Notes under the pieces: model-generated | Told to the model about the DNA's origin: nothing | Seen by the model: the letters and a program-made list of their open reading frames with translations, nothing else | The model's database searches: none | Translations under genes and position numbers: made by a program | In this document: piece by piece, positions 1 to 8,626 of the stretch | Layout of the letters: the number at the start of each line of letters is the position of its first letter | How positions within the stretch are numbered: position 1 is the first letter of the stretch | DNA from: a virus | Lineage: Duplodnaviria; Heunggongvirae; Uroviricota; Caudoviricetes | Length of the DNA: 8,626 bases | Reading direction: 5' to 3' (one strand) | IMG/VR virus record: IMGVR_UViG_2698536618_000012 | Location: 1-8,626 of that record

Positions 1-303
1 GAGGATGACCCTCGTAATCAGGTTAATTTTCTTTATGAGCCATCGGAAAGACCATATTGTCATCACGCCTCTGTTCGGGTTGACGAAAAAGAGCGTCAGG
101 TCCGCTGTAAAATCTGCGGTGCAGTTGTGGAGCCATTTGACTGGATGCTCTCTGTGGCGAAAAGAGAAACCAGACTGGCAGATGATGTAAGGCACTTGCG
201 CCAGGAGGAGCGGGAAAGGCGAAAAAATATAGAAAAGCTAATTCAGATTGAGCGTAACGCGAAAGCGCGGATACGCAGGGCGACAAAATCCAGAACTGAA
301 TAA
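1..303 (+). CDS. 3' part of a hypothetical phage protein (5' end outside window); Cys/His zinc-ribbon-like motif followed by a charged, coiled-coil-like tail
   Basis: Frame 1 is open from base 1 to TAA at 301-303 (100 codons). Translation ...YCHHASVRVDEKERQVRCKICGAVVEPFDW...RHLRQEEREGRKNIEKLIQIERNAKARIRRA is protein-like. The overlapping track ORFs 5..190(+) and 23..355(-) look less protein-like. No family recognised. Confidence 0.45.
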   Translation, partial: EDDPRNQVNFLYEPSERPYCHHASVRVDEKERQVRCKICGAVVEPFDWMLSVAKRETRLADDVRHLRQEERERRKNIEKLIQIERNAKARIRRATKSRTE

Positions 304-396
304 TTAAATTTAGCTCTGTTAAAAATTTAATCCTTAACCGGAGGGATTTCTGCACCCTCAGAACATCAGGAGGCCGCCCGAAAGGGCGGTAGTTAA

Positions 397-579
397 ATGC
401 GAAAGTTTAAAATAATTATTGAAACGGGAATAGCCGGTGGAGATTTCGAGGATGAATTCGAAGTGGATGATGATGCGACGCCTGATGAAATACATGACGA
501 AGCAAAAGATATTTTCTTTAACTACTGCAATTACTCATATCACGAAATAAAAGACGAAGAGGAAGAGCAAAATGGCTGA
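397..579 (+). CDS. hypothetical small acidic protein (60 aa)
   Basis: ORF from the track; ATG at 397 follows an in-frame stop. Its stop overlaps the start of the next ORF (ATG 572 / TGA 577-579). Very acidic composition typical of small nin-region phage ORFs. Confidence 0.45.
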   Translation: MRKFKIIIETGIAGGDFEDEFEVDDDATPDEIHDEAKDIFFNYCNYSYHEIKDEEEEQNG

Positions 580-748
580 TTTTGGTTCAACTAAATACAA
601 CGTCAGTTTTGAAGCATGGCATGAACTGTTAATGGACTATGCAGAGTTACGTGGTGGCAGTGCTGCTGATGCTGAAGCATGGCGTGATGATTATGAAGCA
701 GGAAAAACTCCGGTCGAAGCATATTGTGATGAGTGGGGCGATGAATGA
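572..748 (+). CDS. hypothetical small acidic protein (58 aa), translationally coupled on both sides
   Basis: Own translation: MADFGSTKYNVSFEAWHELLMDYAELRGGSAADAEAWRDDYEAGKTPVEAYCDEWGDE. Its stop TGA 746-748 overlaps ATG 745 of the next ORF (ATGA). Absent from the track only because it is under 60 aa. Confidence 0.4.
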   Translation: MADFGSTKYNVSFEAWHELLMDYAELRGGSAADAEAWRDDYEAGKTPVEAYCDEWGDE

Positions 749-1260
749 GCGAGATTAATTATCAGGAAGGGCATGAAACGGCAGGGCAGGCAAAACCAGT
801 TGCATGGCGATATCGCTACGTGAAAAAAGACGTTACAGACTTTCAGGGGAAGCCGTGGGCTGGTGACTGGAAATATGTACCGACAAAAGAGGATTGTAAC
901 GACAGGCCGAACTATGAAATTCAGGCCTTATTCATCGGCCCGCCAGTCCCGGTGACATCAGAAGGACTGGTTAAAGCCGTGCGCTTTTATGAACAGGTAA
1001 AGCGTGAGAATCCGCCAGTCGAAACAGGAGCATGGAAGGATGCTGTTGACTGGGTGCTCAGAGAGGCCTGCTGCGCTGCCATTCTGGGTAAAGCCGACAA
1101 TCCACCAGCATCCGGCAATCAGGTTAGCGAATTAACAATGTGGGTTAAACGACTGGTCAGTCAACTGAAAAAAGCGCAGCCGGACTGCAAATTACCGGAG
1201 AAGGCGATGGATTACCTGAAACGAAATGGACTGATAAGCGTGGAGGATGTTTTACGATGA
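745..1260 (+). CDS. hypothetical phage protein (171 aa)
   Basis: Long ORF with ATGA start/stop coupling to the upstream ORF; no recognisable family motif. Confidence 0.55.
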   Translation: MSEINYQEGHETAGQAKPVAWRYRYVKKDVTDFQGKPWAGDWKYVPTKEDCNDRPNYEIQALFIGPPVPVTSEGLVKAVRFYEQVKRENPPVETGAWKDAVDWVLREACCAAILGKADNPPASGNQVSELTMWVKRLVSQLKKAQPDCKLPEKAMDYLKRNGLISVEDVLR

Positions 1261-1380
1261 ATATTTAGACTAAAGAATTTGTAACGCTATGTAAGTGATT
1301 TTTTCTGGTTTAGATATTTATATGTCCGGCCAAATTGAGGTGTGTTTAAATGTTATTGCACATTGATTGTAGGGGGAATA

Positions 1381-1560
1381 ATGAAAAACGCATTGCAGTT
1401 TTTGTTTGTTGCGTTCTGGTTGTTCGCATCATGTATGCCCATCATCTTCACAGCAAGGTATATGGAAAAAATTGATGTTTTGATATTAATGTTTGGACAT
1501 ATAAATGCCCTTTTTTTAGGGGTGTTCATGGCGGTCATGTGCATTGAATACTGGCGGTAA
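1381..1560 (+). CDS. hypothetical small membrane protein (59 aa) in an AT-rich segment
   Basis: ATG at 1381 preceded by SD-like GGGGG (1372-1376). Translation MKNALQFLFVAFWLFASCMPIIFTARYMEKIDVLILMFGHINALFLGVFMAVMCIEYWR has two hydrophobic segments. AT-richness also allows spurious ORFs here. Confidence 0.35.
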   Translation: MKNALQFLFVAFWLFASCMPIIFTARYMEKIDVLILMFGHINALFLGVFMAVMCIEYWR

Positions 1561-1614
1561 ATACAGCGAACGCCATTGGTTTAGTTGGATATTTACTGTG
1601 CCGGACAAAAACGG

Positions 1615-1643
1615 TTTGCGGGGAAATCTTAGTTAAGTAGAAT
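1615..1643 (+). promoter_or_regulatory. candidate sigma70 promoter for the hok mRNA (-35 TTTGCG, 17-nt spacer, -10 TAGAAT 1638-1643)
   Basis: The -10 hexamer is a good match and the -35 is weak. The predicted start near 1650 puts the 9-nt box TGCGGGTGC (1647-1655) at the 5' end of the transcript, and this box is complementary to 2031-2039 near the 3' end. Confidence 0.3.
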
Positions 1644-1818
1644 AACTGCGGGTGCTTGAGGCTATCTGTCTCAGGCATGAACACCAAAAGGCAGATAGAG
1701 AAAAGCCCCAGTTAACATTACGCGTCCTGCAAGACGCTTAACATTAATCTGAGGCCATATCTATGCGACACATAGAGATTAGCCTCTTACGGACCGAAAG
1801 GTCAAGGAGAAGCAGGCT

Positions 1819-1974
1819 ATGAAGCAGCAAAAGGCGATGTTAATCGCCCTGATCGTCATCTGTTTAACCGTCATAGTGACGGCACTGGTAACGAGGAAAG
1901 ACCTCTGCGAGGTACGAATCCGAACCGGCCAGACGGAGGTCGCTGTCTTCACAGCTTACGAACCTGAGGAGTAA
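1819..1974 (+). CDS. hokD: Hok/Gef-family type I toxin (51 aa)
   Basis: Own translation MKQQKAMLIALIVICLTVIVTALVTRKDLCEVRIRTGQTEVAVFTAYEPEE matches the Hok/Gef family signature (single TM helix then TRKDLCEV..R..GQTEVAVF.AYE); to my recollection it matches HokD (RelF) of the E. coli Qin prophage. Confidence 0.88.
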   Translation: MKQQKAMLIALIVICLTVIVTALVTRKDLCEVRIRTGQTEVAVFTAYEPEE

Positions 1975-1981
1975 GAGACCC

Positions 1982-2003
1982 GGCGAGGGAGAAATCCCTC
2001 GCC
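1982..2003 (+). other. perfect 9-bp stem with GAAA tetraloop immediately 3' of hok (GGCGAGGGA-gaaa-TCCCTCGCC)
   Basis: Read directly from the sequence. It sits where hok mRNAs carry their 3' fold-back (fbi) structures. Confidence 0.6.
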
Positions 2004-2042
2004 ACCTCTGATGTGGCAGGCATTCTCAACGCACCCGCACTT

Positions 2043-2070
2043 AACCCGCTTCGGCGGGTTTTTGTTTTTA
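2043..2070 (+). terminator. intrinsic terminator of the hok transcript
   Basis: AACCCGC-ttcg-GCGGGTT: 7-bp stem with UUCG loop, followed by TTTTTGTTTTTATTTT. Confidence 0.75.
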
Positions 2071-2082
2071 TTTTCAACGCAT

Positions 2083-2112
2083 TTGAAGTTCTGGACGGTG
2101 CCGGAATAGAAT
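2083..2112 (+). promoter_or_regulatory. candidate sigma70 promoter upstream of the rem-like gene (-35 TTGAAG 2083-2088, 18-nt spacer, -10 TAGAAT 2107-2112)
   Basis: Hexamers read by eye; lies just downstream of the hok terminator. Confidence 0.3.
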
Positions 2113-2190
2113 CAAAAATACTTAAGTAGCGCGCAGGGATAAGAGGGATGGTCCCTTAAAGGGGAGAGCTAATTATCCGGAAGGATTCTG

Positions 2191-2442
2191 ATGATGAACA
2201 TCGAAGAACTGCGTAAAATTTTTTGTGAAGATGGCCTCTATGCTGTGTGCGTTGAAAATGGAAATATTGTTAGTCATTACCGCATTGTGTGTTTGCAAAA
2301 AAATGGGGCTGCGTTAATTAATTTTGTGGATGCCCGAGTGACGGACGGATTTATCTTGCGCGACGGTGAGTTTGTCACTTCATTACAGGTATTGAAAGAG
2401 ATCGGAATAAAAGCTGGCTTTTCTGCTTTTTCAGAAGAATAA
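2191..2442 (+). CDS. rem: small hypothetical prophage protein (83 aa), Rem-like by size and position
   Basis: ORF with SD-like GGAAGGA upstream. Symbol is assigned by recalled synteny only (hokD - rem - ydfU in K-12 Qin, rem being 83 aa), not by sequence comparison. Confidence 0.5.
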   Translation: MMNIEELRKIFCEDGLYAVCVENGNIVSHYRIVCLQKNGAALINFVDARVTDGFILRDGEFVTSLQVLKEIGIKAGFSAFSEE

Positions 2443-2508
2443 ACTCATCTACAATCTTGCGCGGGGCTGAACTCCCGCTGAGTAACACCGTGCCACCGGA
2501 GAAAACCG

Positions 2509-2787
2509 ATGGCACGCAACGCAAAATATTACAAACATGATAATTCGACCGTTCTTGCCCACACGCACGAGCGGTATTCTCACGCATTTAAGTCAGACTG
2601 GTACCAGCATCCCCCATGCACTGAAGAACAGGCCGAATGGCTCATTCAGTGTTACCGCAGGCGCGGATGCGAGGTTAAAAAAGCCCTTAGCCTCGACTAC
2701 CGTCACTGGATAATCTCCGTCAGGCTTCCTTACTCCGAACACCCACCGCGTCCGTCCCGCACATTCCAGCAACGCATCTGGAGGTAA
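2509..2787 (+). CDS. hypothetical Cys/His-rich small protein (92 aa), possibly metal-binding
   Basis: GGAG 9 nt upstream of ATG 2509; its stop abuts the next gene's SD and start. Contains H..H...C..C..C. May correspond to the DUF1364-type small proteins of nin regions, but that is unverified. Confidence 0.5.
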   Translation: MARNAKYYKHDNSTVLAHTHERYSHAFKSDWYQHPPCTEEQAEWLIQCYRRRGCEVKKALSLDYRHWIISVRLPYSEHPPRPSRTFQQRIWR

Positions 2788-2788
2788 C

Positions 2789-3838
2789 GTGCGGGTATTA
2801 CTTCGACCTGTTCTGGTACCGGAACTCGGGCTGGTGATCGTTAAGCCGGGCCGTGAATCCATGCCGGTATTCCACAATACCCGGGTACTGGTGGAGCCGG
2901 AACCGAAAAGCATGCGTAATCTGCCGTCCGGGGTCGTTCCTGCCGTTCGCCAGCCGCTGGCGGAGGATAAATCATTACTGCCATTTTTCAGCGACGAACG
3001 AGTGATTCGTGCTGCTGGTGGCGCTGGCGCATTGTCTGACTGGTTACTGCGCCATGTTAAATCCTGCCAGTGGCCACACGGCGATTATCACCACAGTGAA
3101 ACCGTCATTCACCGTTATGGTACCGGCGCAATGGTGTTGTGCTGGCACTGCGACAACCAGTTGCGTGATCAGACCTCCGAATCACTTGAGCAACTTGCTC
3201 ACCGAAACTTGTCAGCATGGATGATTGACGTCATTCGTCACGCAATGAATGGCACACAGGAGCGTGAATTATCGCTGGCTGAATTATCCTGGTGGGCGGC
3301 CTGCAATCAGGTGGTGGATGCACTACCTGAGGCAGTAGCGCGTCGTTCGCTGGGATTACCAGCGGAAAAAATCCGCTCCGTATACCGTGAGAGTGACATC
3401 GTACCGGGAGAACAGACAGCCATCAGCATACTGAAGCAGCGCACAAAAAATATTGCGCTGCCACTTCACGTCCACCAGCAACAAAATCCACCACAGAAAA
3501 AAACGGTTGTCAGTATCGCCGTTGATCCGGAGTCTCCTGAATCGTTCATGAGGCGACCTAAACGTTGCCGTTGGGTTAATGAGAAATACACGCGCTGGGT
3601 AAAGACACAGCCGTGTGCGTGTTGTGGTAAGCCTGCTGACGATCCGCATCACCTGATTGGTCATGGTCAGGGGGGAATGGGGACAAAGGCCCACGATATT
3701 TTCACGCTACCGTTGTGCCGGGAGCACCACAACGAACTTCATGCAGACCCGCTGGAGTTTGAGAAAAAGTACGGCTCTCAGATTGAGTTAATTTTTCGTT
3801 TTCTTGATCACGCCTTTGCAACTGGCGTGCTTGGGTAA
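2789..3838 (+). CDS. ydfU: DUF968/YdfU-like prophage protein (349 aa) with a C-terminal HNH-like Cys/His motif (putative nuclease)
   Basis: GTG start 2789 with GGAGG 4 nt upstream. C-terminal PCACCGKPADDPHHLIGHGQGG...LPLCREHHNELH is HNH/zinc-finger-like; a second Cys/His cluster is CQWPHGDYHH...CWHCDNQ. Length and position upstream of rusA fit the YdfU/DUF968 family as I recall it. Confidence 0.75.
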   Translation: MRVLLRPVLVPELGLVIVKPGRESMPVFHNTRVLVEPEPKSMRNLPSGVVPAVRQPLAEDKSLLPFFSDERVIRAAGGAGALSDWLLRHVKSCQWPHGDYHHSETVIHRYGTGAMVLCWHCDNQLRDQTSESLEQLAHRNLSAWMIDVIRHAMNGTQERELSLAELSWWAACNQVVDALPEAVARRSLGLPAEKIRSVYRESDIVPGEQTAISILKQRTKNIALPLHVHQQQNPPQKKTVVSIAVDPESPESFMRRPKRCRWVNEKYTRWVKTQPCACCGKPADDPHHLIGHGQGGMGTKAHDIFTLPLCREHHNELHADPLEFEKKYGSQIELIFRFLDHAFATGVLG

Positions 3839-3850
3839 AAGAGGTGACTG

Positions 3851-4210
3851 ATGCTCATAGATTTGGTTTTACCTTACCCGCCGACGGTGAACACTTACTG
3901 GCGACGCCGTGGCAGCACATATTTTATCTCGGAGGAGGGAAAGCGTTATCGCCGGGCTGTGGCGCTTATTGTTCGCCAGCAGCGGCTGAAATTAAGCCTG
4001 TCCGGAAGGCTGGCGATAAAGGTGATTGCAGAGCCACCGGATAAGCGTCGTCGCGACCTGGACAACATTCTGAAAGCACCGCTGGATGCGCTGACGCATG
4101 CGGGAGTGCTCATTGATGATGAGCAGTTTGATGAAATCAATATTGTACGTGGTCAGCCAGTATCTGGTGGACGGCTGGGTGTGAAGATTTACAAAATTGA
4201 GAGTGAGTGA
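3851..4210 (+). CDS. rusA: RusA-family Holliday junction resolvase (crossover junction endodeoxyribonuclease)
   Basis: 119 aa with SD AGAGG 7 nt upstream. Translation carries the RusA hallmarks (N-terminal LPYPPTVNTYWRRRG, catalytic-region RRRDLDN, C-terminal GG.L...I) and aligns by eye with E. coli RusA. Confidence 0.9.
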   Translation: MLIDLVLPYPPTVNTYWRRRGSTYFISEEGKRYRRAVALIVRQQRLKLSLSGRLAIKVIAEPPDKRRRDLDNILKAPLDALTHAGVLIDDEQFDEINIVRGQPVSGGRLGVKIYKIESE

Positions 4211-4218
4211 GCGTAAAT

Positions 4219-4749
4219 ATGATATATCCGGAAATTACAGGCAAAAGCGGCGAACATTTACGCCTGAACACGCTGGAAGCAGTCTGGATCCAGGGGAAAT
4301 TACGGATGTGGGGGCGGTGGTCGTATATCGGTGGGGGTAAATCCGGAAATATGTTTAACCGGTTACTGGTTTCGAAAAAGCTGACGAAAACAGCAGTTAA
4401 TGAGGTTTTACGCAGAATGAAGAAATCCGGGCTGGAAAAACCGGAACTTGAGGCATTTTTTCGGGATATGACAAGAGGAAAGCAGAAGAGCTGGTTGTCA
4501 CATTGTACAGACACAGAGGCGTTGATTATTGATCGCGTTATCAGTGAGGTGCTTGGGGAATATCCCGGGCTAATCAATATTCTCCGGCAAAGGTACGAAG
4601 GACGGGGAATGAGTAAGAGAAAAATGGCAGAATGTTTAAATCGTACTCACCCGGAATGGTGTTTCAGCACATGTGAGAAACGTATTGCAGGTTGGTTAGC
4701 CGTGGCTGAACACATGCTTTATGTACCTATGCACGATTCATTTCGATAA
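4219..4749 (+). CDS. putative late-gene antiterminator (Q-like) protein, 176 aa; functional assignment is positional
   Basis: ORF immediately downstream of rusA (the canonical Q position in lambdoid phages) and followed by a hairpin-rich leader and strong intrinsic terminator. ATG 4219 is preferred over GTG 4207, which overlaps the rusA stop. No Q-family motif could be verified by eye. Confidence 0.55.
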   Translation: MIYPEITGKSGEHLRLNTLEAVWIQGKLRMWGRWSYIGGGKSGNMFNRLLVSKKLTKTAVNEVLRRMKKSGLEKPELEAFFRDMTRGKQKSWLSHCTDTEALIIDRVISEVLGEYPGLINILRQRYEGRGMSKRKMAECLNRTHPEWCFSTCEKRIAGWLAVAEHMLYVPMHDSFR

Positions 4750-4845
4750 AAAAAGCTTGCTTTTTTACGCAGAAACAGCTTGAATTCCTGTAAGCTTCGC
4801 AAAGCTGTATCGCGAGGCGAAATGCAAGTTTTTTCGCACAAGGAA

Positions 4846-4867
4846 GCCACCGGAAGGTGGTTTTTTT
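4846..4867 (+). terminator. strong intrinsic terminator after the Q-like gene (tR'-like)
   Basis: GCCACC-ggaa-GGTGG(T) stem followed by TTTTTTT. Preceded by another hairpin, GCGAAA-tgcaagttt-TTTCGC (4817-4837). Confidence 0.75.
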
Positions 4868-4990
4868 GTGTCCGTAATATACAGCAGCGCAATAAATTCG
4901 CTGGTGGTTATTAATACCGTTCTTTCAGCTTGCTGGCTTTTTCGACAAGAGTTATTGGTGTGTCACGTTAACCGGAAAAGGGAAAAAGGC

Positions 4991-5188
4991 ATGCTAAAAC
5001 AGCAGGATATGACCGAAACCGCCAGAGTGGTGTTTAATGAATTAAGCGTCACCGAACCGGCGACCGTCGAGGAAATTGCGCAGAACACTTATCTTTCACG
5101 CGAACGCTGCCAGTTAATACTGACCCAGCTTGTTATGGCGGGTCTGGCAGATTATCAGTTCGGTTGTTACAGACGCCTTCCTCAGTGA
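4991..5188 (+). CDS. small winged-helix DNA-binding protein (65 aa), PapI/FaeA-like or controller-like regulator
   Basis: Internal ATG of track ORF 4868..5188 with SD AAGGGAAAAAGG. TVEEIAQNTYLSRERCQLILTQLVMAGLADYQFGCYRRL has a helix-turn-helix-wing pattern. The GTG-extended N-terminus (4868-4990) looks non-coding. Confidence 0.5.
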   Translation: MLKQQDMTETARVVFNELSVTEPATVEEIAQNTYLSRERCQLILTQLVMAGLADYQFGCYRRLPQ

Positions 5189-5198
5189 AGGCTTTTTT
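5175..5198 (+). terminator. intrinsic terminator overlapping the stop codon of the wHTH gene
   Basis: GCCTTC-ctcagt-GAAGGC: 6-bp stem followed by TTTTTTATTT. Confidence 0.6.
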
Positions 5199-5338
5199 AT
5201 TTGTGGTAATGGGCGGCTGGTGGGTGTTAGCGGCACCTGCCAGCCATCTGCTCATGCGTTGGGGTCACAAGCAAACCTCAGGCCCATCTGCTTTGCGCAA
5301 AAGCGGTATGAGCCTATCAGAGAAGTGCTTATTGATCT

Positions 5339-6418
5339 ATGGCTAATACTGTAAAAATATCCAGTTGTGAGTTAATCAACGCTGATTGCCTGGAATTTAT
5401 CCAGACCTTACCGGAAAACTCTGTCGATCTGATAGTCACAGACCCGCCATACTTTAAAGTGAAGCCCGAGGGCTGGGATAACCAGTGGAAGGGCGACGAT
5501 GATTACCTGAAGTGGCTGGACCAGTGTCTGGCGCAGTTCTGGCGGGTGCTGAAACCTGCCGGAAGTCTTTACCTGTTCTGTGGCCATCGCCTGGCATCTG
5601 ATATCGAAATCATGATGCGTGAACGCTTCAGTGTGCTGAACCATATTATCTGGGCGAAGCCGTCCGGACGCTGGAACGGATGCAACAAGGAAAGCCTGCG
5701 GGCGTATTTCCCCGCCACAGAGCGCATTCTGTTCGCGGAACATTATCAGGGGCCGTATCGTCCGAAAGATGCCGGGTATGCGGCGAAGGGCAGTGCACTG
5801 AAACAGCATGTGATGGCCCCGCTGATTTCTTACTTTCGTGATGCGCGTGCTGCTCTGGGGATAACGGCAAAACAGATTGCAGATGCCACAGGAAAGAAAA
5901 ACATGGTGTCGCACTGGTTCAGTGCCAGTCAGTGGCAGCTACCGAACGAAAGCGATTATCTGAAATTACAGTCGCTGTTTGCCCGGGTGGCAGAAGAGAA
6001 ACATCAGCGGGGTGAACTGGAAAAGCCACATCACCAACTGGTCAGCACATACAGTGAGCTGAACCGGCAAAACCGGCAATATGCCAGCCTGCTGGAGGAG
6101 TACAAATCTTTGCGGCGTTATTTTTCTGTATCGGCTGCTGTTCCGTATACGGATGTCTGGATGTATAAGCCTGTACAGTATTATCCGGGCAAACACCCCT
6201 GTGAAAAACCGGCAGATATGTTGCGTCAGATAATAGAGGCCAGCAGTCGTCCGGGTGATTTGGTTGCCGACTTTTTTATGGGGTCAGGTTCCACGATAAA
6301 AGCCGCGCTTTCGCTTGGTCGTCGGGCAATAGGCGTTGAGCTTGAGGCTGAACGGTTTGAGCAGACGGTGAGCGAGATAAGAGAAATTCTGACGTGTAAA
6401 GCTGTTGAAAATATATAA
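5339..6418 (+). CDS. orphan beta-class DNA methyltransferase (N6_N4_Mtase family; DPPY motif suggests N6-adenine)
   Basis: 359 aa. Catalytic motif IV DLIVTDPPYF lies near the N-terminus and the AdoMet-binding motif I DFFMGSGST near the C-terminus, with a roughly 200-aa target-recognition region between. This is the beta-class order, and overall architecture resembles YhdJ-like adenine methyltransferases. No restriction endonuclease gene is evident nearby. Confidence 0.9.
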   Translation: MANTVKISSCELINADCLEFIQTLPENSVDLIVTDPPYFKVKPEGWDNQWKGDDDYLKWLDQCLAQFWRVLKPAGSLYLFCGHRLASDIEIMMRERFSVLNHIIWAKPSGRWNGCNKESLRAYFPATERILFAEHYQGPYRPKDAGYAAKGSALKQHVMAPLISYFRDARAALGITAKQIADATGKKNMVSHWFSASQWQLPNESDYLKLQSLFARVAEEKHQRGELEKPHHQLVSTYSELNRQNRQYASLLEEYKSLRRYFSVSAAVPYTDVWMYKPVQYYPGKHPCEKPADMLRQIIEASSRPGDLVADFFMGSGSTIKAALSLGRRAIGVELEAERFEQTVSEIREILTCKAVENI

Positions 6419-6480
6419 GTATGGGGTGTAAAGTTGTTCTCGAAAATAATCATGTTTTCTCACGAATCAGAGGGGGGATA

Positions 6481-6741
6481 ATGATTGAGGTTCGATGGAC
6501 AAGGACAGCCCTGAAGCAGTTACTTCGTGTGGATACGCGGTATCGGCAGGCGATAAAGGATAAGGTCGGTGCGCTAAAGGATTTTCCTCTGGTAGCCATG
6601 GATTTTAAAAAGCTATCAGGGAGTGACAATCGATTCCGTTTGAGGGTCGGCGTGTACAGGGTTATTTTTGATGTTGAGGATGGTGATCCTGTTGTCCTGG
6701 ATATTAAGGAAATTAAGCGCAGAAGCACAACCACATACTAA
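6481..6741 (+). CDS. type II toxin, RelE/ParE superfamily (toxin-first, HigB-like gene order)
   Basis: ATG 6481 with strong SD GAGGGGGG 5 nt upstream. The 86-aa product has the RelE/ParE pattern (..RFRLRVGVYRVIFDVEDGDPVVLDIKEIKRR...Y). The track ORF start at 6421 is probably an over-extension. Confidence 0.8.
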   Translation: MIEVRWTRTALKQLLRVDTRYRQAIKDKVGALKDFPLVAMDFKKLSGSDNRFRLRVGVYRVIFDVEDGDPVVLDIKEIKRRSTTTY

Positions 6742-6801
6742 GGGAGGCTGGCGGGAGACCGCCAGTTTGCTGAACGACATTCAATCGCGAAAGGCAATGA
6801 T

Positions 6802-7176
6802 ATGAAAAACAGTGTCCAGTTTATTACTGATAATGCCGGTGTTAGAACCGGGGTCATTATGTCAGTTGCTGAATATGAACGGCTGTTAAGTCTGGCAGAT
6901 CCTGATGATGATTTTGAAAGCATCCAGTATGAAGCCGGAGAGCATGACAATGAAACAATACCTCATGAAGTAGTATCCATCATGATTGATGATGATGTGT
7001 CATTGTTGGCAGCATGGCGGATTTACAGGCGAATGACTCAACAGGAAGTGGCGGAGCGCCTGGGGGTTAAACAGTCAGCCGTATCTCAGTTTGAGAGAGC
7101 AGGAGCTCCGCGAAAATCAACACTGGAAAAACTGGCTGAGATTTACAACTGCCGACCAAATCAGTTGGCTGATTAA
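6802..7176 (+). CDS. antitoxin with N-terminal Phd/YefM-like segment and C-terminal XRE-type HTH (124 aa)
   Basis: AAGG 7 nt upstream of ATG. N-terminus NAGVRTGVIMSVAEYERLLSL resembles the YefM/Phd motif; C-terminus LLAAWRIYRRMTQQEVAERLGVKQSAVSQFERAG...LEKLAEIY is a classic HTH_XRE. Lies directly downstream of the toxin. Confidence 0.8.
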   Translation: MKNSVQFITDNAGVRTGVIMSVAEYERLLSLADPDDDFESIQYEAGEHDNETIPHEVVSIMIDDDVSLLAAWRIYRRMTQQEVAERLGVKQSAVSQFERAGAPRKSTLEKLAEIYNCRPNQLAD

Positions 7177-7321
7177 TCCTGAGTTTGGTTTTCGTAGCGA
7201 TTGCATTTTTCTTATCTGCTTGCCGTTGTAGGTAGCGTGTATTTGCATGTTGTTTTGTAGTTAACCTTATGGTTGGCTGAATTTTGTTCATCAATAAAAA
7301 ATATCCCTCTCTGATCTTTAA

Positions 7322-7346
7322 GGTTCGCTTTGGCGGACCTTTTTTT
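7322..7346 (+). terminator. intrinsic terminator downstream of the toxin-antitoxin pair
   Basis: GGTTCGC-tttg-GCGGACC: 7-bp stem including one G-U pair, followed by TTTTTTT. Confidence 0.7.
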
Positions 7347-7482
7347 ATTTCCGCGCCACGCCCGGCGTACATCAAAAACCACAGAGCCTTTCAGGGGTGA
7401 GCTTACGGGATGGTCAGTGTGACTTTCTCTGTGGGCTGGTCACCCCCGGGCGCAGGCTCACCCACTAAAAGGAAAAGTCACG

Positions 7483-7914
7483 ATGTTTGGTATTTTCAAA
7501 AAGAAAACCCGCAGAGCAGCAACTGAAATTAAAAAGTTTGAGAAACGCGATCTGGCACAGGCGGTTATTAATGCTGCCTACCTGGTGGCCTATGCAGATG
7601 GTGAATGTGAGACTTCAGAGAAAGTGAAGATCGAACAGGTATTACGTAACCAGCCAGCATTGTCCGCATTTACGTCAGAAATTAATGCCATCAGTGCCAC
7701 GATCACAGGTCAGCTTGACACCAATTTTAAAATTGGTCGTCGTGCAGCGTTGCGTGAAATTGAAGATGTGAAACACGATACGCGTGAAGCGGAAGATGTG
7801 CTGGATGTGGCGGTGGCCATTGCTGAAGCAGATGGTGAAATTGAGCCGGAAGAGCGTAAGGTTCTGGAAGAGATTGCTGGTGTTCTTGGCCTGCGACTGG
7901 AGAACCACCTGTGA
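7483..7914 (+). CDS. TerB-domain protein (tellurite-resistance TerB-like, 143 aa)
   Basis: SD AAGGA 8 nt upstream. Two copies of the TerB-type helical motif (hydrophobic-x-A-x-A-D-G-x-acidic...E-K/R): AAYLVAYADGECETSEKVKIEQVL and DVAVAIAEADGEIEPEERKVLEEIAGVLGL. Confidence 0.7.
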   Translation: MFGIFKKKTRRAATEIKKFEKRDLAQAVINAAYLVAYADGECETSEKVKIEQVLRNQPALSAFTSEINAISATITGQLDTNFKIGRRAALREIEDVKHDTREAEDVLDVAVAIAEADGEIEPEERKVLEEIAGVLGLRLENHL

Positions 7915-8078
7915 CGGTAAAACTGCGTCTGGCCGCTGTGGCACTCCTGCTGTTTCTGGTGGTGATGGTGGATTTCACCAGCAGGATCATGTCGGTGCTG
8001 GCGGATGGAGTGCTGGTCTGCGGCATTGTGGTATTGCTGTGGCCGGTGATAAAAAGAAACAGCCTGCATAATGCTTGA
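7911..8078 (+). CDS. small two-helix membrane peptide (55 aa), translationally coupled to the TerB-like gene
   Basis: GTG 7911 overlaps the TerB stop (GTGA); GGAGAA sits 6 nt upstream. Own translation VTVKLRLAAVALLLFLVVMVDFTSRIMSVLADGVLVCGIVVLLWPVIKRNSLHNA shows two hydrophobic stretches. Not in the track (under 60 aa); an alternative start at ATG 7965 would give 37 aa. Confidence 0.45.
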   Translation: MTVKLRLAAVALLLFLVVMVDFTSRIMSVLADGVLVCGIVVLLWPVIKRNSLHNA

Positions 8079-8243
8079 TTTTTTTGTTTGCTGTTTATTA
8101 AAAACACTTCTGCATGGTGAATCCCCCTGTGCGGTGGGGCAATCAGCAAGAAGGAATATGGGGTAATCGCGGATTCAGGTGCTGATACTGAATTCACCGG
8201 GAGGCACCCGGCACCATGCAAGAAAAAGAATGTGCATGCAAAC

Positions 8244-8271
8244 ATGCCCCTCTCCGGAGGGGCATTTTTTA
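8244..8271 (+). terminator. strong intrinsic terminator (9-bp stem ATGCCCCTC-tccg-GAGGGGCAT followed by TTTTTT)
   Basis: Read directly from the sequence. An adjacent hairpin GCCCGAA-tggg-TTCGGGC (8284-8301), preceded by AAAAAA, would act as a terminator for the opposite strand, so the pair may be bidirectional. Confidence 0.7.
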
Positions 8272-8363
8272 TGGGTAAAAAATGCCCGAATGGGTTCGGG
8301 CAATAGCATGAGATACTGATATTGTTGTGTTGTTATCGTGTGGATTTTAACCAGGGTTTATCA

Positions 8364-8389
8364 GGCTGCGCAACTGCGTGGCCTTTTTT
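8364..8389 (+). terminator. candidate intrinsic terminator (8-bp stem with two G-U pairs, loop AACT, followed by TTTTTT)
   Basis: GGCTGCGC-aact-GCGTGGCC followed by TTTTTTC; a second terminator only about 95 nt after the previous one. Confidence 0.5.
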
Positions 8390-8396
8390 CATTTCT

Positions 8397-8443
8397 TGGG
8401 CTGTAGTCCCCGTGTGTCATTCAGGCTTCCGGACTACAGCCCA
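8397..8443. repeat. 13-bp perfect inverted repeat with 21-nt spacer (TGGGCTGTAGTCC ... GGACTACAGCCCA)
   Basis: Read directly from the sequence; lies about 45 nt upstream of the ATG at 8486. Confidence 0.7.
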
Positions 8444-8485
8444 CTCCATATCTGATTTAATACACTATCCCGGCCGGGAGGAATA

Positions 8486-8626
8486 ATGACATTTAAACAT
8501 TATGATGTTGTCAGGGCGGCGTCGCCGTCAGACCTTGCGGAAAAGCTGACACACAAACTGAAAGAGGGCTGGCAGCCGTTTGGTAGTCCGGTGGCCATAA
8601 CCCCTTATACCCTGATGCAGGCGATT
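8486..8626 (+). CDS. 5' part of a hypothetical phage protein (continues beyond the window)
   Basis: ATG 8486 with SD GGGAGG 4 nt upstream; open to the window end. Translation MTFKHYDVVRAASPSDLAEKLTHKLKEGWQPFGSPVAITPYTLMQAI. May be a DUF1737-type small protein found near lysis cassettes, but this is unverified. Confidence 0.6.
   Translation, partial: MTFKHYDVVRAASPSDLAEKLTHKLKEGWQPFGSPVAITPYTLMQAI

Follow-up and report, generated by a model that had tools for sequence, protein, structure and literature searches.

The hok/sok (parB) locus of plasmid R1 is plasmid-borne and has a proven role in post-segregational killing. Its elements stand in the order 5' GGNNGCUUGAGGCU, the ucb box AGCCCC, the mok Shine-Dalgarno (SD) sequence GAGGC, AGCCUCUUAC and CAAGGAGAAG. 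A UACGAA motif lies near the end of hok, and 19 codons of mok precede hok. Translation of mok is needed in R1 only as far as the hok start, i.e. over these 19 codons (PMC9841398), and a YUNR motif is decisive for fast Sok binding (PMC6562991). Lambdoid prophages also carry such a system, hokW-sokW, which is known from the Sakai prophage Sp5 and from Stx2 phages of the 933W type (Takada et al. 2021, PMC8621323). In Sp5 it is a working type I toxin-antitoxin pair: northern blots show both RNAs, and a sokW promoter mutation abolished antitoxin activity. The same paper gives 44% identity between HokW and the Hok protein of R1. Other relatives, such as hokC/gef-sokC, are chromosomal and lie outside prophages. 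In Escherichia coli K-12, hokD (relF) belongs to the relBEF operon of the Qin prophage and is described as rearranged and lacking the canonical components (PMC12214031). A recent survey included the HokD protein as a control known to be toxic (bioRxiv 10.1101/2025.08.07.668861).

We analysed a stretch of 8,626 nucleotides from a tailed-phage record (IMGVR_UViG_2698536618_000012), referred to below as the window. A locus at 1615-2070 is very probably a complete, self-contained hok/sok RNA-controlled toxin-antitoxin cassette of an E. coli lambda-like (lambdoid) prophage. The cassette is real but ordinary, since it is the common full-length form of hokD and of a kind already described. Its features are as follows, with the strand and the basis of each assignment.

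1615-1643, plus strand: putative weak hok promoter, with -35 TTTGCG at 1615-1620, a 17-nt spacer and -10 TAGAAT at 1638-1643 (position, 7 nt 5' of the start of the Rfam model).
1650-2068, plus strand: full-length hok mRNA of about 419 nt, predicted ends (position 1 of the Rfam model at 1650; terminator at 2043-2070).
1650-1660, plus strand: tac, the translational activator element, GGGUGCUUGAG (pairing with fbi; covariation).
1705-1711, plus strand: ucb, the anti-Shine-Dalgarno box, GCCCCAG, which pairs with CUGAGGC at 1749-1755 (minimum free energy (MFE) fold).
1751-1754, plus strand: mok SD, GAGG, masked by ucb when the full-length RNA is folded (fold).
1760-1776, plus strand: predicted Sok-target hairpin with the mok AUG, stem UCUAUG/CAUAGA, loop CGACA at 1766-1770 (local fold).
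1763-1822, plus strand: mok-like leader ORF of 19 codons, whose UGA overlaps the hok AUG as AUGA (sequence; mechanical ORF search).
1782-1812, plus strand: hairpin sequestering the hok SD, CCUCU/AGGAG with apical stem GACC/GGUC (MFE fold).
1804-1809, plus strand: hok SD, AAGGAG, overlapping the Sok -35 box on the opposite strand (sequence).
1819-1974, plus strand: hok toxin gene, HokD, 51 aa (Pfam, PHROG and annotation).
1982-2003, plus strand: conserved 3'-UTR hairpin, 9 bp with a GAAA loop (repeat finder; covariation).
2025-2036, plus strand: fbi, the fold-back inhibitory element, CUCAA-C-GCACCC (fold, relatives and pair probabilities).
2043-2070, plus strand: intrinsic terminator, AACCCGC-UUCG-GCGGGUU and a U-run (terminator prediction).
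1776-1805, minus strand: putative Sok promoter, -35 TTGACC at 1805-1800, 18 nt, -10 TAATCT at 1781-1776 (homologous boxes).
1700-1769, minus strand: predicted Sok-like RNA of about 65-70 nt with a short 5' tail, a long hairpin and UUUUCUCU (promoter geometry and U-run).

A preliminary description of this DNA had claimed five sequence features for 1615-2070, and when the sequence was read all five were present where it had placed them. They are the Hok ORF, supported by Pfam and PHROG matches; the upstream ORF, with its ATG at 1763, GAGG at 1751-1754 and a TGA at 1820-1822 lying over the hok ATG at 1819-1821; a 9-nt complement between the two ends of the locus; the GAAA hairpin, which the repeat finder returned with its 9 bp, together with the TTCG terminator and its T-run; and the minus-strand promoter boxes.

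The assignment to the family is based on both the protein and the RNA leader. The Hok ORF matches Pfam PF01848 HOK_GEF (E 1.2e-23; 82.9 bits, with the cut-off at 22), a family of small hydrophobic toxins of the Hok/Gef type, and PHROG 251, 'MokW-like host killing' (E 2.8e-33). It is annotated as hokD in a genome that is 100% identical, and the RefSeq protein accession WP_000813254.1 is used both at that identical locus and at a K-12-like hokD locus. The comparison with the Rfam hok family, proposed earlier as a check, gave a match over the full model (1-157) of RF01794 at window positions 1650-1821 on the plus strand, with 106.7 bits (E 4e-24) and a gathering score of 59 bits; the same model gives 111.1 bits for phage Rac and 87.2 bits for the R1-type plasmid locus. 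The cassette is flanked by lambdoid early genes: hypothetical phage ORFs precede it, and rem - DUF968 - rusA - Q follow. In other genomes, many of the matches start at window positions 1603-1631 and end at 2061-2069; these boundaries run from promoter to terminator and so fit a self-contained module. The cassette travels as a unit among contexts, including about 600 plasmids, and the exact allele (at least 99% identity) is present in 777 E. coli records.

When compared with the described systems, the hokW-type locus shows about 91% DNA identity with the window over 440 nt, and HokW, also 51 aa, is 92% identical to the Hok protein here. Both share tac, ucb, the mok SD, the hok-SD hairpin and fbi, and have the Sok promoter in the same place. 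On the other hand, the hokW-type mok starts at -57, in frame with hok, giving a 70-codon fusion, whereas here it starts at -56 and has 19 codons; the target loop of hokW contains CUGA, a YUNR motif, in place of CGACA; and the Sok promoter reads TTGCCT/17/TAACCT rather than TTGACC/18/TAATCT. The UUCG terminator hairpin present here is absent from the Stx2-phage copy, and hokW-sokW is located elsewhere in the phage genome, away from Q-region genes. The R1 locus has the same element order as the window, falls in the same Rfam family and likewise has 19 mok codons before hok. In its leader, the first hairpin contains an insertion and the extended arm of the Sok-terminator hairpin found here is missing, and its tac-fbi pair is GGCGCUU/AAGCGCC compared with GGGUGC/GCACCC. 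The R1-type locus was obtained through the Hok protein sequence (100% tblastn matches to an annotated Hok family toxin), as blastn against plasmids missed R1 itself. The hokC-type and other chromosomal Escherichia hok loci have the same architecture and the identical tac-fbi GGGUGC/GCACCC, with a Hok of about 80-82% identity; they differ in a leader about 20 nt shorter, without the inner insert of the Sok hairpin, and in the Sok -10 box.

The transcript of the cassette probably starts at G1650, since this is the first position covered by the Rfam model and follows the -10 box TAGAAT at a distance of 7 nt. Phage Rac and the hokW-type locus keep the hok promoter region TTAAGTAGAAT but diverge in the flanks further upstream. 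In a generic sigma-70 consensus scan neither the hok nor the Sok promoter reaches the threshold, and both promoter assignments are therefore made on homology only. The predicted start affects one claim of the preliminary description, which had given the tac-fbi pairing as 9 nt. The complement of TGCGGGTGC (1647-1655) and GCACCCGCA (2031-2039) is indeed exact, occurs in the window only at these two places where 0.07 occurrences are expected by chance, and is lengthened by the repeat finder to 13 nt with 92% complementarity. However, with a start at G1650, positions 1647-1649, three of the nine pairs, probably lie outside the RNA. Pairs 1647-1649/2037-2039 and the 13-nt repeat are unlikely as parts of the RNA: their distance from the -10 box is 4-6 nt, and neither hokC-type nor Kluyvera loci conserve them, although the hokD group keeps them with wobbles. 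The conserved lock instead consists of 6 + 5 bp: GGGUGC 1650-1655 with GCACCC 2031-2036, a bulged C2030, and UUGAG 1656-1660 with CUCAA 2025-2029.

Folding of the RNA, another proposed check, joins the 5' end to the 3' fbi box in the MFE structure of 1650-2068 (-167.7 kcal/mol, z = -8.1), with tac-fbi pair probabilities of 0.97-1.0; the alternative tac-ucb pairing costs 20.4 kcal/mol more in the full-length RNA. The fold was then compared across 36 relatives, which come from genera such as Escherichia, Kluyvera, Photorhabdus, Pantoea and Erwinia. It was found that 88.2% of the cells are paired compared with 40-46% in slid controls, and 35 pairs are changed on both sides compared with 9-17, although the structure was taken from the window's own fold, which biases these counts in its favour over the controls. 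None of 500 shuffles reached the observed covariation score. At tac position 4, the pair with fbi is U-A in 24 sequences, C-G in 10, U-G in one and unpaired in one, a compensatory pattern across genera. Columns 7-12 of the tac-fbi helix under-count pairing because Photorhabdus-type sequences have no bulged C and are one column off; by eye, the Photorhabdus-type CTCAAGCGCCC is a perfect 11-mer complement. Nearly all the relatives examined carry their fbi element at +205 to +212 relative to the hok ATG. The 3'-UTR GAAA hairpin (helix 16) is 97.3% paired, with 4 pairs altered on both sides.

Similar conservation was observed in the elements that control translation. The GAGG of the mok SD is invariant in the 36-sequence alignment and the hok SD, CAAGGAG, near-invariant. 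The ucb/mok-SD helix (helix 4) shows three compensatory pairs (A-U/G-C 26:10; G-C/A-U 15:9; G-C/A-U 21:14), and helices 6 and 7 of the hok-SD hairpin are 93.9% and 84.8% paired. The mok start and its SD are conserved at -56 to -58 from hok in almost all of 56 loci. Starts at -56, -57 and -58 all occur in relatives, and hence all three frames are used, with -56 always giving 19 codons. The mok here is the shorter variant compared with forms of 68-70 codons. Directly downstream of the mok AUG, the window lacks 2 nt that are present in phage Rac, where the target loop reads CUUUG and mok has 68 codons, and this indel alters the mok frame. R1 needs no more of mok than the 19 codons before hok, so the short mok retains the required part. 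Different indels lead to the short form in E. ruysiae and E. whittamii (hokC-type loci), as well as in Erwinia and Kalamiella, and it has had at least three independent origins.

For the antisense strand, the preliminary description had proposed a promoter, and its boxes occupy a position that is homologous in 36 relatives, with TTGACC or TTGCCT, 17-18 nt, and TAATCT or TAACCT. The predicted Sok-like RNA folds with -30.2 kcal/mol (z = -4.6), its 5' tail forming a weak 4-bp hairpin in the MFE, and would span the mok SD and AUG. For most of 37 loci, among them the window, prediction gives a hairpin whose 5' arm contains the AUG, and CGACA is the shortest loop among the canonical Sok-target hairpins. 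The YUNR U-turn motif is absent from this predicted loop. It is found in 19 of the 37 predicted target loops, including the R1-type, and hokC-type loops are without it. We conclude that YUNR is an accessory and not a universal feature, whose importance is known for R1 only.

By homology with R1, we propose the following mechanism. The weak promoter would yield a stable hok mRNA, starting at G1650. In the full-length RNA, 5' tac would pair with 3' fbi, which frees ucb to mask the mok SD, and a separate hairpin would mask the hok SD. With both SD sequences masked, this RNA should be neither translated nor bound by Sok. Slow 3' trimming would take off fbi, upon which the 5' end may refold and the mok SD open. 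A short, unstable Sok (minus strand, about 1769-1700) would pair across the mok start, leading to block and decay. Once Sok is lost, ribosomes would translate the 19-codon mok, melt the hok-SD hairpin, stop on AUGA and start Hok, a peptide that damages membranes. The folding of partial RNAs bears on the two switching steps. In a nascent RNA of 51 nt, tac forms a 5' hairpin with 1668-1678, as expected of a metastable structure. Also, tac and ucb are complementary, as encoded in the Rfam consensus structure; covariation is uninformative here since both are invariant in the 36 sequences. The MFE structures of RNAs ending at 2010, 2020, 2024 and 2028 do not predict the switch to the active tac-ucb fold: ucb stays on the mok SD, and tac is found in the 5' metastable-type hairpin or in residual 3' pairing. 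For the ends at 2024 and 2028, the tac-ucb fold lies 7.7-9.6 kcal/mol above the MFE.

The comparison with K-12 distinguishes the full-length form from the textbook one. In MG1655 Qin the gene order is relB-relE-hokD-rem-ydfU-Q, and the downstream genes rem, DUF968/ydfU and Q match the window. An alignment to K-12 Qin had been suggested in the preliminary description, and it shows the segment 1805-2110 to be the same except for 3 substitutions, so that K-12 hokD has the hok SD and ORF as well as the 3' hairpin, fbi and terminator in common with the window. The homology breaks between 1804 and 1805. Upstream of it the window is unrelated to K-12, and the identical genome shows hypothetical phage genes, whereas in K-12 relB-relE is fused 71 nt upstream of hokD. 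Because relE sequence replaces everything 5' of 1805, K-12 hokD has no hok promoter, no tac or ucb, no mok start, no Sok target and no Sok -10 box, and the K-12-like locus gives no match to RF01794. RelB and RelE domains were not found in the window upstream of hok, nor are they annotated in the 100%-identical genome, which agrees with the earlier claim that relBE is missing upstream. Together with the contrasts in the K-12 alignment and in Rfam, this supports the view that the locus is an autonomous hok locus rather than the relBE-dependent K-12 form. Among complete E. coli genomes, the full-length form is present in about 3745 of 5426, compared with 1166 for the relE-hokD junction. The full-length form is therefore the usual one in E. 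coli, and it has already been described (hokW-sokW of Sp5, PMC8621323; mok/hok annotated in phage Rac).

Several other readings have to be weighed against that of a working cassette. Short complements and small ORFs are common in any sequence, and the 5'-3' complementarity and the upstream ORF could in principle be chance features beside an ordinary small gene. We consider this practically out of the question: it is refuted by the rarity of the 9-mer, which nevertheless occurs at both predicted sites, by covariation of the tac-fbi pairing across genera, by the conservation of the mok start with its SD, and by the Rfam match. It is more conceivable, but still quite unlikely, that the cassette is a decaying relic, complete in appearance but silent, in which the 2-nt deletion is inactivating. 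The indel does change the mok frame relative to the hokD-type relatives and leaves a 5-nt target loop without YUNR, and chromosomal hokA, hokB and hokC earlier failed to mediate post-segregational killing, as summarised in bioRxiv 10.1101/2025.08.07.668861. Nevertheless, all other elements are intact, Hok shares its RefSeq accession with the K-12 HokD reported to be toxic, and the sole part of mok needed in R1 is kept. The short mok was also reached independently in the other lineages named above, hokC-type loci do without YUNR as well, and the allele is found in the 777 E. coli records. Reports of Hok toxicity and of its neutralisation by Sok in cells concern the HokD protein and hokW-sokW rather than the present allele. 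Slightly more credible than decay, though still improbable in our judgement, is that the 2-nt deletion allele, with its minimal AUGA mok and CGACA loop, is a functionally distinct tuning variant and not neutral. If the short form changes the efficiency of coupling or the rate of Sok binding, prophage hok/sok cassettes would have different firing thresholds.

Another alternative addresses only what the cassette does for the prophage, and the canonical RNA mechanism would hold under it as well. The cassette may serve as a phage-timed lysis helper and not as an addiction module, in that early rightward read-through would collide with Sok transcription, Sok would fall, and Hok would aid release. 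We regard this as a tentative possibility, the least doubtful of the alternatives but with the odds against it. The hok gene is co-oriented with the flanking early genes through Q, terminator prediction gives no terminator in the 500 bp upstream, and PHROGs classes the toxin family under morons and host takeover. For Sp5, treatment with mitomycin C makes sokW RNA vanish and HokW appear, a response that depends on RecA, and deletion of the locus halves the phage yield (PMC8621323). Against this, the step of read-through and collision is conjectural, and the cassette has its own promoter-like boxes and terminator and moves as a unit, the plasmids included, which fits the autonomous module.

For an autonomous hok/sok cassette of this form, RefSeq annotates the hokD ORF only, with no entry for the mok leader, for Sok RNA or for the regulatory elements of the mRNA, so that genome users may wrongly assume a K-12-like dependence on relBE. 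The usage of three frames by mok is a natural experiment showing that selection acts only on translation as far as the hok start, and the pattern gives comparative support to the experiments that found the Mok sequence past the hok start to be irrelevant. Otherwise the locus adds little that is new. It confirms that the textbook hokD of K-12 is a derived, truncated form, and that the ancestral hokD is a normal hok/sok cassette of lambdoid prophages, common across E. coli.

The Rfam model RF01794, which bears the name "sok" but represents the hok leader in sense orientation, is matched over its full length at 1650-1821 of the window with 106.7 bits (gathering score 59). The mok/hok locus of phage Rac scores 111.1 bits and an R1-type IncFII plasmid locus 87.2 bits, while the K-12-like relBE-hokD locus gave no match. 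All five sequence elements of the preliminary description were found where it had placed them. The ORF at 1819-1974 (+) is a Hok/Gef toxin by Pfam (E 1.2e-23), with the same protein accession as hokD in the K-12-like locus. The mok-like leader ORF starts at ATG 1763 after GAGG (1751-1754) and runs for 19 codons to a TGA (1820-1822) overlapping the hok ATG. The GAAA hairpin (1982-2003) and the UUCG terminator (2043-2070) are both real, and the candidate antisense promoter consists of TTGACC, 18 nt and TAATCT at 1805-1776 on the minus strand. The fifth element, a 9-nt complementarity between 1647-1655 and 2031-2039, is exact (0.07 expected by chance in the window). By homology, the hok mRNA probably starts at G1650, the base aligned with position 1 of RF01794 and 7 nt downstream of the end of the -10 box TAGAAT, so that bases 1647-1649 would probably lie outside the RNA. 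The same start and -10 box geometry is seen in hokC-type (chromosomal) and R1-type loci.

The conserved lock between the 5' box (tac) and the 3' box (fbi) is GGGUGC/GCACCC, a bulged C2030 and UUGAG/CUCAA; in Photorhabdus-type loci these 11 bp form without the bulge. At the DNA level the inverted repeat reaches 13 nt (1643-1655 with 2031-2043, 12/13 complementary), extending 7 nt upstream of the predicted start. Relatives of the hokD type, unlike loci of the hokC type, conserve the three repeat pairs adjoining the start, with wobbles. These pairs could reflect either an alternative upstream start in the hokD-type subgroup or shared ancestry only.

When 1650-2068 was folded, tac paired with fbi as the preliminary description had expected (-167.7 kcal/mol, z = -8.1), and the fold reproduces the paradigm's full-length, inactive architecture. 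Each of the 11 tac-fbi pairs has a probability of at least 0.97. The mok Shine-Dalgarno is buried by pairing of the anti-Shine-Dalgarno box ucb (GCCCCAG, 1705-1711) with CUGAGGC (1749-1755), and the hok Shine-Dalgarno is paired with CCUCU in a separate hairpin (1782-1812). Imposing the alternative tac-ucb stem on the full-length RNA carries a penalty of 20.4 kcal/mol. The first 51 nt folded alone form a 5' hairpin occupying tac, which matches the expectation for a co-transcriptional metastable structure. In trimmed RNAs the tac-ucb fold lies 7.7-9.6 kcal/mol above the MFE, and energy minimisation of these RNAs did not reproduce the active refold.

Scanning species-representative genomes yielded 53 hok loci, and 36 distinct sequences from full leader to fbi were aligned (Escherichia, Shigella, Kluyvera, Pseudocitrobacter, Photorhabdus, Pantoea, Erwinia and Kalamiella). 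The window-derived structure pairs in 88.2% of cells compared with 40-46% when the partners are slid by 1-3 columns, a comparison in which a structure taken from one of the aligned sequences is favoured over the slid controls. Changes on both sides occur in 35 pairs, against 9-17 in the slid controls, and the observed covariation score was reached by 0 of 500 shuffles. At the key tac-fbi pair, 24 sequences have U-A, 10 have C-G, one has U-G and one a mismatch. Three pairs covary in the ucb/mok Shine-Dalgarno helix, and four pairs are compensated in the 3' GAAA hairpin, which is 97% paired. In the coding region, the Hok Tyr47 codon UAC and the next G (1957-1960, +) form the UACG motif of TadA A-to-I editing; the surrounding TTACGAA is invariant in all 36 aligned loci.

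The preliminary description had suggested an autonomously regulated hok locus instead of the relBE-dependent K-12 form. In the Qin prophage of MG1655 (relB-relE-hokD-rem-ydfU-Q), the sequence equals the window at 1805-2110 except for three substitutions and is preceded by relE sequence, with the breakpoint between the Sok -35 box and the hok Shine-Dalgarno. Because homology breaks at 1805, K-12 retains fbi without a partner; promoter, tac, ucb, mok start, Sok target and Sok -10 box are all missing there. This sequence comparison agrees with the published view that K-12 hokD is rearranged, with canonical components missing (PMC12214031). The RF01794 match, together with a relBE-fused form devoid of the upstream elements, supports the autonomous reading. 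A relB-relE-hok fusion was also seen beyond K-12, in a contig of Kluyvera sp. CHPC 1.2972 (L028:2289-3216; 89.9% identity over 936 bp), which encodes a Hok of only 70% identity behind a degenerated Shine-Dalgarno (ACAGATGTTAGCCATG).

The window, 8.6 kb long, corresponds to the early-right/Q region of an E. coli lambdoid prophage, and its main ORFs all lie on the plus strand:

upstream of hok, +, small phage ORFs (DUF7167 and PHROG 660)
1819-1974, +, hok toxin
2191-2442, +, rem
between rem and the following gene, +, 92-aa ORF
2789-3838, +, DUF968/YdfU-like protein
3851-4210, +, RusA
4207-4749, +, DUF1133 Q-type antiterminator
5339-6418, +, N6/N4 DNA methylase, cargo downstream of Q (E 1.2e-44)
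6421-6741, +, ParE/RelE-fold toxin (Pfam ParE_toxin, E 1.5e-7)
6802-7176, +, HTH_3 protein, partner of the ParE-fold toxin (E 3.9e-12)
7483-7914, +, TerB-domain protein, cargo downstream of Q (E 3.2e-15)
8083-8276, +, STnc100 sRNA gene (Rfam, 139.4 bits)
8277-8338, -, AgvB sRNA gene (Rfam, 96.5 bits, consensus matched perfectly)

The two sRNA genes stand back to back; AgvB is an anti-GcvB sRNA known from EHEC prophages. Although relBE is absent upstream of hok, the prophage has another RelE-superfamily module about 4.4 kb downstream, the type II toxin-antitoxin-like pair of ParE-fold toxin and HTH_3 protein in toxin-first order. Just upstream of the hok promoter, in an AT-rich stretch (1201-1600, 35-39% GC), lies a very hydrophobic 59-aa ORF (1381-1560, +) that begins MKNALQFLFVAFWLF behind a GGGGGAA ribosome-binding site; it had no match in Pfam or PHROG and is unannotated in the identical RefSeq genome. 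A prophage in E. coli AR_0013 shares positions 1560-2110 at 100% identity; there the sole annotation in this stretch is the hok ORF, as hokD.

Among 5426 complete E. coli genomes, the relE-hokD junction occurs in 1166 and the segment from mok start to hok start in about 3745; the exact window allele at 99% identity or more accounts for 777 records. About 80 phage records and some 600 plasmids also carry the cassette. Many matches span promoter to terminator (start 1603-1631, end 2061-2069), as expected of a mobile, self-contained module. In the plasmids, which are mostly non-mobilizable, of about 95-100 kb and may be phage-plasmids, the cassette is 88-91% identical; in the small Klebsiella oxytoca plasmid NZ_CP069920.1 (9.5 kb) it is 100% identical.

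The locus would most likely act by the canonical hok/sok mechanism. Of this mechanism, the analysis shows the sequence elements, the inactive fold with its covariation and the membership of the family, while the transcript ends, 3' trimming, the active refold and Sok expression are inferred. The predicted Sok RNA (about 1769 to 1700, -) folds with -30.2 kcal/mol (z = -4.6) into a short 5' tail (a weak 4-bp hairpin in the MFE), a long hairpin and a UUUUCUCU tail. Experiments on a close relative, hokW-sokW of the Sakai prophage Sp5, lend support. That locus behaves as a type I toxin-antitoxin pair in which a sokW promoter mutation unmasks toxicity; on Sp5 induction Sok vanishes and HokW appears, and loss of the locus halves the phage yield (PMC8621323). 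In the window prophage, the cassette could serve prophage retention, exclusion of other phages or help in lysis. Because hok and the early operon point the same way, Sok transcription might also be disturbed by antiterminated read-through when the prophage is induced.

The 56 loci surveyed differ in the mok frame. A start at -57 is in frame with hok and gives a 68-72-codon fusion, and one at -58 gives 55-69 codons in another frame. The window form, at -56, invariably ends on the hok start after 19 codons because hok begins AUGA, and it arose via different indels in three groups: the window hokD-type allele, hokC-type loci of E. ruysiae and E. whittamii, and Erwinia with Kalamiella. In R1, mok translation is required only up to the hok start, upstream of which lie its first 19 codons (PMC9841398), and the three natural forms fit this need. 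The 2-nt deletion that gives the short mok also leaves the predicted Sok-target hairpin (1760-1776) with a 5-nt loop, CGACA, without the YUNR U-turn motif, which in R1 accelerates the binding of Sok (PMC6562991). At that position CUGA (YUNR) is present in both the hokW-type sequence and the R1-type locus, but the MFE fold of hokW leaves it outside a loop. Since hokC-type loci also lack YUNR in the target loop, we do not take its absence as a sign of decay. The cassette is an already described and very common element; only the occurrence of mok in three frames and the allele with the shortened loop are mildly new.

Follow-up and report, generated by a model that had tools for sequence, protein, structure and literature searches.

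In lambdoid prophages of E. coli O157 Sakai, the PR'-proximal region has been described as a moron site, in which the Q gene and the late terminator are followed by moron coding sequences, convergent sRNAs (one of the AgvB/AsxR type with a partner on the opposite strand), a conserved phage ORF and, finally, the lysis genes (Tree et al. 2014, PMC4104026). We analyzed a window of 8,626 nt (the whole stretch of DNA considered here) and conclude that, with a probability of roughly 70%, positions 4750-8485 are a PR'-proximal cargo ("moron") site of a Stx-phage-like lambdoid prophage of E. coli, built of exchangeable cassettes and working as proposed below. These cassettes, each exchangeable independently of the others, are Q with its own tR'; a wHTH gene with an orphan methylase; a RelE/HTH toxin-antitoxin (TA) pair at the position of tRNA genes; a terminator, a leader, TerB and DUF3927 at the position of stx2AB; STnc100 on the plus strand with AgvB on the minus strand; and a terminator, a hairpin leader and nanS-p. 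The initial annotation had the gene list and order right, profile searches and ORFs placing the Q-like gene, the wHTH gene, the methylase, the TA genes, the TerB/membrane pair and the ORF from 8486 where it had put them. The architecture of such islands has been reported before (Tree et al. 2014), and the present site differs from that in Sakai in its cargo, which is the RelE/HTH TA pair and TerB-DUF3927 rather than stx, and in the replacement of tRNA genes by the TA pair, which is rare. What is new is a recurrent and widespread module, composed of an intrinsic terminator (7320-7346) and a structured leader (7343-7485), that stands before a variety of cargo genes in phages, is absent from the description in Tree et al. 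2014 (PMC4104026) and is apparently uncatalogued.

The stx2 locus of Stx2 phages (Stx2_EH2201, LC567829; phiP27, NC_003356) shares with the window the wHTH-methyltransferase pair upstream (89-91% DNA identity), an STnc100 gene directly behind the cargo, and nanS-p and the lysis genes downstream. It differs in carrying tRNA genes and stx2AB where the window has the TA pair and terminator-leader-TerB-DUF3927, and a minus-strand iraM-like gene where the window has AgvB; no copy of the leader before stx2 was found by covariance models. The position that had been called stx-locus-like is literally so, both ends of the island being homologous to the stx2 locus, with Stx2-phage homology flanking both sides and sharp breakpoints at 4859, 6366 and 7321. 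The hot-spot claim was likewise borne out by comparison with related prophages: a census of 51 intervals revealed a swap-in/swap-out pattern, the slot containing stx2AB, TerB-DUF3927, a 118-aa ORFan or nothing, behind three Q types. The initial reading had also been made to depend on lysis genes lying downstream, and since relatives with 93-97% identity encode a full-length SASA esterase (nanS-p) followed by holin, lysozyme (endolysin), Rz and terminase, it stands on this point.

The Q-like gene (4207-4749, plus strand; 180 aa) is of the DUF1133 type (Pfam DUF1133, 368 bits; Phage_antitermQ, 34.5 bits with a cutoff of 26) and is interchangeable with three other Q types ahead of one common downstream module. 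The putative late antiterminator function of this protein rests on the Pfam match, because the stretch from the Q stop codon to the tR' hairpin yielded no sigma-70-like late promoter, and the match to the solved Q21 structure has an E-value of just 0.17. The strong terminator predicted behind Q at 4846-4867 is present as a tR'-type intrinsic terminator at 4836-4871 (plus strand; dG -23.9 kcal/mol, z -8.0). Four Q/upstream contexts are all followed at this same point by a hairpin with a T-run, the stems differing in their bases (CCACC/GGTGG versus CCGCC/GGCGG), and loci carrying other Q types are homologous to the window only from 4859 onwards, within the tR' hairpin. A strong terminator ~100 nt past the Q stop codon resembles the arrangement that yields the short PR'-tR' transcript, Lambda 6S RNA or StxS; the distance is unlike the 258 nt to tR' in Stx phages (Sy et al. 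2020, PMC7547250), and the terminator of the window is co-inherited with the Q type.

Scanning of 4750-8485 detected 10 terminator-like sites, compared with 4.2 +/- 2.4 in shuffles. Among the five or more terminators originally listed, those at 4836-4871, 7320-7346, 8244-8271 and 8363-8390 hold up, whereas the hairpin at 5175-5198, over the wHTH stop codon, is weak (plus strand; dG -8.9, z -1.8; 11 of 200 shuffles fold equally well). Their interpretation as punctuation between genes needs to be amended at two sites, 8244-8271 being the end of STnc100, within a convergent sRNA pair, and 7320-7346 the front of the conserved terminator-leader module.

The small wHTH gene (4991-5188, plus strand; 65 aa) is an annotated CDS in relatives, with a weak Pfam TrmB match (E 0.002; "TrmB family" is its RefSeq label in the phiP27 record); it does lie downstream of the tR'-type terminator, but with its start at 4991, not immediately behind it. 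The order of wHTH and methyltransferase is constant in the census. The methyltransferase (5339-6418, plus strand) is of the N6/N4 DNA type with a DPPY motif (Pfam N6_N4_Mtase, 1.2e-44; PADLOC MTase_II, 1.8e-157), is 89-91% identical at the DNA level to those of Stx2a, Stx2d and phiP27 phages, and is an orphan, with no nuclease ORF next to it in the ORF list of the window.

An alternative 3' end of the methyltransferase gene and the TA cassette (6367-7320, plus strand) stand in place of tRNA-Ile/Met(CAU) and tRNA-Arg: homology to a tRNA-bearing relative (L004) ends at 6366 and restarts at 7321. The cassette was detected in 11 of 5,426 E. coli genomes, each time directly 3' of the methyltransferase. 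It encodes, with the toxin before the antitoxin, a RelE/ParE-family toxin (6481-6741, plus strand; 86 aa; Pfam ParE_toxin, 1.5e-07; PDB RelE3, E 0.002) and an HTH_3 (Xre-type) antitoxin candidate (6802-7176, plus strand; 124 aa; Pfam HTH_3, 3.9e-12, residues 72-120; PDB 434 Cro, E 0.003). Next come a TerB-domain protein (7483-7914, plus strand; 143 aa; Pfam TerB, 3.2e-15), at the position of stx2A/B in Stx2 phages and with 88-90% amino acid identity in prophages of Pantoea, Franconibacter, Pseudescherichia and Enterobacter, and a small hydrophobic DUF3927 protein (7911-8078, plus strand; 55 aa; Pfam DUF3927, 1.7e-16), the start of which overlaps the TerB stop codon (GTGA) and which follows TerB in 17 of 26 loci of other species. 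The defence functions that had been ascribed to these genes are unsupported, given that a PADLOC search returned no match for TerB, DUF3927 or the RelE/ParE-family toxin.

Behind the cargo lies an STnc100/PasD-type sRNA gene (8083-8276, plus strand; Rfam RF02076, 139.4 bits, gathering 47), with its terminator at 8244-8271 (plus strand; dG -21.2, z -4.2); in a Stx2a phage (L005), STnc100 is found 75 nt after stx2B (149.5 bits). Convergent with it is the gene of the anti-sRNA AgvB (8277-8338, minus strand; Rfam RF02702, 96.5 bits, gathering 56), which was overlooked when all genes were placed on the plus strand; it matches the consensus at 62 of 62 positions and has its own minus-strand terminator (8302-8283). 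AgvB is a sponge for GcvB (Tree et al. 2014, PMC4104026). The 5' end of nanS-p (8486-8626, plus strand, running past the window end; sialate O-acetylesterase with an N-terminal DUF1737, Pfam 1.1e-16) is preceded by a terminator (8363-8390, plus strand; dG -14.9, z -3.5) that is kept in 15 distinct relatives, and by a predicted 13-bp hairpin in the 5' leader (8397-8443, plus strand), a perfect inverted repeat (region z -3.2) retained in relatives via G-U and compensating changes.

The new module begins with the terminator at 7320-7346 (plus strand; dG -13.4, z -3.9), which in L004 comes after tRNA-Arg, and continues with a leader of ~140 nt that runs to the cargo ATG, here that of TerB (7343-7485). 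Covariance models of the leader score 140-143 bits on the plus strand and 13.5 on the minus strand; Rfam contains no match for it. As judged from sequence comparison, the leader RNA has four covarying helices, namely, H0 (7353-7357/7364-7368), a (7379-7386/7427-7434), b (7395-7404/7454-7463) and c (7412-7416/7420-7424), all on the plus strand, with a forming a pseudoknot, and a partly supported fifth pairing, d (7387-7394/7465-7472, plus strand), which would bury the Shine-Dalgarno (SD) sequence under an anti-SD strand. In the leader alignments, 93-96% of the cells are paired versus 30-51% with slid partners, and 11-20 pairs show double-sided change versus 1-9 with slid partners, including, in two sets, all 8 of the 8 pairs of helix a. 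Five such counts were made, over two sets gathered independently of each other, and 0 of 500 shuffles attained the observed values; the alignments behind four of these counts had been fitted to the structure. At the core of helix d, the five SD pairs show no covariation, which speaks neither for nor against them. Stacked, d and b make up a hairpin of ~18 pairs with internal mismatches, and in three of four copies the nested MFE structure is this one, with the SD buried; the leader of the window has an MFE with different pairing (z-score -1.85). Spacing is conserved, being 0 nt from a to d and 8-9 nt from a to b in four copies, and 18-19 nt from a' to b' in the three copies where a' is placed correctly.

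The leader is followed by no fewer than 15 unrelated cargo families, among them ant in Stx phages, and ends at an ATG in 80 of 82 copies. Upstream of the module, the copies have unrelated neighbours (TA mRNA, tRNA-Arg, Q, endolysin). Among 58 distinct contexts, 51 have a terminator directly 5' of the leader (40 different stems), and among 70 the figure is 58 (51 different stems); control windows placed 300 nt farther upstream contain none. TerB-type leader copies are 80-99% identical across genera; leaders of other cargo have changed bases and keep all helices, with, for example, a being GAAAG/CTTTC or CGAGAG/CTCTCG and b being AAGCGAGCCTG/CAGGCTCACTT. In PPompW phages, the leader carries the IS110-family element ISEc20 at a single fixed position, and a truncated leader copy is found in L107.

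Conserved structured 5' leaders able to pair with the ribosome binding site are familiar as SD-sequestering leaders (riboswitches, RNA thermometers), and phage antirepressors are known to be regulated at the RNA level, as in the c4 control of ant in P1 and P7. The leader described here differs from these in being coupled to an upstream intrinsic terminator and portable between cargo genes; unlike for riboswitches, RNA thermometers and c4, we know of no ligand, temperature or antisense partner for it.

The cassettes could, alternatively, be autonomous morons, each with a promoter of its own that is active in the lysogen, with the terminators representing cassette 3' ends that insulate the neighbours and with Q read-through irrelevant for the cargo. 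The predicted promoter-like site before the TA pair (6405-6434), the location of 5175-5198 at the wHTH 3' end, and the assignment of 8244-8271 and 8302-8283 to the 3' ends of sRNA genes, homologues of which were seen in uninduced cultures (Tree et al. 2014, PMC4104026), fit such a scheme. It is nevertheless unlikely: 7320-7346 and 8363-8390 lie on the 5' side of TerB and nanS-p, and the terminator-leader pair moves with the downstream cargo, not with the upstream gene. In other genera, the same cargo-5' terminator comes directly after Q, where there is only the late leader transcript to terminate. Furthermore, no sigma-70-like site was found within 7346-7483, and the distance from the terminator to H0 varies from 8 to 33 nt, so that there is no fixed -10 element.

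Instead of a translational switch, the leader might be an RNA processing or stability element, with the d and b stem excised from the polycistronic late transcript (e.g. by RNase III) and H0 protecting the new 5' end. Intergenic sites of phage T7 provide a precedent for cutting stems out of such transcripts, and the ~18-pair hairpin, the conserved, stable H0 at the 5' edge of the leader, and the presence of copies within long late operons, between unrelated genes, would all be expected. This explanation appears doubtful because it accounts neither for the strongly covarying pseudoknot helix a, nor for the pairing of CCUUU with AAAGG, which is invariant and involves the SD, nor for the fixed distance to the ATG; the two roles are, however, not exclusive.

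In the IsrK/orf45-anrP system of the Salmonella prophage Gifsy-1, also lambdoid, an mRNA that reads through a terminator and is closed by structure precedes an antirepressor-type gene (Hershko-Shalev et al. 2016, PMC4825925). The similar layout here, a terminator and then a leader predicted to be closed, before antirepressor-type genes in lambdoid prophages, would suit trans-activation, in which a short RNA that stops at the preceding terminator binds, in trans, the leader of read-through transcripts and makes it accessible to translation. Such a mechanism is very improbable for this module: the sequences upstream of the terminator are unrelated between copies and the terminator stems come in 40-51 variants, so there is no conserved partner sequence or upstream sRNA body, and the Rfam isrK model has no match here. 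The leader also differs from IsrK, to which it has no sequence or Rfam relation, in its pseudoknot and anti-SD, its late-operon location and its at least 15 unrelated cargo families. Finally, that the element acts as DNA (a recombination joint or transposon target), its RNA structure being a by-product of recent horizontal spread, is hardly credible despite the mosaic breakpoints at or near the leader (7321), the fixed ISEc20 site, the truncated L107 copy and the 80-99% identity of TerB-type copies across genera, because copies with other cargo change bases yet retain every helix, many pairs are G-U and can form on the plus strand only, the model is strand-specific (140 versus 13.5 bits), and the SD and ATG adjoin the leader (ATG in 80 of 82 copies).

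In Stx phages, read-through is known to depend on Q (Sy et al. 2020, PMC7547250). In the lysogen, by analogy with these relatives, late-promoter transcripts would end at 4836-4871, while the sRNAs, as shown for their homologues, and the TA pair, from its predicted promoter, would be transcribed from promoters of their own. Two locks would act on TerB-DUF3927: the terminator at 7320-7346 and the leader, the most stable nested fold of which pairs CCUUU with the SD sequence AAAGG and might thereby block translation. Upon induction, Q-modified polymerase would probably pass every plus-strand terminator and proceed into nanS-p and the lysis genes. During leader synthesis, a would pair first with a', giving rise to the pseudoknot with b. 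As no linker separates a from the anti-SD strand (a steric argument rather than a computed one), formation of helix a should prevent helix d from burying the SD, so that the ribosome site of the cargo gene would stay open.

The window represents the early-right/late junction of a lambdoid E. coli prophage and carries hok/sok, DUF968, rusA and a Q-like gene (4207-4749, + strand), followed by the island at 4750-8485. The Q-like product is a DUF1133 protein that matches Phage_antitermQ at 34.5 bits (cutoff 26) and reaches only E = 0.17 against the solved Q21 structure. According to Pfam and the annotation of relatives, all protein genes named in the initial annotation are present on the + strand: a 65-aa wHTH gene (4991-5188, with the start as annotated in relatives), an N6_N4 DNA methyltransferase (5339-6418; Pfam, 153 bits, with TDPPY in the translation), a ParE/RelE toxin (6481-6741; ParE_toxin, 32.3 bits, cutoff 23), an HTH_3 protein (6802-7176; 46.5 bits, cutoff 23), TerB (7483-7914), DUF3927 (7911-8078) and, from 8486, the DUF1737 N-terminus at the start of nanS-p. 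The methyltransferase is an orphan, with no cognate nuclease nearby and with the wHTH gene and the toxin-antitoxin (TA) pair as neighbours. The 67 nt immediately 5' of the wHTH start (4924-4990) are invariant in all 7 loci compared, whatever the Q type, and are more conserved than the flanking DNA. In the hok/sok type I toxin-antitoxin locus, Rfam sok matches 1650-1821 with 106.7 bits, and the Hok-family ORF (hokD in relatives) spans 1819-1974. Just 3' of hok, a weak isrK-like match (1983-2064; 26.6 bits, below the gathering threshold of 50) ends at a terminator (2043-2060), and full isrK and C4 antisense RNA pairs were found in the early regions of three related loci (L002, L003 and the Stx2a phage L005).

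The stx-like position proposed for the island is correct, as established by direct homology with Stx2 phage loci at its flanks. The wHTH-methyltransferase module is 89-91% identical to those of Stx2a, Stx2d and Stx2e phages. Stx2_EH2201 has, in order, Q, wHTH, methyltransferase, three tRNAs, stx2A, stx2B, STnc100 (149.5 bits, 75 nt 3' of stx2B), iraM on the minus strand, nanS-p and lysis genes, and the usual non-Stx order is methyltransferase, tRNA(CAU), tRNA-Arg, TerB, DUF3927, STnc100, AgvB on the minus strand, and nanS-p. Homology with loci of other Q types starts at 4859, within the tR' hairpin, and homology with a tRNA-bearing relative (L004) stops at 6366, in the last 17 methyltransferase codons, to return at 7321, the first base of a terminator. 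These breakpoints, together with the flank homology, therefore identify TerB-DUF3927 as the positional alternative of stx2AB, and the TA pair as that of the tRNA genes. The prediction of lysis genes downstream, on which the initial annotation had staked its reading, also holds, because relatives of 93-97% identity (L001, L002, L004 and L006), in which these genes can be seen outside the window, have nanS-p (SASA esterase) as the ORF that starts at 8486 in the window, and then holin, lysozyme, Rz and terminase.

Comparison of the interval among relatives, as proposed at the outset, revealed variable slot contents. In a census of 51 complete intervals, the cargo slot holds stx2AB, TerB-DUF3927, a 118-aa ORFan, a DUF3927 remnant or nothing, the shortest interval with an empty slot being 516 nt long. 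Three Q types combine freely with these cargoes in the census, and a fourth was seen beyond it. The 118-aa ORFan fills the slot in 11 of the 51 intervals (4157-4513 in locus L055, plus ten further loci); neither Pfam nor NCBIfam has a family for the alternative cargo ORFs (118, 120, 132, 92 and 89 aa, and others). The island brings cargo together in a new way at a site that is already published and well understood, and the stx slot is confirmed as a general cargo socket that accepts a toxin, TerB-type or unassigned genes, tRNAs or a TA pair.

Four of the five terminators initially proposed to punctuate the island are strong, namely, those at 4836-4871 (dG -23.9 kcal/mol, z -8.0), 7320-7346 (-13.4 kcal/mol, z -3.9), 8244-8271 (-21.2 kcal/mol, z -4.2) and 8363-8390 (-14.9 kcal/mol, z -3.5); the fifth, at 5175-5198, is weak (-8.9 kcal/mol, z -1.8). 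A consensus scan found 10 terminator-like sites in 4750-8485 compared with 4.2 +/- 2.4 in shuffled sequences. Behind every Q type there is a hairpin with a T-run in an equivalent position, built on different, compensated stem bases, and on this comparison the putative tR' is co-inherited with Q, as expected of a Q/late-promoter/terminator unit. The consensus scan detected no sigma-70-like + strand site that could represent PR' in 4750-4846. In Stx phages, PR' is constitutive, lysogen transcripts end at tR', and Q-modified polymerase reads into stx and the lysis genes (Sy et al. 2020, PMC7547250). By analogy, late transcripts in a lysogen would halt at 4871, and expression of the island by Q read-through would be a reasonable model.

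The supposedly non-coding stretch 8079-8485 contains two catalogued sRNA genes, which the initial annotation missed. STnc100 (8083-8276, + strand; 139.4 bits, gathering threshold 47) has the terminator at 8244-8271 as its own, and AgvB (8338-8277, minus strand; 96.5 bits, gathering threshold 56), which is identical to the consensus, ends with its own terminator at 8302-8283; one A/T tract is common to both terminators. AgvB is a phage-encoded sponge of the core sRNA GcvB, and eight prophages of O157 Sakai share the order Q, PR', moron coding sequences, convergent sRNA pair and conserved phage ORF (Tree et al. 2014, PMC4104026). The window matches this layout in its Q-like gene, tR'-type terminator, cargo, convergent sRNA pair and following phage ORF, here nanS-p, with the lysis genes seen in relatives. 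The sRNAs would run from their own promoters. STnc100 is related to the PasD sRNAs, which are located 5' of a sialate esterase gene (2026 preprint). We rejected the terminators at 7320-7346 and 8363-8390 as candidate Pas sRNA ends: the same preprint places PasA by the holin, 3' of the esterase, that is, outside the window. A terminator followed by a candidate structured leader (8363-8495) also precedes nanS-p, in a family distinct from the TerB leader described below; it contains a 13-bp perfect hairpin (8397-8443), which relatives keep via G-U pairs and compensating changes, and its bases 8415-8432 may pair with the Shine-Dalgarno (SD)/AUG region at 8474-8491.

The TA cassette is rare, being present in 11 of 5,426 complete E. 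coli genomes, at 14 places, with three copies in one strain, and in every case it lies directly 3' of this methyltransferase, including at loci with other cargo and lysis genes downstream. The toxin gene comes first, with a 60-nt gap before its partner; the toxin weakly resembles RelE3 in the PDB (E = 0.002), and the partner is Xre/Cro-like. From these features, the ORFs are predicted to be a type II RelE/ParE-HTH toxin-antitoxin pair. The last 17 methylase codons (6367-6418) are exchanged together with the cassette, so that the methyltransferase C-terminus is slightly different in TA loci (354-359 aa vs 352 aa). A promoter-like site lies at 6405-6434, and the pair would use this predicted promoter of its own. 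NZ_CP050998.1 (E. coli O39:NM F8704-2) has three cassette places; two of them, L001 and L210, belong to separate prophages that differ in Q type and both carry methyltransferase-TA-TerB-DUF3927.

The TerB-DUF3927 pair is found also in Pantoea, Franconibacter, Pseudescherichia, Enterobacter and Citrobacter prophages, in several cases between a Q homologue and holin/lysozyme genes. In five loci from Pantoea, Pseudescherichia and Enterobacter (L009-L013; TerB at 8001-8426), TerB shares 88-90% identity with the E. coli protein, against 33-64% for the adjacent Q and lysozyme, and a second TerB allele, at 41-43% identity, has a nearly identical leader. By sequence identity, conservation of the cargo and the leader greatly exceeds that of the phage backbone. 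The sole functional lead is that TerB weakly resembles the TerB-like domain of DjlA. The suggestion that the island encodes defence functions found no support in PADLOC 2.0, which has no model for TerB, DUF3927 or the toxin: no family was assigned to TerB, DUF3927, the RelE-like toxin or Q, and the matches were confined to generic methyltransferase and HTH ones.

In the other genera, the terminator hairpin 5' of TerB is kept with entirely different stem bases, and the GC-rich stretch of about 115 nt that follows is 80-99% identical even beside TerB alleles at 41-43% identity. In the window, this leader spans 7343-7485 on the + strand and ends at the TerB ATG. It very probably folds into a 5' hairpin, H0 (7353-7357/7364-7368), and helices a (7379-7386/7427-7434), b (7395-7404/7454-7463), c (7412-7416/7420-7424) and d (7387-7394/7465-7472); helix a crosses b and d in a pseudoknot, and in helix d CCUUU pairs with the SD sequence AAAGG.

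In a MAFFT alignment of 37 sequences, 93.1% of the cells are paired compared with 38-46% when partners are slid, and double-sided changes occur at 11 pairs, against 1-5 with slid partners and 3.7 +/- 1.3 in shuffles, none of 500 of which reached this number. Because divergent rows were misaligned by MAFFT, covariance-model alignments were used; in these alignments, which lean towards the structure, 96.0% and 94.8% of the cells in the first set are paired, with double-sided change at 8 of 8 pairs of helix a and 19 of 30 nested pairs. A second set of 73 distinct sequences, gathered independently by a pattern scan on two invariant segments, gave 96.0% and 93.6%, with double-sided change at 20 of 30 nested pairs and again 8 of 8 in helix a, involving many alternative pair types. 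Taken together, double-sided change affects 11-20 pairs, against 1-9 when slid and with 0 of 500 shuffles reaching the observed value, in sequences that are mutually related. In helix d, covariation is confined to the two pairs that adjoin b; the core of five SD pairs never varies and is therefore uninformative. The leader is strand-specific (140 bits on the + strand vs 13.5 on the minus strand in covariance models) and rich in G-U pairs. With compensatory pairs in excess of all controls and a signal on one strand, it classes as a conserved structured RNA, the standard applied for proposing a new family.

Rfam 15, searched at E <=1 over the window, has no match across 7343-7485, none was obtained at E <=0.1 over six further copies of the leader (in related loci L002, L024 and L021), and a literal literature search with leader sequence strings returned nothing relevant. 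Several other candidates were tried and rejected. A second leader copy 5' of the wHTH gene was considered from CTTTCAG and AAAAGGGAAAAAG motifs in 4924-4990, and a filters-off search of the whole window returned 7343-7485 alone. The GG/GC positions of a candidate sigma-54 promoter at TGGTCACCCCCGGGC in the leader vary among relatives; a sigma-70 promoter between terminator and leader had no match in the scan, and there is no fixed -10 because the terminator-leader spacing varies from 8 to 33 nt. The leader is not coding sequence, as judged from 1-nt and 3-nt indels between relatives.

More copies with other bases and the same architecture occur in the same phages (for example, GAAAG/CTTTC in helix a and AAGCGAGCCTG/CAGGCTCACTT in helix b), and 80 of 82 copies end at an ATG. 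Among the cargo ORFs that follow, at least 15 unrelated clusters can be distinguished, including tail-tip-domain proteins (24), TerB (22), a 485-aa protein (8), P22-type antirepressors (7) and KilA-N (3), as well as Rha and ORFans. Phage records with the antirepressor-type copy number 313, among them VT1-Sakai, Stx2 II and Shigella phage 75/02 Stx, and those with the TerB-type copy number 34; no copy before stx2 was found by the covariance models. A canonical terminator lies immediately 5' of the leader in most distinct contexts (51 of 58 and 58 of 70), and its stem exists in 40 and 51 versions, respectively; control windows 300 nt further upstream contain none. The terminator, leader and cargo form a module that represents a robustly supported and apparently uncatalogued RNA family. 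In PP818812.1 ("Actinobacillus phage vB_Apl-pPE4", an unexpected host assignment for so close a match), terminator, leader and TerB are 93% identical to the window (17432-17597). In PPompW prophages (hits H85-H95), the IS110-family element ISEc20 splits the TerB-type leader after ~78 nt, just past CCTTTCA, and the shared insertion point across these records suggests site-specific targeting of the leader; in another locus (L107, 7150-7216), a truncated copy stops near this point and gives way to unrelated DNA.

We propose that in the lysogen two barriers would keep TerB-DUF3927 off, the terminator and a d+b hairpin that buries the SD. This hairpin is the nested minimum free energy fold in 3 of 4 diverse copies, with helix energies of about -11 kcal/mol for a, -15 for b and -4.5 for d. 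Helix a adjoins d without a linker, the gap between a and b is 8-9 nt in 4 of 4 diverse copies, and the gap between their 3' arms, a' and b', is 18-19 nt in the three copies where a' is correctly located, so an a+b pseudoknot should exclude d and free the SD. During synthesis, the open form should come first, because transcription reaches a' before the 3' arm of either b or d. Both of these competing folds are plausible. A role of the leader in controlling translation is a tentative proposal, somewhat below even odds, and the kinetic version of such control is more doubtful. In the complete scheme, to which we assign a probability of roughly 0.3, the module is a portable late-only double lock, in which the terminator would tie transcription to Q-modified polymerase and the leader would tie translation to the mode or timing of RNA synthesis, with the SD open in the co-transcriptional a+b pseudoknot and hidden in the d+b hairpin that forms at equilibrium, or with some factor acting as the switch.

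Two rivals to the double lock are that the leader is an RNase III-type processing and stability element, and that the cargo is expressed from autonomous promoters. Trans-activation of the leader in an IsrK-like manner is disfavoured because nothing is conserved upstream: the upstream sequences of the copies are unrelated, the terminator stems vary, and the isrK model has no match at the leader. Action of the element at the DNA level is disfavoured because of the G-U pairs, strand asymmetry and covariation.

The module accounts for one of the terminators that punctuate the island and reaches far beyond this window. If true, the double lock would amount to a new riboregulator class spread over hundreds of temperate enterobacterial phages, and it could also influence prophage induction, since Stx1 and Stx2 phages carry a copy ahead of the antirepressor gene ant. 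The leader also provides a sequence signature for locating late-operon cargo in prophages. If the leader gates translation, it would offer a testable mechanism by which harmful cargo stays silent in lysogens and is turned on only with the late genes.

What the first reader, a model, noticed from the sequence alone, without database searches (positions are those of the whole stretch)
4991..6418. Orphan beta-class adenine methyltransferase preceded by a small wHTH protein and operator-like repeats
Seen: the 65-aa wHTH ORF (4991-5188) ends in its own terminator. The 150-nt gap before the methyltransferase holds two copies of CCATCTGCT (5244-5252 and 5284-5292, 40 nt apart), the second followed directly by the perfect 10-bp palindrome TTTGCGCAAA (5292-5301). 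The methyltransferase carries DPPY and FFMGSGST motifs but no endonuclease gene is nearby. Established: small HTH controller proteins regulate restriction-modification genes through palindromic boxes, and PapI/FaeA-like wHTH proteins act together with adenine methylation in phase variation. Inference: the wHTH protein may regulate the methyltransferase through these sites, giving a phage-borne epigenetic or anti-restriction module.
Basis: partly seen in the sequence, partly recalled or inferred. Interest (0 to 1): 0.6.

Follow-up and report, generated by a model that had tools for sequence, protein, structure and literature searches.

The report
Structured RNA leader guarding phage methyltransferase
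The gene is a prophage copy of the well-known non-specific adenine methyltransferase M.EcoGII, and the "operator-like repeats" in front of it are strands of a conserved, undescribed folded RNA leader that, with a small winged-helix protein gene, forms a widespread cassette at the start of the phage late operon.

Summary

- **Methyltransferase.** It is about 89% identical to M.EcoGII, the non-specific m6A enzyme that is toxic and silent in lysogens. The target-recognition region is almost identical.
- **Position.** It lies just downstream of the Q antiterminator and a strong terminator, as the first cargo of a lambdoid late operon. The cassette matches 2465 of 5426 complete E. coli genomes.
- **Winged-helix gene.** The 65-aa ORF is a real gene under strong purifying selection. 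It precedes the methyltransferase in 32 of 34 species-level loci, from Escherichia to Plesiomonas. It fits neither the FaeA/PapI family nor the C-protein family. About 8% of related phage contigs lack it.
- **The 150-nt gap.** It is not an operator region. It encodes a roughly 130-nt structured RNA (helices P1-P5) with abundant compensatory changes and a G·U to A·C ratio of 118:10. It has no Rfam match.
- **Distribution of the leader.** It also precedes this methyltransferase in N15-like, Vibrio and Aeromonas phages. In two Vibrio/Aeromonas phages a small zinc-ribbon gene (Com-like by Pfam in one) sits between leader and enzyme.
The palindrome is helix P5. The exact 9-mer repeat is lineage-specific.
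- **Ribosome binding.** The methyltransferase has no Shine-Dalgarno sequence.

How the leader and the winged-helix protein act remains inferred.

The parts
4207..4749 (+). Context: Q-type late antiterminator gene (DUF1133 / Phage_antitermQ).
   Evidence: Pfam DUF1133 6e-111 and Phage_antitermQ 2e-8. PHROG 753 'anti-termination protein Q-like'.
4836..4871 (+). Context: strong intrinsic terminator after Q (presumed tR'). The Q-specific late promoter is expected between 4750 and 4835 but was not located.
   Evidence: 16-bp hairpin, -23.9 kcal/mol, z = -5.5, followed by a T7 run. Most related loci carry a hairpin with a U-run at the same place, upstream of the cassette.
4930..4958 (+). Conserved bipartite promoter-like motif upstream of the winged-helix gene: TTGCTG (4930-4935), a 17-nt variable spacer, then TATTGG (TATCTG in most genera), preceded by invariant AGAGTTA.
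   Evidence: Two conserved blocks at a fixed distance across the genera aligned, with no consensus RNA structure. It fails the sigma-70 consensus scan. It resembles the annotated putative late promoter of phiKO2, TTGGCAA-N16-TATCGT. Function untested.
4991..5188 (+). Gene for a 65-aa winged-helix protein (PHROG 331, function unknown).
   Evidence: 326 protein clusters across Enterobacterales. Invariant CQLILTQL and AG in the H3 stretch, with many synonymous codon changes. AlphaFold2 pLDDT 89.9, topology H1-b-H2-H3-b-b. Foldseek finds generic winged-helix domains.
5175..5202 (+). Hairpin overlapping the stop codon plus a U-tract. It is a weak-to-moderate intrinsic terminator in this window and directly abuts the leader.
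   Evidence: -8.9 kcal/mol. The stem covaries in Enterobacteriaceae, but the U-run is poor in most genera and the hairpin is absent in Proteus and Providencia. In loci lacking the winged-helix gene a terminator hairpin sits at the same place.
5209..5337 (+). Structured leader RNA.
- P1: 5209-5214 / 5250-5255
- P2: 5215-5226 / 5234-5245
- P3a: 5263-5267 / 5333-5337
- P3b: 5269-5272 / 5327-5330
- P4: 5280-5283 / 5312-5315
- P5: 5290-5294 / 5300-5304
- Alternative partner of the P1 5' strand: 5282-5287
   Evidence: z = -3.4 for the window sequence. On an unfitted MAFFT alignment, 85.8% of cells are paired against 28-50% when partners are slid, and 41 double-change cells against 9.0 +/- 2.4 in shuffles. 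On the diverse model-fitted set, 27 of 36 pairs show compensatory change. G·U:A·C is 118:10. The covariance model finds one + strand copy per locus (two in L004), directly upstream of the methyltransferase. No Rfam family matches. Stop codons in all frames rule out a conserved ORF.
5216..5223 (+). Chi sequence GCTGGTGG, forming the 5' strand of P2. A second Chi lies at 4900-4907.
   Evidence: The window holds 5 Chi sites against 0.32 expected. The P2 5' strand is near-invariant in most enterobacterial loci while the 3' strand varies.
5244..5252 (+). It spans the 3' end of P2, a 4-nt junction and the start of the P1 3' strand.
   Evidence: The sequence is CCATTCGCT or CCATCAGCT in other genera.
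5284..5301 (+). Copy 2 overlaps GCCCAU (the alternative partner of the P1 5' strand) and the P5 5' strand. The palindrome is the P5 stem and loop.
   Evidence: The P5 stem covaries in distant phages: GCUUU/AAAGC, GCGAU/AUCGC, GCUC/GAGC. The alternative helix is 94% paired, with 3 compensated pairs.
5339..6418 (+). Beta-class N6-adenine DNA methyltransferase, an orthologue of M.EcoGII. It has no Shine-Dalgarno sequence.
   Evidence: Pfam N6_N4_Mtase 1e-44. 313 of 353 residues identical to the M.EcoGII sequence printed in the supplement of PMC11551740. Mean duplex energy with the core anti-SD is -0.8 kcal/mol, against -4.25 for the winged-helix gene.

Best explanation
This is the entry cassette of a lambdoid prophage late operon. 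It has four parts: a small winged-helix protein gene, a hairpin or terminator, a roughly 130-nt structured leader RNA, and an SD-less gene for an M.EcoGII-type non-specific adenine methyltransferase.

**Shown**
- The enzyme's identity with M.EcoGII.
- The conserved pairing of the two genes.
- The RNA structure, its strand, and its distribution.
- The absence of a Shine-Dalgarno sequence.
- The position after Q and a strong terminator.

**Inferred**
- In the lysogen, transcription from the late promoter stops at the terminator at 4836-4871 and again at the hairpin at 5175-5202. The toxic enzyme therefore stays silent.
- After induction, Q-modified RNA polymerase reads through.
- The leader then sets how much enzyme is made. 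The start region (UGAUC-U-AUG) is the 3' strand of helix P3a. The 5' strand of P1 can pair instead with GCCCAU at 5282-5287, which would break P4 and P3.
- The enzyme methylates replicating phage DNA at most adenines before packaging, protecting progeny from adenine-sensitive restriction.

The winged-helix protein is a frequent but dispensable accessory. It probably modulates the cassette through its own promoter-like motif or through the leader. Its target is unknown.
For: **Enzyme identity.** 89% identity to M.EcoGII, including the target-recognition region. Published work shows M.EcoGII is non-specific, deleterious when expressed and not expressed in the lysogen (PMC5778455).

**Late-operon position.** The order is Q, terminator, cassette in the window. 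The same cassette follows different Q alleles. In N15 and phiKO2 the records annotate a putative late promoter and terminator directly before the leader and methyltransferase, with holin after it. The methyltransferase sits directly before holin or lysis genes in mEp460 and in Vibrio and Aeromonas phages.

**RNA leader.** Covariation, slide controls and shuffles. G·U:A·C of 118:10. A single + strand copy per locus, apart from a duplicate in L004. Detected upstream of homologues at 48-62% protein identity. Of 117 pattern-anchored viral contigs, 112 have the methyltransferase downstream. Three are evident false pattern matches and two end too soon to tell.

**No SD.**

**Alternative helix.**. 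One Aeromonas sequence changes all three strands together.

**Winged-helix gene.**
Against: - No expression data were available. The late promoter in 4750-4835 was not identified.
- A conserved promoter-like motif at 4930-4958 lies downstream of the strong terminator. It could drive Q-independent transcription of the winged-helix gene, and some read-through into the methyltransferase.
- The predicted cost of opening the start region is ordinary: 5.7 +/- 1.7 kcal/mol, no higher than for the winged-helix gene.
- That cost differs little between the two conformations in the window, 9.2 versus 7.7 kcal/mol. Simple occlusion is therefore not demonstrated.
- Support for the alternative helix rests on few independent lineages.
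- The U-tract after the hairpin is poor in most genera.
- The diverse alignments are fitted to the covariance model, which biases pair counts towards the structure.
- The M.EcoGII sequence was machine-read from a supplement and may contain errors.
Confidence: 0.6

Rival explanations
1. First reader's model. The winged-helix protein is a DNA-binding controller, like a C-protein or PapI/FaeA. It binds the two CCATCTGCT copies and the palindrome as operators and switches methyltransferase transcription.
For: Tight synteny of the two genes with a fixed gap. A confident winged-helix fold. In many genera the P5 region is a long perfect DNA palindrome, for example GCTTTAGCGCTAAAGC, which a dimer could read.
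Against: - The 9-mer repeat is not conserved as a repeat.
- The helices contain many G·U pairs that would be A·C mismatches on the other strand, 118 against 10.
- Helix strands covary while keeping pairing, not sequence.
- The leader is conserved where the winged-helix gene is absent or replaced by a small zinc-ribbon (Com-like) gene.
- Winged-helix alleles are shuffled relative to leader-methyltransferase lineages.
- There is no FaeA or HTH_3 match.
- By my residue count, the protein is net acidic.
Confidence: 0.1
2. Com-like model. The winged-helix protein binds the leader RNA and activates or represses methyltransferase translation, as Com does for mom in phage Mu.
For: A small gene lies immediately upstream of a toxic DNA-modification gene in a late operon. 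The methyltransferase is SD-less and its start abuts a conserved helix. In Aeromonas and Vibrio relatives a Com-type zinc-ribbon gene sits next to the homologous methyltransferase. Some winged-helix domains bind RNA, and SelB appears among the fold hits.
Against: - The protein is not a zinc ribbon.
- Leader plus methyltransferase exist without it in about 8% of contigs and in N15-like phages. There the distant homologue gp51 lies upstream of the late promoter.
- In the Com-carrying phages the leader precedes the Com-like gene, so the leader and Com are separate layers.
- There is no coupling between winged-helix clade and leader type.
- The protein is acidic (my residue count).
Confidence: 0.2
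3. Independent-function model. The winged-helix protein is expressed from its own promoter (the motif at 4930-4958) in the lysogen. It does something unrelated to the methyltransferase, such as autoregulation, host or superinfection control, or protein-protein interaction. Synteny would then reflect a shared insertion site after tR'.
For: A conserved bipartite motif with a variable spacer sits upstream of the gene in all aligned loci. The winged-helix gene plus P1-P2 persist when the methyltransferase is replaced by an AraC-type gene or other cargo. Top fold hits include winged-helix dimerisation domains of methyltransferases, which are not DNA readers.
Against: The motif fails a sigma-70 consensus scan. 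The gene pair is kept together from Escherichia to Plesiomonas, down to 41% protein identity for the winged-helix protein. That is more than expected for unrelated neighbours in mosaic phages.
Confidence: 0.2
4. Autoregulation model, not exclusive of the best explanation. The methyltransferase, which binds and methylates RNA, binds its own leader and limits its own translation.
For: M.EcoGII acts on single-stranded RNA (PMC5778455; PMC7544214). The leader tracks the methyltransferase lineage, not the winged-helix clade.
Against: There is no direct evidence. The enzyme is non-specific, so specific operator binding is not expected.
Confidence: 0.12
5. DNA-level model. The gap is conserved because it is a Chi recombination hotspot and a module boundary, not because of RNA structure.
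For: Chi forms the P2 5' strand and is near-invariant in most enterobacterial loci, while the 3' strand varies. Recombination breakpoints fall just after P1-P2 in L014 and L118.
Against: P2 keeps pairing through compensatory change in Proteus, Vibrio, Aeromonas and N15-like sequences that have no Chi. P3, P4 and P5 covary independently of Chi.
Confidence: 0.05

Closest known systems
M.EcoGII / M.EcoGI of E. coli O104:H4 (non-specific beta-class N6-adenine methyltransferase)
   Same: About 89% identical over the full length, with the same motif order (DPPY, target-recognition region, FxGxG) and a near-identical target-recognition region. Both are prophage-borne. Phage 1720a-02, named in the M.EcoGII paper as carrying a very similar enzyme, carries the same cassette.
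   Different: This copy is 359 aa, not 349, with a small insertion and a divergent C-terminal third. Its activity was not measured. The M.EcoGII papers read here do not describe the upstream winged-helix gene or the leader RNA.
Phage Mu com-mom operon (own knowledge: Com, a small zinc-finger protein, binds the mRNA and opens a hairpin that masks the mom start)
   Same: A toxic DNA adenine-modifying enzyme made late. A small gene immediately upstream. A structured mRNA region adjoining the start codon. True Com-family genes sit next to homologous methyltransferases in Aeromonas and Vibrio phages.
   Different: The small protein here is a winged helix, not a zinc ribbon. The RNA is a five-helix element of about 130 nt, not a single hairpin. 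Predicted masking of the start is weak. The protein is dispensable in some phages.
Lambdoid late control: Q antitermination at pR'-tR', with cargo genes such as stx placed behind tR'
   Same: The same position between Q and the lysis genes. In phiP27 and many Stx2 phages the cassette lies between Q and the tRNA-stx genes.
   Different: The cassette adds a second hairpin, a structured leader and a promoter-like motif of its own. Q dependence was not tested here.
Controller (C) proteins of restriction-modification systems
   Same: A small DNA-binding-fold protein is encoded upstream of a modification gene, with palindromic sequence nearby.
   Different: C-proteins are Xre-type HTH proteins that bind C-boxes upstream of their own gene and time a nuclease. 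Here the fold is a winged helix, there is no nuclease, and the palindrome is an RNA hairpin downstream of the gene.
N15 / phiKO2 / PY54 gp51-gp52 region
   Same: The same leader RNA (44-54 bits) and a homologous methyltransferase (57-62% identity) before the holin gene. gp51 is a small winged-helix protein weakly related to this one (hhalign probability 67%).
   Different: In these phages the annotated late promoter and terminator lie between the winged-helix gene and the leader. gp51 lacks the invariant RCQLILTQL helix.

Membership tests
Beta-class N6-adenine DNA methyltransferases, M.EcoGII subfamily | Motif order: motif IV (DPPY) N-terminal, then the target-recognition region, then motif I (FxGxG) C-terminal. 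Pfam N6_N4_Mtase. | tested here: met
   DPPY at residues 35-38 and FFMGSGST at 312-319. PF01555 at 153 bits.
Beta-class N6-adenine DNA methyltransferases, M.EcoGII subfamily | Close sequence identity to M.EcoGII across the target-recognition region (residues 160-237). | tested here: met
   313 of 353 residues identical overall. In the printed alignment rows covering residues 160-237 I see only two differences. The reference sequence was machine-read from the supplement of PMC11551740.
Beta-class N6-adenine DNA methyltransferases, M.EcoGII subfamily | Methylates adenine in any sequence context. Silent in the lysogen. | not testable with these tools
   Known for M.EcoGII only (PMC5778455).
R-M controller (C) proteins | Xre-type HTH (Pfam HTH_3) protein of about 70-100 aa. 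| tested here: not met
   No HTH_3 hit at E <= 0.1 for the 65-aa protein. The fold is a winged helix.
R-M controller (C) proteins | Associated restriction endonuclease, and C-box operators upstream of the C gene. | tested here: not met
   No nuclease gene in the window. The palindrome lies downstream of the gene and behaves as an RNA hairpin.
PapI / FaeA family | Match to the FaeA family profile. | tested here: not met
   No FaeA hit at E <= 0.1. The best hit is TrmB at 19.9 bits, below the 25.6 cut-off. NCBIfam gives none.
PapI / FaeA family | Acts with Dam at paired GATC sites in a phase-variable promoter. | tested here: not met
   I see a single GATC (5334-5337), next to the start codon. 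It is conserved in Enterobacterales but absent in N15-like leaders. The adjacent enzyme is not Dam-like.
Mu Com-type translational activators | Zinc-ribbon protein (Pfam Zn_ribbon_Com). | tested here: not met
   No such hit for the winged-helix protein. The hit is present in the Aeromonas phage phiARM81ld neighbour gene at 27.9 bits.
Mu Com-type translational activators | Binds the mRNA next to a hairpin that masks the start of the downstream modification gene. | tested here: inconclusive
   The start region is the 3' strand of the conserved helix P3a and lacks an SD. The predicted opening cost is ordinary. Binding cannot be tested.
Any described RNA family (Rfam 15) | Covariance-model match at or near the gathering score. 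| tested here: not met
   No hit in 5189-5338 at E <= 1 on the whole window. Only two chance-level hits at E of 5-9 on 5150-5400.
Structured cis-regulatory RNA (general) | Conserved base-paired helices supported by compensatory substitutions, strand-specific. | tested here: met
   A single + strand hit per locus, except a duplicate in L004.
Intrinsic terminator (hairpin at 5175-5202) | GC-rich stem followed directly by a U-tract. | tested here: met
   Met in the window, but the hairpin is weak. The U-tract is degenerate in most other genera and the hairpin is missing in Proteus and Providencia.

The most novel reading that the evidence does not exclude
The roughly 130-nt leader is a new class of two-state riboregulator. 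It switches between a P1/P3/P4 fold and an alternative AUGGGC-GCCCAU helix in response to a specific partner: the winged-helix protein, the RNA-methylating enzyme itself, or a metabolite such as SAM. The switch licenses translation of an SD-less, toxic, non-specific methyltransferase. It is conserved in thousands of prophages of Enterobacterales, Vibrio and Aeromonas.
Probability: 0.3. Interest if true: 0.75.

Novelty: new variant of a known kind. Interest (0 to 1): 0.6.

Why it matters
M.EcoGII is a widely used reagent for chromatin footprinting and m6A tools. Why it is silent in its native prophage has only been guessed at.

This analysis proposes a concrete and testable control architecture. 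The parts are late-operon placement behind terminators, a conserved structured leader absent from Rfam, an SD-less start, and a conserved small winged-helix partner of unknown function (PHROG 331).

The cassette matches almost half of complete E. coli genomes, including many Stx phages, where it lies between Q and stx. Its RNA elements and terminators could therefore also influence late transcription into toxin and lysis genes.

It also provides a clean candidate for a new cis-regulatory RNA family, with enough natural variation for structure-function work.

Tried and rejected
1. **Small ORF in the gap.** A 45-codon ORF (ATG at 5210) runs through the gap in the window. Other genera have in-frame stops, most loci have stops in all three frames, and the indels are not multiples of three. 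Rejected.
2. **Known RNA family.** None matched.
3. **FaeA, C-protein and TrmB membership.** No hits, or hits below threshold. PADLOC gave only a marginal SWIM hit.
4. **Strong thermodynamic masking of the methyltransferase start.** Not supported. The opening cost is 5.7 +/- 1.7 kcal/mol, similar to other genes, and differs little between the two conformations.
5. **RNA structure upstream of the winged-helix gene.** RNAalifold predicted no pairs. The motif looks promoter-like but fails the consensus scan.
6. **Stx2c phages lacking the winged-helix gene.** This was suggested by megablast and is wrong. They carry a divergent allele.
7. **Published annotation of the late promoter next to the cassette.** Tried by similarity search; nothing was annotated except in phiKO2 and N15. 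The late promoter of this window remains unlocated.
[quoted passage not shown] PMC3879109 is not held.
9. **Pattern scan of viral contigs.** It gave three false positives in GC-rich coding sequence.
10. **Phage phiO18P.** It has a homologous methyltransferase but no leader.
Full report
**Observation**

By themselves the repeat and the palindrome are weak evidence. A direct repeat of 9 nt or more occurs in 2.3% of shuffles but in 11% of real 150-nt windows of this sequence. A palindrome of 10 bp or more occurs in 12% of shuffles and 22% of real windows, and the window holds 14 such palindromes. The "own terminator" is modest at -8.9 kcal/mol and z = -1.8.

**Context**

The window is the late-regulatory region of a lambdoid prophage. 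The gene order is:

- DUF968 (2789-3838)
- RusA (3851-4210)
- a Q-type antiterminator (4207-4749)
- a very strong terminator (4836-4871, -23.9 kcal/mol)
- the winged-helix gene
- the methyltransferase
- a ParE-type toxin and HTH antitoxin pair
- a TerB-like gene
- the sRNAs STnc100 and AgvB

The cassette matches 2465 of 5426 complete E. coli genomes, and 1905 of them cover at least 80% of the query. It occurs in Stx2a, Stx2c, Stx2d and Stx2e phages. In phiP27 it is L23-L24, between Q and the tRNA-stx2e genes. It follows several unrelated Q alleles. It is therefore a mobile module that sits just behind the late terminator.

**The methyltransferase**

It belongs to Pfam N6_N4_Mtase. It is 313/353 (89%) identical to the M.EcoGII sequence printed in the supplement of PMC11551740. 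The target-recognition region is almost unchanged.

The M.EcoGII paper names phage 1720a-02 as carrying a very similar enzyme, and that phage has the same cassette. M.EcoGII methylates adenine in any context, in DNA and RNA. It is deleterious when expressed and is not expressed in the lysogen. Its authors guessed that it is switched on at induction (PMC5778455).

The enzyme here is therefore a new copy of a known enzyme, and an anti-restriction role at lytic growth is the natural reading. A phase-variation role is not.

**The winged-helix protein**

It is a genuine gene. There are 326 protein clusters across Enterobacterales. The residues CQLILTQL and AG in the H3 stretch are invariant, with abundant synonymous codon variation. 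The AlphaFold2 model is confident (pLDDT 89.9) and shows the classic H1-b-H2-H3-b-b topology.

Fold matches are generic. They include IclR and MarR N-terminal domains, the winged-helix dimerisation domain of small-molecule methyltransferases, and the RNA-binding winged helices of SelB. There is no FaeA hit and no Xre-type hit. TrmB is below threshold. PHROG 331 has no assigned function, and NCBIfam has no match. By my residue count the protein is net acidic.

In 34 species-representative genomes that encode it, 32 have the methyltransferase downstream. The two exceptions are a truncated copy and a contig end. The gap is 142-153 nt in all but one locus, where the winged-helix ORF carries a premature stop. 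The pair persists down to 41% winged-helix identity in Plesiomonas.

**The gap is a structured RNA**

Aligning the gap across genera shows near-invariant blocks interrupted by compensatory changes. I derived five helices:

| Helix | Window coordinates |
|---|---|
| P1 | 5209-5214 / 5250-5255 |
| P2 | 5215-5226 / 5234-5245 |
| P3a | 5263-5267 / 5333-5337 |
| P3b | 5269-5272 / 5327-5330 |
| P4 | 5280-5283 / 5312-5315 |
| P5 | 5290-5294 / 5300-5304 |

The evidence for the structure is as follows.

- On the unfitted MAFFT alignment of 31 sequences, 85.8% of cells pair, against 28-50% when partners are slid. Double-sided changes number 41, against 9.0 +/- 2.4 in shuffles, with 0 of 500 shuffles reaching the observed value.
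- On a diverse, model-fitted set of 14 sequences, 27 of 36 pairs show compensatory change, and 87% of cells pair against 30-42% when slid.
- G·U pairs outnumber A·C by 118 to 10. The structure therefore exists in the + strand transcript, not in duplex DNA or the opposite strand.
- The window sequence folds with z = -3.4.
- A covariance model finds one + strand copy per locus (two in L004), directly upstream of the methyltransferase.
- Rfam has nothing here.
- Stop codons in all frames exclude a conserved peptide.

**Wider distribution**

With filters off, the model also detects the leader upstream of methyltransferase homologues at 48-62% protein identity:

- N15, phiKO2, PY54 and PhiR46_1, at 44-54 bits
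- Vibrio phage VHML, at 46 bits
- Vibrio phages Val-yong3 and ST2-1pr, and Aeromonas phage phiARM81ld, at 31-35 bits

In N15 and phiKO2 the records annotate a putative late promoter and terminator immediately before the leader, and a holin gene after the methyltransferase. The small winged-helix protein gp51, weakly related to ours (hhalign probability 67%), lies upstream of that promoter.

In phiARM81ld the leader is followed by a Com-family zinc-ribbon gene (Pfam 27.9 bits) that overlaps the methyltransferase start, and then by holin. Val-yong3 has a 38-aa gene in the same position. Its record calls it "RNA polymerase subunit P"; I suspect a zinc ribbon but did not scan it.

A pattern scan of viral contigs gave 117 leader-anchored loci:

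| Category | Count |
|---|---|
| Winged-helix gene and methyltransferase both present | 101 |
| Methyltransferase present, no winged-helix gene | 9 |
| Cut by a contig end | 4 |
| False pattern matches | 3 |

In those of the nine loci I inspected, a hairpin directly abuts the leader. In one it is tR' itself; in another it is a remnant of the winged-helix gene's 3' end.

Conversely, the winged-helix gene plus P1-P2 survive with a different downstream gene in L118 (AraC-type) and in L014. The conserved core is therefore hairpin, leader and methyltransferase. The winged-helix gene is a frequent and ancient, but dispensable, companion.

The palindrome is the stem and loop of P5. The P5 stem covaries in distant phages: GCUUU/AAAGC, GCGAU/AUCGC, GCUC/GAGC.

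The first CCATCTGCT spans the end of P2, a junction, and the start of the P1 3' strand. The second overlaps GCCCAU and the start of P5. Outside the Escherichia-type sequences the two copies differ, for example CCATTCGCT against CCCACTGCT, so the exact repeat is lineage-specific.

The repeat does point to something real. GCCCAU (5282-5287) is an alternative partner for the P1 5' strand AUGGGC. RNAalifold chose this helix on a diverse unfitted alignment. It is 94% paired, with three compensated positions. In the Aeromonas sequence all three strands changed together, to CGUGGC / GCCACG / GCCACG. The alternative fold is about 5 kcal/mol less stable in the window. The number of independent events is small, so I treat this switch as a hypothesis.

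**Mechanism**

Shown:
- The methyltransferase has no Shine-Dalgarno sequence. The mean duplex energy with the core anti-SD is -0.8 kcal/mol, against -4.25 for the winged-helix gene and -2.7 to -11.6 for other genes of the window.
- Its start codon is one base after the 3' strand of P3a (UGAUC in Enterobacterales, AUAGCU in N15-like phages).

Tested and weak:
- The predicted cost of opening the start region is ordinary and hardly differs between the two folds. Plain occlusion is not demonstrated.

Inferred:
- Transcription depends on Q read-through of the terminators, and the leader tunes translation or stability of the mRNA for a toxic enzyme.
- The closest functional analogy is Mu com-mom (own knowledge). 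The Com-type genes in Vibrio and Aeromonas relatives strengthen it. But the winged-helix protein is not a Com homologue and is not obligatory.

**Other conserved elements**

Upstream of the winged-helix gene, the aligned loci carry TTGCTG, a 17-nt spacer, then TAyNTG, with invariant AGAGTTA (window 4930-4958). It has no RNA structure. It resembles the annotated phiKO2 late promoter but fails the sigma-70 scan. It may be a weak or factor-dependent promoter, or the protein's own operator.

The P2 5' strand is the Chi sequence GCTGGTGG. It is near-invariant in most enterobacterial loci while the 3' strand drifts. A second Chi lies at 4900-4907. The window has 5 Chi sites against 0.32 expected, and in related loci they lie mostly on the + strand.

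**Verdict**

- The enzyme is known.
- The cassette architecture, and especially the leader RNA, is not in Rfam and is not mentioned in the M.EcoGII papers read here.
- I rate it a new variant of a known kind of control, post-transcriptional and antitermination gating of a toxic phage DNA-modification gene.

Limits: there are no expression or binding data, the late promoter of this window is not located, and the diverse alignments are fitted to the model.

Noticed in passing
window 1650-1974: A hok/sok-type toxin-antisense locus. The Rfam sok match scores 106.7 bits (1650-1821), and a Hok-like 51-aa ORF lies at 1819-1974.
   Followed up: no
window 8083-8338: The sRNA STnc100 (139 bits, + strand, 8083-8276) directly abuts the anti-GcvB sponge AgvB (96.5 bits, - strand, 8277-8338). 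A weaker AsxR-like match covers the same place.
   Followed up: no
window 1102-5223 (five sites): Chi (GCTGGTGG) is strongly over-represented, with 5 sites against 0.32 expected. One site forms the 5' strand of leader helix P2 and one lies at 4900-4907. In related prophage loci Chi sites lie mostly on the late-transcribed strand.
   Followed up: partly
window 6481-7176: A ParE/RelE-type toxin (6481-6741) and an Xre-HTH antitoxin-like gene (6802-7176) lie directly after the methyltransferase, followed by a TerB-family gene (7483-7914). The same trio occurs in phage PPyecE_EH1910.
   Followed up: no
L118 3742-5067: In E. coli 2011C_3361 the winged-helix gene and the first leader domain (P1-P2) are followed by an AraC-type regulator gene (237 aa) and three tRNA genes, not by the methyltransferase.
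   Followed up: partly
L004 4198-4354 and 7183-7339: Two full copies of the leader about 3 kb apart in one viral contig, with the methyltransferase start after the second. This suggests an insertion or duplication inside the cassette.
   Followed up: no
L110 5001-5069: In Mangrovibacter yixingensis the winged-helix ORF is cut by a stop after 22 codons, while the leader (167 bits) and the methyltransferase stay intact.
   Followed up: no
window 7720-7737: An 18-bp perfect palindrome, ACCAATTTTAAAATTGGT, lies inside the TerB-family gene. It is the longest palindrome in the window.
   Followed up: no
window 5334-5337: A GATC (Dam) site lies 1 nt before the methyltransferase start codon. TGATC is conserved in nearly all Enterobacterales leaders, forms the 3' strand of P3a, and is complementary to GAUCA in the 16S rRNA 3' tail (own knowledge). 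N15-like leaders have AUAGCU instead.
   Followed up: partly

Follow-up and report, generated by a model that had tools for sequence, protein, structure and literature searches.

In RelBE modules, the antitoxin RelB is encoded first and carries an N-terminal ribbon-helix-helix DNA-binding domain, while its C-terminus neutralizes the toxin. The HigBA modules of Rts1/Proteus and of E. coli are instead toxin-first, and in them an XRE-type antitoxin represses transcription from the module's own promoter. [quoted passage not shown] The Proteus antitoxin PvHigA has no disordered neutralizing segment, and its globular domain contacts the toxin (PMC5416850). In relE-yiaG, another bicistronic, toxin-first system, a PF_RelE toxin is paired with an antitoxin composed of an N-terminal extension and a C-terminal XRE HTH, where the YiaG N-terminus has been modelled as two helices and the partner toxins carry extended disordered N-termini (PMC11980606).

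The module described here lies in a stretch of phage DNA of 8,626 nt (the window, meaning the whole stretch that was analysed), and shares its gene order and domain order with V. cholerae HigBA2, the toxin being RelE-like in fold and active site in both. The reading we favor, with a probability of roughly three in four, is that of an autonomous type II toxin–antitoxin (TA) system carried as prophage cargo, in which a RelE-type toxin is paired with an antitoxin formed by fusion of a PF18506 segment to an XRE domain, and whose mechanism we infer from described relatives. With its precedent in HigBA2, the layout is a variation on known designs and not a new TA principle. An ORF check returned the module genes and coordinates as first described, with the toxin gene (6481-6741) before the antitoxin gene (6802-7176) (Table 1). 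A GAGGGGGG Shine-Dalgarno sequence stands 5 nt upstream of the toxin start; RefSeq also annotates 86 aa, and nearly all of the full-length toxin homologues listed are 84-86 aa long, with a few called longer (89-109 aa). A longer toxin ORF in the same frame exists from 6421, and the toxin and antitoxin ORFs share one reading frame.

Table 1. Features of the module and its upstream neighbor, in window coordinates.
Feature	Position	Strand	Basis or remark
Methylase gene	5339-6418		ORF and N6_N4_Mtase match, E 1e-44
Candidate sigma-70 promoter	6405..6434	+	consensus scan
RelE-type toxin gene	6481..6741	+	86 aa, stop codon counted in coordinates
GC-rich hairpin	6748..6765	+	perfect inverted repeat, 7 nt past toxin stop codon
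Antitoxin gene	6802..7176	+	124 aa, stop codon counted in coordinates
Antitoxin residues 1-58, PF18506-like segment	6802..6975	+	hhalign, PF18506 matches, AF2 secondary structure
Antitoxin residues 66-120, XRE/Cro-C1-type helix-turn-helix domain	6997..7161	+	
Intrinsic-terminator-like hairpin and T-run, module end	7320..7351	+	scan and fold

The sole Pfam match of the toxin is to ParE_toxin (PF05016), over residues 4-77 (33.2 bits; cutoff 23), a family that holds both RelE and ParE toxins. Other comparisons point to RelE. The window toxin is matched by phrog_1213, annotated 'RelE-like toxin' (E 7e-21), and its AF2 model (pLDDT 87) has the α-α-β-β-β-β topology of the RelE/BECR fold. When this model is searched with Foldseek, the best match is archaeal aRelE (1wmi_A, E 5.9e-6, TM 0.76), further top matches are 3bpq_B, MtRelE2 (3g5o_B) and EcRelE (4fxe_E), and RelE proteins rank above YoeB, ParE and HigB. 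A PDB search with the toxin family profile returns RelE proteins only (3bpq, 4e-8; 1wmi, 1e-5; EcRelE, 4e-4), in an alignment that extends through the terminal tyrosine. Aligned by profile with the RelE of 4v7k, toxin residues R53, R60, R80 and Y86 correspond to K54, R61, R81 and Y87 of EcRelE, whose roles in the active site have been described (PMC5416850). Among 39 toxin sequences, R53, R60 and R80 are invariant, while R55, Y59, R81 and Y86 are at least 90% conserved. ParE toxins lack the RelE-type catalytic residues (PMC11980606). Because its structure and profile neighbors are RelE proteins and it keeps the catalytic set that ParE toxins lack, the window toxin is best read as a RelE-type nuclease and not as ParE, one that would cleave mRNA and be toxic; of the RelE/ParE label in the preliminary description, the RelE half is borne out by fold, profile and catalytic residues, and the ParE half is not.

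The two genes also keep company well beyond this phage. Of 62 species-level loci, 46 have a RelE-type toxin gene directly upstream of the antitoxin gene and in the same orientation, and none of the 62 has one downstream of it, so that the toxin-first RelE-family order first noted in the window holds in every one of the 46 toxin-bearing loci. These pairs occur in unrelated chromosomal and phage surroundings, and such strict adjacency across many contexts fits a cognate pair. The module is widespread in Enterobacterales and Pasteurellales and can be present more than once in a genome: Yersinia pestis has two copies, of an 86-aa/120-aa pair, and E. coli strain F8704-2 has three, of which the two examined both lie in lambdoid prophage late regions. 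Roughly 11 full-length antitoxin genes of the 62-locus survey are orphans that retain the N-terminal module, and the antitoxin can thus persist without the toxin. The same distribution bears on a different view of the two genes, which holds the toxin to be an inactive RelE fold or a gyrase poison of the ParE type, and the HTH protein to be a plain phage transcription factor. Names favor it, since the only Pfam family matched is called ParE_toxin, some sources give 'plasmid stabilisation protein' for the toxin, and both PHROGs and RefSeq call the partner 'transcriptional regulator' and nothing else. However, PF05016 spans both toxin types, the residues that correspond to the RelE catalytic set are conserved, and the pairing is strict, which together make this view very unlikely.

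The antitoxin is a two-part protein, as the preliminary description had proposed in calling it domain-shuffled, with an N-terminal antitoxin segment and a C-terminal XRE HTH joined by an acidic linker (9 of the 20 residues at positions 33-52 are acidic). The C-terminal assignment stands well clear of threshold: HTH_3 (PF01381) matches residues 72-120 at 46.5 bits (cutoff 23), and residues 66-120 show the five-helix XRE fold, placing them in the XRE/Cro-C1 family. This is a generic phage-repressor-like XRE HTH. The whole protein is matched end to end by phrog_7241 (E 2e-50), and its homologues form 80 clusters. In PADLOC, the antitoxin receives generic HTH matches only, and the collection contains no model for the toxin.

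The N-terminal half is more informative. In the AF2 secondary structure, residues 1-58 comprise a β-hairpin (6-9, 15-19), a helix (22-31), the acidic linker and a 'DNETIPHEVV' motif, with the hairpin and helix predicted to fold without a partner (pLDDT 86-90); D49 and P54 are the only invariant residues of this half. A profile of the segment aligns with 20 stand-alone proteins of ~65 aa (hhalign 99.3%, E 8.7e-21, 56 columns, spanning columns 1-57 of 61), and the homology is full-length, including their C-terminal 'DEETIPHE' motif. These small proteins belong with PF18506 (RelB-like). In a Pfam scan of eight stand-alone or rearranged proteins, five reached the PF18506 cutoff, one of them (P0301) scoring 33.4 bits over profile positions 5-59 of 62. 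Within the fusion family, 26 of 34 members match PF18506 at E<=0.01 (best E 1.3e-8, 35.7 bits), while the window antitoxin taken alone gives 14.6 bits (cutoff 27, E 0.03). Because the N-terminal segment is found alone and in other architectures, it is a shuffled module. These profile comparisons show the antitoxin to be of composite origin, its residues 1-58 coming from an entire small antitoxin of the PF18506 'RelB-like' kind and its residues 66-120 from an XRE domain. Two groups of profile matches were set aside: many short ones come from the same family, as copies that are truncated or carry a frameshift, and do not represent separate architectures, and giant proteins (P0210, P0243 and others) matched spuriously through summed β-hairpin similarity in Big_3 Ig-repeats. 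A literature search on the RefSeq accessions and on PF18506 returned nothing.

The stand-alone PF18506 antitoxins share with the window antitoxin the VQFITD..G....V.LP..EYE.LL hairpin-helix and the DEETIPHE tail motif, and the toxin they are paired with is of the same superfamily as the window toxin. They differ in length (~60-75 aa), in having no XRE domain and in gene order. At L015, the only such locus examined, the antitoxin gene comes first and overlaps the following RelE/ParE-like gene by 4 bp, the inverse of the order in the window.

The preliminary description had likened the N-terminus to YefM/Phd, citing its EYERL motif, and a resemblance does survive profile searches, though below threshold. 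The window antitoxin scores 13.8 bits with PhdYeFM_antitox (PF02604; cutoff 29.8), over profile positions 29-55 of 74 only, 13.5 bits with TIGR01552 (cutoff 20.8) and E 0.035 with phd_fam. Across the family, the match keeps one constant register (positions ~27-59 of 74), and 7 of 34 members show it at E<=0.01; it is reproducible, sub-threshold and confined to the β2-β3-α3 half of the domain. Phd/YefM antitoxins thus match in the β-hairpin and 'EYERL' helix (13.8-26 bits against 29.8), but have the opposite gene order, another tail and another DNA-binding domain. A Phd/YefM domain as such was rejected, as β1-α1-α2 is missing (the model is β-β-α only) and the score falls short, and PF18506 is the better fit.

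How the two halves share the work of neutralization is open to a second interpretation, with the same TA pair, in which the XRE domain binds the toxin in the manner of Proteus HigA and the hairpin-helix is a Phd/YefM remnant serving as a second dimerization or DNA-binding element, allowing higher-order repressor complexes. In its favor, the hairpin-helix aligns with β2-β3-α3 of the Phd/YefM DNA-binding and dimerization domain, its predicted fold needs no partner, orphan antitoxins keep it, and PvHigA offers a precedent for toxin contact by a globular domain (PMC5416850). However, without β1-α1-α2 the segment cannot build the Phd/YefM core alone. All of residues 1-58 has been kept, with the 'ETIPHE' tail motif and the invariant D49 and P54, as a toxin-contacting tail predicts, and neutralization usually relies on an acidic linker placed over an active site rich in arginine. 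We regard toxin binding by the XRE domain as rather unlikely. Covariation between toxin and antitoxin, computed from 42 unique pairs (Neff 17), gave top scores that are near-invariant-column artefacts, with neither antitoxin half enriched.

VcHigA2 does not match the window antitoxin by single sequence or by profile; its N-terminus is disordered and folds to a helix then a strand, while that of the window antitoxin is a β-hairpin, helix and acidic linker drawn from a different small-antitoxin family (PF18506). The window toxin is also shorter than VcHigB2, ending at the catalytic tyrosine of its 86 aa, and lacks the extra C-terminal helix that EcRelE carries after Y87. The toxin fold and catalytic constellation match those of E. 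coli and archaeal RelBE (4fxe, 1wmi, 3bpq), and as in those systems the antitoxin should wrap around the toxin. Compared with relE-yiaG, the N-terminus is a hairpin and helix and the toxin has no extension. Some databases call the Yersinia orthologue of the window antitoxin 'YiaG'. E. coli YiaG aligns with the window antitoxin over the HTH only (hhalign 51%), and YiaG membership was rejected, as NF007481, which gives 190 bits for K-12 YiaG, is not matched. Membership in Rts1-type HigBA was rejected as well, with no HigB-type Pfam family and no HigA NCBIfam model matched, as was MqsRA, whose antitoxin has a zinc-binding CxxC N-terminal domain: TIGR03830 gives 20.9 bits against 61.8 in the HTH part only, and residues 1-62 of the window antitoxin contain no cysteines.

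The signals that flank the genes suggest a self-contained transcription unit. The candidate promoter (-35 TTGAAA, 18 nt, -10 TAAAGT) overlaps the final codons and stop codon of the methylase gene, and its spacer includes TATAAGT, a candidate operator half-site. Aligned TTG(-35)/TAnnnT(-10) elements occupy the same place in loci from Salmonella, Photorhabdus, Serratia and Pectobacterium, whose spacers contain ATAAG/CTTAT inverted repeats; in the window, the putative operator has a degenerate right half. The module thus appears to have its own promoter, conserved in position over five genera. Past the toxin gene, the GC-rich hairpin (CTGGCGG-GAGA-CCGCCAG) can be extended to ~10 bp and has no U-run; the toxin–antitoxin spacer folds at -23.3 kcal/mol (z -3.6), with none of 200 shuffles as stable, and 27 of 46 related loci have a comparable post-toxin hairpin of other sequence. 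The terminator reported after the antitoxin gene is there as a terminator-like 9-bp hairpin (7320-7341; -13.4 kcal/mol, z -2.2) followed by a T-run.

In lambdoid prophages, the module is optional cargo in the slot between Q and the lysis genes, where its neighbors include methylase, TerB and anti-defence genes. The preliminary description had suggested co-transcription with the methylase as an addiction or defence cassette, and in its fullest form this idea makes methylase, toxin and HTH protein a single cassette, with the HTH protein perhaps a C-protein-like controller of the methylase. The comparative context largely refutes it. In Salmonella prophages, Q is followed directly by the TA module without an adjacent methylase; in Xenorhabdus prophages, the module is inverted relative to Q-methylase and the phage late operon, in one locus with a Tad2-like gene between methylase and module; 55 of the 62 loci surveyed carry no methylase of the window type within 3 kb, and most chromosomal copies have no methylase nearby. 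Together with the position-conserved promoter, these arrangements leave the single-cassette idea with hardly any probability. The methylase is better taken as separate cargo, its co-occurrence with the module reflecting a cargo hot spot that both share in the stretch from Q to the lysis genes. With its conserved promoter, own terminator, Xenorhabdus inversion and three copies in strain F8704-2, the module is probably autonomous.

Under the favored reading, that of an autonomous RelE-type module with a fusion antitoxin, the module would be a 'moron' of a lambdoid E. coli prophage, located between Q and the lysis genes. If it works as E. coli RelE does, the toxin would enter the ribosomal A site and cut mRNA, with R80 and R53 as a likely acid-base pair (equivalent to EcRelE R81/K54), R60 stabilizing the transition state and Y86 standing in for Y87 at the C-terminus. 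[quoted passage not shown] It would wrap it, with the hairpin and amphipathic helix on the toxin β-sheet and the acidic linker and D49...P54 motif covering the arginine-rich active site, and so block ribosome entry or catalysis. The hairpin itself may make no toxin contact, since canonical small antitoxins usually use their β-rich N-terminal part for dimerization or DNA binding and contact the toxin through the C-terminal tail only. The XRE domain would dimerize to give a T-A-A-T complex, as expected from the likeness to V. cholerae HigBA2, and may repress the promoter via the ATAAG-type half-sites. In the lysogen, transcription would start at the module promoter and end at the terminator, while after induction Q-modified polymerase would also read through the module. 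Prophage stabilization or an abortive-infection-type defence against other phages is a plausible role.

A bolder version, which we hold to be distinctly improbable, gives the antitoxin two oligomerization or DNA-contact units, a hairpin module of Phd/YefM-like kind and the XRE domain, and has the GC hairpin shield the 5′ end of the antitoxin mRNA after cleavage, possibly by RelE itself, with RelE activity timed by the phage. The module occupies the place of stx in Stx phages, within the late transcript that Q antiterminates, and for this reason prophage induction could be coupled to a RelE burst. If true, the two-unit antitoxin and post-toxin hairpin would be a distinct answer to the stoichiometry problem of toxin-first operons, and the module a phage-timed host shut-off or anti-superinfection device and not a passive addiction system.

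For the family, the favored reading would make this module a clean, datable case of antitoxin assembly, in which the joining of a whole small antitoxin to a generic repressor domain went along with a flip in gene order. The structure of V. cholerae HigBA2 offers a parallel, with another ancestral module. The favored reading would also identify the phrog_7241 family as the antitoxin of a widespread RelE module, one that the prophage loci place in the cargo slot between Q and the lysis genes of lambdoid prophages.

The toxin and antitoxin genes lie in lambdoid-prophage DNA, downstream of a Q-type antiterminator and an N6/N4 methylase (see the table of features). The 928-bp region that holds them (6419-7346) is 100% identical to stretches of E. 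coli O39:NM F8704-2 and prophage PPyecE_EH1910, but among 5426 complete E. coli genomes just 11 contain it, and none of the 5426 has the whole window in one contiguous stretch (best coverage, 77%). In the matching records, the region stands between Q/methylase on one side and TerB, DUF3927, a NanS-p-type esterase and lysis genes on the other, a Q-to-lysis location that is the late-region cargo slot occupied by stx in Stx phages. The TerB-family gene and DUF3927 ORF are further cargo between the module and the esterase. Upstream, a 66-aa ORF precedes the first terminator-like hairpin, which is probably tR', overridden by Q.

Features of the window
Feature	Position	Remarks
DUF968 ORF	2789-3838	
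RusA ORF	3851-4210	
DUF1133/Q-type antiterminator ORF	4207-4749	
Small ORF, 66 aa	4988-5188	weak winged-helix matches (TrmB, E 7e-4)
Terminator-like hairpin and T-run	5175-5192	GCCTTC...GAAGGC then TTTTTTATTT; strong; between Q and methylase
N6/N4 DNA methylase ORF	5339-6418	
Promoter-like site of module	6405-6434	contains methylase stop codon
Toxin ORF, 86 aa	6481-6741	
GC-rich hairpin after toxin stop	6748-6765	
Antitoxin ORF, 124 aa	6802-7176	
Terminator-like hairpin and T-run	7320-7341	closes module
TerB-family gene	7483-7914	E 3e-15
Small hydrophobic ORF, overlaps TerB-family gene	7911-8078	DUF3927 by annotation of matching genomes

The toxin, previously described as RelE/ParE, does belong to that superfamily (Pfam ParE_toxin, a model that takes in both RelE and ParE, 33.2 bits against a cutoff of 23), and its structural neighbours and catalytic residues narrow it to RelE. 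It matches phrog_1213, 'RelE-like toxin', and its profile retrieves 1756 proteins at E ≤ 0.001, those listed coming from Enterobacterales and Pasteurellales. Against the PDB, a 39-member profile finds RelE proteins only (M. jannaschii RelE3, 4e-8; P. horikoshii aRelE, 1e-5; E. coli RelE (EcRelE), 4e-4). The AlphaFold model (pLDDT 87, topology α-α-β-β-β-β) is nearest to aRelE 1wmi (E 6e-6, TM 0.76), followed by 3bpq, M. tuberculosis RelE2, EcRelE and M. tuberculosis RelE1, with YoeB, ParE and HigB ranking lower. Profile alignment with EcRelE pairs R53 with K54, R60 with R61, R80 with R81 and the C-terminal Y86 with Y87, all four toxin residues being invariant or at least 90% conserved across the family. 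In EcRelE, the acid-base pair is proposed to consist of R81 and K54, R61 stabilizes the transition state and Y87 is important for catalysis (PMC5416850); ParE toxins lack such catalytic residues (PMC11980606). Judged by sequence and model, the protein is a RelE-type toxin, and would cut A-site mRNA in the RelE manner. PADLOC has no model for it.

The antitoxin was read in the preliminary description as a chimera of a YefM/Phd-like N-terminus and an XRE domain. The fusion with XRE stands, but the N-terminal part has another origin. Profile searches do recover the resemblance, with PhdYeFM_antitox and phd_fam matching residues ~8-35 in a constant register, but below threshold (13.8 bits against 29.8; 20.5 for the best of 34 aligned members) and only over profile positions ~27-59 of 74. 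The Phd/YefM topology is β1-α1-α2-β2-β3-α3 (PMC11980606), which places the match in the β2-β3-α3 half; with the first half absent and scores under threshold, a Phd/YefM domain is rejected. The PF18506 'RelB-like' family is the stronger match, hitting 26 of the 34 members (best 35.7 bits, cutoff 27). In the AlphaFold model (pLDDT 87), the segment preceding the HTH is a β-hairpin (6-9, 15-19) and a helix (22-31), then an acidic linker at lower confidence and a helix from P54.

Run exhaustively in HMMER, the N-terminal profile returned 429 proteins. Once truncated copies and spurious Ig-repeat matches are removed, these include many stand-alone proteins of 60-75 aa, tandem duplications, and one case of the module C-terminal to a different HTH. 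Compared profile to profile, residues 1-62 align with 20 of the stand-alone proteins at 99.3% probability (E 8.7e-21, 56 columns), an alignment that takes in their C-terminal 'DEETIPHE' motif, corresponding to D49 and P54, the only N-terminal-half positions that never vary in the antitoxin family. This homology shows, at the sequence level, that the 124-aa antitoxin joins an entire small RelB-like antitoxin to an XRE domain. The one stand-alone relative examined in context (locus L015) is antitoxin-first, with a 4-bp overlap between its gene and one of RelE/ParE type, which in turn matches the toxin profile at 94.5%; the gene order of the module is the inverse of this relative's. Proteins P0234 (140 aa), P0241 (194 aa) and P0314 (156 aa) carry such rearrangements of the PF18506 hairpin-helix, either duplicated in tandem in one protein or placed C-terminal to a resolvase/sigma-like HTH.

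The antitoxin family, which comprises 80 clusters in a large database and whose window member matches phrog_7241 end to end, also occurs in phages of Pasteurella, Klebsiella (3LV2017, Kp48xx), Burkholderia (AP3) and Pseudomonas (LESphi2); the records of AP3 and LESphi2 further annotate a RelE-like toxin that overlaps the match. Across 62 loci, surveyed at one genome per species, a RelE-type gene immediately precedes the antitoxin gene on the same strand, at a distance of 23-174 nt, in 46 and lies downstream in none, bearing out the toxin-first order first described; the original coordinates are likewise all correct, including those of the closing hairpin and T-run. Surrounding contexts are unrelated, from chromosomal islands (Photorhabdus, Pectobacterium, Serratia) to Q-to-holin slots (Salmonella prophages). 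The two genes are a conserved, autonomous pair.

About 11 of the 62 loci hold full-length orphan antitoxin genes, and a few others truncated ones. Orphan loci with no detectable upstream toxin gene occur in Haemophilus influenzae (L005/L030), Superficieibacter electus (L010/L011), Buttiauxella (L032), Pantoea (L072) and Photorhabdus/Xenorhabdus (L019, L020, L022, L023, L025, L026), and several of these genomes hold a second, complete module elsewhere. The orphans could be anti-addiction genes or plain regulators. At a Pectobacterium locus (L007), loss of the stop codon extends the toxin to 117 aa.

When the sequences upstream of the module are aligned across five genera, they share an invariant TTG (-35) with TAnnnT (-10) 17-18 nt further on. 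Of the four genera compared with the window, three have ATAAG/CTTAT-type inverted repeats in the spacer (Salmonella, Photorhabdus, Serratia). A GC-rich hairpin follows the toxin stop codon by a few nucleotides in 27 of the 46 toxin-bearing loci (ΔG ≤ -8 kcal/mol within 40 nt), with equivalents at L012, L018, L028, L036, L051, L059, L064-L066 and L075. Its arms vary by genus (CUGGCGG/CCGCCAG, GGCGGG/CCCGCC, AGUGGGGA/UUCCCACU, GGGCGA/UCGCCC), mostly without a U-run. By affecting how the mRNA is processed or how stable it is, the hairpin may set the ratio of toxin to antitoxin expression. Some Xenorhabdus hairpins are followed by UUUUU and look attenuator-like.

The proposal that the module is co-transcribed with the methylase as a cassette does not fit the arrangements across loci. 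A methylase 59-74% identical lies nearby at 7 of the 62; Xenorhabdus prophages have Q, methylase, the module in opposite orientation, lysozyme and Rz; Buttiauxella has methylase, orphan antitoxin, holin and Nu1; and in Salmonella prophages the module directly follows Q. Such variety marks the methylase as a neighbour, not a partner, and fits independent cargo in one shared hot spot. In a Xenorhabdus bharatensis prophage (L046), a Tad2-like (Thoeris anti-defence 2-like) plus DUF7823 gene (3448-4203) separates module and methylase, so this Q-to-lysis slot gathers both defence-type and anti-defence cargo. Late-promoter read-through into the window's module after induction is nonetheless likely, because it lies downstream of Q and the terminator-like site at 5175-5192. 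PADLOC places the methylase among type II methyltransferases (E 2e-157); the window holds no restriction partner for it. Its match to the 221-position N6_N4_Mtase profile spreads over residues 29-343, implying that about 100 aa are inserted; a weak HTH_3 match (E 0.034) covers residues 167-195.

Database annotation has the toxin right and the antitoxin only generically, and we found no paper on the family. It may be connected with the 'higBA' modules of Y. pestis. The layout itself is already documented: Vibrio cholerae HigBA2 (VcHigBA2) is toxin-first, with a RelE-like toxin and an N-terminal neutralizing segment before a C-terminal HTH (PMC5416850), and a catalogue of toxin-first RelE+HTH pairs includes relE-yiaG (PMC11980606). 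While VcHigBA2 shares the overall layout, the window module differs in where its N-terminal part comes from and how that part is shaped, this being a whole PF18506 antitoxin distantly like Phd/YefM, and in its minimal toxin.

The analysis shows what the components are and which families they belong to, that the catalytic residues are conserved, how the genes are ordered, and where promoter and terminator lie. In the most likely mechanism, residues 1-58 of the antitoxin would wrap the toxin, its amphipathic hairpin-helix resting on the toxin β-sheet and its acidic linker, together with the D49...P54 motif, covering the arginine-rich site, while the XRE domain would dimerize and repress the promoter, giving a complex of two toxins and two antitoxins (T-A-A-T) as in VcHigBA2. 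The main alternative keeps the same pair and exchanges the roles, with the XRE domain binding the toxin and the hairpin dimerizing; inter-protein covariation is uninformative as to which antitoxin part binds the toxin.

The module may serve prophage stabilization or Abi-like exclusion, both being possible. The region is present three times in E. coli O39:NM F8704-2. Two of these copies were examined (L001, L080); both lie in lambdoid prophage late regions and encode the same toxin (WP_000573777) with slightly different antitoxins (WP_032258101, WP_000798624). Such multiple copies raise the questions of cross-neutralization and of interference between prophages.

Follow-up and report, generated by a model that had tools for sequence, protein, structure and literature searches.

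Genes and features at the locus

The window, i.e., the whole 8,626-nt stretch of viral DNA analyzed here, contains a tciA-tciB locus of the Escherichia coli lambdoid prophage type, set in the accessory ("moron") region between Q and the lysis genes. Profile searches identified a Q-like antiterminator (4207-4749), an N6/N4 methyltransferase (5339-6418), a ParE/RelE-type toxin (6421-6741), and an HTH protein (6802-7176). These are followed on the + strand by a 5′ leader, the tciA and tciB genes, and an STnc100 sRNA element. The flanking gene matches agree with the setting proposed in an earlier note on this DNA, in which a TA module and a methyltransferase lay beside the pair in a prophage accessory slot.

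The same note placed the pair between intrinsic terminators, which is accurate on the upstream side: the upstream unit ends on the + strand in a terminator at 7320-7347 (stem AAGGTTCGC/GCGGACCTT at 7320-7341, 9 bp with 5 GC pairs, then a T-run). An equivalent terminator lies immediately 5′ of all enterobacterial leader copies and of all paralogous leader variants. On the downstream side, no terminator-like site was predicted immediately 3′ of tciB; the first to follow on the + strand (8244-8265) is the terminator of STnc100, and the pair is bracketed only if this element is included. STnc100 (8083-8276, + strand; Rfam RF02076, 139.4 bits) starts 5 nt past the tciB stop. It accompanies tciAB in phages of E. 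coli and Klebsiella and holds the same position after tciB in phage JLK-2012, a Klebsiella phage, and IMG/VR loci, and it may form the 3′ end of the tciAB transcription unit. A consensus scan found no sigma-70-like promoter between the upstream terminator and the leader, and a −10 candidate picked by eye (CATATC) was dropped for want of the invariant final T. ARAGORN found no tRNA in the whole window, and a tRNA or tRNA-like identity for the leader was rejected on this result. In many other carrier phages, tRNA genes lie near or flank the tciAB element.

TciA and TciB

The tciA gene (7483-7914, + strand) encodes a 143-aa cytoplasmic protein of the TerB family. Its two TerB-type motifs, AYADGECETSEK at residues 35-46 and AEADGEIEPEERK at residues 113-125, are present as the earlier note had described them, and the Pfam search proposed there returned TerB (PF05099) over residues 26-138 (E 3.2e-15, 56.9 bits vs a cut-off of 24.4). 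PHROG 632 matches the full length of the protein (E 8.6e-69) and the Klebsiella TerB structure 2JXU aligns to residues 14-137 (E 1.2e-7), while a DUF533 match fell below threshold (E 4e-5, 23.7 bits vs 29.6). The best fold matches of an AF2 model with a pLDDT of 88.2 were 2H5N and 2OU3 (COG3793 tellurite-resistance protein); in Foldseek these reached probabilities of 1.00 (TM 0.55-0.62) and 0.91, respectively, with weak E-values of 0.02 or worse. A single-sequence AF2 model (pLDDT 58) was set aside as too poor.

TciA carries two D-G-x5-E motifs, in which D39, E46, and E124 do not vary, and G40 and D117 hardly vary, across 10 aligned phage TciA/TerB proteins; among 35 homologues, G118 and E124 are invariant. 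The N-terminal residues 1-22 are basic (net +7) and the body is acidic, giving a net charge of −6 for the whole protein, which has no hydrophobic segment (19-aa hydropathy maximum of 0.88). A longer tciA frame running through the leader was rejected, as no in-frame start exists between the upstream stop and the tciA ATG, and the leader region holds no other + strand ORF of at least 40 aa.

The tciB gene (7911-8078, + strand) encodes a 55-aa DUF3927 protein, predicted to form an inner-membrane hairpin of two TM segments (Pfam E 1.7e-16, 60.3 bits vs a cut-off of 25; PHROG 1470 E 2.7e-29). Its GTG start lies within ctGTGAc, giving a 4-nt overlap with the tciA stop, and GGAG stands 9 nt upstream, matching the GTGA overlap and separate SD noted earlier. 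Kyte-Doolittle analysis likewise recovered the two hydrophobic segments, with K/R at both ends; the 15-residue means peak at 2.83 (residues 7-21) and 2.71 (residues 29-43 and 33-47), with DFTSR in between. Conservation of this small ORF had been set beforehand as a test. We found a protein-level identity of 37-70% across eight very different phages, with the motif DFTS...LADGVLV...WP retained, and TciB lies directly 3′ of TciA in 24 of 28 complete species-level genome loci, the co-occurrence that the note had suggested checking. TciB is therefore not a chance ORF. Its protein-database relatives form 625 clusters, and the best 120 of these 625 are 51-90 aa long with DUF3927 as the sole domain. 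The two genes overlap or abut in nearly all of 33 loci, through GTGA, TGATG, TAATG, or TAAATG junctions, and from the GTGA sequence we infer that tciB is translationally coupled to tciA.

Identity and spread of the gene pair

The two-gene layout had been thought not to correspond to a named system. This was wrong: the P1 record AF234172 annotates tciA, tciB, and tciC, and PHROGs lists both families, 632 as "tellurite resistance" and 1470 as [quoted passage not shown]. Phage JLK-2012 also annotates tciA/tciB, likewise between Q and the lysis genes. Judged by sequence, the window pair is the already known phage accessory gene pair tciA-tciB, with a TciA identity to P1 of 40.6-51.4%, varying with the P1 record.

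A 99.8%-identical copy is present in RefSeq (WP_001299895.1 / WP_000216623.1). Among complete E. coli genomes, 1275 of 5426 (about a quarter) contain a match, which in 790 of them covers at least 80% of the query, and matching genomes carry it at a median of 3 places and at up to 10. Adjacent TciA-TciB pairs occur in P1-like, lambdoid, Klebsiella, virulent N4-like, and Erwinia jumbo phages; in the N4-like phages FSL SP-076 and Pollock, the pair lies amid dUTPase and replication genes. The partnership is not obligatory, since phage 434 has TciB without TciA, and a TerB protein occurs without TciB in Pseudomonas and Vibrio phages and in 4 of the 28 genome loci. About 23% of the IMG/VR copies of tciA are disrupted. 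The only single-polypeptide TerB+DUF3927 proteins found (P0126 and P0186) are rare frameshift fusions, and we rejected them as Rosetta-stone support for a TciA-TciB interaction for that reason. CRISPRi indicates that P1 can do without tciA, tciB, and tciC (PMC10695390), and the operon is lost in about half of one P1 subgroup (PMC9603915).

A conserved leader upstream of tciA

The tciA gene is preceded on the + strand by a structured 5′ leader (about 7371-7482), delimited by a covariance model (CM) and by base-pair conservation. It comprises stem A (7379-7386 with 7427-7434, 8 bp), an anti-SD helix identified from pair counts (CCUUU at 7387-7391 with the SD AAAGG at 7468-7472), stem B (7395-7403 with 7455-7463), stem C (7407-7417 with 7436-7446), and a competing hairpin D (7412-7416 with 7420-7424). 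Reading the sequence immediately upstream (7353-7375) reveals a hairpin, P0 (GCGCC-ACGCCC-GGCGT, 7353-7368), followed by a conserved CATC/CATATC motif; a promoter spacer, a processing site, and a part of the RNA are candidate roles for this segment. P0 is conserved in the leader alignment, being replaced in Erwinia phages by a hairpin with another stem (CACATC...GATGTG) and in the paralogous variants by GCGC-loop-GCGC.

In the window, the CM matches 7371-7485 with 132.8 bits. Each locus yields a single match, the 3′ end of which always falls at the tciA ATG. The leader is ~80% identical to that of a Klebsiella phage, whereas the encoded proteins are only ~41% identical. Across about a dozen lineages and four paralogous variants, 91.7% of the cells in the leader helices are paired, compared to at most 51% when the helices are slid, and the SD helix is 99% paired. 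Compensatory changes support four helices, among them the one that joins CCUUU to the SD AAAGG. The alignment used for these counts was fitted to helices B and C and the anti-SD helix and not to stem A, which RNAalifold finds independently and which, although outside the alignment model, is 92% paired. The variant leaders were aligned with the CM, as a MAFFT version was out of register.

The minimum-energy fold is the antiSD+B+C hairpin in 7 of 10 lineages tested, with an SD pair probability of 0.5-1.0 in most lineages, while it differs from this hairpin for window-type and JLK-type leaders. The OFF fold has an energy of −27.9 kcal/mol vs −14.1 for A+D, and the 5′ half by itself folds into stem A. 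The "structured leader" of the earlier note is upheld by comparative pairing and not by folding energy by itself, which is unexceptional in the window (z −1.41 vs shuffles); the predicted leader structure is founded on comparison, not on thermodynamics.

Rfam 15 gave no match to the leader at E ≤ 1 in the window and none better than E 2.6 for 7330-7500 alone; there was no match for the variant leaders either, C4, c4-a1b1, and isrK included. A known RNA family was therefore rejected as the identity of the leader, and a text search of 8 million papers with leader sequence strings found no mention of it. Divergent leader paralogues occur in the same prophages 5′ of antirepressor-type and uncharacterized genes. 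So far, the genes found behind a leader are tciA, antirepressor-type genes (KilAC/ANT, P22_AR_N, and KilA-N), and uncharacterized ORFs.

Proposed function and alternative explanations

We propose, with moderate confidence in the explanation as a whole, that the window holds tciA-tciB, that TciA and TciB act as a membrane module, and that the leader gates their expression. In this module, the cytoplasmic TerB-fold TciA most likely works with TciB at the inner membrane. TciA would be a soluble all-helical protein that bears two acidic D-G-x5-E motifs and begins with a strongly basic segment, and TciB a 2-TM hairpin of the inner membrane, produced in coupled stoichiometry by virtue of its overlapping start codon. 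TciB could be the membrane partner that localizes TciA at the cytoplasmic face, or could be gated by TciA there, as TerC does for TerB in ter operons. TerB is reported as an interaction partner of TerC and as membrane-associated or amphitropic in passages of PMC11003894 (citing Turkovicova 2016), 10.1101/2022.05.11.491447, and 10.1101/2025.09.30.679545 (citing Alekhina 2011). In doing so, the pair would act on a membrane- or ion-linked stress state of the cell, whether infected or lysogenic, in a way that benefits the phage. Since virulent phages also carry the pair, the main gain probably goes to phage development, through host takeover or membrane homeostasis in infection, rather than to lysogen defense. 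At the level of expression, the ~100-nt conserved leader would gate tciA translation: a stable, long, and irregular hairpin (antiSD+B+C) would hide the SD AAAGG, while stem A and hairpin D would make up an alternative or pseudoknotted state, forming first during transcription. Translation of tciB would follow that of tciA through coupling.

The pair might instead protect the lysogen. In this view, a TerB-type sensor of the membrane or of infection (TciA) and a small effector in the membrane (TciB) would together exclude or abort infection by other phages. TerB-domain proteins do occur in the validated anti-phage systems Bunzi and Shango (10.1101/2022.05.11.491447; 10.1101/2022.11.11.516204), and Dionysus joins a TerB-like protein to membrane and pore-forming proteins (10.1101/2025.09.30.679545). 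The setting is also suggestive, i.e., a prophage moron slot beside a TA pair and a methyltransferase, with terminators bracketing the pair as in other lysogenic-conversion cassettes, and the tciABC region is among the hypervariable regions of P1-like elements (PMC9603915). However, when we ran the PADLOC check suggested in the note (PADLOC-DB 2.0.0, Bunzi and Shango included), no system model matched TciA or TciB at E ≤ 0.01, the best being PDC-S48 for TciA (E 0.012, 12.7 bits) and none for TciB. A lone-domain 55-aa hairpin is, moreover, unlike all known effectors, and the consensus scan gave no promoter for lysogenic expression. The spread of the pair to virulent N4-like and jumbo phages, which form no lysogens, further argues against a purely lysogen-protecting role, and we consider lysogen defense unlikely.

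A separate question is whether the leader acts as RNA at all, as its conservation could also reflect a DNA-level element (promoter or operator) or a recombination junction of moron cassettes. Several observations are in line with this: two different antirepressor ORFs share leader variant v2, the leader and about the first 23 codons behave like a mosaic block whose conservation exceeds that of the gene body, and the folding z-score in the window is ordinary. Yet compensatory double changes affect 20 of 33 leader pairs, a level reached in 0 of 500 shuffles, and stem A, left unmodeled, has 4 of its 7 pairs doubly changed. G-U pairs, which function on the + strand only, are frequent in the leader helices, so that the structure is strand-specific. 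Finally, the anti-SD and SD sequences change in concert in variant v5, and the paralogous variants retain the helices despite differing sequences. We accordingly judge a purely DNA-level or junction origin of this conservation to be quite improbable.

It is a recognized theme that phages carry homologues of host immune components that act as inhibitors, and this precedent would fit a counter-defense role, in which a phage TerB homologue and its membrane partner mimic or titrate host TerB surveillance of the ter, Shango, Bunzi, or Dionysus type. The pair occurs in early or DNA-metabolism regions of virulent and jumbo phages, and in temperate phages too. Jumbo phages are also the specific target of Dionysus, itself a TerB system (10.1101/2025.09.30.679545). 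Nevertheless, this role is purely inferential, TciA and TciB show no similarity to the PADLOC defense-system TerB models, and the presence of up to 10 places per E. coli strain would be left unexplained, which makes counter-defense very unlikely in our assessment. A ter-like lysogenic conversion, i.e., tellurite and/or pore-forming-colicin resistance or cell-division inhibition as the P1 names imply, is likewise very unlikely: TciA is homologous to the ter-operon TerB, the P1 annotation (AF234172) reads "by homology", and a passage of PMC8123226 ties ter operons to tellurite, phage, and colicin resistance, but tellurite resistance requires terBCDE jointly (PMC8115787), the window has no TerC, TerD, or TerE homologue, and a phage-borne TerB alone is not known to confer resistance.

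A candidate RNA-switch family

The leader is more interesting than the tciA-tciB genes themselves. We tentatively suggest, at somewhat less than even confidence, that the tciA leader founds an undescribed RNA-switch family and that TciAB is a phage-side TerB membrane module during infection. Under this joint reading, members of the family would be ~100-120 nt long and ordered as terminator, P0, stem A, anti-SD, and helices B and C, always with a duplicated 3′ partner of the C 5′ strand and, with it, the competing hairpin D. Such switches would control the translation of accessory genes of various kinds, both in lambdoid prophages of enterobacteria and in Erwinia jumbo phages. They might respond to a ligand, to temperature, to a phage factor, or to the transcript itself, by way of its 5′ end or read-through status.

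With the gene pair already catalogued, a "new defense module" is not a discovery here. Still, tciAB is among the most widespread uncharacterized accessory pairs carried by prophages of E. coli, EHEC, and Klebsiella, and, with TerB domains newly implicated in membrane-linked anti-phage immunity, this very common prophage pair may belong on the defense or the counter-defense side. The leader adds a compact, covariation-supported RNA element outside Rfam, located 5′ of several prophage accessory genes including antirepressor-type ones. Were it a switch, it would account for the translational silencing or timing of genes embedded in the late operon, and well-studied pathogens would gain a new class of cis-regulatory RNA.

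Comparison with known systems

The closest relative is the tciA-tciB(-tciC) locus of bacteriophage P1, reportedly described by Lobocka et al. 2004. There too, a TciA of 141-143 aa is directly followed by a DUF3927 TciB of ~54 aa with overlapping stop and start; the P1 tci names rest on homology only, so that the function is a putative assignment. The P1 locus differs in having tciC, which appears P1-specific and in place of which the window has STnc100, in lacking a structured leader, with divergent upl promoters upstream of tciA instead, and in its position, as the window pair sits in the lambdoid slot between Q and lysis.

Similar to TerB-TerC of the ter operon (terZABCDEF), the pair combines a cytoplasmic TerB-fold protein, alignable to TerB over its full length, with an integral inner-membrane partner. 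However, the 55-aa hairpin TciB has no relationship to the multi-pass TerC, and tciAB is phage-borne, virulent phages included. No ORFs or Pfam hits for TerC, TerD, TerE, TerZ, or TerA were found in the window, nor any TerC- or TerD-family member in related loci. Dionysus (DinABC), Bunzi, and Shango likewise pair a TerB-like protein with membrane proteins, for which "membrane surveillance" has been proposed, but they are host-encoded and have larger partners (pore-forming toxin, helicase, ATPase). Judged by architecture, neither neighbor of tciA resembles DinA (MAEBL+TM) or DinC (4-TM pore-forming toxin). DjlA, described as a membrane-tethered TerB-like protein (10.1101/2024.08.29.610257), and DUF533/YebE also hold a TerB-like domain at the cytoplasmic face of the inner membrane; the tether is part of the same polypeptide there, whereas a separate, coupled peptide is proposed for TciA.

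For the leader, the position of its copies upstream of prophage ant/kilA-type genes recalls the C4/IsrK-type RNA control of antirepressors, although no leader copy matches the C4, c4-a1b1, or isrK families. In its architecture, the tciA leader is akin to SD-sequestering leaders and pseudoknot riboswitches, with an anti-SD:SD helix embedded in a larger fold and a loop that pairs with the 5′ flank.

The tciA–tciB gene pair and its distribution

The 143-aa ORF at 7483–7914 (+) and the 55-aa ORF at 7911–8078 (+) are tciA and tciB, a gene pair that is already known. The 143-aa product, described in the earlier note as TerB-type, scored above threshold with Pfam TerB (56.9 vs 24.4 bits), and the 55-aa product matched DUF3927 (60.3 bits, threshold 25); in PHROGs, both aligned full-length, to family 632 “tellurite resistance” (E 8.6e-69) and family 1470 (E 2.7e-29), respectively. 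Phage record PPyecE_EH1910 (99.1% DNA identity) is annotated with a TciA/TerB-like protein and JLK-2012 (85% DNA identity) with tciA/tciB, in the order Q, three tRNA genes, tciA, tciB, esterase, S, R, Rz. RefSeq also carries annotation for the pair, and TciA from the window is 40.6–51.4% identical to P1 TciA, depending on the P1 record. Given the PHROGs, phage-record, and RefSeq annotations, the layout is already named and catalogued: the earlier note had observed the locus correctly and its interpretation is partly supported, with the parts right but “undescribed” wrong.

Overall, the region 7300–8100 was matched in 1275 of 5426 complete E. coli genomes (≥80% of the query covered in 790), at a median of 3 and a maximum of 10 places per genome. 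A TciB homologue lies directly 3′ of TciA in P1, lambdoid phages, a Klebsiella phage, the virulent N4-like phages FSL SP-076 and Pollock, and Erwinia jumbo phages. We surveyed one representative genome per species, yielding 29 loci with a TciA relative (28 complete), and sought TciB with profiles built from our own alignments: TciB was immediately 3′ of TciA in 24 of the 28 complete loci. In nearly every case the tciA/tciB junction reads GTGA, TGATG, TAATG, or TAAATG, and translational coupling is therefore a conserved feature. The pairing has exceptions: phage 434 carries TciB without TciA, 86 nt 3′ of a 247-aa putative membrane protein (locus L132, 1663–2650), and TciB may therefore have other partners, while Pseudomonas and Vibrio phages encode the TerB protein alone, among nucleotide-metabolism genes. 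DUF3927 proteins formed 625 clusters in a large protein database, the best 120 of which were all 51–90 aa long with DUF3927 as sole domain. The only single chains found to join TerB and DUF3927 proved to be frameshift fusions.

Genomic setting

The window constitutes the right arm of a lambdoid E. coli prophage, in which ORF and Pfam analysis identified a DUF968 protein (2789–3838), RusA (3851–4210), a Q-like antiterminator (DUF1133/Phage_antitermQ, 4207–4749), an N6/N4 DNA methyltransferase (5339–6418), a ParE/RelE-type toxin (6421–6741, +), and a 124-aa HTH protein (6802–7176, +). The last two form a toxin-first arrangement (6421–7176, +), and the HTH partner is long with an acidic N-terminal half. 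A type I toxin–antitoxin locus, hok/sok, occupies 1650–1974 (+), where sok matched in Rfam at 1650–1821 (106.7 bits) and Hok is encoded by a 51-aa ORF at 1819–1974; a weak isrK-like match at 1983–2064 (26.6 bits) stayed under the gathering score. Downstream of the pair in the closest complete genome (99.8% identity over 7300–8100) come a SASA-family esterase, holin, lysozyme, and terminase, so that tciAB occupies the accessory-gene slot that separates Q from the lysis cassette.

The pair had been described as lying between intrinsic terminators. This held upstream, where an intrinsic terminator immediately precedes the unit (7320–7341 plus a T-run, +), but none was predicted directly 3′ of tciB, the next on the + strand being the terminator of the sRNA STnc100 (8244–8265). 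No promoter for the leader transcript was found in the terminator/promoter scan of the window. STnc100 itself (8083–8276, +; Rfam RF02076, 139.4 bits) starts 5 nt past the tciB stop. It is also found behind tciB in JLK-2012, a Klebsiella phage, and IMG/VR loci, and may derive from a 3′UTR or belong to one conserved leader–tciA–tciB–STnc100 module. In P1, a similar hairpin, CACCGGGAAGCACCCGGCACC, lies upstream of tciA. The anti-GcvB sRNA AgvB, which is prophage-encoded, is matched perfectly and at full length at 8277–8338 (−; Rfam, 96.5 bits), convergent with STnc100 and sharing its terminator region.

On the 5′ side, the tciA leader, or the gene itself, is in several phages immediately preceded by tRNA genes (loci L001, L002, L004, L006, and L242–L245): Asn and Thr in P1, Asn, Thr, and Gly in JLK-2012, Cys in Erwinia jumbo phages, and, at a remnant locus of E. 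coli, a tRNA annotated as Ile (CAT anticodon). This points to a message co-transcribed with tRNA precursors or processed from them. ISEc20 (IS110-family) is annotated beside a short match to 7322–7397 in PPompW and Stx2a phage records (H49–H53), and the region of the terminator and the P0 hairpin (7353–7368) may be a preferred insertion target.

A conserved structured leader

The leader 5′ of tciA (~7371–7482) proved the most distinctive feature of the locus. A Klebsiella phage retains 79.8% DNA identity to 7351–7552 with a TciA only ~41% identical, and Erwinia jumbo phages match the window from ~7370 onwards. A degenerate leader-derived pattern matched at least 120 contigs of IMG/VR; with the single exception of L048, a MFGIFKKK-type tciA ORF or its frameshifted remnant comes next. 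In the unbiased set of species-level upstream regions, the leader was present in 14 of 29, and absent from P1-type, Pectobacterium, Serratia, and Pseudomonas loci. No Rfam family matched any leader copy, variants included, and leader sequence strings had no match in a literature text search. Among the copies found by the pattern, ~23% have a disrupted tciA (e.g., IMG/VR loci L008, L010, L014, L024, L030, and L077), including a frameshift form of 16 aa that recurs, MFGIFGKKSPQSGNGN; in many of them the 5′ strand of stem B has a T-to-G change or a G-run expanded to as many as 12 G, which could reflect decay or a slippage-prone tract.

Five helices were identified first by inspection and then by pair counting: stem A (7379–7386/7427–7434, CCACAGAG/CUCUGUGG), an anti-SD:SD helix (7387–7391/7468–7472, CCUUU/AAAGG), stem B (7395–7403/7455–7463), stem C (7407–7417/7436–7446), and hairpin D (7412–7416/7420–7424), which competes with the lower half of C. 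The strands run A5′–antiSD–B5′–C5′–A3′–C3′–B3′–SD, i.e., antiSD, B, and C are nested and stem A crosses all three. Across 44 distinct leaders, 91.5% of cells pair vs ≤53% with slid partners; stem A reaches 97% pairing and shows AU-to-GC and CG-to-UA swaps, A+D is 92.4% paired, and RNAalifold predicted stem A independently. The GC-rich structured leader of the earlier note thus stands through conserved helices with compensatory changes, whereas its folding energy alone is unremarkable (z −1.41). With ViennaRNA, the antiSD+B+C hairpin was the MFE fold for the Klebsiella, L134, L139, L140, and Erwinia leaders (SD pairing probability 0.5–1.0); the L154 leader had a different MFE fold, as did the window and JLK leader types, where the SD G residues were still paired at 0.7–0.9. 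For the window leader, antiSD+B+C was estimated at −27.9 kcal/mol vs −14.1 for A+D, and the 5′ half alone folded into stem A.

A covariance model, R1, built on antiSD+B+C gave one match per locus, always ending at the tciA ATG, and weaker second matches on the same prophage contigs, which are divergent paralogues 5′ of other genes. Variant v2 (61.8 bits) precedes a KilAC/ANT antirepressor-type protein, v3 (44 bits) a P22_AR_N + ORF11CD3 protein, v4 (34 bits) two unknown ORFs, and v5 (17.5 bits) a KilA-N + ORF11CD3 protein (copies at L014 13802–13922; L025 8873–8993; L073 3830–3950(−) and 1348–1473(−); L008 7108–7226; L027 14228–14346; L149 5497–5596; L029 3716–3815; L076 157–256(−)). Every variant keeps the terminator, P0 hairpin, a CA(U/C)AUC-like motif, the duplicated 3′ partner for the C 5′ strand, and stems A, B, and C in other sequences (e.g., stem A as CCAAAGA/UCUUUGG or CCACCGAG/CUCGGUGG, stem B as GAUGAGCC/GGUUCAUC), and in v5 anti-SD and SD co-change (CCUG/CAGG). 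The v2 leader by itself reaches 532 of the 5426 complete E. coli genomes, and two different antirepressor ORFs are attached to it.

In the model-based alignment of 21 distinct sequences, drawn from about a dozen lineages plus four paralogues and fitted to three of the helices, 91.7% of cells pair and 20 of 33 pairs show double-sided changes (shuffled mean 7.5; 0 of 500 shuffles as high); stem A, outside the model, is 92% paired with 4 of 7 pairs doubly changed. G-U pairs are common, which makes the structure specific to the + strand. We infer that the leader would act as a translational gate, OFF in the stable fold, for which stem A and hairpin D would provide a co-transcriptional or pseudoknotted alternative state. 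This RNA family is the part of the locus that deserves follow-up.

The two proteins and their possible role

TciA residues 14–137 align with the solved Klebsiella TerB 2JXU (E 1.2e-7), and an AlphaFold2 model from 35 homologues is confidently all-helical (pLDDT 88.2, pTM 0.82), uncertainty being confined to the first 20 residues; its top structural matches, 2H5N (probability 1.00) and the COG3793 tellurite-resistance protein 2OU3 (0.91), had weak E-values. Acidic D-G...E motifs are invariant or nearly so among aligned homologues. TciA has no hydrophobic segment and a net charge of +7 in residues 1–22 (−6 overall), which fits an amphitropic protein docking on an anionic membrane or partner. The tciB GTG overlaps the tciA TGA within ctGTGAc, with GGAG 9 nt 5′, and the two hydrophobic helices reported for TciB were recovered at ~5–21 and ~26–47, separated by DFTSR and with basic residues at either end. 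Eight aligned TciB share K4, F22, L30, P45, K48, and a DFTS...LADGVLV motif. Temperate and virulent phages encode a TerB-fold soluble protein and a two-TM peptide on one coupled message.

Our literature search found no experiment assigning a function to tciA or tciB. A genome-wide CRISPRi screen of P1 scored tciA, tciB, and tciC as non-essential (PMC10695390), and the tciABC region is among eight hypervariable regions of P1-like phage-plasmids, lost from nearly half of one subgroup (PMC9603915). The earlier note suggested abortive infection or superinfection exclusion. Two validated defence systems, Bunzi and Shango, do contain TerB domains (10.1101/2022.05.11.491447; 10.1101/2022.11.11.516204), and Dionysus, directed against jumbo phages, joins a pore-forming toxin and a TM protein to a TerB-like protein (10.1101/2025.09.30.679545). 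Checked against PADLOC models, Bunzi and Shango included, neither TciA nor TciB matched, and carriage of the pair by virulent phages weakens defence or exclusion of other phages, the main rival reading, which we consider unlikely. Because N4-like and jumbo phages carry the pair, a benefit to phage development is likelier than pure lysogen defence. Counter-defence is a minor alternative, as is classical tellurite or colicin resistance; tellurite resistance requires terBCDE together (PMC8115787).

On the likeliest reading, TciB would be the membrane partner of TciA, and the pair would adjust a membrane-linked stress or ion state. The model for such a partnership is the ter operon, in which TerB is likewise accompanied by a membrane partner, being described in PMC11003894 as interacting with TerC at the inner membrane; the tethered TerB-like domains of DjlA and DUF533 offer a further analogy for TciB as the membrane partner of TciA.

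Follow-up and report, generated by a model that had tools for sequence, protein, structure and literature searches.

A widespread double-pseudoknotted leader RNA that probably gates the translation of phage cargo genes

The TerB-like gene of a prophage is preceded by a GC-rich spacer that probably gates the translation of the cargo behind it. The spacer encodes a leader RNA of about 130 nt at positions 7351–7482 of the window, the 8,626 nucleotides of IMG/VR viral record IMGVR_UViG_2698536618_000012 that were analysed. Judged by its sequence relatives, this leader represents a widespread, uncatalogued phage RNA family. We lean towards the view that it is a self-folding translational lock on cargo genes, reached only when the terminators in front of it are overridden. 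An earlier sequence-only reading of the window had described a structured leader in this place, built as nested hairpins that might sequester the ribosome-binding site. Its observation was real in part and its interpretation right in part: the structure holds, but as a double pseudoknot of about 130 nt instead of a simple nested hairpin.

The leader occurs in 1219 of 5426 complete E. coli genomes (about a fifth), often in several copies per genome, and RefSeq annotates it at none of its 2637 places there. Homologous leaders are found in Franconibacter, Pantoea, Pseudescherichia, Citrobacter and Enterobacter, and more than 120 viral contigs carry one. Klebsiella phages contain further copies, and so do lytic Erwinia jumbo phages, where identity falls to about 71%. 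The Qin and DLP12 prophages of K-12 yielded no copy at E values up to 0.01, which makes K-12 data sets unusable for the leader. An Rfam scan, as suggested by the sequence-only reading, matched the leader to no Rfam 15 family. At gathering thresholds, the window gave STnc100, sok and AgvB only, none of them in the leader; positions 7150–7550, scanned at E up to 10, gave chance-level matches of at most 18.5 bits; and the Erwinia and type-2 loci gave only tRNA and STnc100. A literature search found no description of the leader. Two of the six matches to the pattern GTAGAGCCTTTCGGGGG (L240 and L243) fall within coding sequence, lack the remainder of the element and were taken as chance.

The fold supported by covariation consists of one main hairpin to which the 5' part of the leader is tied twice (Table 1). 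From its base, the hairpin comprises the short helix between CCUUU and the Shine–Dalgarno (SD) sequence, then P2, then P3. One pseudoknot, PK0, joins the loop of the 5' hairpin P0 to the internal loop between P3 and P2, and the other, P1, the 5' flank to the apical loop. In the enterobacterial types, the apical loop can also form a helix, P5, with the 8 nt that directly precede the AUG. The helix lengths would allow side-by-side stacks of P1 with P3 (about 19 bp) and of the SD helix with P2 (about 18 bp); by this helix-length argument, P1 and the SD helix could coexist. The proposed pairings cannot all form at once, since P3, P4 and P5 share bases, which makes P4 incompatible with either of the other two.

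Table 1. Elements of the leader RNA and neighbouring features, in window positions.
Feature	Position	Strand	Description
Q-type antiterminator gene	4207..4749	+	Pfam DUF1133 and Phage_antitermQ
Q-proximal segment	4750..4867	+	Putative pR' short transcript and tR'; ends in hairpin CCACCGGAAGGUGG and U7
Intrinsic terminator	7320..7347	+	Stem 7320-7341, then T-run (terminator scan); directly 5' of the leader
P0, 5' hairpin	7353..7368	+	Stem GCGCC/GGCGU (7353-7357/7364-7368), loop ACGCCC
PK0, 5' strand	7359..7363	+	P0 loop CGCCC, extendable to 7365; pairs with 7448-7452
P1, 5' strand	7379..7386	+	CCACAGAG, adjoins the anti-SD on its 5' side; pairs with 7427-7434 (pseudoknot)
Anti-Shine-Dalgarno	7387..7391	+	CCUUU; pairs with AAAGG 7468-7472
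P2, 5' strand	7395..7404	+	GGGUGAGCUU; left arm of the sequence-only reading
P3, 5' strand	7407..7417	+	GGGAUGGUCAG; pairs with 7436-7446, in the window with one A-C mismatch and two G-U pairs
P4, small alternative hairpin	7410..7426	+	AUGGUC/GACUUU, weak in the window; overlaps the 5' strands of P3 and P5
P5, 5' strand	7419..7426	+	GUGACUUU; pairs with AAAGUCAC 7474-7481; enterobacterial types only
P1, 3' strand	7427..7434	+	CUCUGUGG, apical loop of the main hairpin
P3, 3' strand	7436..7446	+	CUGGUCACCCC
PK0, 3' strand	7448..7452	+	GGGCG, in internal loop J on the 3' side, flanked by P3 and P2; CCCGGG region of the sequence-only reading
P2, 3' strand	7454..7463	+	AGGCUCACCC; right arm of the sequence-only reading
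Shine-Dalgarno region	7468..7473	+	AAAGGA; 3' strand of the basal helix
P5, 3' strand	7474..7481	+	AAAGUCAC, between SD and AUG
TerB/TciA-family gene	7483..7914	+	Regulated cargo; Pfam TerB, 3.2e-15; annotated as TerB or TciA in relatives
DUF3927/TciB small membrane protein	7911..8078	+	Pfam DUF3927, 1.7e-16; overlaps the TerB stop

P0 is 99.6% paired in A1, with GC, GU, CG and AU pair types. Other types carry CUGUC/GACAG, CACAUC/GAUGUG, and UGCGC/GCGCA or CCGCC/GGCGG as the stem; with these stems, the loop is either retained or changes together with its partner. PK0 has eight sequence versions, all complementary (among them UCUCAC/GUGAGA, UCGCAC/GUGCGA, UCGUAC/GUACGA, UUCGCGU/ACGCGAA and GGCUC/GAGCC), and one of its pairs alternates (UA:33, CG:13). 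P1, 93.9% paired in A1, reads CCAUGGAG/CUCCAUGG in L196, CCGUAGAG/CUCUACGG in the Erwinia jumbo phages, AACCACAA/UUGUGGUU in the G type, and GAAAG/CUUUC, GAGAG/CUCUC, CGAUA/UAUCG or CAAGAGC/GCUCUUG in type 2. P3 is 86.5% paired in A1, where both sides have changed at four pairs; double changes affect 10 of its 11 pairs in A4, and in type 2 it is replaced by GGCAAA/UUUGCC, GGGAA/UUCCC or GGGAU/AUCCC. The alternative hairpin P4 is 91.1% paired in A1. P5 forms a perfect 8 bp in the window and is 86.5% paired in A1; it reads AUUACGUC/GACGUAAU, UUCGUC/GACGAA or UUGCGUC/GACGUAA in the G type, shows one-sided gains in L125 and L129, and is absent from the Erwinia copies and most type-2 copies. Few unpaired positions are fixed across types A–G, J and K, a narrow sampling: CA or CG before P2, and the SD itself.

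The features noted in the sequence-only reading compare with these data as follows. The 10-bp helix of GGGTGAGCTT (7395–7404) with AGGCTCACCC (7454–7463), including one G-U pair, is present and conserved as P2, being 94.5% paired across 47 variants; UU/AG becomes CA/UG between variants, and the second copy of L001 has diverged to GAUGACCCUUG/CAAGGUUCAUC. The inner pairing of GTGAC (7419–7423) with GTCAC (7439–7443) is present and complementary, but it is no conserved helix (72.7% paired, the last pair kept in 6 of 47 variants). In relatives, the partner of GUGAC is instead a GUCAC just 5' of the AUG. The palindrome CGCCCGGCG exists at 7359–7367, not at 7361–7369, and CCCGGG lies at 7445–7450 as described; the two are, however, not separate palindromes but the complementary strands of one long-range pairing, PK0, which is 99.6% paired. 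The right arm ends 5 nt before AAGGA (7469–7473). Sequestration of the ribosome-binding site, also proposed, is supported by the comparison of relatives, but the sequestering strand is CCUUU at 7387–7391, which extends the base of the 10-bp helix, and not the right arm itself.

The SD helix is only 5 bp long. Across the 47 variants it is 97.9% paired, and its only changes are C-to-U wobbles; full covariation is lacking because the SD itself is constrained. In place of the flanking pair A7393–U7466, the B and J types have G-C (AU:32, GC:7). RNAalifold predicts the SD helix, and it appears in the single-sequence minimum free energy (MFE) fold of six of the eight types. The window itself and the B type use another pairing in their MFE fold, and the SD is predicted to be 62% unpaired. 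The MFE fold of the window also omits the 10-bp helix and differs from the consensus.

Judged against its relatives, the fold exceeds chance, but the window sequence by itself does not reveal this: single-sequence folding of 7347–7500 and 7390–7490 was not significant (z = −1.28 and −1.04). The A1 composite is 92.1% paired, against 39–47% when partners are slid, and has double changes at 16 pairs against 7.1 ± 1.6 in shuffles, none of 500 shuffles reaching 16. In A4, a covariance-model alignment fitted to the model's own structure, the nested part is 93.4% paired, with double changes at 23 of 33 pairs against 12.5 ± 1.7. All helices are fully paired in 16 representatives of differing sequence, whose helix arms were picked by eye. 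As loop lengths and registers differ between types, alignment-wide pair counting is inapplicable to P1 and PK0 across all types, and these were assessed with the arm table and a test of self against crossed or shuffled partners. PK0 pairs over 5–7 nt with its own partner and 2.8 with shuffled ones, and P1 over 5–8 nt against 3.7. Of 105 type-2 copies, 102 have a completely paired PK0 and 103 a completely paired P1, with compensatory variants. Because of the kinship between the sequences, many of them near-identical, the counts of compensatory changes do not represent independent events. A search for covariation between all pairs of columns in a MAFFT alignment was swamped by a few divergent G-type rows and by misalignment, and was dropped.

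The prospect that the structure is a chance product of a GC-rich spacer, conserved through recent prophage kinship, is hardly credible. The single-sequence scores and the many copies of more than 95% identity would fit it. It is contradicted by the covariation data, by the shuffle and slide controls, and by the Erwinia and more diverged type-2 copies, which keep every helix with different sequences. Moreover, the flanks beyond the terminator on its 5' side cannot be aligned (about 50% identity), whereas the leader is at least 80% identical. A role as a DNA-level element, in which the leader serves as a recombination linker or exchange target for modules, homing endonuclease genes and insertion sequences and the inverted repeats are incidental, is very improbable. 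Mosaic junctions do occur at both leader ends. In some phages, an HNH-AP2 endonuclease gene or the IS110-family element ISEc20 is inserted inside the leader. Compensatory changes, however, preserve pairing between strands 40–90 nt apart, including crossing pairs, and pass through G-U intermediates, which argues for an RNA and not a duplex DNA site. The leader also keeps the same orientation to the downstream gene and its SD in all cases.

Transcription of the leader must start further upstream than P0, because P0 begins about 6 nt past the T-run of the preceding terminator and covaries as RNA. This terminator had been placed between an AT-rich stretch and the leader, and the terminator scan confirmed it. 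It closes a RelE/HTH module, and a GC hairpin with a T-run, varied in sequence, occupies the same spot in most relatives. The absence of an obvious sigma70 promoter, likewise noted before, was borne out: the scan of 6700–8626 returned no sigma70-like site, against a mean of 2.3 in shuffled sequence, and predicted no promoter of its own for the cargo gene. Several other candidates were considered for the leader and rejected. For sigma70, sigma54 and sigmaE promoters, the promoter scan gave none, and candidates found by eye were mis-spaced or not conserved. The reading frame of a leader peptide from ATG 7410 is lost in the B or C types, as read from alignments, and the RfaH ops and lambda boxA/boxB elements showed a loose likeness by eye only. 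Neither a terminator nor an attenuator was found within the leader, the terminator scan being blank over 7347–8243; the 3' arm of P2 is followed by ACUAAAAGGAAAAG, without the U-run of an intrinsic terminator.

That TerB expression depends on read-through or antitermination, as had been suggested, fits this context and is well supported by position, since the cassette lies downstream of Q and its putative pR'–tR' segment, with at least three terminator-like hairpins (4846–4867, 5175–5192 and 7320–7341) on the way, and no promoter is predicted. The pR'–tR' pair at 4750–4867 is assigned by position only; the promoter scan gave no consensus site in this segment, and no exact −35 and −10 elements of pR' emerged after Q. 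By eye, this segment resembles the Q-proximal segment of L059. The cassette of relatives lies directly 3' of Q, promoter and terminator, or of Q and tRNAs. L009 has the Q stop, TTGACA-17-TATTCT (by eye), about 65 nt, a terminator and then the leader; JLK-2012 has Q, tRNAs, tciA-tciB, an esterase gene and S-R-Rz. The upstream neighbour varies by prophage between Q, methylase, AraC, HTH, HNH and tRNA genes, and from position 7321 onwards the window is homologous to other E. coli prophages. The cassette thus behaves like a moron in the sense of a variable insertion between genes of a conserved phage operon. In the strict sense, given by Juhala et al. 2000 as cited in PMC4104026, a moron comprises its own promoter, gene and terminator; for the cassette, no promoter is predicted within 6700–8626.

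The pR' region of lambdoid and Stx phages is described as a moron site with convergent sRNAs (PMC4104026), at which constitutive pR' transcription stops at tR' (PMC7547250). The window shares this slot and its logic, in which Q and pR' are followed by a short RNA that is terminated, by cargo (stx, for example), by convergent sRNAs and then by lysis genes. It holds Q, the Q-proximal terminated segment, a methylase gene, a toxin–antitoxin pair, TerB-TciB, the convergent STnc100/AgvB sRNAs and DUF1737, and close relatives also have lysis genes there. The two papers cover the sRNAs and the terminated pR' transcript, and a structured leader before a cargo gene was not found described in them. The sRNAs PasA, PasC and PasD, considered as equivalents of the leader, are located elsewhere and flank the esterase gene on either side.

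The translational lock that we favour can be outlined as follows. The leader would travel with phage cargo genes ("morons") as a self-folding 5'-leader RNA. Leader and coding sequence recombine independently of each other: between the window and L037, the leader is 86% and the coding sequence 99% identical, and between the window and L018, 97% and 61%. Having no promoter of its own, it would be made only after polymerase has read through the upstream terminators, in the prophage of the window probably by Q-modified transcription from pR' just after Q, and in the Erwinia jumbo phages, where a tRNA lies upstream without an adjacent terminator, by co-transcription with that tRNA. Once made, the fold would keep the ribosome-binding site locked, and translation of TerB-TciB would be set by the ease with which the lock opens, largely independently of the upstream context. 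The lock might be opened by the ribosome itself, by temperature, by a protein or by an RNase. A more far-reaching version, to which we give only tentative credence, is that this portable double-pseudoknotted gate represents a new class of structured regulatory RNA that answers a specific signal and decides translation at the stx-type moron site. The signal might come from a protein of the phage or of the host, from an ion or a small molecule, from the folding kinetics under Q-modified polymerase, or from self-cleavage.

The cargo itself bears on the remaining explanations. Diverged leader copies precede genes for a P22_AR_N antirepressor, an NMT1_3/TAXI solute-binding protein, a family-2 glycosyltransferase and several Pfam-negative proteins, and in one prophage the same leader stands before unrelated genes. 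The latter would be expected of a shared regulator, and thus of a protein-binding translational operator, in which a phage or host protein on the pseudoknot at the ribosome-binding site traps or excludes the 30S subunit. In this respect, it is suggestive that P1 and PK0 cross the SD-based hairpin, that P5 takes up the 8 nt in front of the AUG, and that covarying helices with few fixed unpaired bases point to recognition of shape over a small-molecule pocket. We nevertheless regard such an operator as unlikely: no candidate protein was identified, and no regulator shared by lytic Erwinia jumbo phages and lambdoid prophages is evident. It is also compatible with the lock and not exclusive of it.

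An RNA thermometer or ligand riboswitch that alternates between a closed state (SD helix, P3 and P5) and an open one (P4, SD free) seems improbable. The U-rich anti-SD forms a short helix near an internal loop, as in fourU elements, the hosts are gut pathogens, and P3, P4 and P5 are mutually exclusive although each is more than 86% paired. Against a thermometer stand the GC-rich fold with its two pseudoknots and a predicted MFE of −40 to −57 kcal/mol, which is no short, marginally stable hairpin, and against any such switch the lack of P5 in the Erwinia and most type-2 copies. A riboswitch was among the earlier suggestions; one for a metabolite is unlikely, as the genes examined downstream form no coherent set, which argues against a single metabolite, and invariant unpaired nucleotides are very few across the narrowly sampled types. 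About equally improbable is a processing or insulator element, that is, a self-cleaving ribozyme or RNase III/E site that frees the cargo mRNA with a defined, protected 5' end. The position of the leader at module boundaries, directly after a terminator or tRNA, and the A/U-rich linker between P0 and P1 would suit it; double-pseudoknot folds are typical of small ribozymes, and a long irregular hairpin may suit RNase III. However, no Rfam ribozyme family (HDV-like, twister, hammerhead, pistol or hatchet) was matched even at E up to 10, a set of invariant unpaired nucleotides resembling a ribozyme core is missing, and the conserved SD pairing would be left unexplained.

If the fold works as proposed, roughly one in five complete E. 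coli genomes contains an unannotated regulatory RNA. It would occupy the prophage slot that holds the Shiga toxin in Stx phages and add a second layer of control over cargo that Q antitermination gates already. Spread as a module over unrelated genes and over phages both temperate and lytic, it would be a natural "insulated" cassette for expression, of interest to phage and synthetic biology. RNA structural biology also gains a compact fold in which covariation is well supported and two of the pairings are long-range.

Among known systems, the put RNA of phage HK022 is a cis-acting processive antiterminator of two stem-loops, located between the promoter and the terminators that it suppresses. 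Like put, the leader is structured, would act in cis within the transcript of a lambdoid phage and is tied to terminator read-through. Unlike put, it is pseudoknotted, directly follows a terminator and includes the SD of the gene behind it, and the Erwinia copies do without an adjacent terminator. The fourU and ROSE thermometers are short, weak hairpins; the leader resembles them in that U-rich CCUUU pairs the SD in a short helix beside an internal loop, but it is GC-rich, about 130 nt long and doubly pseudoknotted. With the pseudoknotted translational riboswitches preQ1-II and SAM-II, it shares an SD buried in a pseudoknotted fold with possible alternative pairings, and it differs from them in having no coherent downstream genes, few invariant unpaired nucleotides and no Rfam match. 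The leader of the E. coli alpha operon (rpsM), bound by S4, and the leader pseudoknot of T4 gene 32 are translational operators. As in these, of which the T4 case also belongs to a phage, a pseudoknotted 5' leader at the ribosome-binding site is predicted to control initiation in cis. There is no kinship to them in sequence or in Rfam, and the present leader serves many unrelated genes; in its predicted architecture, the loop of the 5' hairpin docks in the internal loop and the 5' flank in the apical loop.

The 130 nt in front of the TerB/TciA start codon recur in the genomes of Franconibacter, Pantoea, Pseudescherichia, Citrobacter and Enterobacter, in hundreds of IMG/VR prophage contigs, in Klebsiella phages and, at about 71% identity, in the lytic Erwinia jumbo phages Huxley, Caitlin, Asesino, ChrisDB and others. 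TerB-based and pattern-based retrieval gathered more than 300 loci. A search of 5426 complete E. coli genomes with the leader alone gave 2637 matches, spread over 1219 genomes with up to 6 in each, and no annotated RefSeq feature lies under it among the matches listed. Homology to other E. coli prophages starts at window position 7321, at the terminator; 5' of this point, the sequences are unalignable (about 50% identity). Compared with one related locus (L037), the window has 86% identity in the leader and 99% in the coding sequence, whereas with another (L018) the values are 97% and 61% (protein 43%). Leader and coding sequence have been reshuffled separately, which makes the leader a distinct module. 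Near-identical E. coli-type leaders with TerB also occur in records of Actinobacillus phage vB_Apl-pPE4 (H35) and a 700-nt Kocuria sabuli contig (L024); assigned to unrelated hosts, these records appear to be contaminated or misassigned.

The window corresponds to the early-right/late-left part of a lambdoid E. coli prophage; its positions 7100-8100 are 99.8% identical to several E. coli chromosomes and 99.3% to phage PPyecE_EH1910. Its gene order was taken from Pfam and RefSeq annotation (see table). A near-identical chromosome has hokD annotated at the spot matching hok/sok, and in close relatives the DUF1737 gene is followed by a sialate esterase gene and then by the S-R-Rz lysis genes. The sRNAs STnc100 and AgvB are convergent, directly 3' of TciB, an arrangement also published for the EHEC prophage pR' moron site; by eye, CATAAT at about 8067-8072, within the end of tciB, could act as the -10 element of STnc100. 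The AT-rich stretch 7177-7350 (+) is more stably folded than shuffled versions (z = -2.9; equalled by 2 of 200), with extra weak hairpins at 7216-7235 and 7258-7279. For the toxin-antitoxin operon, it may provide a structured 3' UTR or a 3'-derived sRNA. Its sole Rfam match, TarB (E = 0.44), covers essentially the terminator alone.

Features of the window, followed by insertion loci in related leaders (own coordinates)
Feature	Position	Strand	Remark
hok/sok	1650-1821	+	sok antitoxin RNA / hok leader match, 106.7 bits
DUF968	between hok/sok and RusA		
RusA	3851-4210		
Q-type antiterminator	4207-4749		DUF1133 + Phage_antitermQ
Small winged-helix ORF	between Q and DNA methylase		
DNA methylase	5339-6418		
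ParE/RelE toxin	6421-6741		
HTH protein	6802-7176		
AT-rich stretch 3' of HTH gene	7177-7350		ends in intrinsic terminator, stem 7320-7341 and T-run
Leader region in question	7347-7482		
TerB/TciA	7483-7914		
DUF3927/TciB	7911-8078		
STnc100 sRNA	8083-8276	+	139 bits
AgvB sRNA	8338-8277	-	96.5 bits
DUF1737	8486 onward		
L235 leader / ISEc20 junction	3499-3573 and 3539-4997		
L112, G-type locus with endonuclease insertion	1354-1442	-	
L161, G-type locus with endonuclease insertion	10553-10641		
L154, G-type locus with endonuclease insertion	2004-2059		

The sequence-only reading had located a 10-bp helix, an inner GTGAC/GTCAC pair, CCCGGG and the terminator correctly; its palindrome CGCCCGGCG is present, but at 7359-7367, two bases to the left. 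Folded alone, the window leader is no better than shuffles (z = -1.28 and -1.04), and the 10-bp helix (7395-7404/7454-7463) is missing from its minimum-free-energy (MFE) fold. From single-sequence evidence alone, the finding would be weak.

A composite of the nested 5' hairpin P0, Shine-Dalgarno (SD) helix, P2 (the 10-bp helix) and P3 with the crossing P1 and P5 was tested on an alignment of 47 distinct variants. Here, 92.1% of cells are paired, compared with 39-47% when the 3' partners are slid, and double-sided changes affect 16 pairs, a number that none of 500 shuffles attains (7.1+-1.6). RNAalifold independently yields P0, the anti-SD:SD helix with an extension, and P2. The inner GTGAC/GTCAC helix was rejected as a conserved element, being 72.7% paired with its closing pair kept in 6 of 47 variants. 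P2 opens with a G-run (equivalent to 7394-7397) that ranges from 4 to 11 G in L085, L158, L057 and the B type; this variation stems either from assembly error or from slippage at the homopolymer, which would move the P2 register.

When this alignment was turned into a covariance model, the model retrieved the Erwinia copies at 50-59 bits and a second, strongly diverged class, type 2, which scores 30-49 bits and is located 2.6-5 kb further downstream in the same prophages. The alignment that includes both is model-fitted and thus biased in favour of the structure; in it, pairing across the nested structure reaches 93.4%, with double-sided changes in 23 of 33 pairs (12.5+-1.7 in shuffles). In PPyecE_EH1910 (L001), a second, strongly diverged copy (13678-13817; 47.9 bits) directly follows a terminator between the endolysin and Rz genes and precedes a P22_AR_N antirepressor gene. 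A second copy is probably present in the window's own prophage too, about 4.4 kb past the TerB leader and thus beyond the window.

Of most weight are the crossing pairings PK0 and P1, which show most clearly when their arms are tabulated explicitly. PK0 joins the P0 loop to the 3'-side internal loop between P3 and P2. In the window, it reads CGCCCGG/CCGGGCG: the two supposed palindromes are real sequences, but in fact strands pairing with each other. Further versions are CGCUC/GAGCG, CGUCCGG/CUGGGCG, GGCUC/GAGCC, UCUCAC/GUGAGA, UCGCAC/GUGCGA, UCGUAC/GUACGA, UCGCAU/AUGCGA and UUCGCGU/ACGCGAA. P1 pairs the 5-8 nt directly 5' of the anti-SD with the apical loop, as CCACAGAG/CUCUGUGG, CCAUGGAG/CUCCAUGG, CCGUAGAG/CUCUACGG, AACCACAA/UUGUGGUU, CACAGAA/UUCUGUG, GAAAG/CUUUC, GAGAG/CUCUC, CGAUA/UAUCG and CAAGAGC/GCUCUUG. 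In an alignment-free control, perfect Watson-Crick runs with the own partner measure 5-7 nt in PK0 and 5-8 nt in P1, against 2.8 and 3.7 nt with shuffled partners.

At its base, the main hairpin pairs CCUUU (7387-7391) with AAAGG (7468-7472), and this helix is 97.9% paired. It shows only C-to-U wobble changes, as expected because one strand is the SD; the adjoining A-U pair is replaced by G-C in the B and J types. Sequestration of the ribosome-binding site, as earlier proposed, holds in the consensus but not in the window's own MFE fold: single-sequence folding places the SD helix in the MFE fold of 6 of 8 types; the exceptions are the window and the B type, with the SD predicted to be about 60% unpaired. 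P5 connects GUGAC(UUU) (7419-7426) in the apical loop with (AAA)GUCAC (7474-7481) directly 5' of the AUG. It covaries in the G type (AUUACGUC/GACGUAAU, UUCGUC/GACGAA, UUGCGUC/GACGUAA), gains pairs in L125 and L129, and is absent from Erwinia and most type-2 copies. P4, a small hairpin, competes with both P3 and P5. On geometric grounds, all helices could coexist, with P1 stacked on P3 (about 19 bp) alongside the SD helix and P2 (about 18 bp); the two stacks would join via a direct a-to-b connection at one end and the P2/P3/PK0 junction at the other.

Since P0, which begins about 6 nt past the terminator T-run, covaries as RNA, the transcript must originate at a site upstream of it. A promoter scan across 6700-8626 bore out the lack of a sigma70-like promoter. 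The 118 nt 3' of the Q stop (4750-4867, +) end in CCACCGGAAGGUGG and U7 (hairpin 4846-4867) and resemble, by eye, the Q-proximal segment of L059. Assigned by position to pR' and tR', this segment probably encodes a short constitutive pR' RNA, StxS-like by position; a promoter scan of this part gave no assignable consensus -35/-10 for pR'. Two further terminator-like hairpins (5175-5192 and 7320-7341) lie 5' of TerB. In L009, the Q stop is followed by TTGACA-17-TATTCT (by eye), about 65 nt, a terminator and the leader, so that the cassette stands directly after Q; it follows Q and tRNAs in L059, L098 and phage JLK-2012, and other cargo in further relatives. The window's cassette occupies the pR' "moron" site known from EHEC prophages, which has these convergent sRNAs downstream as well (PMC4104026); pR' is constitutive and terminated in lysogens (PMC7547250). 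Together with the terminators in front and no predicted promoter, this makes the suggested read-through or antitermination appear well supported by position.

No terminator separates the leader from the preceding tRNA-Cys in the Erwinia jumbo phages, which ties the leader's role to the downstream gene and not to lambdoid termination in itself. These lytic phages (L231-L238) have genomes of about 240 kb, and the locus lies about 1.1-1.6 kb from the genome's left end, in the conserved order tRNA-Trp, small ORF, tRNA-Cys, leader, TerB, 60-aa protein and often a TAXI solute-binding protein.

Most leader copies have TerB-DUF3927 downstream. Others precede a TAXI/NMT1-like solute-binding protein related to the Erwinia one (directly, in L167), a secreted protein (L187), a family-2 glycosyltransferase or several unknown proteins, and a type-2 pattern scan found at least 93 distinct leaders among 101 loci analysed, before at least 8 recurring protein families. 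Upstream of position 4754 in L167, a near-consensus promoter, TTGACG-17-TATAAT (by eye), about 110 nt and a terminator directly before the leader are arranged as in a gene for a short terminated RNA or an sRNA.

Some leaders are interrupted. In phage PPompW_132418 (L235), the IS110-family element ISEc20 lies inside the leader, right after CCUUUCGGGGG (about window 7397), and the phage lacks TerB, the lysis genes and the remainder of the leader; at least 11 PPompW or Stx2a phage records share this junction. In G-type loci, an HNH_3+AP2 homing-endonuclease gene is inserted after P0 and CCACAG, with a 5' remnant of the old leader kept upstream; L112 has a complete, diverged leader 12 nt past the endonuclease stop.

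The comparisons establish the family, its helices with both pseudoknots, the consensus SD pairing and the genomic slot, whereas where the transcript originates, how translation is affected, whether the helices coexist and what opens the fold are inferences. In the reading to which we give slightly better than even odds, the leader would be transcribed only when polymerase reads through the upstream terminators. It would then fold on itself and lock the SD and, in enterobacterial types, also the start region, and the locked leader would set cargo-gene translation or, with a putative trigger, gate it. The covarying helices could instead represent a protein-binding operator, which is unlikely, or a processing or ribozyme element, which is more doubtful still. 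Equally doubtful is a thermosensor or riboswitch, as the sequence-only reading had considered: no Rfam 15 family, riboswitch-type or other, matches any leader variant, and the breadth of unrelated downstream genes argues against a metabolite riboswitch and favours a generic portable expression element. A recombination site acting at the DNA level is very improbable; G-U intermediates, such as UCGUAC with GUGCGA and GAGAG with CUUUC, point to RNA and not duplex DNA. Least probable of all is chance.

No description of the leader was found in the literature searched, the coverage of which was incomplete. Regulation by leaders that sequester the ribosome-binding site is known as such; what appears new here is how this leader folds, how it has spread and that it serves as a module for cargo genes.

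What the first reader, a model, noticed from the sequence alone, without database searches (positions are those of the whole stretch)
8111..8271. Multi-helix structured RNA candidate ending in a strong terminator (possible sRNA or 3'UTR element)
Seen: a 9-bp closing helix TGCATGGTG (8111-8119) / CACCATGCA (8212-8220) encloses nested hairpins: CCCC/GGGG (8123-8139), an 8-bp stem 8171-8178 / 8188-8195, and CCGGG-aggca-CCCGG (8197-8211). A GCATG-caaa-CATGC hairpin and the 9-bp-stem terminator 8244-8271 follow. No ORF of meaningful size lies here. The compact junction plus terminator resembles a stand-alone small RNA or a regulatory 3'UTR downstream of the TerB/membrane operon.
Basis: seen in the sequence. 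Interest (0 to 1): 0.5.

Follow-up and report, generated by a model that had tools for sequence, protein, structure and literature searches.

The report
Known prophage small RNA STnc100

Summary
Rfam matches window 8083-8276 (+) end to end with RF02076 STnc100 (139 bits; gathering score 47). The anti-GcvB sRNA AgvB lies convergent at 8338-8277 (-). This is the published 'dyad' of Hfq-binding sRNAs between a moron (here TerB/DUF3927) and the lysis-side genes of lambdoid prophages (Tree 2014). The Northern probe for EcOnc06, AgvB's partner in O157 Sakai (~177 nt), matches window 8156-8188 at 32 of 33 bases. Across 67 copies from Enterobacterales genomes, 92% of cells pair and 20 of 26 pairs show double changes. 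A promoter-like site ends about 7 nt before the closing helix, so a stand-alone ~165-nt sRNA is the best reading. Its probable action is Hfq-assisted base pairing through a swappable 3' tail; targets are unknown. Three observations go beyond the Rfam consensus line and the papers read. A covarying pseudoknot joins 8142-8148 to the P3 loop 8180-8186. The P4 hairpin is nearly invariant. Copies occur in tandem arrays beside phage tRNA genes. Verdict: already known, low interest, with a modest chance that the conserved core has a specific partner of its own.

The parts
8075..8103 (+). Putative sigma-70 promoter of the sRNA. The -35 TTGATT (8075-8080) overlaps the DUF3927 stop codon; a 17-nt spacer follows; the -10 is TTAAAA (8098-8103). 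The predicted start is about 8109-8112.
   Evidence: Sequence. It scores 8 of 12 and is not reported by the stricter consensus scan. In the family, promoter-like sites ending 3-7 nt before P1 reach at least 8/12 in 57% of copies against 9% of shifted controls. Many relatives carry TTGACx-17-TAAATT there. Inferred, not mapped.
8111..8119 (+). P1 5' strand (closing helix), pairs with 8212-8220
   Evidence: 100% paired in A1, with 6-7 of 8 pairs showing changes on both sides.
8123..8138 (+). P2 hairpin. C8123-C8127 pair with G8133-G8138, U8135 is bulged, and the 5-nt loop is UGUGC (8128-8132).
   Evidence: RNAalifold and pair counts. CC/GG changes to UU/AA and to GC in relatives. The loop consensus is U-R-W-G-C.
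8142..8148 (+). Pseudoknot 5' strand AUCAGCA, pairs with 8180-8186
   Evidence: 53 distinct strand pairs at this position. Mean contiguous complementarity is 6.7 against 4.5 +/- 0.16 in loop-swap controls. Duplex energy -9.9 kcal/mol.
8171..8195 (+). P3 hairpin (GGAUUCAG 8171-8178 / CUGAAUUC 8188-8195). Its loop 8179-8187 carries the pseudoknot 3' strand UGCUGAU (8180-8186).
   Evidence: All 8 pairs of P3 show changes on both sides.
8197..8211 (+). P4 hairpin CCGGG-AGGCA-CCCGG, stacked directly on P1 with no junction base
   Evidence: ACCGGGAGGCACCCGG is unchanged in 89 of 95 distinct copies that were found through the 5' motif alone.
8212..8220 (+). P1 3' strand
8220..8243 (+). Largely single-stranded, family-variable tail. 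8220-8231 reads AAG-AAA-AAG-AAU, four A-R-N triplets. GCAUG 8234-8238 can pair with CAUGC 8243-8247.
   Evidence: Sequence. Cores at least 94% identical to this one carry three unrelated tails. That this is an Hfq distal-face site or a seed is inferred from the A-R-N rule in PMC4104026.
8244..8271 (+). Intrinsic terminator: 9-bp stem, UCCG loop, U6
8277..8338 (-). AgvB (anti-GcvB sRNA), convergent partner with its own terminator at 8302-8283
   Evidence: Rfam RF02702, 96.5 bits, 62 of 62 bases identical to the consensus; terminator scan.
7483..8078 (+). Upstream moron genes: TerB-family protein (7483-7914) and DUF3927 membrane protein (7911-8078)
   Evidence: Pfam; RefSeq annotation of a 99.8% identical locus.
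8486..8626 (+). Start of the DUF1737/SASA carbohydrate esterase (nanS-p-like) gene that precedes the holin and lysozyme genes
   Evidence: Pfam; annotation of L001.

Best explanation
Window ~8110-8271 (+) encodes a ~165-nt member of the STnc100 family of prophage small RNAs. Other names in this family are EcOnc04/05/06/27, sRNA103, and the related PasD. The closest characterised copy is EcOnc06, the partner of AgvB in E. coli O157 Sakai prophage Sp17.

Proposed workings, step by step:
1. It is transcribed from its own weak-to-moderate sigma-70 promoter, which overlaps the end of the DUF3927 gene.
2. It starts at the closing helix.
3. It folds into a compact core of four helices (P1-P4) plus a pseudoknot between the strand just after P2 and the P3 loop.
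4. The core is followed by an A-rich unpaired tail and an intrinsic terminator.
5. The most likely action is that of an Hfq-bound trans-acting RNA. The variable tail, possibly with other exposed bases, pairs with cellular or phage RNAs. The conserved core serves as a stabilising or recognition scaffold.
6. Its terminator and the back-to-back AgvB terminator also stop moron transcription short of the lysis-side genes in the lysogen. After induction, Q-modified polymerase from the late promoter reads through them.

Shown here: family membership, fold, position, and the conservation pattern.
Shown by others for near-identical homologues: a discrete transcript and Hfq association.
Inferred: the start site, the tail as the pairing region, the insulating role, and read-through after induction.
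For: - Rfam RF02076 full-length match: 139.4 bits against a gathering score of 47.
- AgvB lies convergent one base away. The gene order is Q-like antiterminator, methylase, toxin-antitoxin pair, TerB, DUF3927, sRNA pair, DUF1737 esterase, then holin and lysozyme. This matches the architecture described in PMC4104026 and PMC7873438.
- The EcOnc06 Northern probe target equals window 8156-8188 at 32 of 33 bases. EcOnc06 runs at ~177 nt. The 247-nt form of EcOnc27 is destabilised without hfq.
- STnc100_4 is Northern-positive in EDL933.
- PasD is Hfq-dependent and has many RIL-seq partners.
- Covariation supports P1-P4 and the pseudoknot.
- Promoter-like sites are enriched immediately 5' of P1.
- In most relatives a 20-35 nt linker and then a terminator follow the core.
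- Nearly identical cores carry unrelated tails.
- The element keeps its form whatever gene lies upstream: stx1, stx2, tRNAs or TerB.
Against: - There are no expression data for this exact locus.
- Its promoter scores only 8 of 12 and was missed by the standard scan.
- No target or phenotype is established for any family member. The reported fimZ/espA effects of sRNA103 have no mechanism.
- A plain base-pairing sRNA does not explain the near-invariant P4 hairpin, the invariant junction bases, or the covarying pseudoknot.
- The tail as 'seed' is an inference.
- Ribosome footprints on some EDL933 copies are not negligible: ribosome coverage values (RCV) range from 0.04 to 3.2.
Confidence: 0.6

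Rival explanations
1. The conserved pseudoknotted core is itself the functional unit. It would be a specific binding module for a protein, for RNA polymerase or the ribosome, or for a small ligand, used by the phage during lysogeny or lytic growth. Hfq-mediated pairing would be secondary.
For: - P4 is almost invariant, loop included, while P1, P3 and the pseudoknot change freely by compensation.
- The junction bases are invariant: AAU, the U-R-W-G-C loop, and GCG before P3.
- Tandem arrays hold 3-6 copies, each with its own pseudoknot sequence, and sit between Q and the lysis genes, often beside phage tRNA genes.
- A divergent subclass keeps the fold in a different genomic position.
Against: - No partner is known.
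- No protein gene was seen to co-occur with it consistently, beyond ordinary late-region synteny.
- No Rfam riboswitch or ribozyme family matches.
- The segment between core and terminator is not conserved, so there is no conserved switching platform.
- Hfq binding of homologues is documented.
Confidence: 0.22
2. It is only the 3' end of the TerB-DUF3927 transcript: a structured 3'UTR and terminator that insulate the lysis genes, with no independent promoter and no trans function.
For: - It begins about 30 nt after the DUF3927 stop codon.
- The standard promoter scan finds nothing.
- Three terminators lie within 140 nt.
- In Stx2 phages it lies 75 nt after stxB.
Against: - The same unit follows unrelated upstream genes or tRNAs and forms arrays in which each copy has its own terminator.
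- Promoter-like sites are enriched directly upstream of P1.
- A terminator does not need a covarying 110-nt pseudoknotted core.
- Homologues give discrete ~177-247 nt RNAs bound by Hfq.
Confidence: 0.12
3. It encodes a small protein: the 20-codon ORF 8216-8278 (MQEKECACKHAPLRRGIFYG), preceded by the GGGAGG of P4.
For: - GGGAGG lies at 8199-8204, 11 nt before the ATG at 8216.
- Some STnc100 copies in EDL933 carry ribosome footprints, with RCV up to 3.2.
Against: - An ATG in the P1 3' strand is present in only 33 of 158 distinct family members.
- The Shine-Dalgarno-like bases and the ATG are both buried in covarying helices.
- The ORF runs through the terminator.
- Other copies have RCV of 0.04-0.6.
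Confidence: 0.03

Closest known systems
Rfam RF02076 STnc100 (Gammaproteobacterial sRNA, first listed in Salmonella)
   Same: Full-length match at 139 bits. It has the same helices P1-P4, the same terminator and the same prophage setting.
   Different: Nothing essential. The Rfam match starts at 8083 and so includes the promoter region, whereas the RNA probably starts near 8110. The consensus line as printed carries no pseudoknot.
EcOnc06 of E. coli O157:H7 Sakai prophage Sp17 (also EcOnc04, EcOnc05, EcOnc27 = sRNA103)
   Same: It is the convergent partner of AgvB between the moron and the lysis-side genes. Its probe target is 32 of 33 bases identical to window 8156-8188. It is an Hfq-crosslinked RNA of ~177 nt.
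   Different: This copy sits in another strain and prophage and differs by a few substitutions. EcOnc04, 05 and 27 carry different 3' tails on the same core.
PasD1/PasD2 of EPEC E2348/69
   Same: Reported to share structure and ancestry with STnc100. Hfq-dependent, prophage-encoded, next to the esterase and lysis genes.
   Different: The sequences are too diverged for BLAST, and the reported seeds and target sets differ. Not compared directly here.
AgvB/AsxR anti-sRNAs
   Same: Same locus, same 'conserved module plus variable pairing segment' design, and Hfq-binding.
   Different: They lie on the opposite strand, are 51-60 nt long, have no multi-helix core, and their variable part is at the 5' end.
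Short PR'-tR' late-leader RNAs (lambda 6S RNA from my own knowledge; StxS)
   Same: A constitutive promoter, a short terminated RNA and a site upstream of the lysis genes. StxS is an Hfq-binding sRNA.
   Different: In this window a separate promoter-like site and terminator lie directly after the Q-like gene (terminator 4848-4870), so STnc100 is not that leader. No sequence or fold similarity is known.

Membership tests
Rfam RF02076 STnc100 | Covariance-model score at or above the curated gathering score, over the whole model | tested here: met
   139.4 bits against 47, model positions 1-206 of 206, E = 1e-32.
Rfam RF02076 STnc100 | Closing helix enclosing three hairpins, followed by a Rho-independent terminator | tested here: met
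   All are present at 8111-8271. They are supported by covariation in 67 genomic and 136 viral copies.
Rfam RF02076 STnc100 | Prophage location between the late antiterminator/moron region and the lysis genes | tested here: met
   Pfam and RefSeq context. The same is seen in L007, L023, L199 and L202.
Rfam RF02076 STnc100 | Expressed as a discrete small RNA | not testable with these tools
   Literature only. EcOnc06 runs at ~177 nt and its probe target is 32 of 33 bases identical to the window. STnc100_4 is Northern-positive.
Hfq-dependent trans-acting sRNA | Intrinsic terminator with a U tail, plus an unpaired Hfq-binding or pairing segment | tested here: met
   Terminator 8244-8271. A-R-N x4 at 8220-8231.
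Hfq-dependent trans-acting sRNA | Binds Hfq and pairs with defined targets | not testable with these tools
   Hfq CRAC and RIL-seq data exist for homologues. No validated target exists for any member.
Transcription-terminating riboswitch | Conserved aptamer coupled to a conserved alternative-pairing platform upstream of the regulated gene | tested here: not met
   The core is conserved, but the segment between core and terminator is replaced wholesale among near-identical cores. A convergent sRNA gene and further terminators separate it from the next gene. No Rfam riboswitch matches.
HK022 put-type antiterminator RNA | About 70 nt, two stem-loops just downstream of an early promoter, acting in cis on RNA polymerase | tested here: not met
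   The model R1 finds nothing in HK022 at E up to 10. The architectures differ. STnc100 terminates at its own terminator.
3'UTR-derived sRNA | No promoter of its own; 5' end made by processing of the upstream mRNA | tested here: inconclusive
   Promoter-like sites are enriched in the family, but this copy scores only 8 of 12 and was not picked up by the scan. No 5' end data are available.
IpeX (DLP12 prophage sRNA) | Encoded next to nmpC between quuD and the lysis genes of DLP12 | tested here: not met
   R1 finds no copy in K-12 570000-582000.

The most novel reading that the evidence does not exclude
The STnc100 core is not just a scaffold for a base-pairing tail. It would be a compact pseudoknotted RNA with a sequence-specific recognition hairpin (P4), and it would bind a defined partner such as a phage or host protein, RNA polymerase, the ribosome or a ligand. 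That would explain three things: temperate phages of Enterobacterales keep it in arrays next to their tRNA genes between Q and the lysis genes; a divergent subclass sits downstream of the repressor gene of integrase-bearing elements; and the 'dyad' arrangement has remained unexplained.
Probability: 0.2. Interest if true: 0.65.

Novelty: already known. Interest (0 to 1): 0.22.

Why it matters
As an annotation this is routine. The window holds one more copy of a multicopy prophage sRNA found in about half of complete E. coli genomes, and RefSeq leaves it unannotated or covers it with a spurious antisense pseudo-CDS.

It matters somewhat because no mechanism is known for the family, although it sits beside Shiga toxin genes and variants in it were reported to predict HUS. 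The pseudoknot, the near-invariant P4 hairpin, the swappable tails and the arrays beside tRNA genes give concrete handles for experiments on what these RNAs do.

Tried and rejected
1. IpeX of prophage DLP12 as a family member. My model finds no copy in the K-12 DLP12 late region.
2. Kinship with HK022 put antiterminator RNA, prompted by the position of the divergent subclass after a cI-like gene. There is no hit in HK022 at E up to 10, and put is a two-stem-loop RNA.
3. STnc100 as the PR' late-leader RNA. In this window a separate promoter-like site and terminator lie directly after the Q-like gene, and in Stx phages PR' lies upstream of stx.
4. Riboswitch logic. In this copy P1-3' (8215-8220), 8233-8238, 8243-8247 and the terminator can form a chain of mutually exclusive hairpins. 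The tail is not conserved among near-identical cores, so this is not a family property.
5. Small ORF 8216-8278. Its ATG is not conserved in the family.
6. The PGAP 'hypothetical protein' over the core in some genomes. It is a partial antisense pseudo-CDS.
7. Matches to the 17-mer in Streptomyces and other GC-rich genomes. These are chance, with no model match.
8. The MAFFT alignment alone did not recover P3 or the pseudoknot. A covariance-model alignment and a per-sequence test were needed.
9. A tRNA-like reading of the core was considered from the sequence and dropped, because P4 has a 5-nt loop rather than a T-loop. ARAGORN was run only on related loci, not on the window.

Full report
**Observation.**
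- Closing helix: 8111-8119 with 8212-8220.
- C-run/G-run hairpin: 8123-8139.
- 8-bp stem: 8171-8178 with 8188-8195.
- CCGGG-AGGCA-CCCGG: 8197-8211.
- GCATG-CAAA-CATGC: 8234-8247.
- 9-bp terminator with T6: 8244-8271, also found by the scan.

The region folds better than shuffles, with z = -2.8 for 8111-8271 and z = -3.3 for 8083-8276. It pairs 8142-8148 with 8180-8186 instead.

**Identity.** Rfam matches window 8083-8276 (+) end to end with RF02076 STnc100 (139.4 bits, gathering score 47, E = 1e-32). One base further on, on the other strand, 8338-8277 is AgvB (RF02702, 96.5 bits), identical to the consensus at all 62 positions and carrying its own terminator. A sok RNA lies at 1650-1821.

**Setting.** Pfam gives this gene order:
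- DUF968 protein, 2789-3838
- RusA, 3851-4210
- Q-like antiterminator (DUF1133/antitermQ), 4207-4749
- DNA methylase, 5339-6418
- ParE/RelE-like toxin, 6421-6741
- HTH protein, 6802-7176
- TerB-family protein, 7483-7914
- DUF3927 protein, 7911-8078
- the sRNA pair
- a DUF1737 start at 8486

Bases 7400-8626 of the window are 99.8% identical to E. coli chromosomes. There the DUF1737 ORF is the N-terminus of a SASA carbohydrate esterase, followed by holin, lysozyme and terminase genes. This is the layout published by Tree et al.: convergent Hfq-binding sRNAs between a moron downstream of PR' and a conserved phage ORF, seen in eight Sakai prophages (PMC4104026). The review PMC7873438 names EcOnc06 as AgvB's partner and says the reason for the dyad arrangement is unclear.

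**Experimental support by homology.** In Tree et al.'s supplement, EcOnc06 (Sp17) gives a ~177 nt Northern band. EcOnc05 and EcOnc04 give ~222 nt. EcOnc27, after stx2B, gives ~235/247 nt, and the 247-nt form is destabilised in an hfq mutant. The EcOnc06 probe target matches window 8156-8188 at 32 of 33 bases, and the EcOnc05 target matches 8141-8175 at 31 of 35. EDL933 carries 11 STnc100 copies, one of them Northern-positive (PMC5331693). A 2026 preprint relates PasD to STnc100. PasD is Hfq-dependent and has many RIL-seq partners (PMC8550237). Variants in the copy after stx2B were reported as HUS-predictive, and overexpression of sRNA103 raised fimZ and espA transcripts by an unknown route. 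I found no validated target in the papers read.

**Distribution.** Bases 8100-8345 match 2667 of 5426 complete E. coli genomes, up to 11 places per genome. RefSeq does not annotate them. In phage records the hits are mostly Stx1- and Stx2-converting phages. The P4 17-mer hit at least 120 IMG/VR contigs. In species-representative genomes, every hit confirmed by my covariance model lies in Enterobacterales, apart from one 388-nt scaffold labelled Prolixibacteraceae. Genera include Salmonella, Klebsiella, Enterobacter, Kosakonia, Pantoea, Erwinia and Rahnella. The 17-mer hits in Actinobacteria and other phyla are chance matches.

**Structure by comparison.** I aligned 27 diverse cores (A1) and built a model (R1) from them. 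The model recovered 136 copies from viral contigs (A2) and 67 from genomes (A3).
- On A3, 92.4% of cells pair, against 76.5% after shuffling and 43-46% with slid partners.
- 20 of 26 pairs show changes on both sides: P1 7 of 8, P2 3 of 5, P3 8 of 8, P4 2 of 5.
- P2 is best drawn with a 5-nt loop (U-R-W-G-C) and one bulge.
- The 6-8 bases just after P2 are complementary to the P3 loop in nearly every copy. There are 53 distinct strand pairs, for example AUCAGCA/UGCUGAU, CCAGUC/GACUGG, CUGGUGU/ACACCGG, AAGGUUG/CAACCUU and AGACUGACAAA/UUUGUCAGUCU.
- Mean contiguous complementarity is 6.7, against 4.5 +/- 0.16 when loops are swapped among sequences (maximum 4.96 in 500 trials).

It is absent from the Rfam consensus line as printed and from the preprint that folded the family.

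P4 is nearly invariant even when copies are collected through the 5' motif alone: 89 of 95 are unchanged and the rest carry single substitutions.

**Transcript ends.** Many relatives carry a near-consensus promoter (TTGACx-17-TAAATT) ending 3-7 nt before P1. Promoter-like sites of at least 8/12 occur there in 57% of copies against 9% of shifted controls. The window has TTGATT (8075-8080), 17 nt, then TTAAAA (8098-8103). That scores 8 of 12 and falls below the threshold of the standard scan. Most copies then have 20-35 unpaired bases and an intrinsic terminator. I therefore place the RNA at about 8110-8271, roughly 165 nt. The Rfam match start at 8083 includes the promoter.

**Modularity.** Cores at least 94% identical to the window's carry three unrelated tails: this one, an EcOnc04-type tail and an EcOnc05-type tail. 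In 27% of pairs with cores at least 95% identical, the first 28 tail bases are under 60% identical. The window's tail begins AAG-AAA-AAG-AAU, four A-R-N triplets, which is the Hfq distal-face motif described in PMC4104026. This points to a conserved core with a swappable pairing or Hfq-binding segment, but that remains an inference.

**Mechanism.**
- Most likely (0.6): an Hfq-associated trans-acting sRNA. Its terminator, together with AgvB's, also insulates the lysis-side genes in the lysogen and is read through by Q-modified polymerase after induction.
- The core has its own specific partner (0.22). This is favoured by the invariant P4, the invariant junction bases, the pseudoknot and the arrays.
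- Mere 3'UTR and terminator (0.12). This is disfavoured by the variety of upstream genes, the arrays and the promoter enrichment.
- A 20-codon ORF at 8216-8278 (0.03). Its ATG is present in only 33 of 158 family members.

**Leads that failed.** IpeX, HK022 put, the PR' leader and a conserved riboswitch platform were each tested and rejected.

**Verdict.** The element is already known as STnc100, the EcOnc06-like partner of AgvB. Interest is low. The pseudoknot, the invariant hairpin, the modular tails, the arrays beside tRNA genes and the divergent subclass are useful additions to an RNA family whose function is still open.

Noticed in passing
window 8277-8338 (-): AgvB (anti-GcvB sponge sRNA), identical to the Rfam consensus at 62 of 62 bases. 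It is convergent with STnc100, and the two 3' ends abut with no overlap.
   Followed up: partly
window 8363-8384 (+), compared with L034, L057 and L065: A third terminator (AGGCTGCGCAACTGCGTGGCCT + T6) resembles the one that ends the EcOnc04-type tail in other prophages. This suggests that 8221-8340 (this tail, its terminator and AgvB) is a cassette inserted or exchanged ahead of an older terminator.
   Followed up: partly
window 8398-8442 (+): A perfect 12-bp inverted repeat, GGGCTGTAGTCC ... GGACTACAGCCC, with a 21-nt loop, lies 44 nt upstream of the esterase start codon. No Rfam match at E up to 1.
   Followed up: no
window 4750-4872 (+): Directly after the Q-like gene there is a promoter-like TTGAAT and a terminator GCCACCGGAAGGTGG + T7 (4848-4870). 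This looks like the PR'-tR' short leader, analogous to StxS. A 65-codon ORF (4992-5189) with its own terminator follows.
   Followed up: no
window 1650-1821 (+): A sok antitoxin RNA (Rfam, 106.7 bits). The matching RefSeq locus has a hokD toxin gene in its early region.
   Followed up: no
window 6421-7176 (+): A ParE/RelE-like toxin and an HTH protein (a likely toxin-antitoxin pair) sit within the moron block between the methylase and TerB.
   Followed up: no
L202 950-1988 (-), L182 3116-4485 (-), L199 6370-7001 (-), L012 2326-3350 (-), L022, L038, L075: STnc100 units occur in head-to-tail arrays of 3-6 copies at about 250-nt spacing. Many of the units examined end in their own terminator, and each has a different pseudoknot sequence. 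In L202 (a Pantoea plasmid) the array follows a DUF1133 Q-like gene; in L199 it precedes the lysozyme and Rz genes.
   Followed up: partly
L021 2795-3798, L045 4446-4995, L022, L012, L168, L182, L243 2147-2610: Phage tRNA genes (Met/Ile, Arg, Arg, Asn, Lys) lie on the same strand next to STnc100 copies in 8 of 20 loci checked. In stx-negative prophages the Ile/Arg/Arg cluster typical of Stx phages is followed directly by STnc100.
   Followed up: partly
L002 3515-3636 (-), L005, L009, L014, L015, L027, L049, L070, L080, L089: A divergent subclass has GAAUGCGGCUAUGCGCACGCGG in place of the C/G hairpin and longer pseudoknots of 7-11 bp. It scores 37-69 bits with my model. The five members scanned with Rfam (L005, L009, L014, L015, L049) fell below its gathering score. 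Promoter-like sites are not enriched upstream of it. In L002, L005, L009, L027 and L070 it lies downstream of a cI-like repressor gene, and four of these also carry an integrase gene downstream.
   Followed up: partly
L011 and L072, tails after the core: Some family tails contain CAACAACAAUACA, which resembles the GcvB-target-like CA-rich segment of AgvB. This hints that some STnc100 tails may also act as sponges.
   Followed up: no
L075 5220-5316, L036 8139-8235, L011 5465-5560: Rfam isrI (an Hfq-binding island sRNA) lies immediately beside STnc100 copies in several viral contigs.
   Followed up: no
L243 2491-2616 (E. coli UM146) and other ExPEC genomes: RefSeq annotates a partial antisense 'hypothetical protein' pseudo-CDS across the STnc100 core. 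This is a likely annotation artefact.
   Followed up: yes

Follow-up and report, generated by a model that had tools for sequence, protein, structure and literature searches.

A conserved candidate RNA stem-loop in the nanS-p leader, adjoining a terminator that overlaps the putative AgvB promoter of an Stx-type prophage module

The DNA preceding the nanS-p gene in this prophage contains the known sRNA AgvB and, in addition, a conserved, previously undescribed stem-loop, which on comparative evidence is supported as a cis-acting RNA element of the plus strand, located in the nanS-p leader of the late mRNA. The analysis covered a window of 8,626 nucleotides, by which is meant the whole stretch of viral DNA examined. 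We assign a probability of about 0.55 to the complete account, in which AgvB, an intrinsic terminator with a second use as part of the AgvB promoter (terminator 2) and a plus-strand stem-loop acting as a structural boundary in the late mRNA are combined. The finding is a modest one and does not represent a new kind of system. No description of terminator 2 or of the downstream stem-loop was found in the open-access literature searched, where accounts of the module end at the sRNAs. The features discussed are as follows.

8083-8276, plus strand: STnc100/EcOnc06-type Hfq-binding sRNA (Rfam RF02076)
8244-8265 (stem) and 8266-8271 (T-run), plus strand: terminator of the STnc100-type sRNA (terminator scan)
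8277-8338, minus strand: AgvB, anti-GcvB sponge sRNA (Rfam RF02702)
8344-8373, minus strand: putative AgvB promoter (read from the sequence)
8363-8389, plus strand: intrinsic terminator 2, stem 8363-8384 (terminator scan)
8397-8443, plus strand: conserved stem-loop with a 13-bp stem and a 21-nt C/U-rich loop (repeat search, folding and comparative data)
8468-8482, plus strand: small hairpin UCCC-GGCC-GGGA, stem 8468-8471 / 8476-8479 (MFE and centroid folds)
8486-8626, plus strand: 5' end of nanS-p (yjhS-like), a 9-O-acetyl sialate esterase gene that runs off the window (Pfam DUF1737)

AgvB and its convergent partner constitute a known sRNA dyad module

A covariance-model search against Rfam identified AgvB with a score of 96.5 bits, as compared to a gathering threshold of 56, over model positions 1-62/62, and agreement with the Rfam consensus is complete (62/62 positions identical). 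The identical AgvB sequence is present in E. coli O157:H7 Sakai, where it yields a ~60-nt primary transcript that sponges GcvB, and its function, 5' end mapping and Northern detection (60 nt) have been published (Tree et al. 2014, Mol Cell 55:199, PMC4104026). The published 5' end, in agreement with Rfam, corresponds to position 8338 in the window; the RNA begins with CGAUAACAACACAACAAUAUC and carries the CACAACA motif as aligned in Rfam, known as the mimic of the GcvB R1-seed target in the 5' variable region of AgvB (PMC4104026). Its Rho-independent terminator is the minus-strand hairpin at 8302-8283 (TGCCCGAACCCATTCGGGCA) followed by TTTTTT, with the U-tail at 8282-8277. The suggestion in the original prediction that the hairpin GCCCGAA-tggg-TTCGGGC with its T-run could terminate the minus strand was indeed correct, since this is the terminator of the RF02702 family member, although the identity of the gene itself had been missed. 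AgvB is an already published sRNA, and nothing in this part is new.

The STnc100/EcOnc06-type sRNA on the plus strand matches RF02076 over its full length (139.4 bits, gathering threshold 47) and forms a convergent pair with AgvB, which has been described as transcribed antisense to EcOnc06 in an sRNA dyad (review PMC7873438). Positions 8083-8485 correspond to the 'sRNA dyad' module known from Stx-type lambdoid prophages, located between the late-regulatory/moron region and the nanS-p/lysis genes. The AgvB/AsxR dyads of EHEC lambdoid prophages (PMC4104026; RF02702, RF02703, RF02076) have the same architecture, a plus-strand Hfq-binding sRNA converging on a ~60-nt minus-strand sponge, as well as the same location, with the moron region on one side and a conserved esterase ORF upstream of the lysis genes on the other; 8277-8338 does not differ from them and is a member of this group. 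The module was found in ~12% of the complete E. coli genomes searched (654/5426), with a median of three copies per carrier genome. In homologous phages, the counterpart of nanS-p is annotated as yjhS or as a SASA-family esterase, and the 5' end present in the window encodes the DUF1737 N-terminal domain (Pfam, E = 1.1e-16).

Plus-strand terminators had been predicted at 8244-8271 and 8364-8389, bounding a 95-nt terminated segment. Both terminators stand, with scan stems at 8244-8265 and 8363-8384 and a T-run after each. However, a plus-strand transcription unit between them does not: the promoter scan revealed no sigma-70-like promoter on the plus strand between the two terminators, and the segment is a minus-strand gene with a promoter. 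Two further candidates in this part were rejected, namely a plus-strand sRNA between the terminators, with no promoter-like site and no Hfq peak listed for Sp10 or Sp17, and a 54-aa ORF with a TTG start (8322-8486), which crosses a terminator and in which the loop-length differences among homologues (21, 25, 27 and 11 nt) are out of frame.

Terminator 2 shares its bases with the putative AgvB promoter

Terminator 2 consists of a 9-bp stem (AGGCTGCGC / GCGTGGCCT) with six G-C pairs, a 4-nt AACT loop and a following TTTTTT, and its stem forms in the MFE fold, the centroid fold and the RNAalifold consensus. From these features its assignment as a canonical intrinsic terminator is, apart from termination in vivo, strongly supported. 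On the opposite strand, the putative AgvB promoter is composed of a -35 box TTGCGC (reverse complement of 8368-8373), an 18-nt spacer, a -10 box TAAAAT (reverse complement of 8344-8349) and a start at 8338, and this spacing is correct for the mapped 5' end. The left arm and the loop of terminator 2 provide the -35 box on the other strand, and the A-tract upstream of the promoter is overlapped as well. A divergent anti-sRNA class retains the same -35 box, with a different good -10 box (TATTAT).

The core of terminator 2, CTGCGCAAnnGCGYGRCC-TTTTT, is near-invariant in homologues, even in phages with diverged flanks, part of this invariance being due to ascertainment, as many loci were fetched using the terminator 2 sequence as a pattern. 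None of its pairs has changed on both sides (0/8), and the outer 2 bp are lost in 18/43 variants. Hence, sequence rather than structure appears to be conserved in terminator 2, which fits an overlapping promoter and is still compatible with terminator activity of the strong version present in this window. The near-invariance combined with the lack of covariation is probably best explained by the same bases doubling as the -35 box of the AgvB promoter. Term-seq data for strain Sakai are cited with the accession printed as GSE14363, beside dRNA-seq data under GSE143631 (PMC7547250, PMC7873438).

In a lysogen, terminator 2 would keep polymerase that leaks past 8244-8271 from entering nanS-p and the lysis genes, and Q-modified polymerase would read through it. 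Lambdoid Q-read-through terminators (lambda tR' / 6S RNA; StxS, Sy et al. 2020, PMC7547250) are likewise intrinsic, precede lethal lysis genes on the late strand and are overridden by Q, as is proposed here, and the likeness to StxS extends to the short RNA terminated upstream of terminator 2, the STnc100-type RNA, being also an Hfq-binding sRNA. Unlike tR', terminator 2 is not promoter-proximal, with Q at 4207-4749 in the window and several morons in between, and it follows the sRNA dyad as a second terminator, doubling as the putative promoter of an opposite-strand sRNA.

A 13-bp inverted repeat with a stable predicted fold

The repeat search retrieved two arms of 13 nt at 8397-8409 (TGGGCTGTAGTCC) and 8431-8443 (GGACTACAGCCCA), which are 100% complementary and separated by 21 nt, exactly as had been predicted, with a measured gap of 42 nt between 8443 and the nanS-p ATG at 8486. 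The repeat is real and beyond chance, since only 5/1000 first-order Markov simulations of the window produced a perfect inverted repeat of 13 bp with 3-60 nt between its arms (mean 0.008), corresponding to an expectation of ~0.005-0.008 per window. A 61-nt RNA with the hairpin folds with -28.0 kcal/mol as compared to -12.5 +/- 2.5 kcal/mol for shuffled sequences (z = -6.2), and 0/200 shuffles were as stable.

When the palindrome was searched for elsewhere, within the window, no further copy of an arm at <=2 mismatches was obtained. Dispersed copies of the REP / BIME type are likewise absent from the window, and in viral contigs the true matches to the hairpin pattern are confined to this position beside terminator 2. 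Each of them is accompanied by terminator 2 or a visible remnant of it and lies upstream of the nanS-p start, and away from terminator 2 the viral-contig search returned only GC-rich false positives. Rfam returned no family for 8390-8450 at a cut-off as loose as E <= 1. The hairpin was also considered as an intrinsic terminator of one or the other strand, and this was rejected, because no conserved U-tract follows the stem in either orientation. Complementarity of the loop to the seed of the neighboring anti-sRNA was also rejected, as Stx1 phages have the same loop and a different anti-sRNA 5' region.

Comparative evidence favors an RNA stem-loop on the plus strand

A hairpin occupies this position in ~ten sequence classes of Stx-type and related prophages, and the stem is kept in 42/47 distinct variants with the loop replaced by unrelated sequences of 8-27 nt. 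Lack of conservation in related phages, named in the original prediction as the outcome that would speak against a role of the palindrome, is thus not what is seen. Compensatory changes have altered 6/13 pairs on both sides (0 in slid controls), and the outer helix is 97.6% paired, as compared to 29-39% in slid controls, with 0-2/500 shuffles reaching the observed values; these numbers come from ~ten classes of related, recombining prophages, and hence from few independent events, and the shuffle control ignores relatedness. RNAalifold predicts the stem-loop independently and unprompted. Furthermore, 1-5 G·U pairs are present on the plus strand in every one of the ten classes and 0 on the minus strand, and the plus-strand hairpin is the more stable in 8/10 classes, by 6-9 kcal/mol in the class of Shigella 75/02 and by 7 kcal/mol in the class L281. 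A metagenome scan for more divergent classes yielded two (L281 and L284), and a search of viral contigs for such classes yielded none.

Given the compensatory changes, the variable loop and G·U pairs restricted to the plus strand, the repeat is best read as a plus-strand RNA stem-loop, and the same features favor an RNA stem in the late transcript among the roles suggested in the original prediction. Recent single-base stem variants include four that give a plus-strand G·U, four to five that give A·C (equivalent to a minus-strand G·U) and one transversion, which reveals no clear purifying selection or strand bias, so that the sequence evidence for strand specificity is moderate.

An antisense RNA as a possible functional strand

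The functional hairpin could instead be that of the minus strand, forming part of a longer antisense sRNA (~271 nt) with a structural or Hfq-presenting role. Such an RNA would start near or inside the 5' end of nanS-p, cross the repeat and the sequence complementary to terminator 2, and end at the terminator of the anti-sRNA. We regard this explanation as unlikely, though it is the alternative that survives best. It is supported by Hfq-CRAC peaks in Sp4 (EcOnc21, on the strand opposite PR') and Sp15 (EcOnc42), both with Northern bands of ~271 nt (Tree et al., PMC4104026). After calibration, the peaks fall on the terminator-2/hairpin region of the antisense strand (L218, 417-502; L216, ~778-860), a placement made from the NC_002695.1 coordinates of PMC4104026 using AgvB (offset ~+141 at Sp10) and the stated homology of EcOnc42 to EcOnc21; the same calibration rejects a location of the EcOnc42 peak on the nanS-p start codon. 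Peaks over the hairpin in lysogens imply that the minus-strand hairpin exists in vivo in related prophages and could be the functional one. In Sp4 and Sp15, a promoter-like ATGCCA-17-GATAAT also overlaps the nanS-p start on the minus strand. In the 933W/Sp4 classes, the loop of the minus-strand hairpin is rich in purines and contains A-R-N repeats (AGAAGAGAGACAACAG), the motif bound by the Hfq distal face, and a perfect palindrome folds on either strand.

However, the fixed G·U pairs are without exception those of the plus-strand hairpin, and in Shigella 75/02, L281, L122 and L284 the hairpin of the minus strand collapses or is far weaker. For the AgvB-type prophages Sp10 and Sp17, the class to which this window belongs, no such Hfq peak is listed (PMC4104026). 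The equivalent promoter in the window, ATGTCA-17-GATAGT, is weaker and below the scan threshold, the predicted antisense start would yield ~190 nt and not 271, and the minus-strand loop in the window has few A-R-N triplets.

In a variant of this explanation, the complementary hairpins are loop-loop 'kissing' partners, and the antisense RNA pairs with the nanS-p leader and silences leaky late expression. Accordingly worded, the stem-loop and its complement would be recognition hairpins by which an Hfq-bound EcOnc21/42-type antisense RNA, made in the lysogen, silences leaky read-through into nanS-p and the lysis genes, a proposal that we consider distinctly improbable. It would resemble hok/sok, CopA/CopT and RNAI/RNAII in having complementary stem-loops on a sense RNA (the nanS-p leader) and on an antisense RNA (EcOnc21/42-type), the latter being Hfq-bound. 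It differs from these systems in the loops, 21-27 nt here as compared to 5-8 nt, in the documentation of the antisense transcript, which is confined to sister prophages, and in the G·U asymmetry, which weakens the antisense hairpin.

Unlikely alternatives: a relic, an operator and other targets

The hairpin may alternatively have no function of its own, being either what is left of an old moron terminator after loss of the U-tract or a recombination boundary hitch-hiking with the module of terminator 2 and the anti-sRNA promoter, which seems quite unlikely. Such an origin would accommodate recent stem variants that are disruptive as often as not, and mismatches are tolerated in the commonest classes: a T·T mismatch interrupts the middle of the stem in the commonest one (933W/Stx2), and two are present in class D. 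A recombination junction lies inside the loop in the lineage of L161, L162 and L174, a partial deletion is found in L132, and many carriers are cryptic prophages. The hairpin is also absent from one copy of terminator 2 (L177) and from some nanS-p alleles with a wholly different AT-rich leader; it follows from these alleles that the hairpin is not required for nanS-p expression in general. Against a relic, ~ten classes have kept a stem at this place despite exchange of the entire loop and several double substitutions, whereas neutral decay should have wiped out a 13-bp repeat, and the strand-specific G·U pattern would be unexpected.

A DNA operator for a dimeric phage or host protein, regulating either the AgvB promoter or nanS-p, is very unlikely, contrary to one of the roles originally suggested. 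The repeat is perfect in this window and its center is ~82 bp upstream of the AgvB start on the minus strand, i.e. upstream of the AgvB promoter, and symmetric changes of half-sites would also be expected if an operator had co-evolved with its regulator. However, the spacing of the half-sites, 21 nt here, is 27, 25, 11 or 8 nt in homologues, by which they would be rotated and separated relative to each other, and several classes are palindromic only when G·T is counted as a match. Moreover, no second copy of a half-site exists in the window, and the only helix-turn-helix gene identified in it (6802-7176) is paired with a ParE toxin and so is probably its antitoxin.

Least probable of all is a role of the stem in RNase III processing or as a nut/put-like antitermination RNA of the late transcript, both of which had originally been proposed; in favor of these roles, an RNA stem would adjoin a terminator on this transcript. 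Classical E. coli RNase III substrates comprise about two helical turns, i.e. ~20 bp or more of near-continuous double-stranded RNA, and in these phages late antitermination depends on Q and is established at the promoter. The stem of 13 bp here, and of at most 15 bp in homologues, some with mid-stem mismatches, is shorter than such substrates and has a large loop, and hence the sequence does not support an RNase III target. Antitermination finds no support in the anatomy either: there is no boxA with a 5-bp boxB GNRA-like hairpin and no two-hairpin put arrangement as in HK022, only one class has a boxA-like CGCUCCUUA after the stem, and the single stem is located downstream of terminator 2, which it would have to suppress.

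A possible structural boundary in the late mRNA

For the plus-strand stem-loop, our best guess is a role as an mRNA stability or processing boundary. AgvB would be made from its own promoter, ending at the minus-strand hairpin and U-tail, and on the late transcript the stem-loop would form right after terminator 2, thereby setting a structural boundary within this long mRNA. The two structures are joined by a single-stranded, U-rich linker (UUUUUUCAUUUCUU), at which an endonuclease could plausibly enter. A cut in the linker would provide the nanS-p/lysis mRNA with a stable 5'-proximal hairpin, shielding it against 5'-end-dependent decay, and the RNA upstream of the cut would retain a terminator-type 3' end.

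Stem-loops that stabilize mRNA are found in E. coli in 5' UTRs or between cistrons, as in the ompA 5' hairpin and the papBA processing product. The stem-loop described here resembles them in being stable, GC-rich and without a U-tract, in being followed by an AU-rich single-stranded stretch and then a ribosome-binding site, and in lying inside a polycistronic transcript, next to a U-rich linker in which cleavage could occur. Unlike them, it is not at the start of a primary transcript, and neither the promoter scan nor reading of the sequence found a promoter that would place it at a primary 5' end; its loop (21-27 nt) is also unusually large.

Physiological implications

Beyond AgvB, the analysis offers a fuller anatomy of the dyad module, in which a second terminator would shield nanS-p and the lysis genes with the same bases that serve as the anti-sRNA promoter. 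The gene whose leader contains the stem-loop, nanS-p, has been linked to EHEC growth on mucin sugars. Should the stem govern how stable the nanS-p/lysis mRNA is or how well it is translated, or should it mediate antisense control, this would be relevant to the tightness with which late genes, including Stx in Stx phages, are kept silent in lysogens. Reviewers have called the reason for sRNA dyads sitting at this position unclear (PMC7873438). If sense/antisense pairing were true, the dyad module together with the dual-use terminator/promoter would be a fail-safe insulating lethal late genes, and not only a source of trans-acting sponges, and this would answer the published question of why dyads always sit at this position.

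Structures near the nanS-p ribosome-binding site

Within the loop of the conserved stem-loop, the motifs CUUCC and CUCCU could pair with the Shine-Dalgarno sequence of nanS-p, as a possible anti-Shine-Dalgarno element. The Shine-Dalgarno sequence itself, GGGAGGA (8476-8482), is predicted in both the MFE and the centroid fold to have its first four bases paired in the small hairpin. Across the classes, the stem of this small hairpin appears to be retained with differing loops (GGCC, GACC, GGAAAG, GGCAAG and UGAC).

The inverted repeat and its prophage setting

The predicted 13-bp palindrome is exact, with TGGGCTGTAGTCC at 8397-8409 and GGACTACAGCCCA at 8431-8443 separated by 21 nt, and it is probably a conserved RNA stem in the nanS-p leader. 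When the window was simulated 1000 times with a first-order Markov model, a 13-bp inverted repeat without mismatches (loop up to 60 nt) arose in 5 runs, and the 61-nt hairpin RNA folds at -28.0 kcal/mol as compared to -12.5 +/- 2.5 for shuffles. A search for further copies within the window revealed no second near-copy of the arm sequence. No Rfam family covers the palindrome, and no description of the stem-loop was found in the searchable literature.

The window comes from a mosaic lambdoid prophage, of which it is the late-regulatory/moron region, with Pfam matches to hok, DUF968, DNA methylase, TerB, DUF3927 and both a ParE toxin and its helix-turn-helix partner, besides the following features.

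Features around the inverted repeat
4207-4749: Q-type antiterminator (DUF1133/Phage_antitermQ; Pfam)
8083-8276, plus strand: STnc100 (RF02076), Rfam 139 bits
8244-8265 and 8363-8384, plus strand: terminator stems, each followed by a T-run (terminator scan)
8338..8277, minus strand: AgvB (RF02702), Rfam 96.5 bits against a gathering score of 56
8302-8283 followed by TTTTTT, minus strand: terminator-like stem (terminator scan)
From 8486: DUF1737 N-terminus of the NanS-p (YjhS-like) sialate O-acetylesterase (Pfam)

Both plus-strand terminators were recovered where the original prediction had placed them. The best phage match is PPyecE_EH1910, whose holin and endolysin come after the esterase. The whole window (at least 80% covered at one place) occurs in 0 complete E. 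coli genomes, and matches to the 8272-8490 piece occur in 654 of 5426 complete genomes (618 records at >=99% identity), where carriers have it at a median of three places each.

Conservation of the stem and its strand

Among homologous regions from annotated phages, viral contigs and metagenomes, the complete hairpin was present in 42 of 47 distinct variants of the terminator 2 (8363-8389) region, the exceptions being one lineage with a recombination junction within the loop (loci L161, L162 and L174), a partial deletion (L132) and a locus with unrelated sequence downstream (L177). About ten sequence classes of the stem can be distinguished.

Representative stems (left arm, loop, right arm, pairing)
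Class A (window, Stx1a phages): TGGGCTGTAGTCC, 21-nt loop, GGACTACAGCCCA; perfect stem, with the outer T-A pair unformed in Stx1a copies (C opposite A)
Class B (933W, Stx2a phages): CGGGCTGTAGTCT, 27-nt loop, GGACTTCAGCCCG; one T·T mismatch
Class C (Shigella phage 75/02): CGGGCTGCGGTTC, 25-nt loop, GGACCGTGGCCCG; three G·U pairs
Class D (Sakai Sp4, Sp15): CGGGCTGTTGTCT, 27-nt loop, GGACTTCAGCCCG; two mismatches
L122 (viral contig): ACTGGCAGTTGTCT, 11-nt loop, AGACTTCAGTCAGT; three mid-stem mismatches
L182 (viral contig): GTGGGCTAAGGTTC, 25-nt loop, GAACCTGTAGCCCGC; one bulged G
L281 (metagenome): GTAGGCTGCGGTTC, 25-nt loop, GAACTGTAGTCGC; 4-5 G·U pairs, one bulge
L284 (metagenome): GGCTGC, 8-nt loop, GCAGTC; mini hairpin

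In a 43-sequence MAFFT alignment, both sides had changed at 6 of the 13 pairs and the outer helix was 97.6% paired, while sliding the 3' partner by 1-3 columns as a control left 29-39% paired with 0 double changes. The observed pairing measures were reached by 0-2 of 500 shuffles, and RNAalifold recovered both helices unprompted. The earlier suggestion of an RNA stem in the late transcript is thereby supported, also by G·U pairs, of which the plus-strand hairpin has 1-5 in every class and the minus-strand fold 0. In 8 of 10 classes the plus-strand fold is also the more stable of the two, the margin being 6-9 kcal/mol in class C and 7 in L281. Plus-only G·U pairs and greater stability thus indicate the late-mRNA strand as that on which the hairpin would act, a call that is only moderately supported because independent events are few. 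Within-class singletons are unbiased (four to plus-strand G·U, four or five to A·C), and many carriers are decaying cryptic prophages.

The main rival, itself unlikely, is that the functional hairpin lies on the minus strand, as a module of a longer (~271 nt) antisense sRNA. EcOnc21 (Sp4) and EcOnc42 (Sp15) are Hfq-CRAC peaks opposite the late operon with Northern bands of ~271 nt (PMC4104026), and with coordinates calibrated from NC_002695.1 they overlie terminator 2 and the hairpin; hence antisense RNA across the repeat exists in sister-prophage lysogens. However, for AgvB-type prophages no EcOnc21/42-like peak is listed. Table S2 of Tree et al. 2014 uses NC_002695.1, with a shift against NC_002695.2 of ~+141 nt at 1.94 Mb and 0 at 1.18 Mb; the offset was ~0 at Sp4 and ~+141 at Sp10, where AgvB lies at 8421-8482 of the collected locus (L217), and re-use of this table needs such recalibration. 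The antisense-strand loop is A-R-N-rich in the Sp4/Sp15 classes, and a promoter-like ATGCCA-17-GATAAT lies on that strand over the nanS-p start in Sp4 (L218 537-565) and Sp15 (L216 709-737), a possible start of the ~271-nt RNAs, although its predicted RNA of ~190 nt does not fit that length and the window equivalent (8464-8492, minus strand) is weaker, ATGTCA-17-GATAGT.

An operator of a dimeric regulator, as once proposed, is unlikely, with half-site spacing that spans 8-27 nt among homologues; the suggested RNase III and antitermination targets are disfavoured by a stem of 13-15 bp, which appears short for a classical RNase III site, and by a position downstream of a terminator, without the boxA/boxB or two-hairpin anatomy of nut/put sites. 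A terminator (U-tract conserved on neither strand) and a REP-like repeat (all true hairpin-pattern matches at one position, beside terminator 2) were likewise rejected.

In Sakai Sp10, the AgvB1 prophage, the right arm carries a 4-nt CAGC duplication (L217 ~8585-8600, corresponding to window 8431-8443) and the loop a T-to-A change, so that the hairpin of this copy differs slightly in the reference strain of the published transcriptomics.

Overlap of terminator 2 with the predicted AgvB promoter

Terminator 2 is canonical in the window, with a 9-bp stem and T6. Its core, CTGCGCAAnnGCGYGRCC-TTTTT, is near-invariant across phages, even with flanks and anti-sRNA of another class, an invariance that is partly ascertainment, as many loci were fetched with this very pattern; the same core, with few point variants and one internal deletion, is found in loci retrieved by BLAST, NanS-p protein or hairpin pattern. 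No pair of the helix covaries, and 18 of 43 variants have lost the outer two. Upstream of 8338 on the minus strand are TTGCGC (reverse complement of 8368-8373), an 18-nt spacer and TAAAAT (reverse complement of 8344-8349), 6 nt past which AgvB starts (8338). Read on the opposite strand, the left arm and loop of terminator 2 supply the putative AgvB -35 box, and its T-run supplies the A-tract upstream of that box; the divergent anti-sRNA class has a different yet good -10, TATTAT. We read this as sequence conservation that the predicted AgvB promoter imposes; in the window, the conserved element doubles as a canonical terminator. On the plus strand, terminator 2 would halt polymerase leaking past the first terminator (8244-8271), before nanS-p and the lysis genes, and Q-modified polymerase would disregard it.

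Proposed role in the nanS-p leader

The stem ends 42 nt before the nanS-p ATG and is followed directly by a 24-nt AU-rich single-stranded stretch. A small hairpin, UCCC-GGCC-GGGA (8468-8471 / 8476-8479; site 8468-8482), pairs the first four Shine-Dalgarno bases; its stem is kept in divergent leaders with different loops (GGCC, GACC, GGAAAG, GGCAAG, UGAC), which suggests that it tunes nanS-p translation. The order of stable hairpin, AU-rich spacer and structured ribosome-binding site resembles that of stabilising 5' leaders, and the U-rich linker between terminator 2 and the stem is a plausible endonuclease entry site. From this layout we propose a processing and stability boundary: the stem would form once Q-modified polymerase clears terminator 2, and the nanS-p/lysis mRNA would gain a protected 5' end. 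A general requirement for nanS-p expression was rejected, some nanS-p alleles having an unrelated AT-rich leader. What is new here would be the undescribed conserved stem-loop, probably RNA on the plus strand, and the dual-use terminator/promoter predicted from sequence, both ordinary kinds of element.

AgvB and neighbouring elements

Of the terminated segment originally predicted, the terminators and the minus-strand hairpin stood, and the segment itself is the known gene AgvB, unrecognised at the time and identical to the Rfam consensus at 62/62 positions; half of the finding is thus an sRNA gene already known. Consequently GCCCGAA-tggg-TTCGGGC with its T-run, correctly predicted to terminate the minus strand and recovered in the scan as stem and TTTTTT, is the AgvB terminator. 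AgvB (EcOnc01) is a ~60-nt Hfq-bound sponge that blocks the GcvB R1 seed and aids EHEC growth in bovine rectal mucus (PMC4104026); EcOnc06 is its partner in the dyad of converging sRNAs (PMC7873438).

The 3' ends of STnc100 and AgvB share 12 nt, GGGCATTTTTTA (8260-8271) and its reverse complement (8276-8287) forming a perfect inverted repeat 4 nt apart (8260-8287), and hence both have an identical terminator foot and U-tail. The STnc100/EcOnc06-type sRNA (8083-8276) is separated from the Q gene (4207-4749) by a terminator-like site (5175-5192) and methylase, ParE/HTH, TerB and DUF3927 morons, and Sakai Sp15 likewise has a second STnc100 copy downstream of stx1B (L216 938-1147); the element hence behaves like a component of the dyad module rather than a promoter-proximal late leader. 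A 172-aa minus-strand ORF (7727-8245), which the Sakai annotation lists as hypothetical protein ECs_1960, probably results from a spurious gene call, since the TerB gene and most of STnc100 overlap it on the opposite strand.

A hok/sok-type toxin-antitoxin locus occupies 1650-1974, with sok (RF01794) at 1650-1821 (106.7 bits) and, at 1819-1974, an ORF of 51 aa that Pfam assigns to Hok/Gef (E = 1.2e-23). IsrK is an sRNA of the Gifsy-1 prophage, and a weak isrK-like match (1983-2064; 26.6 bits, gathering score 50) lies just 3' of hok, closed by a terminator-like hairpin at 2043-2060.
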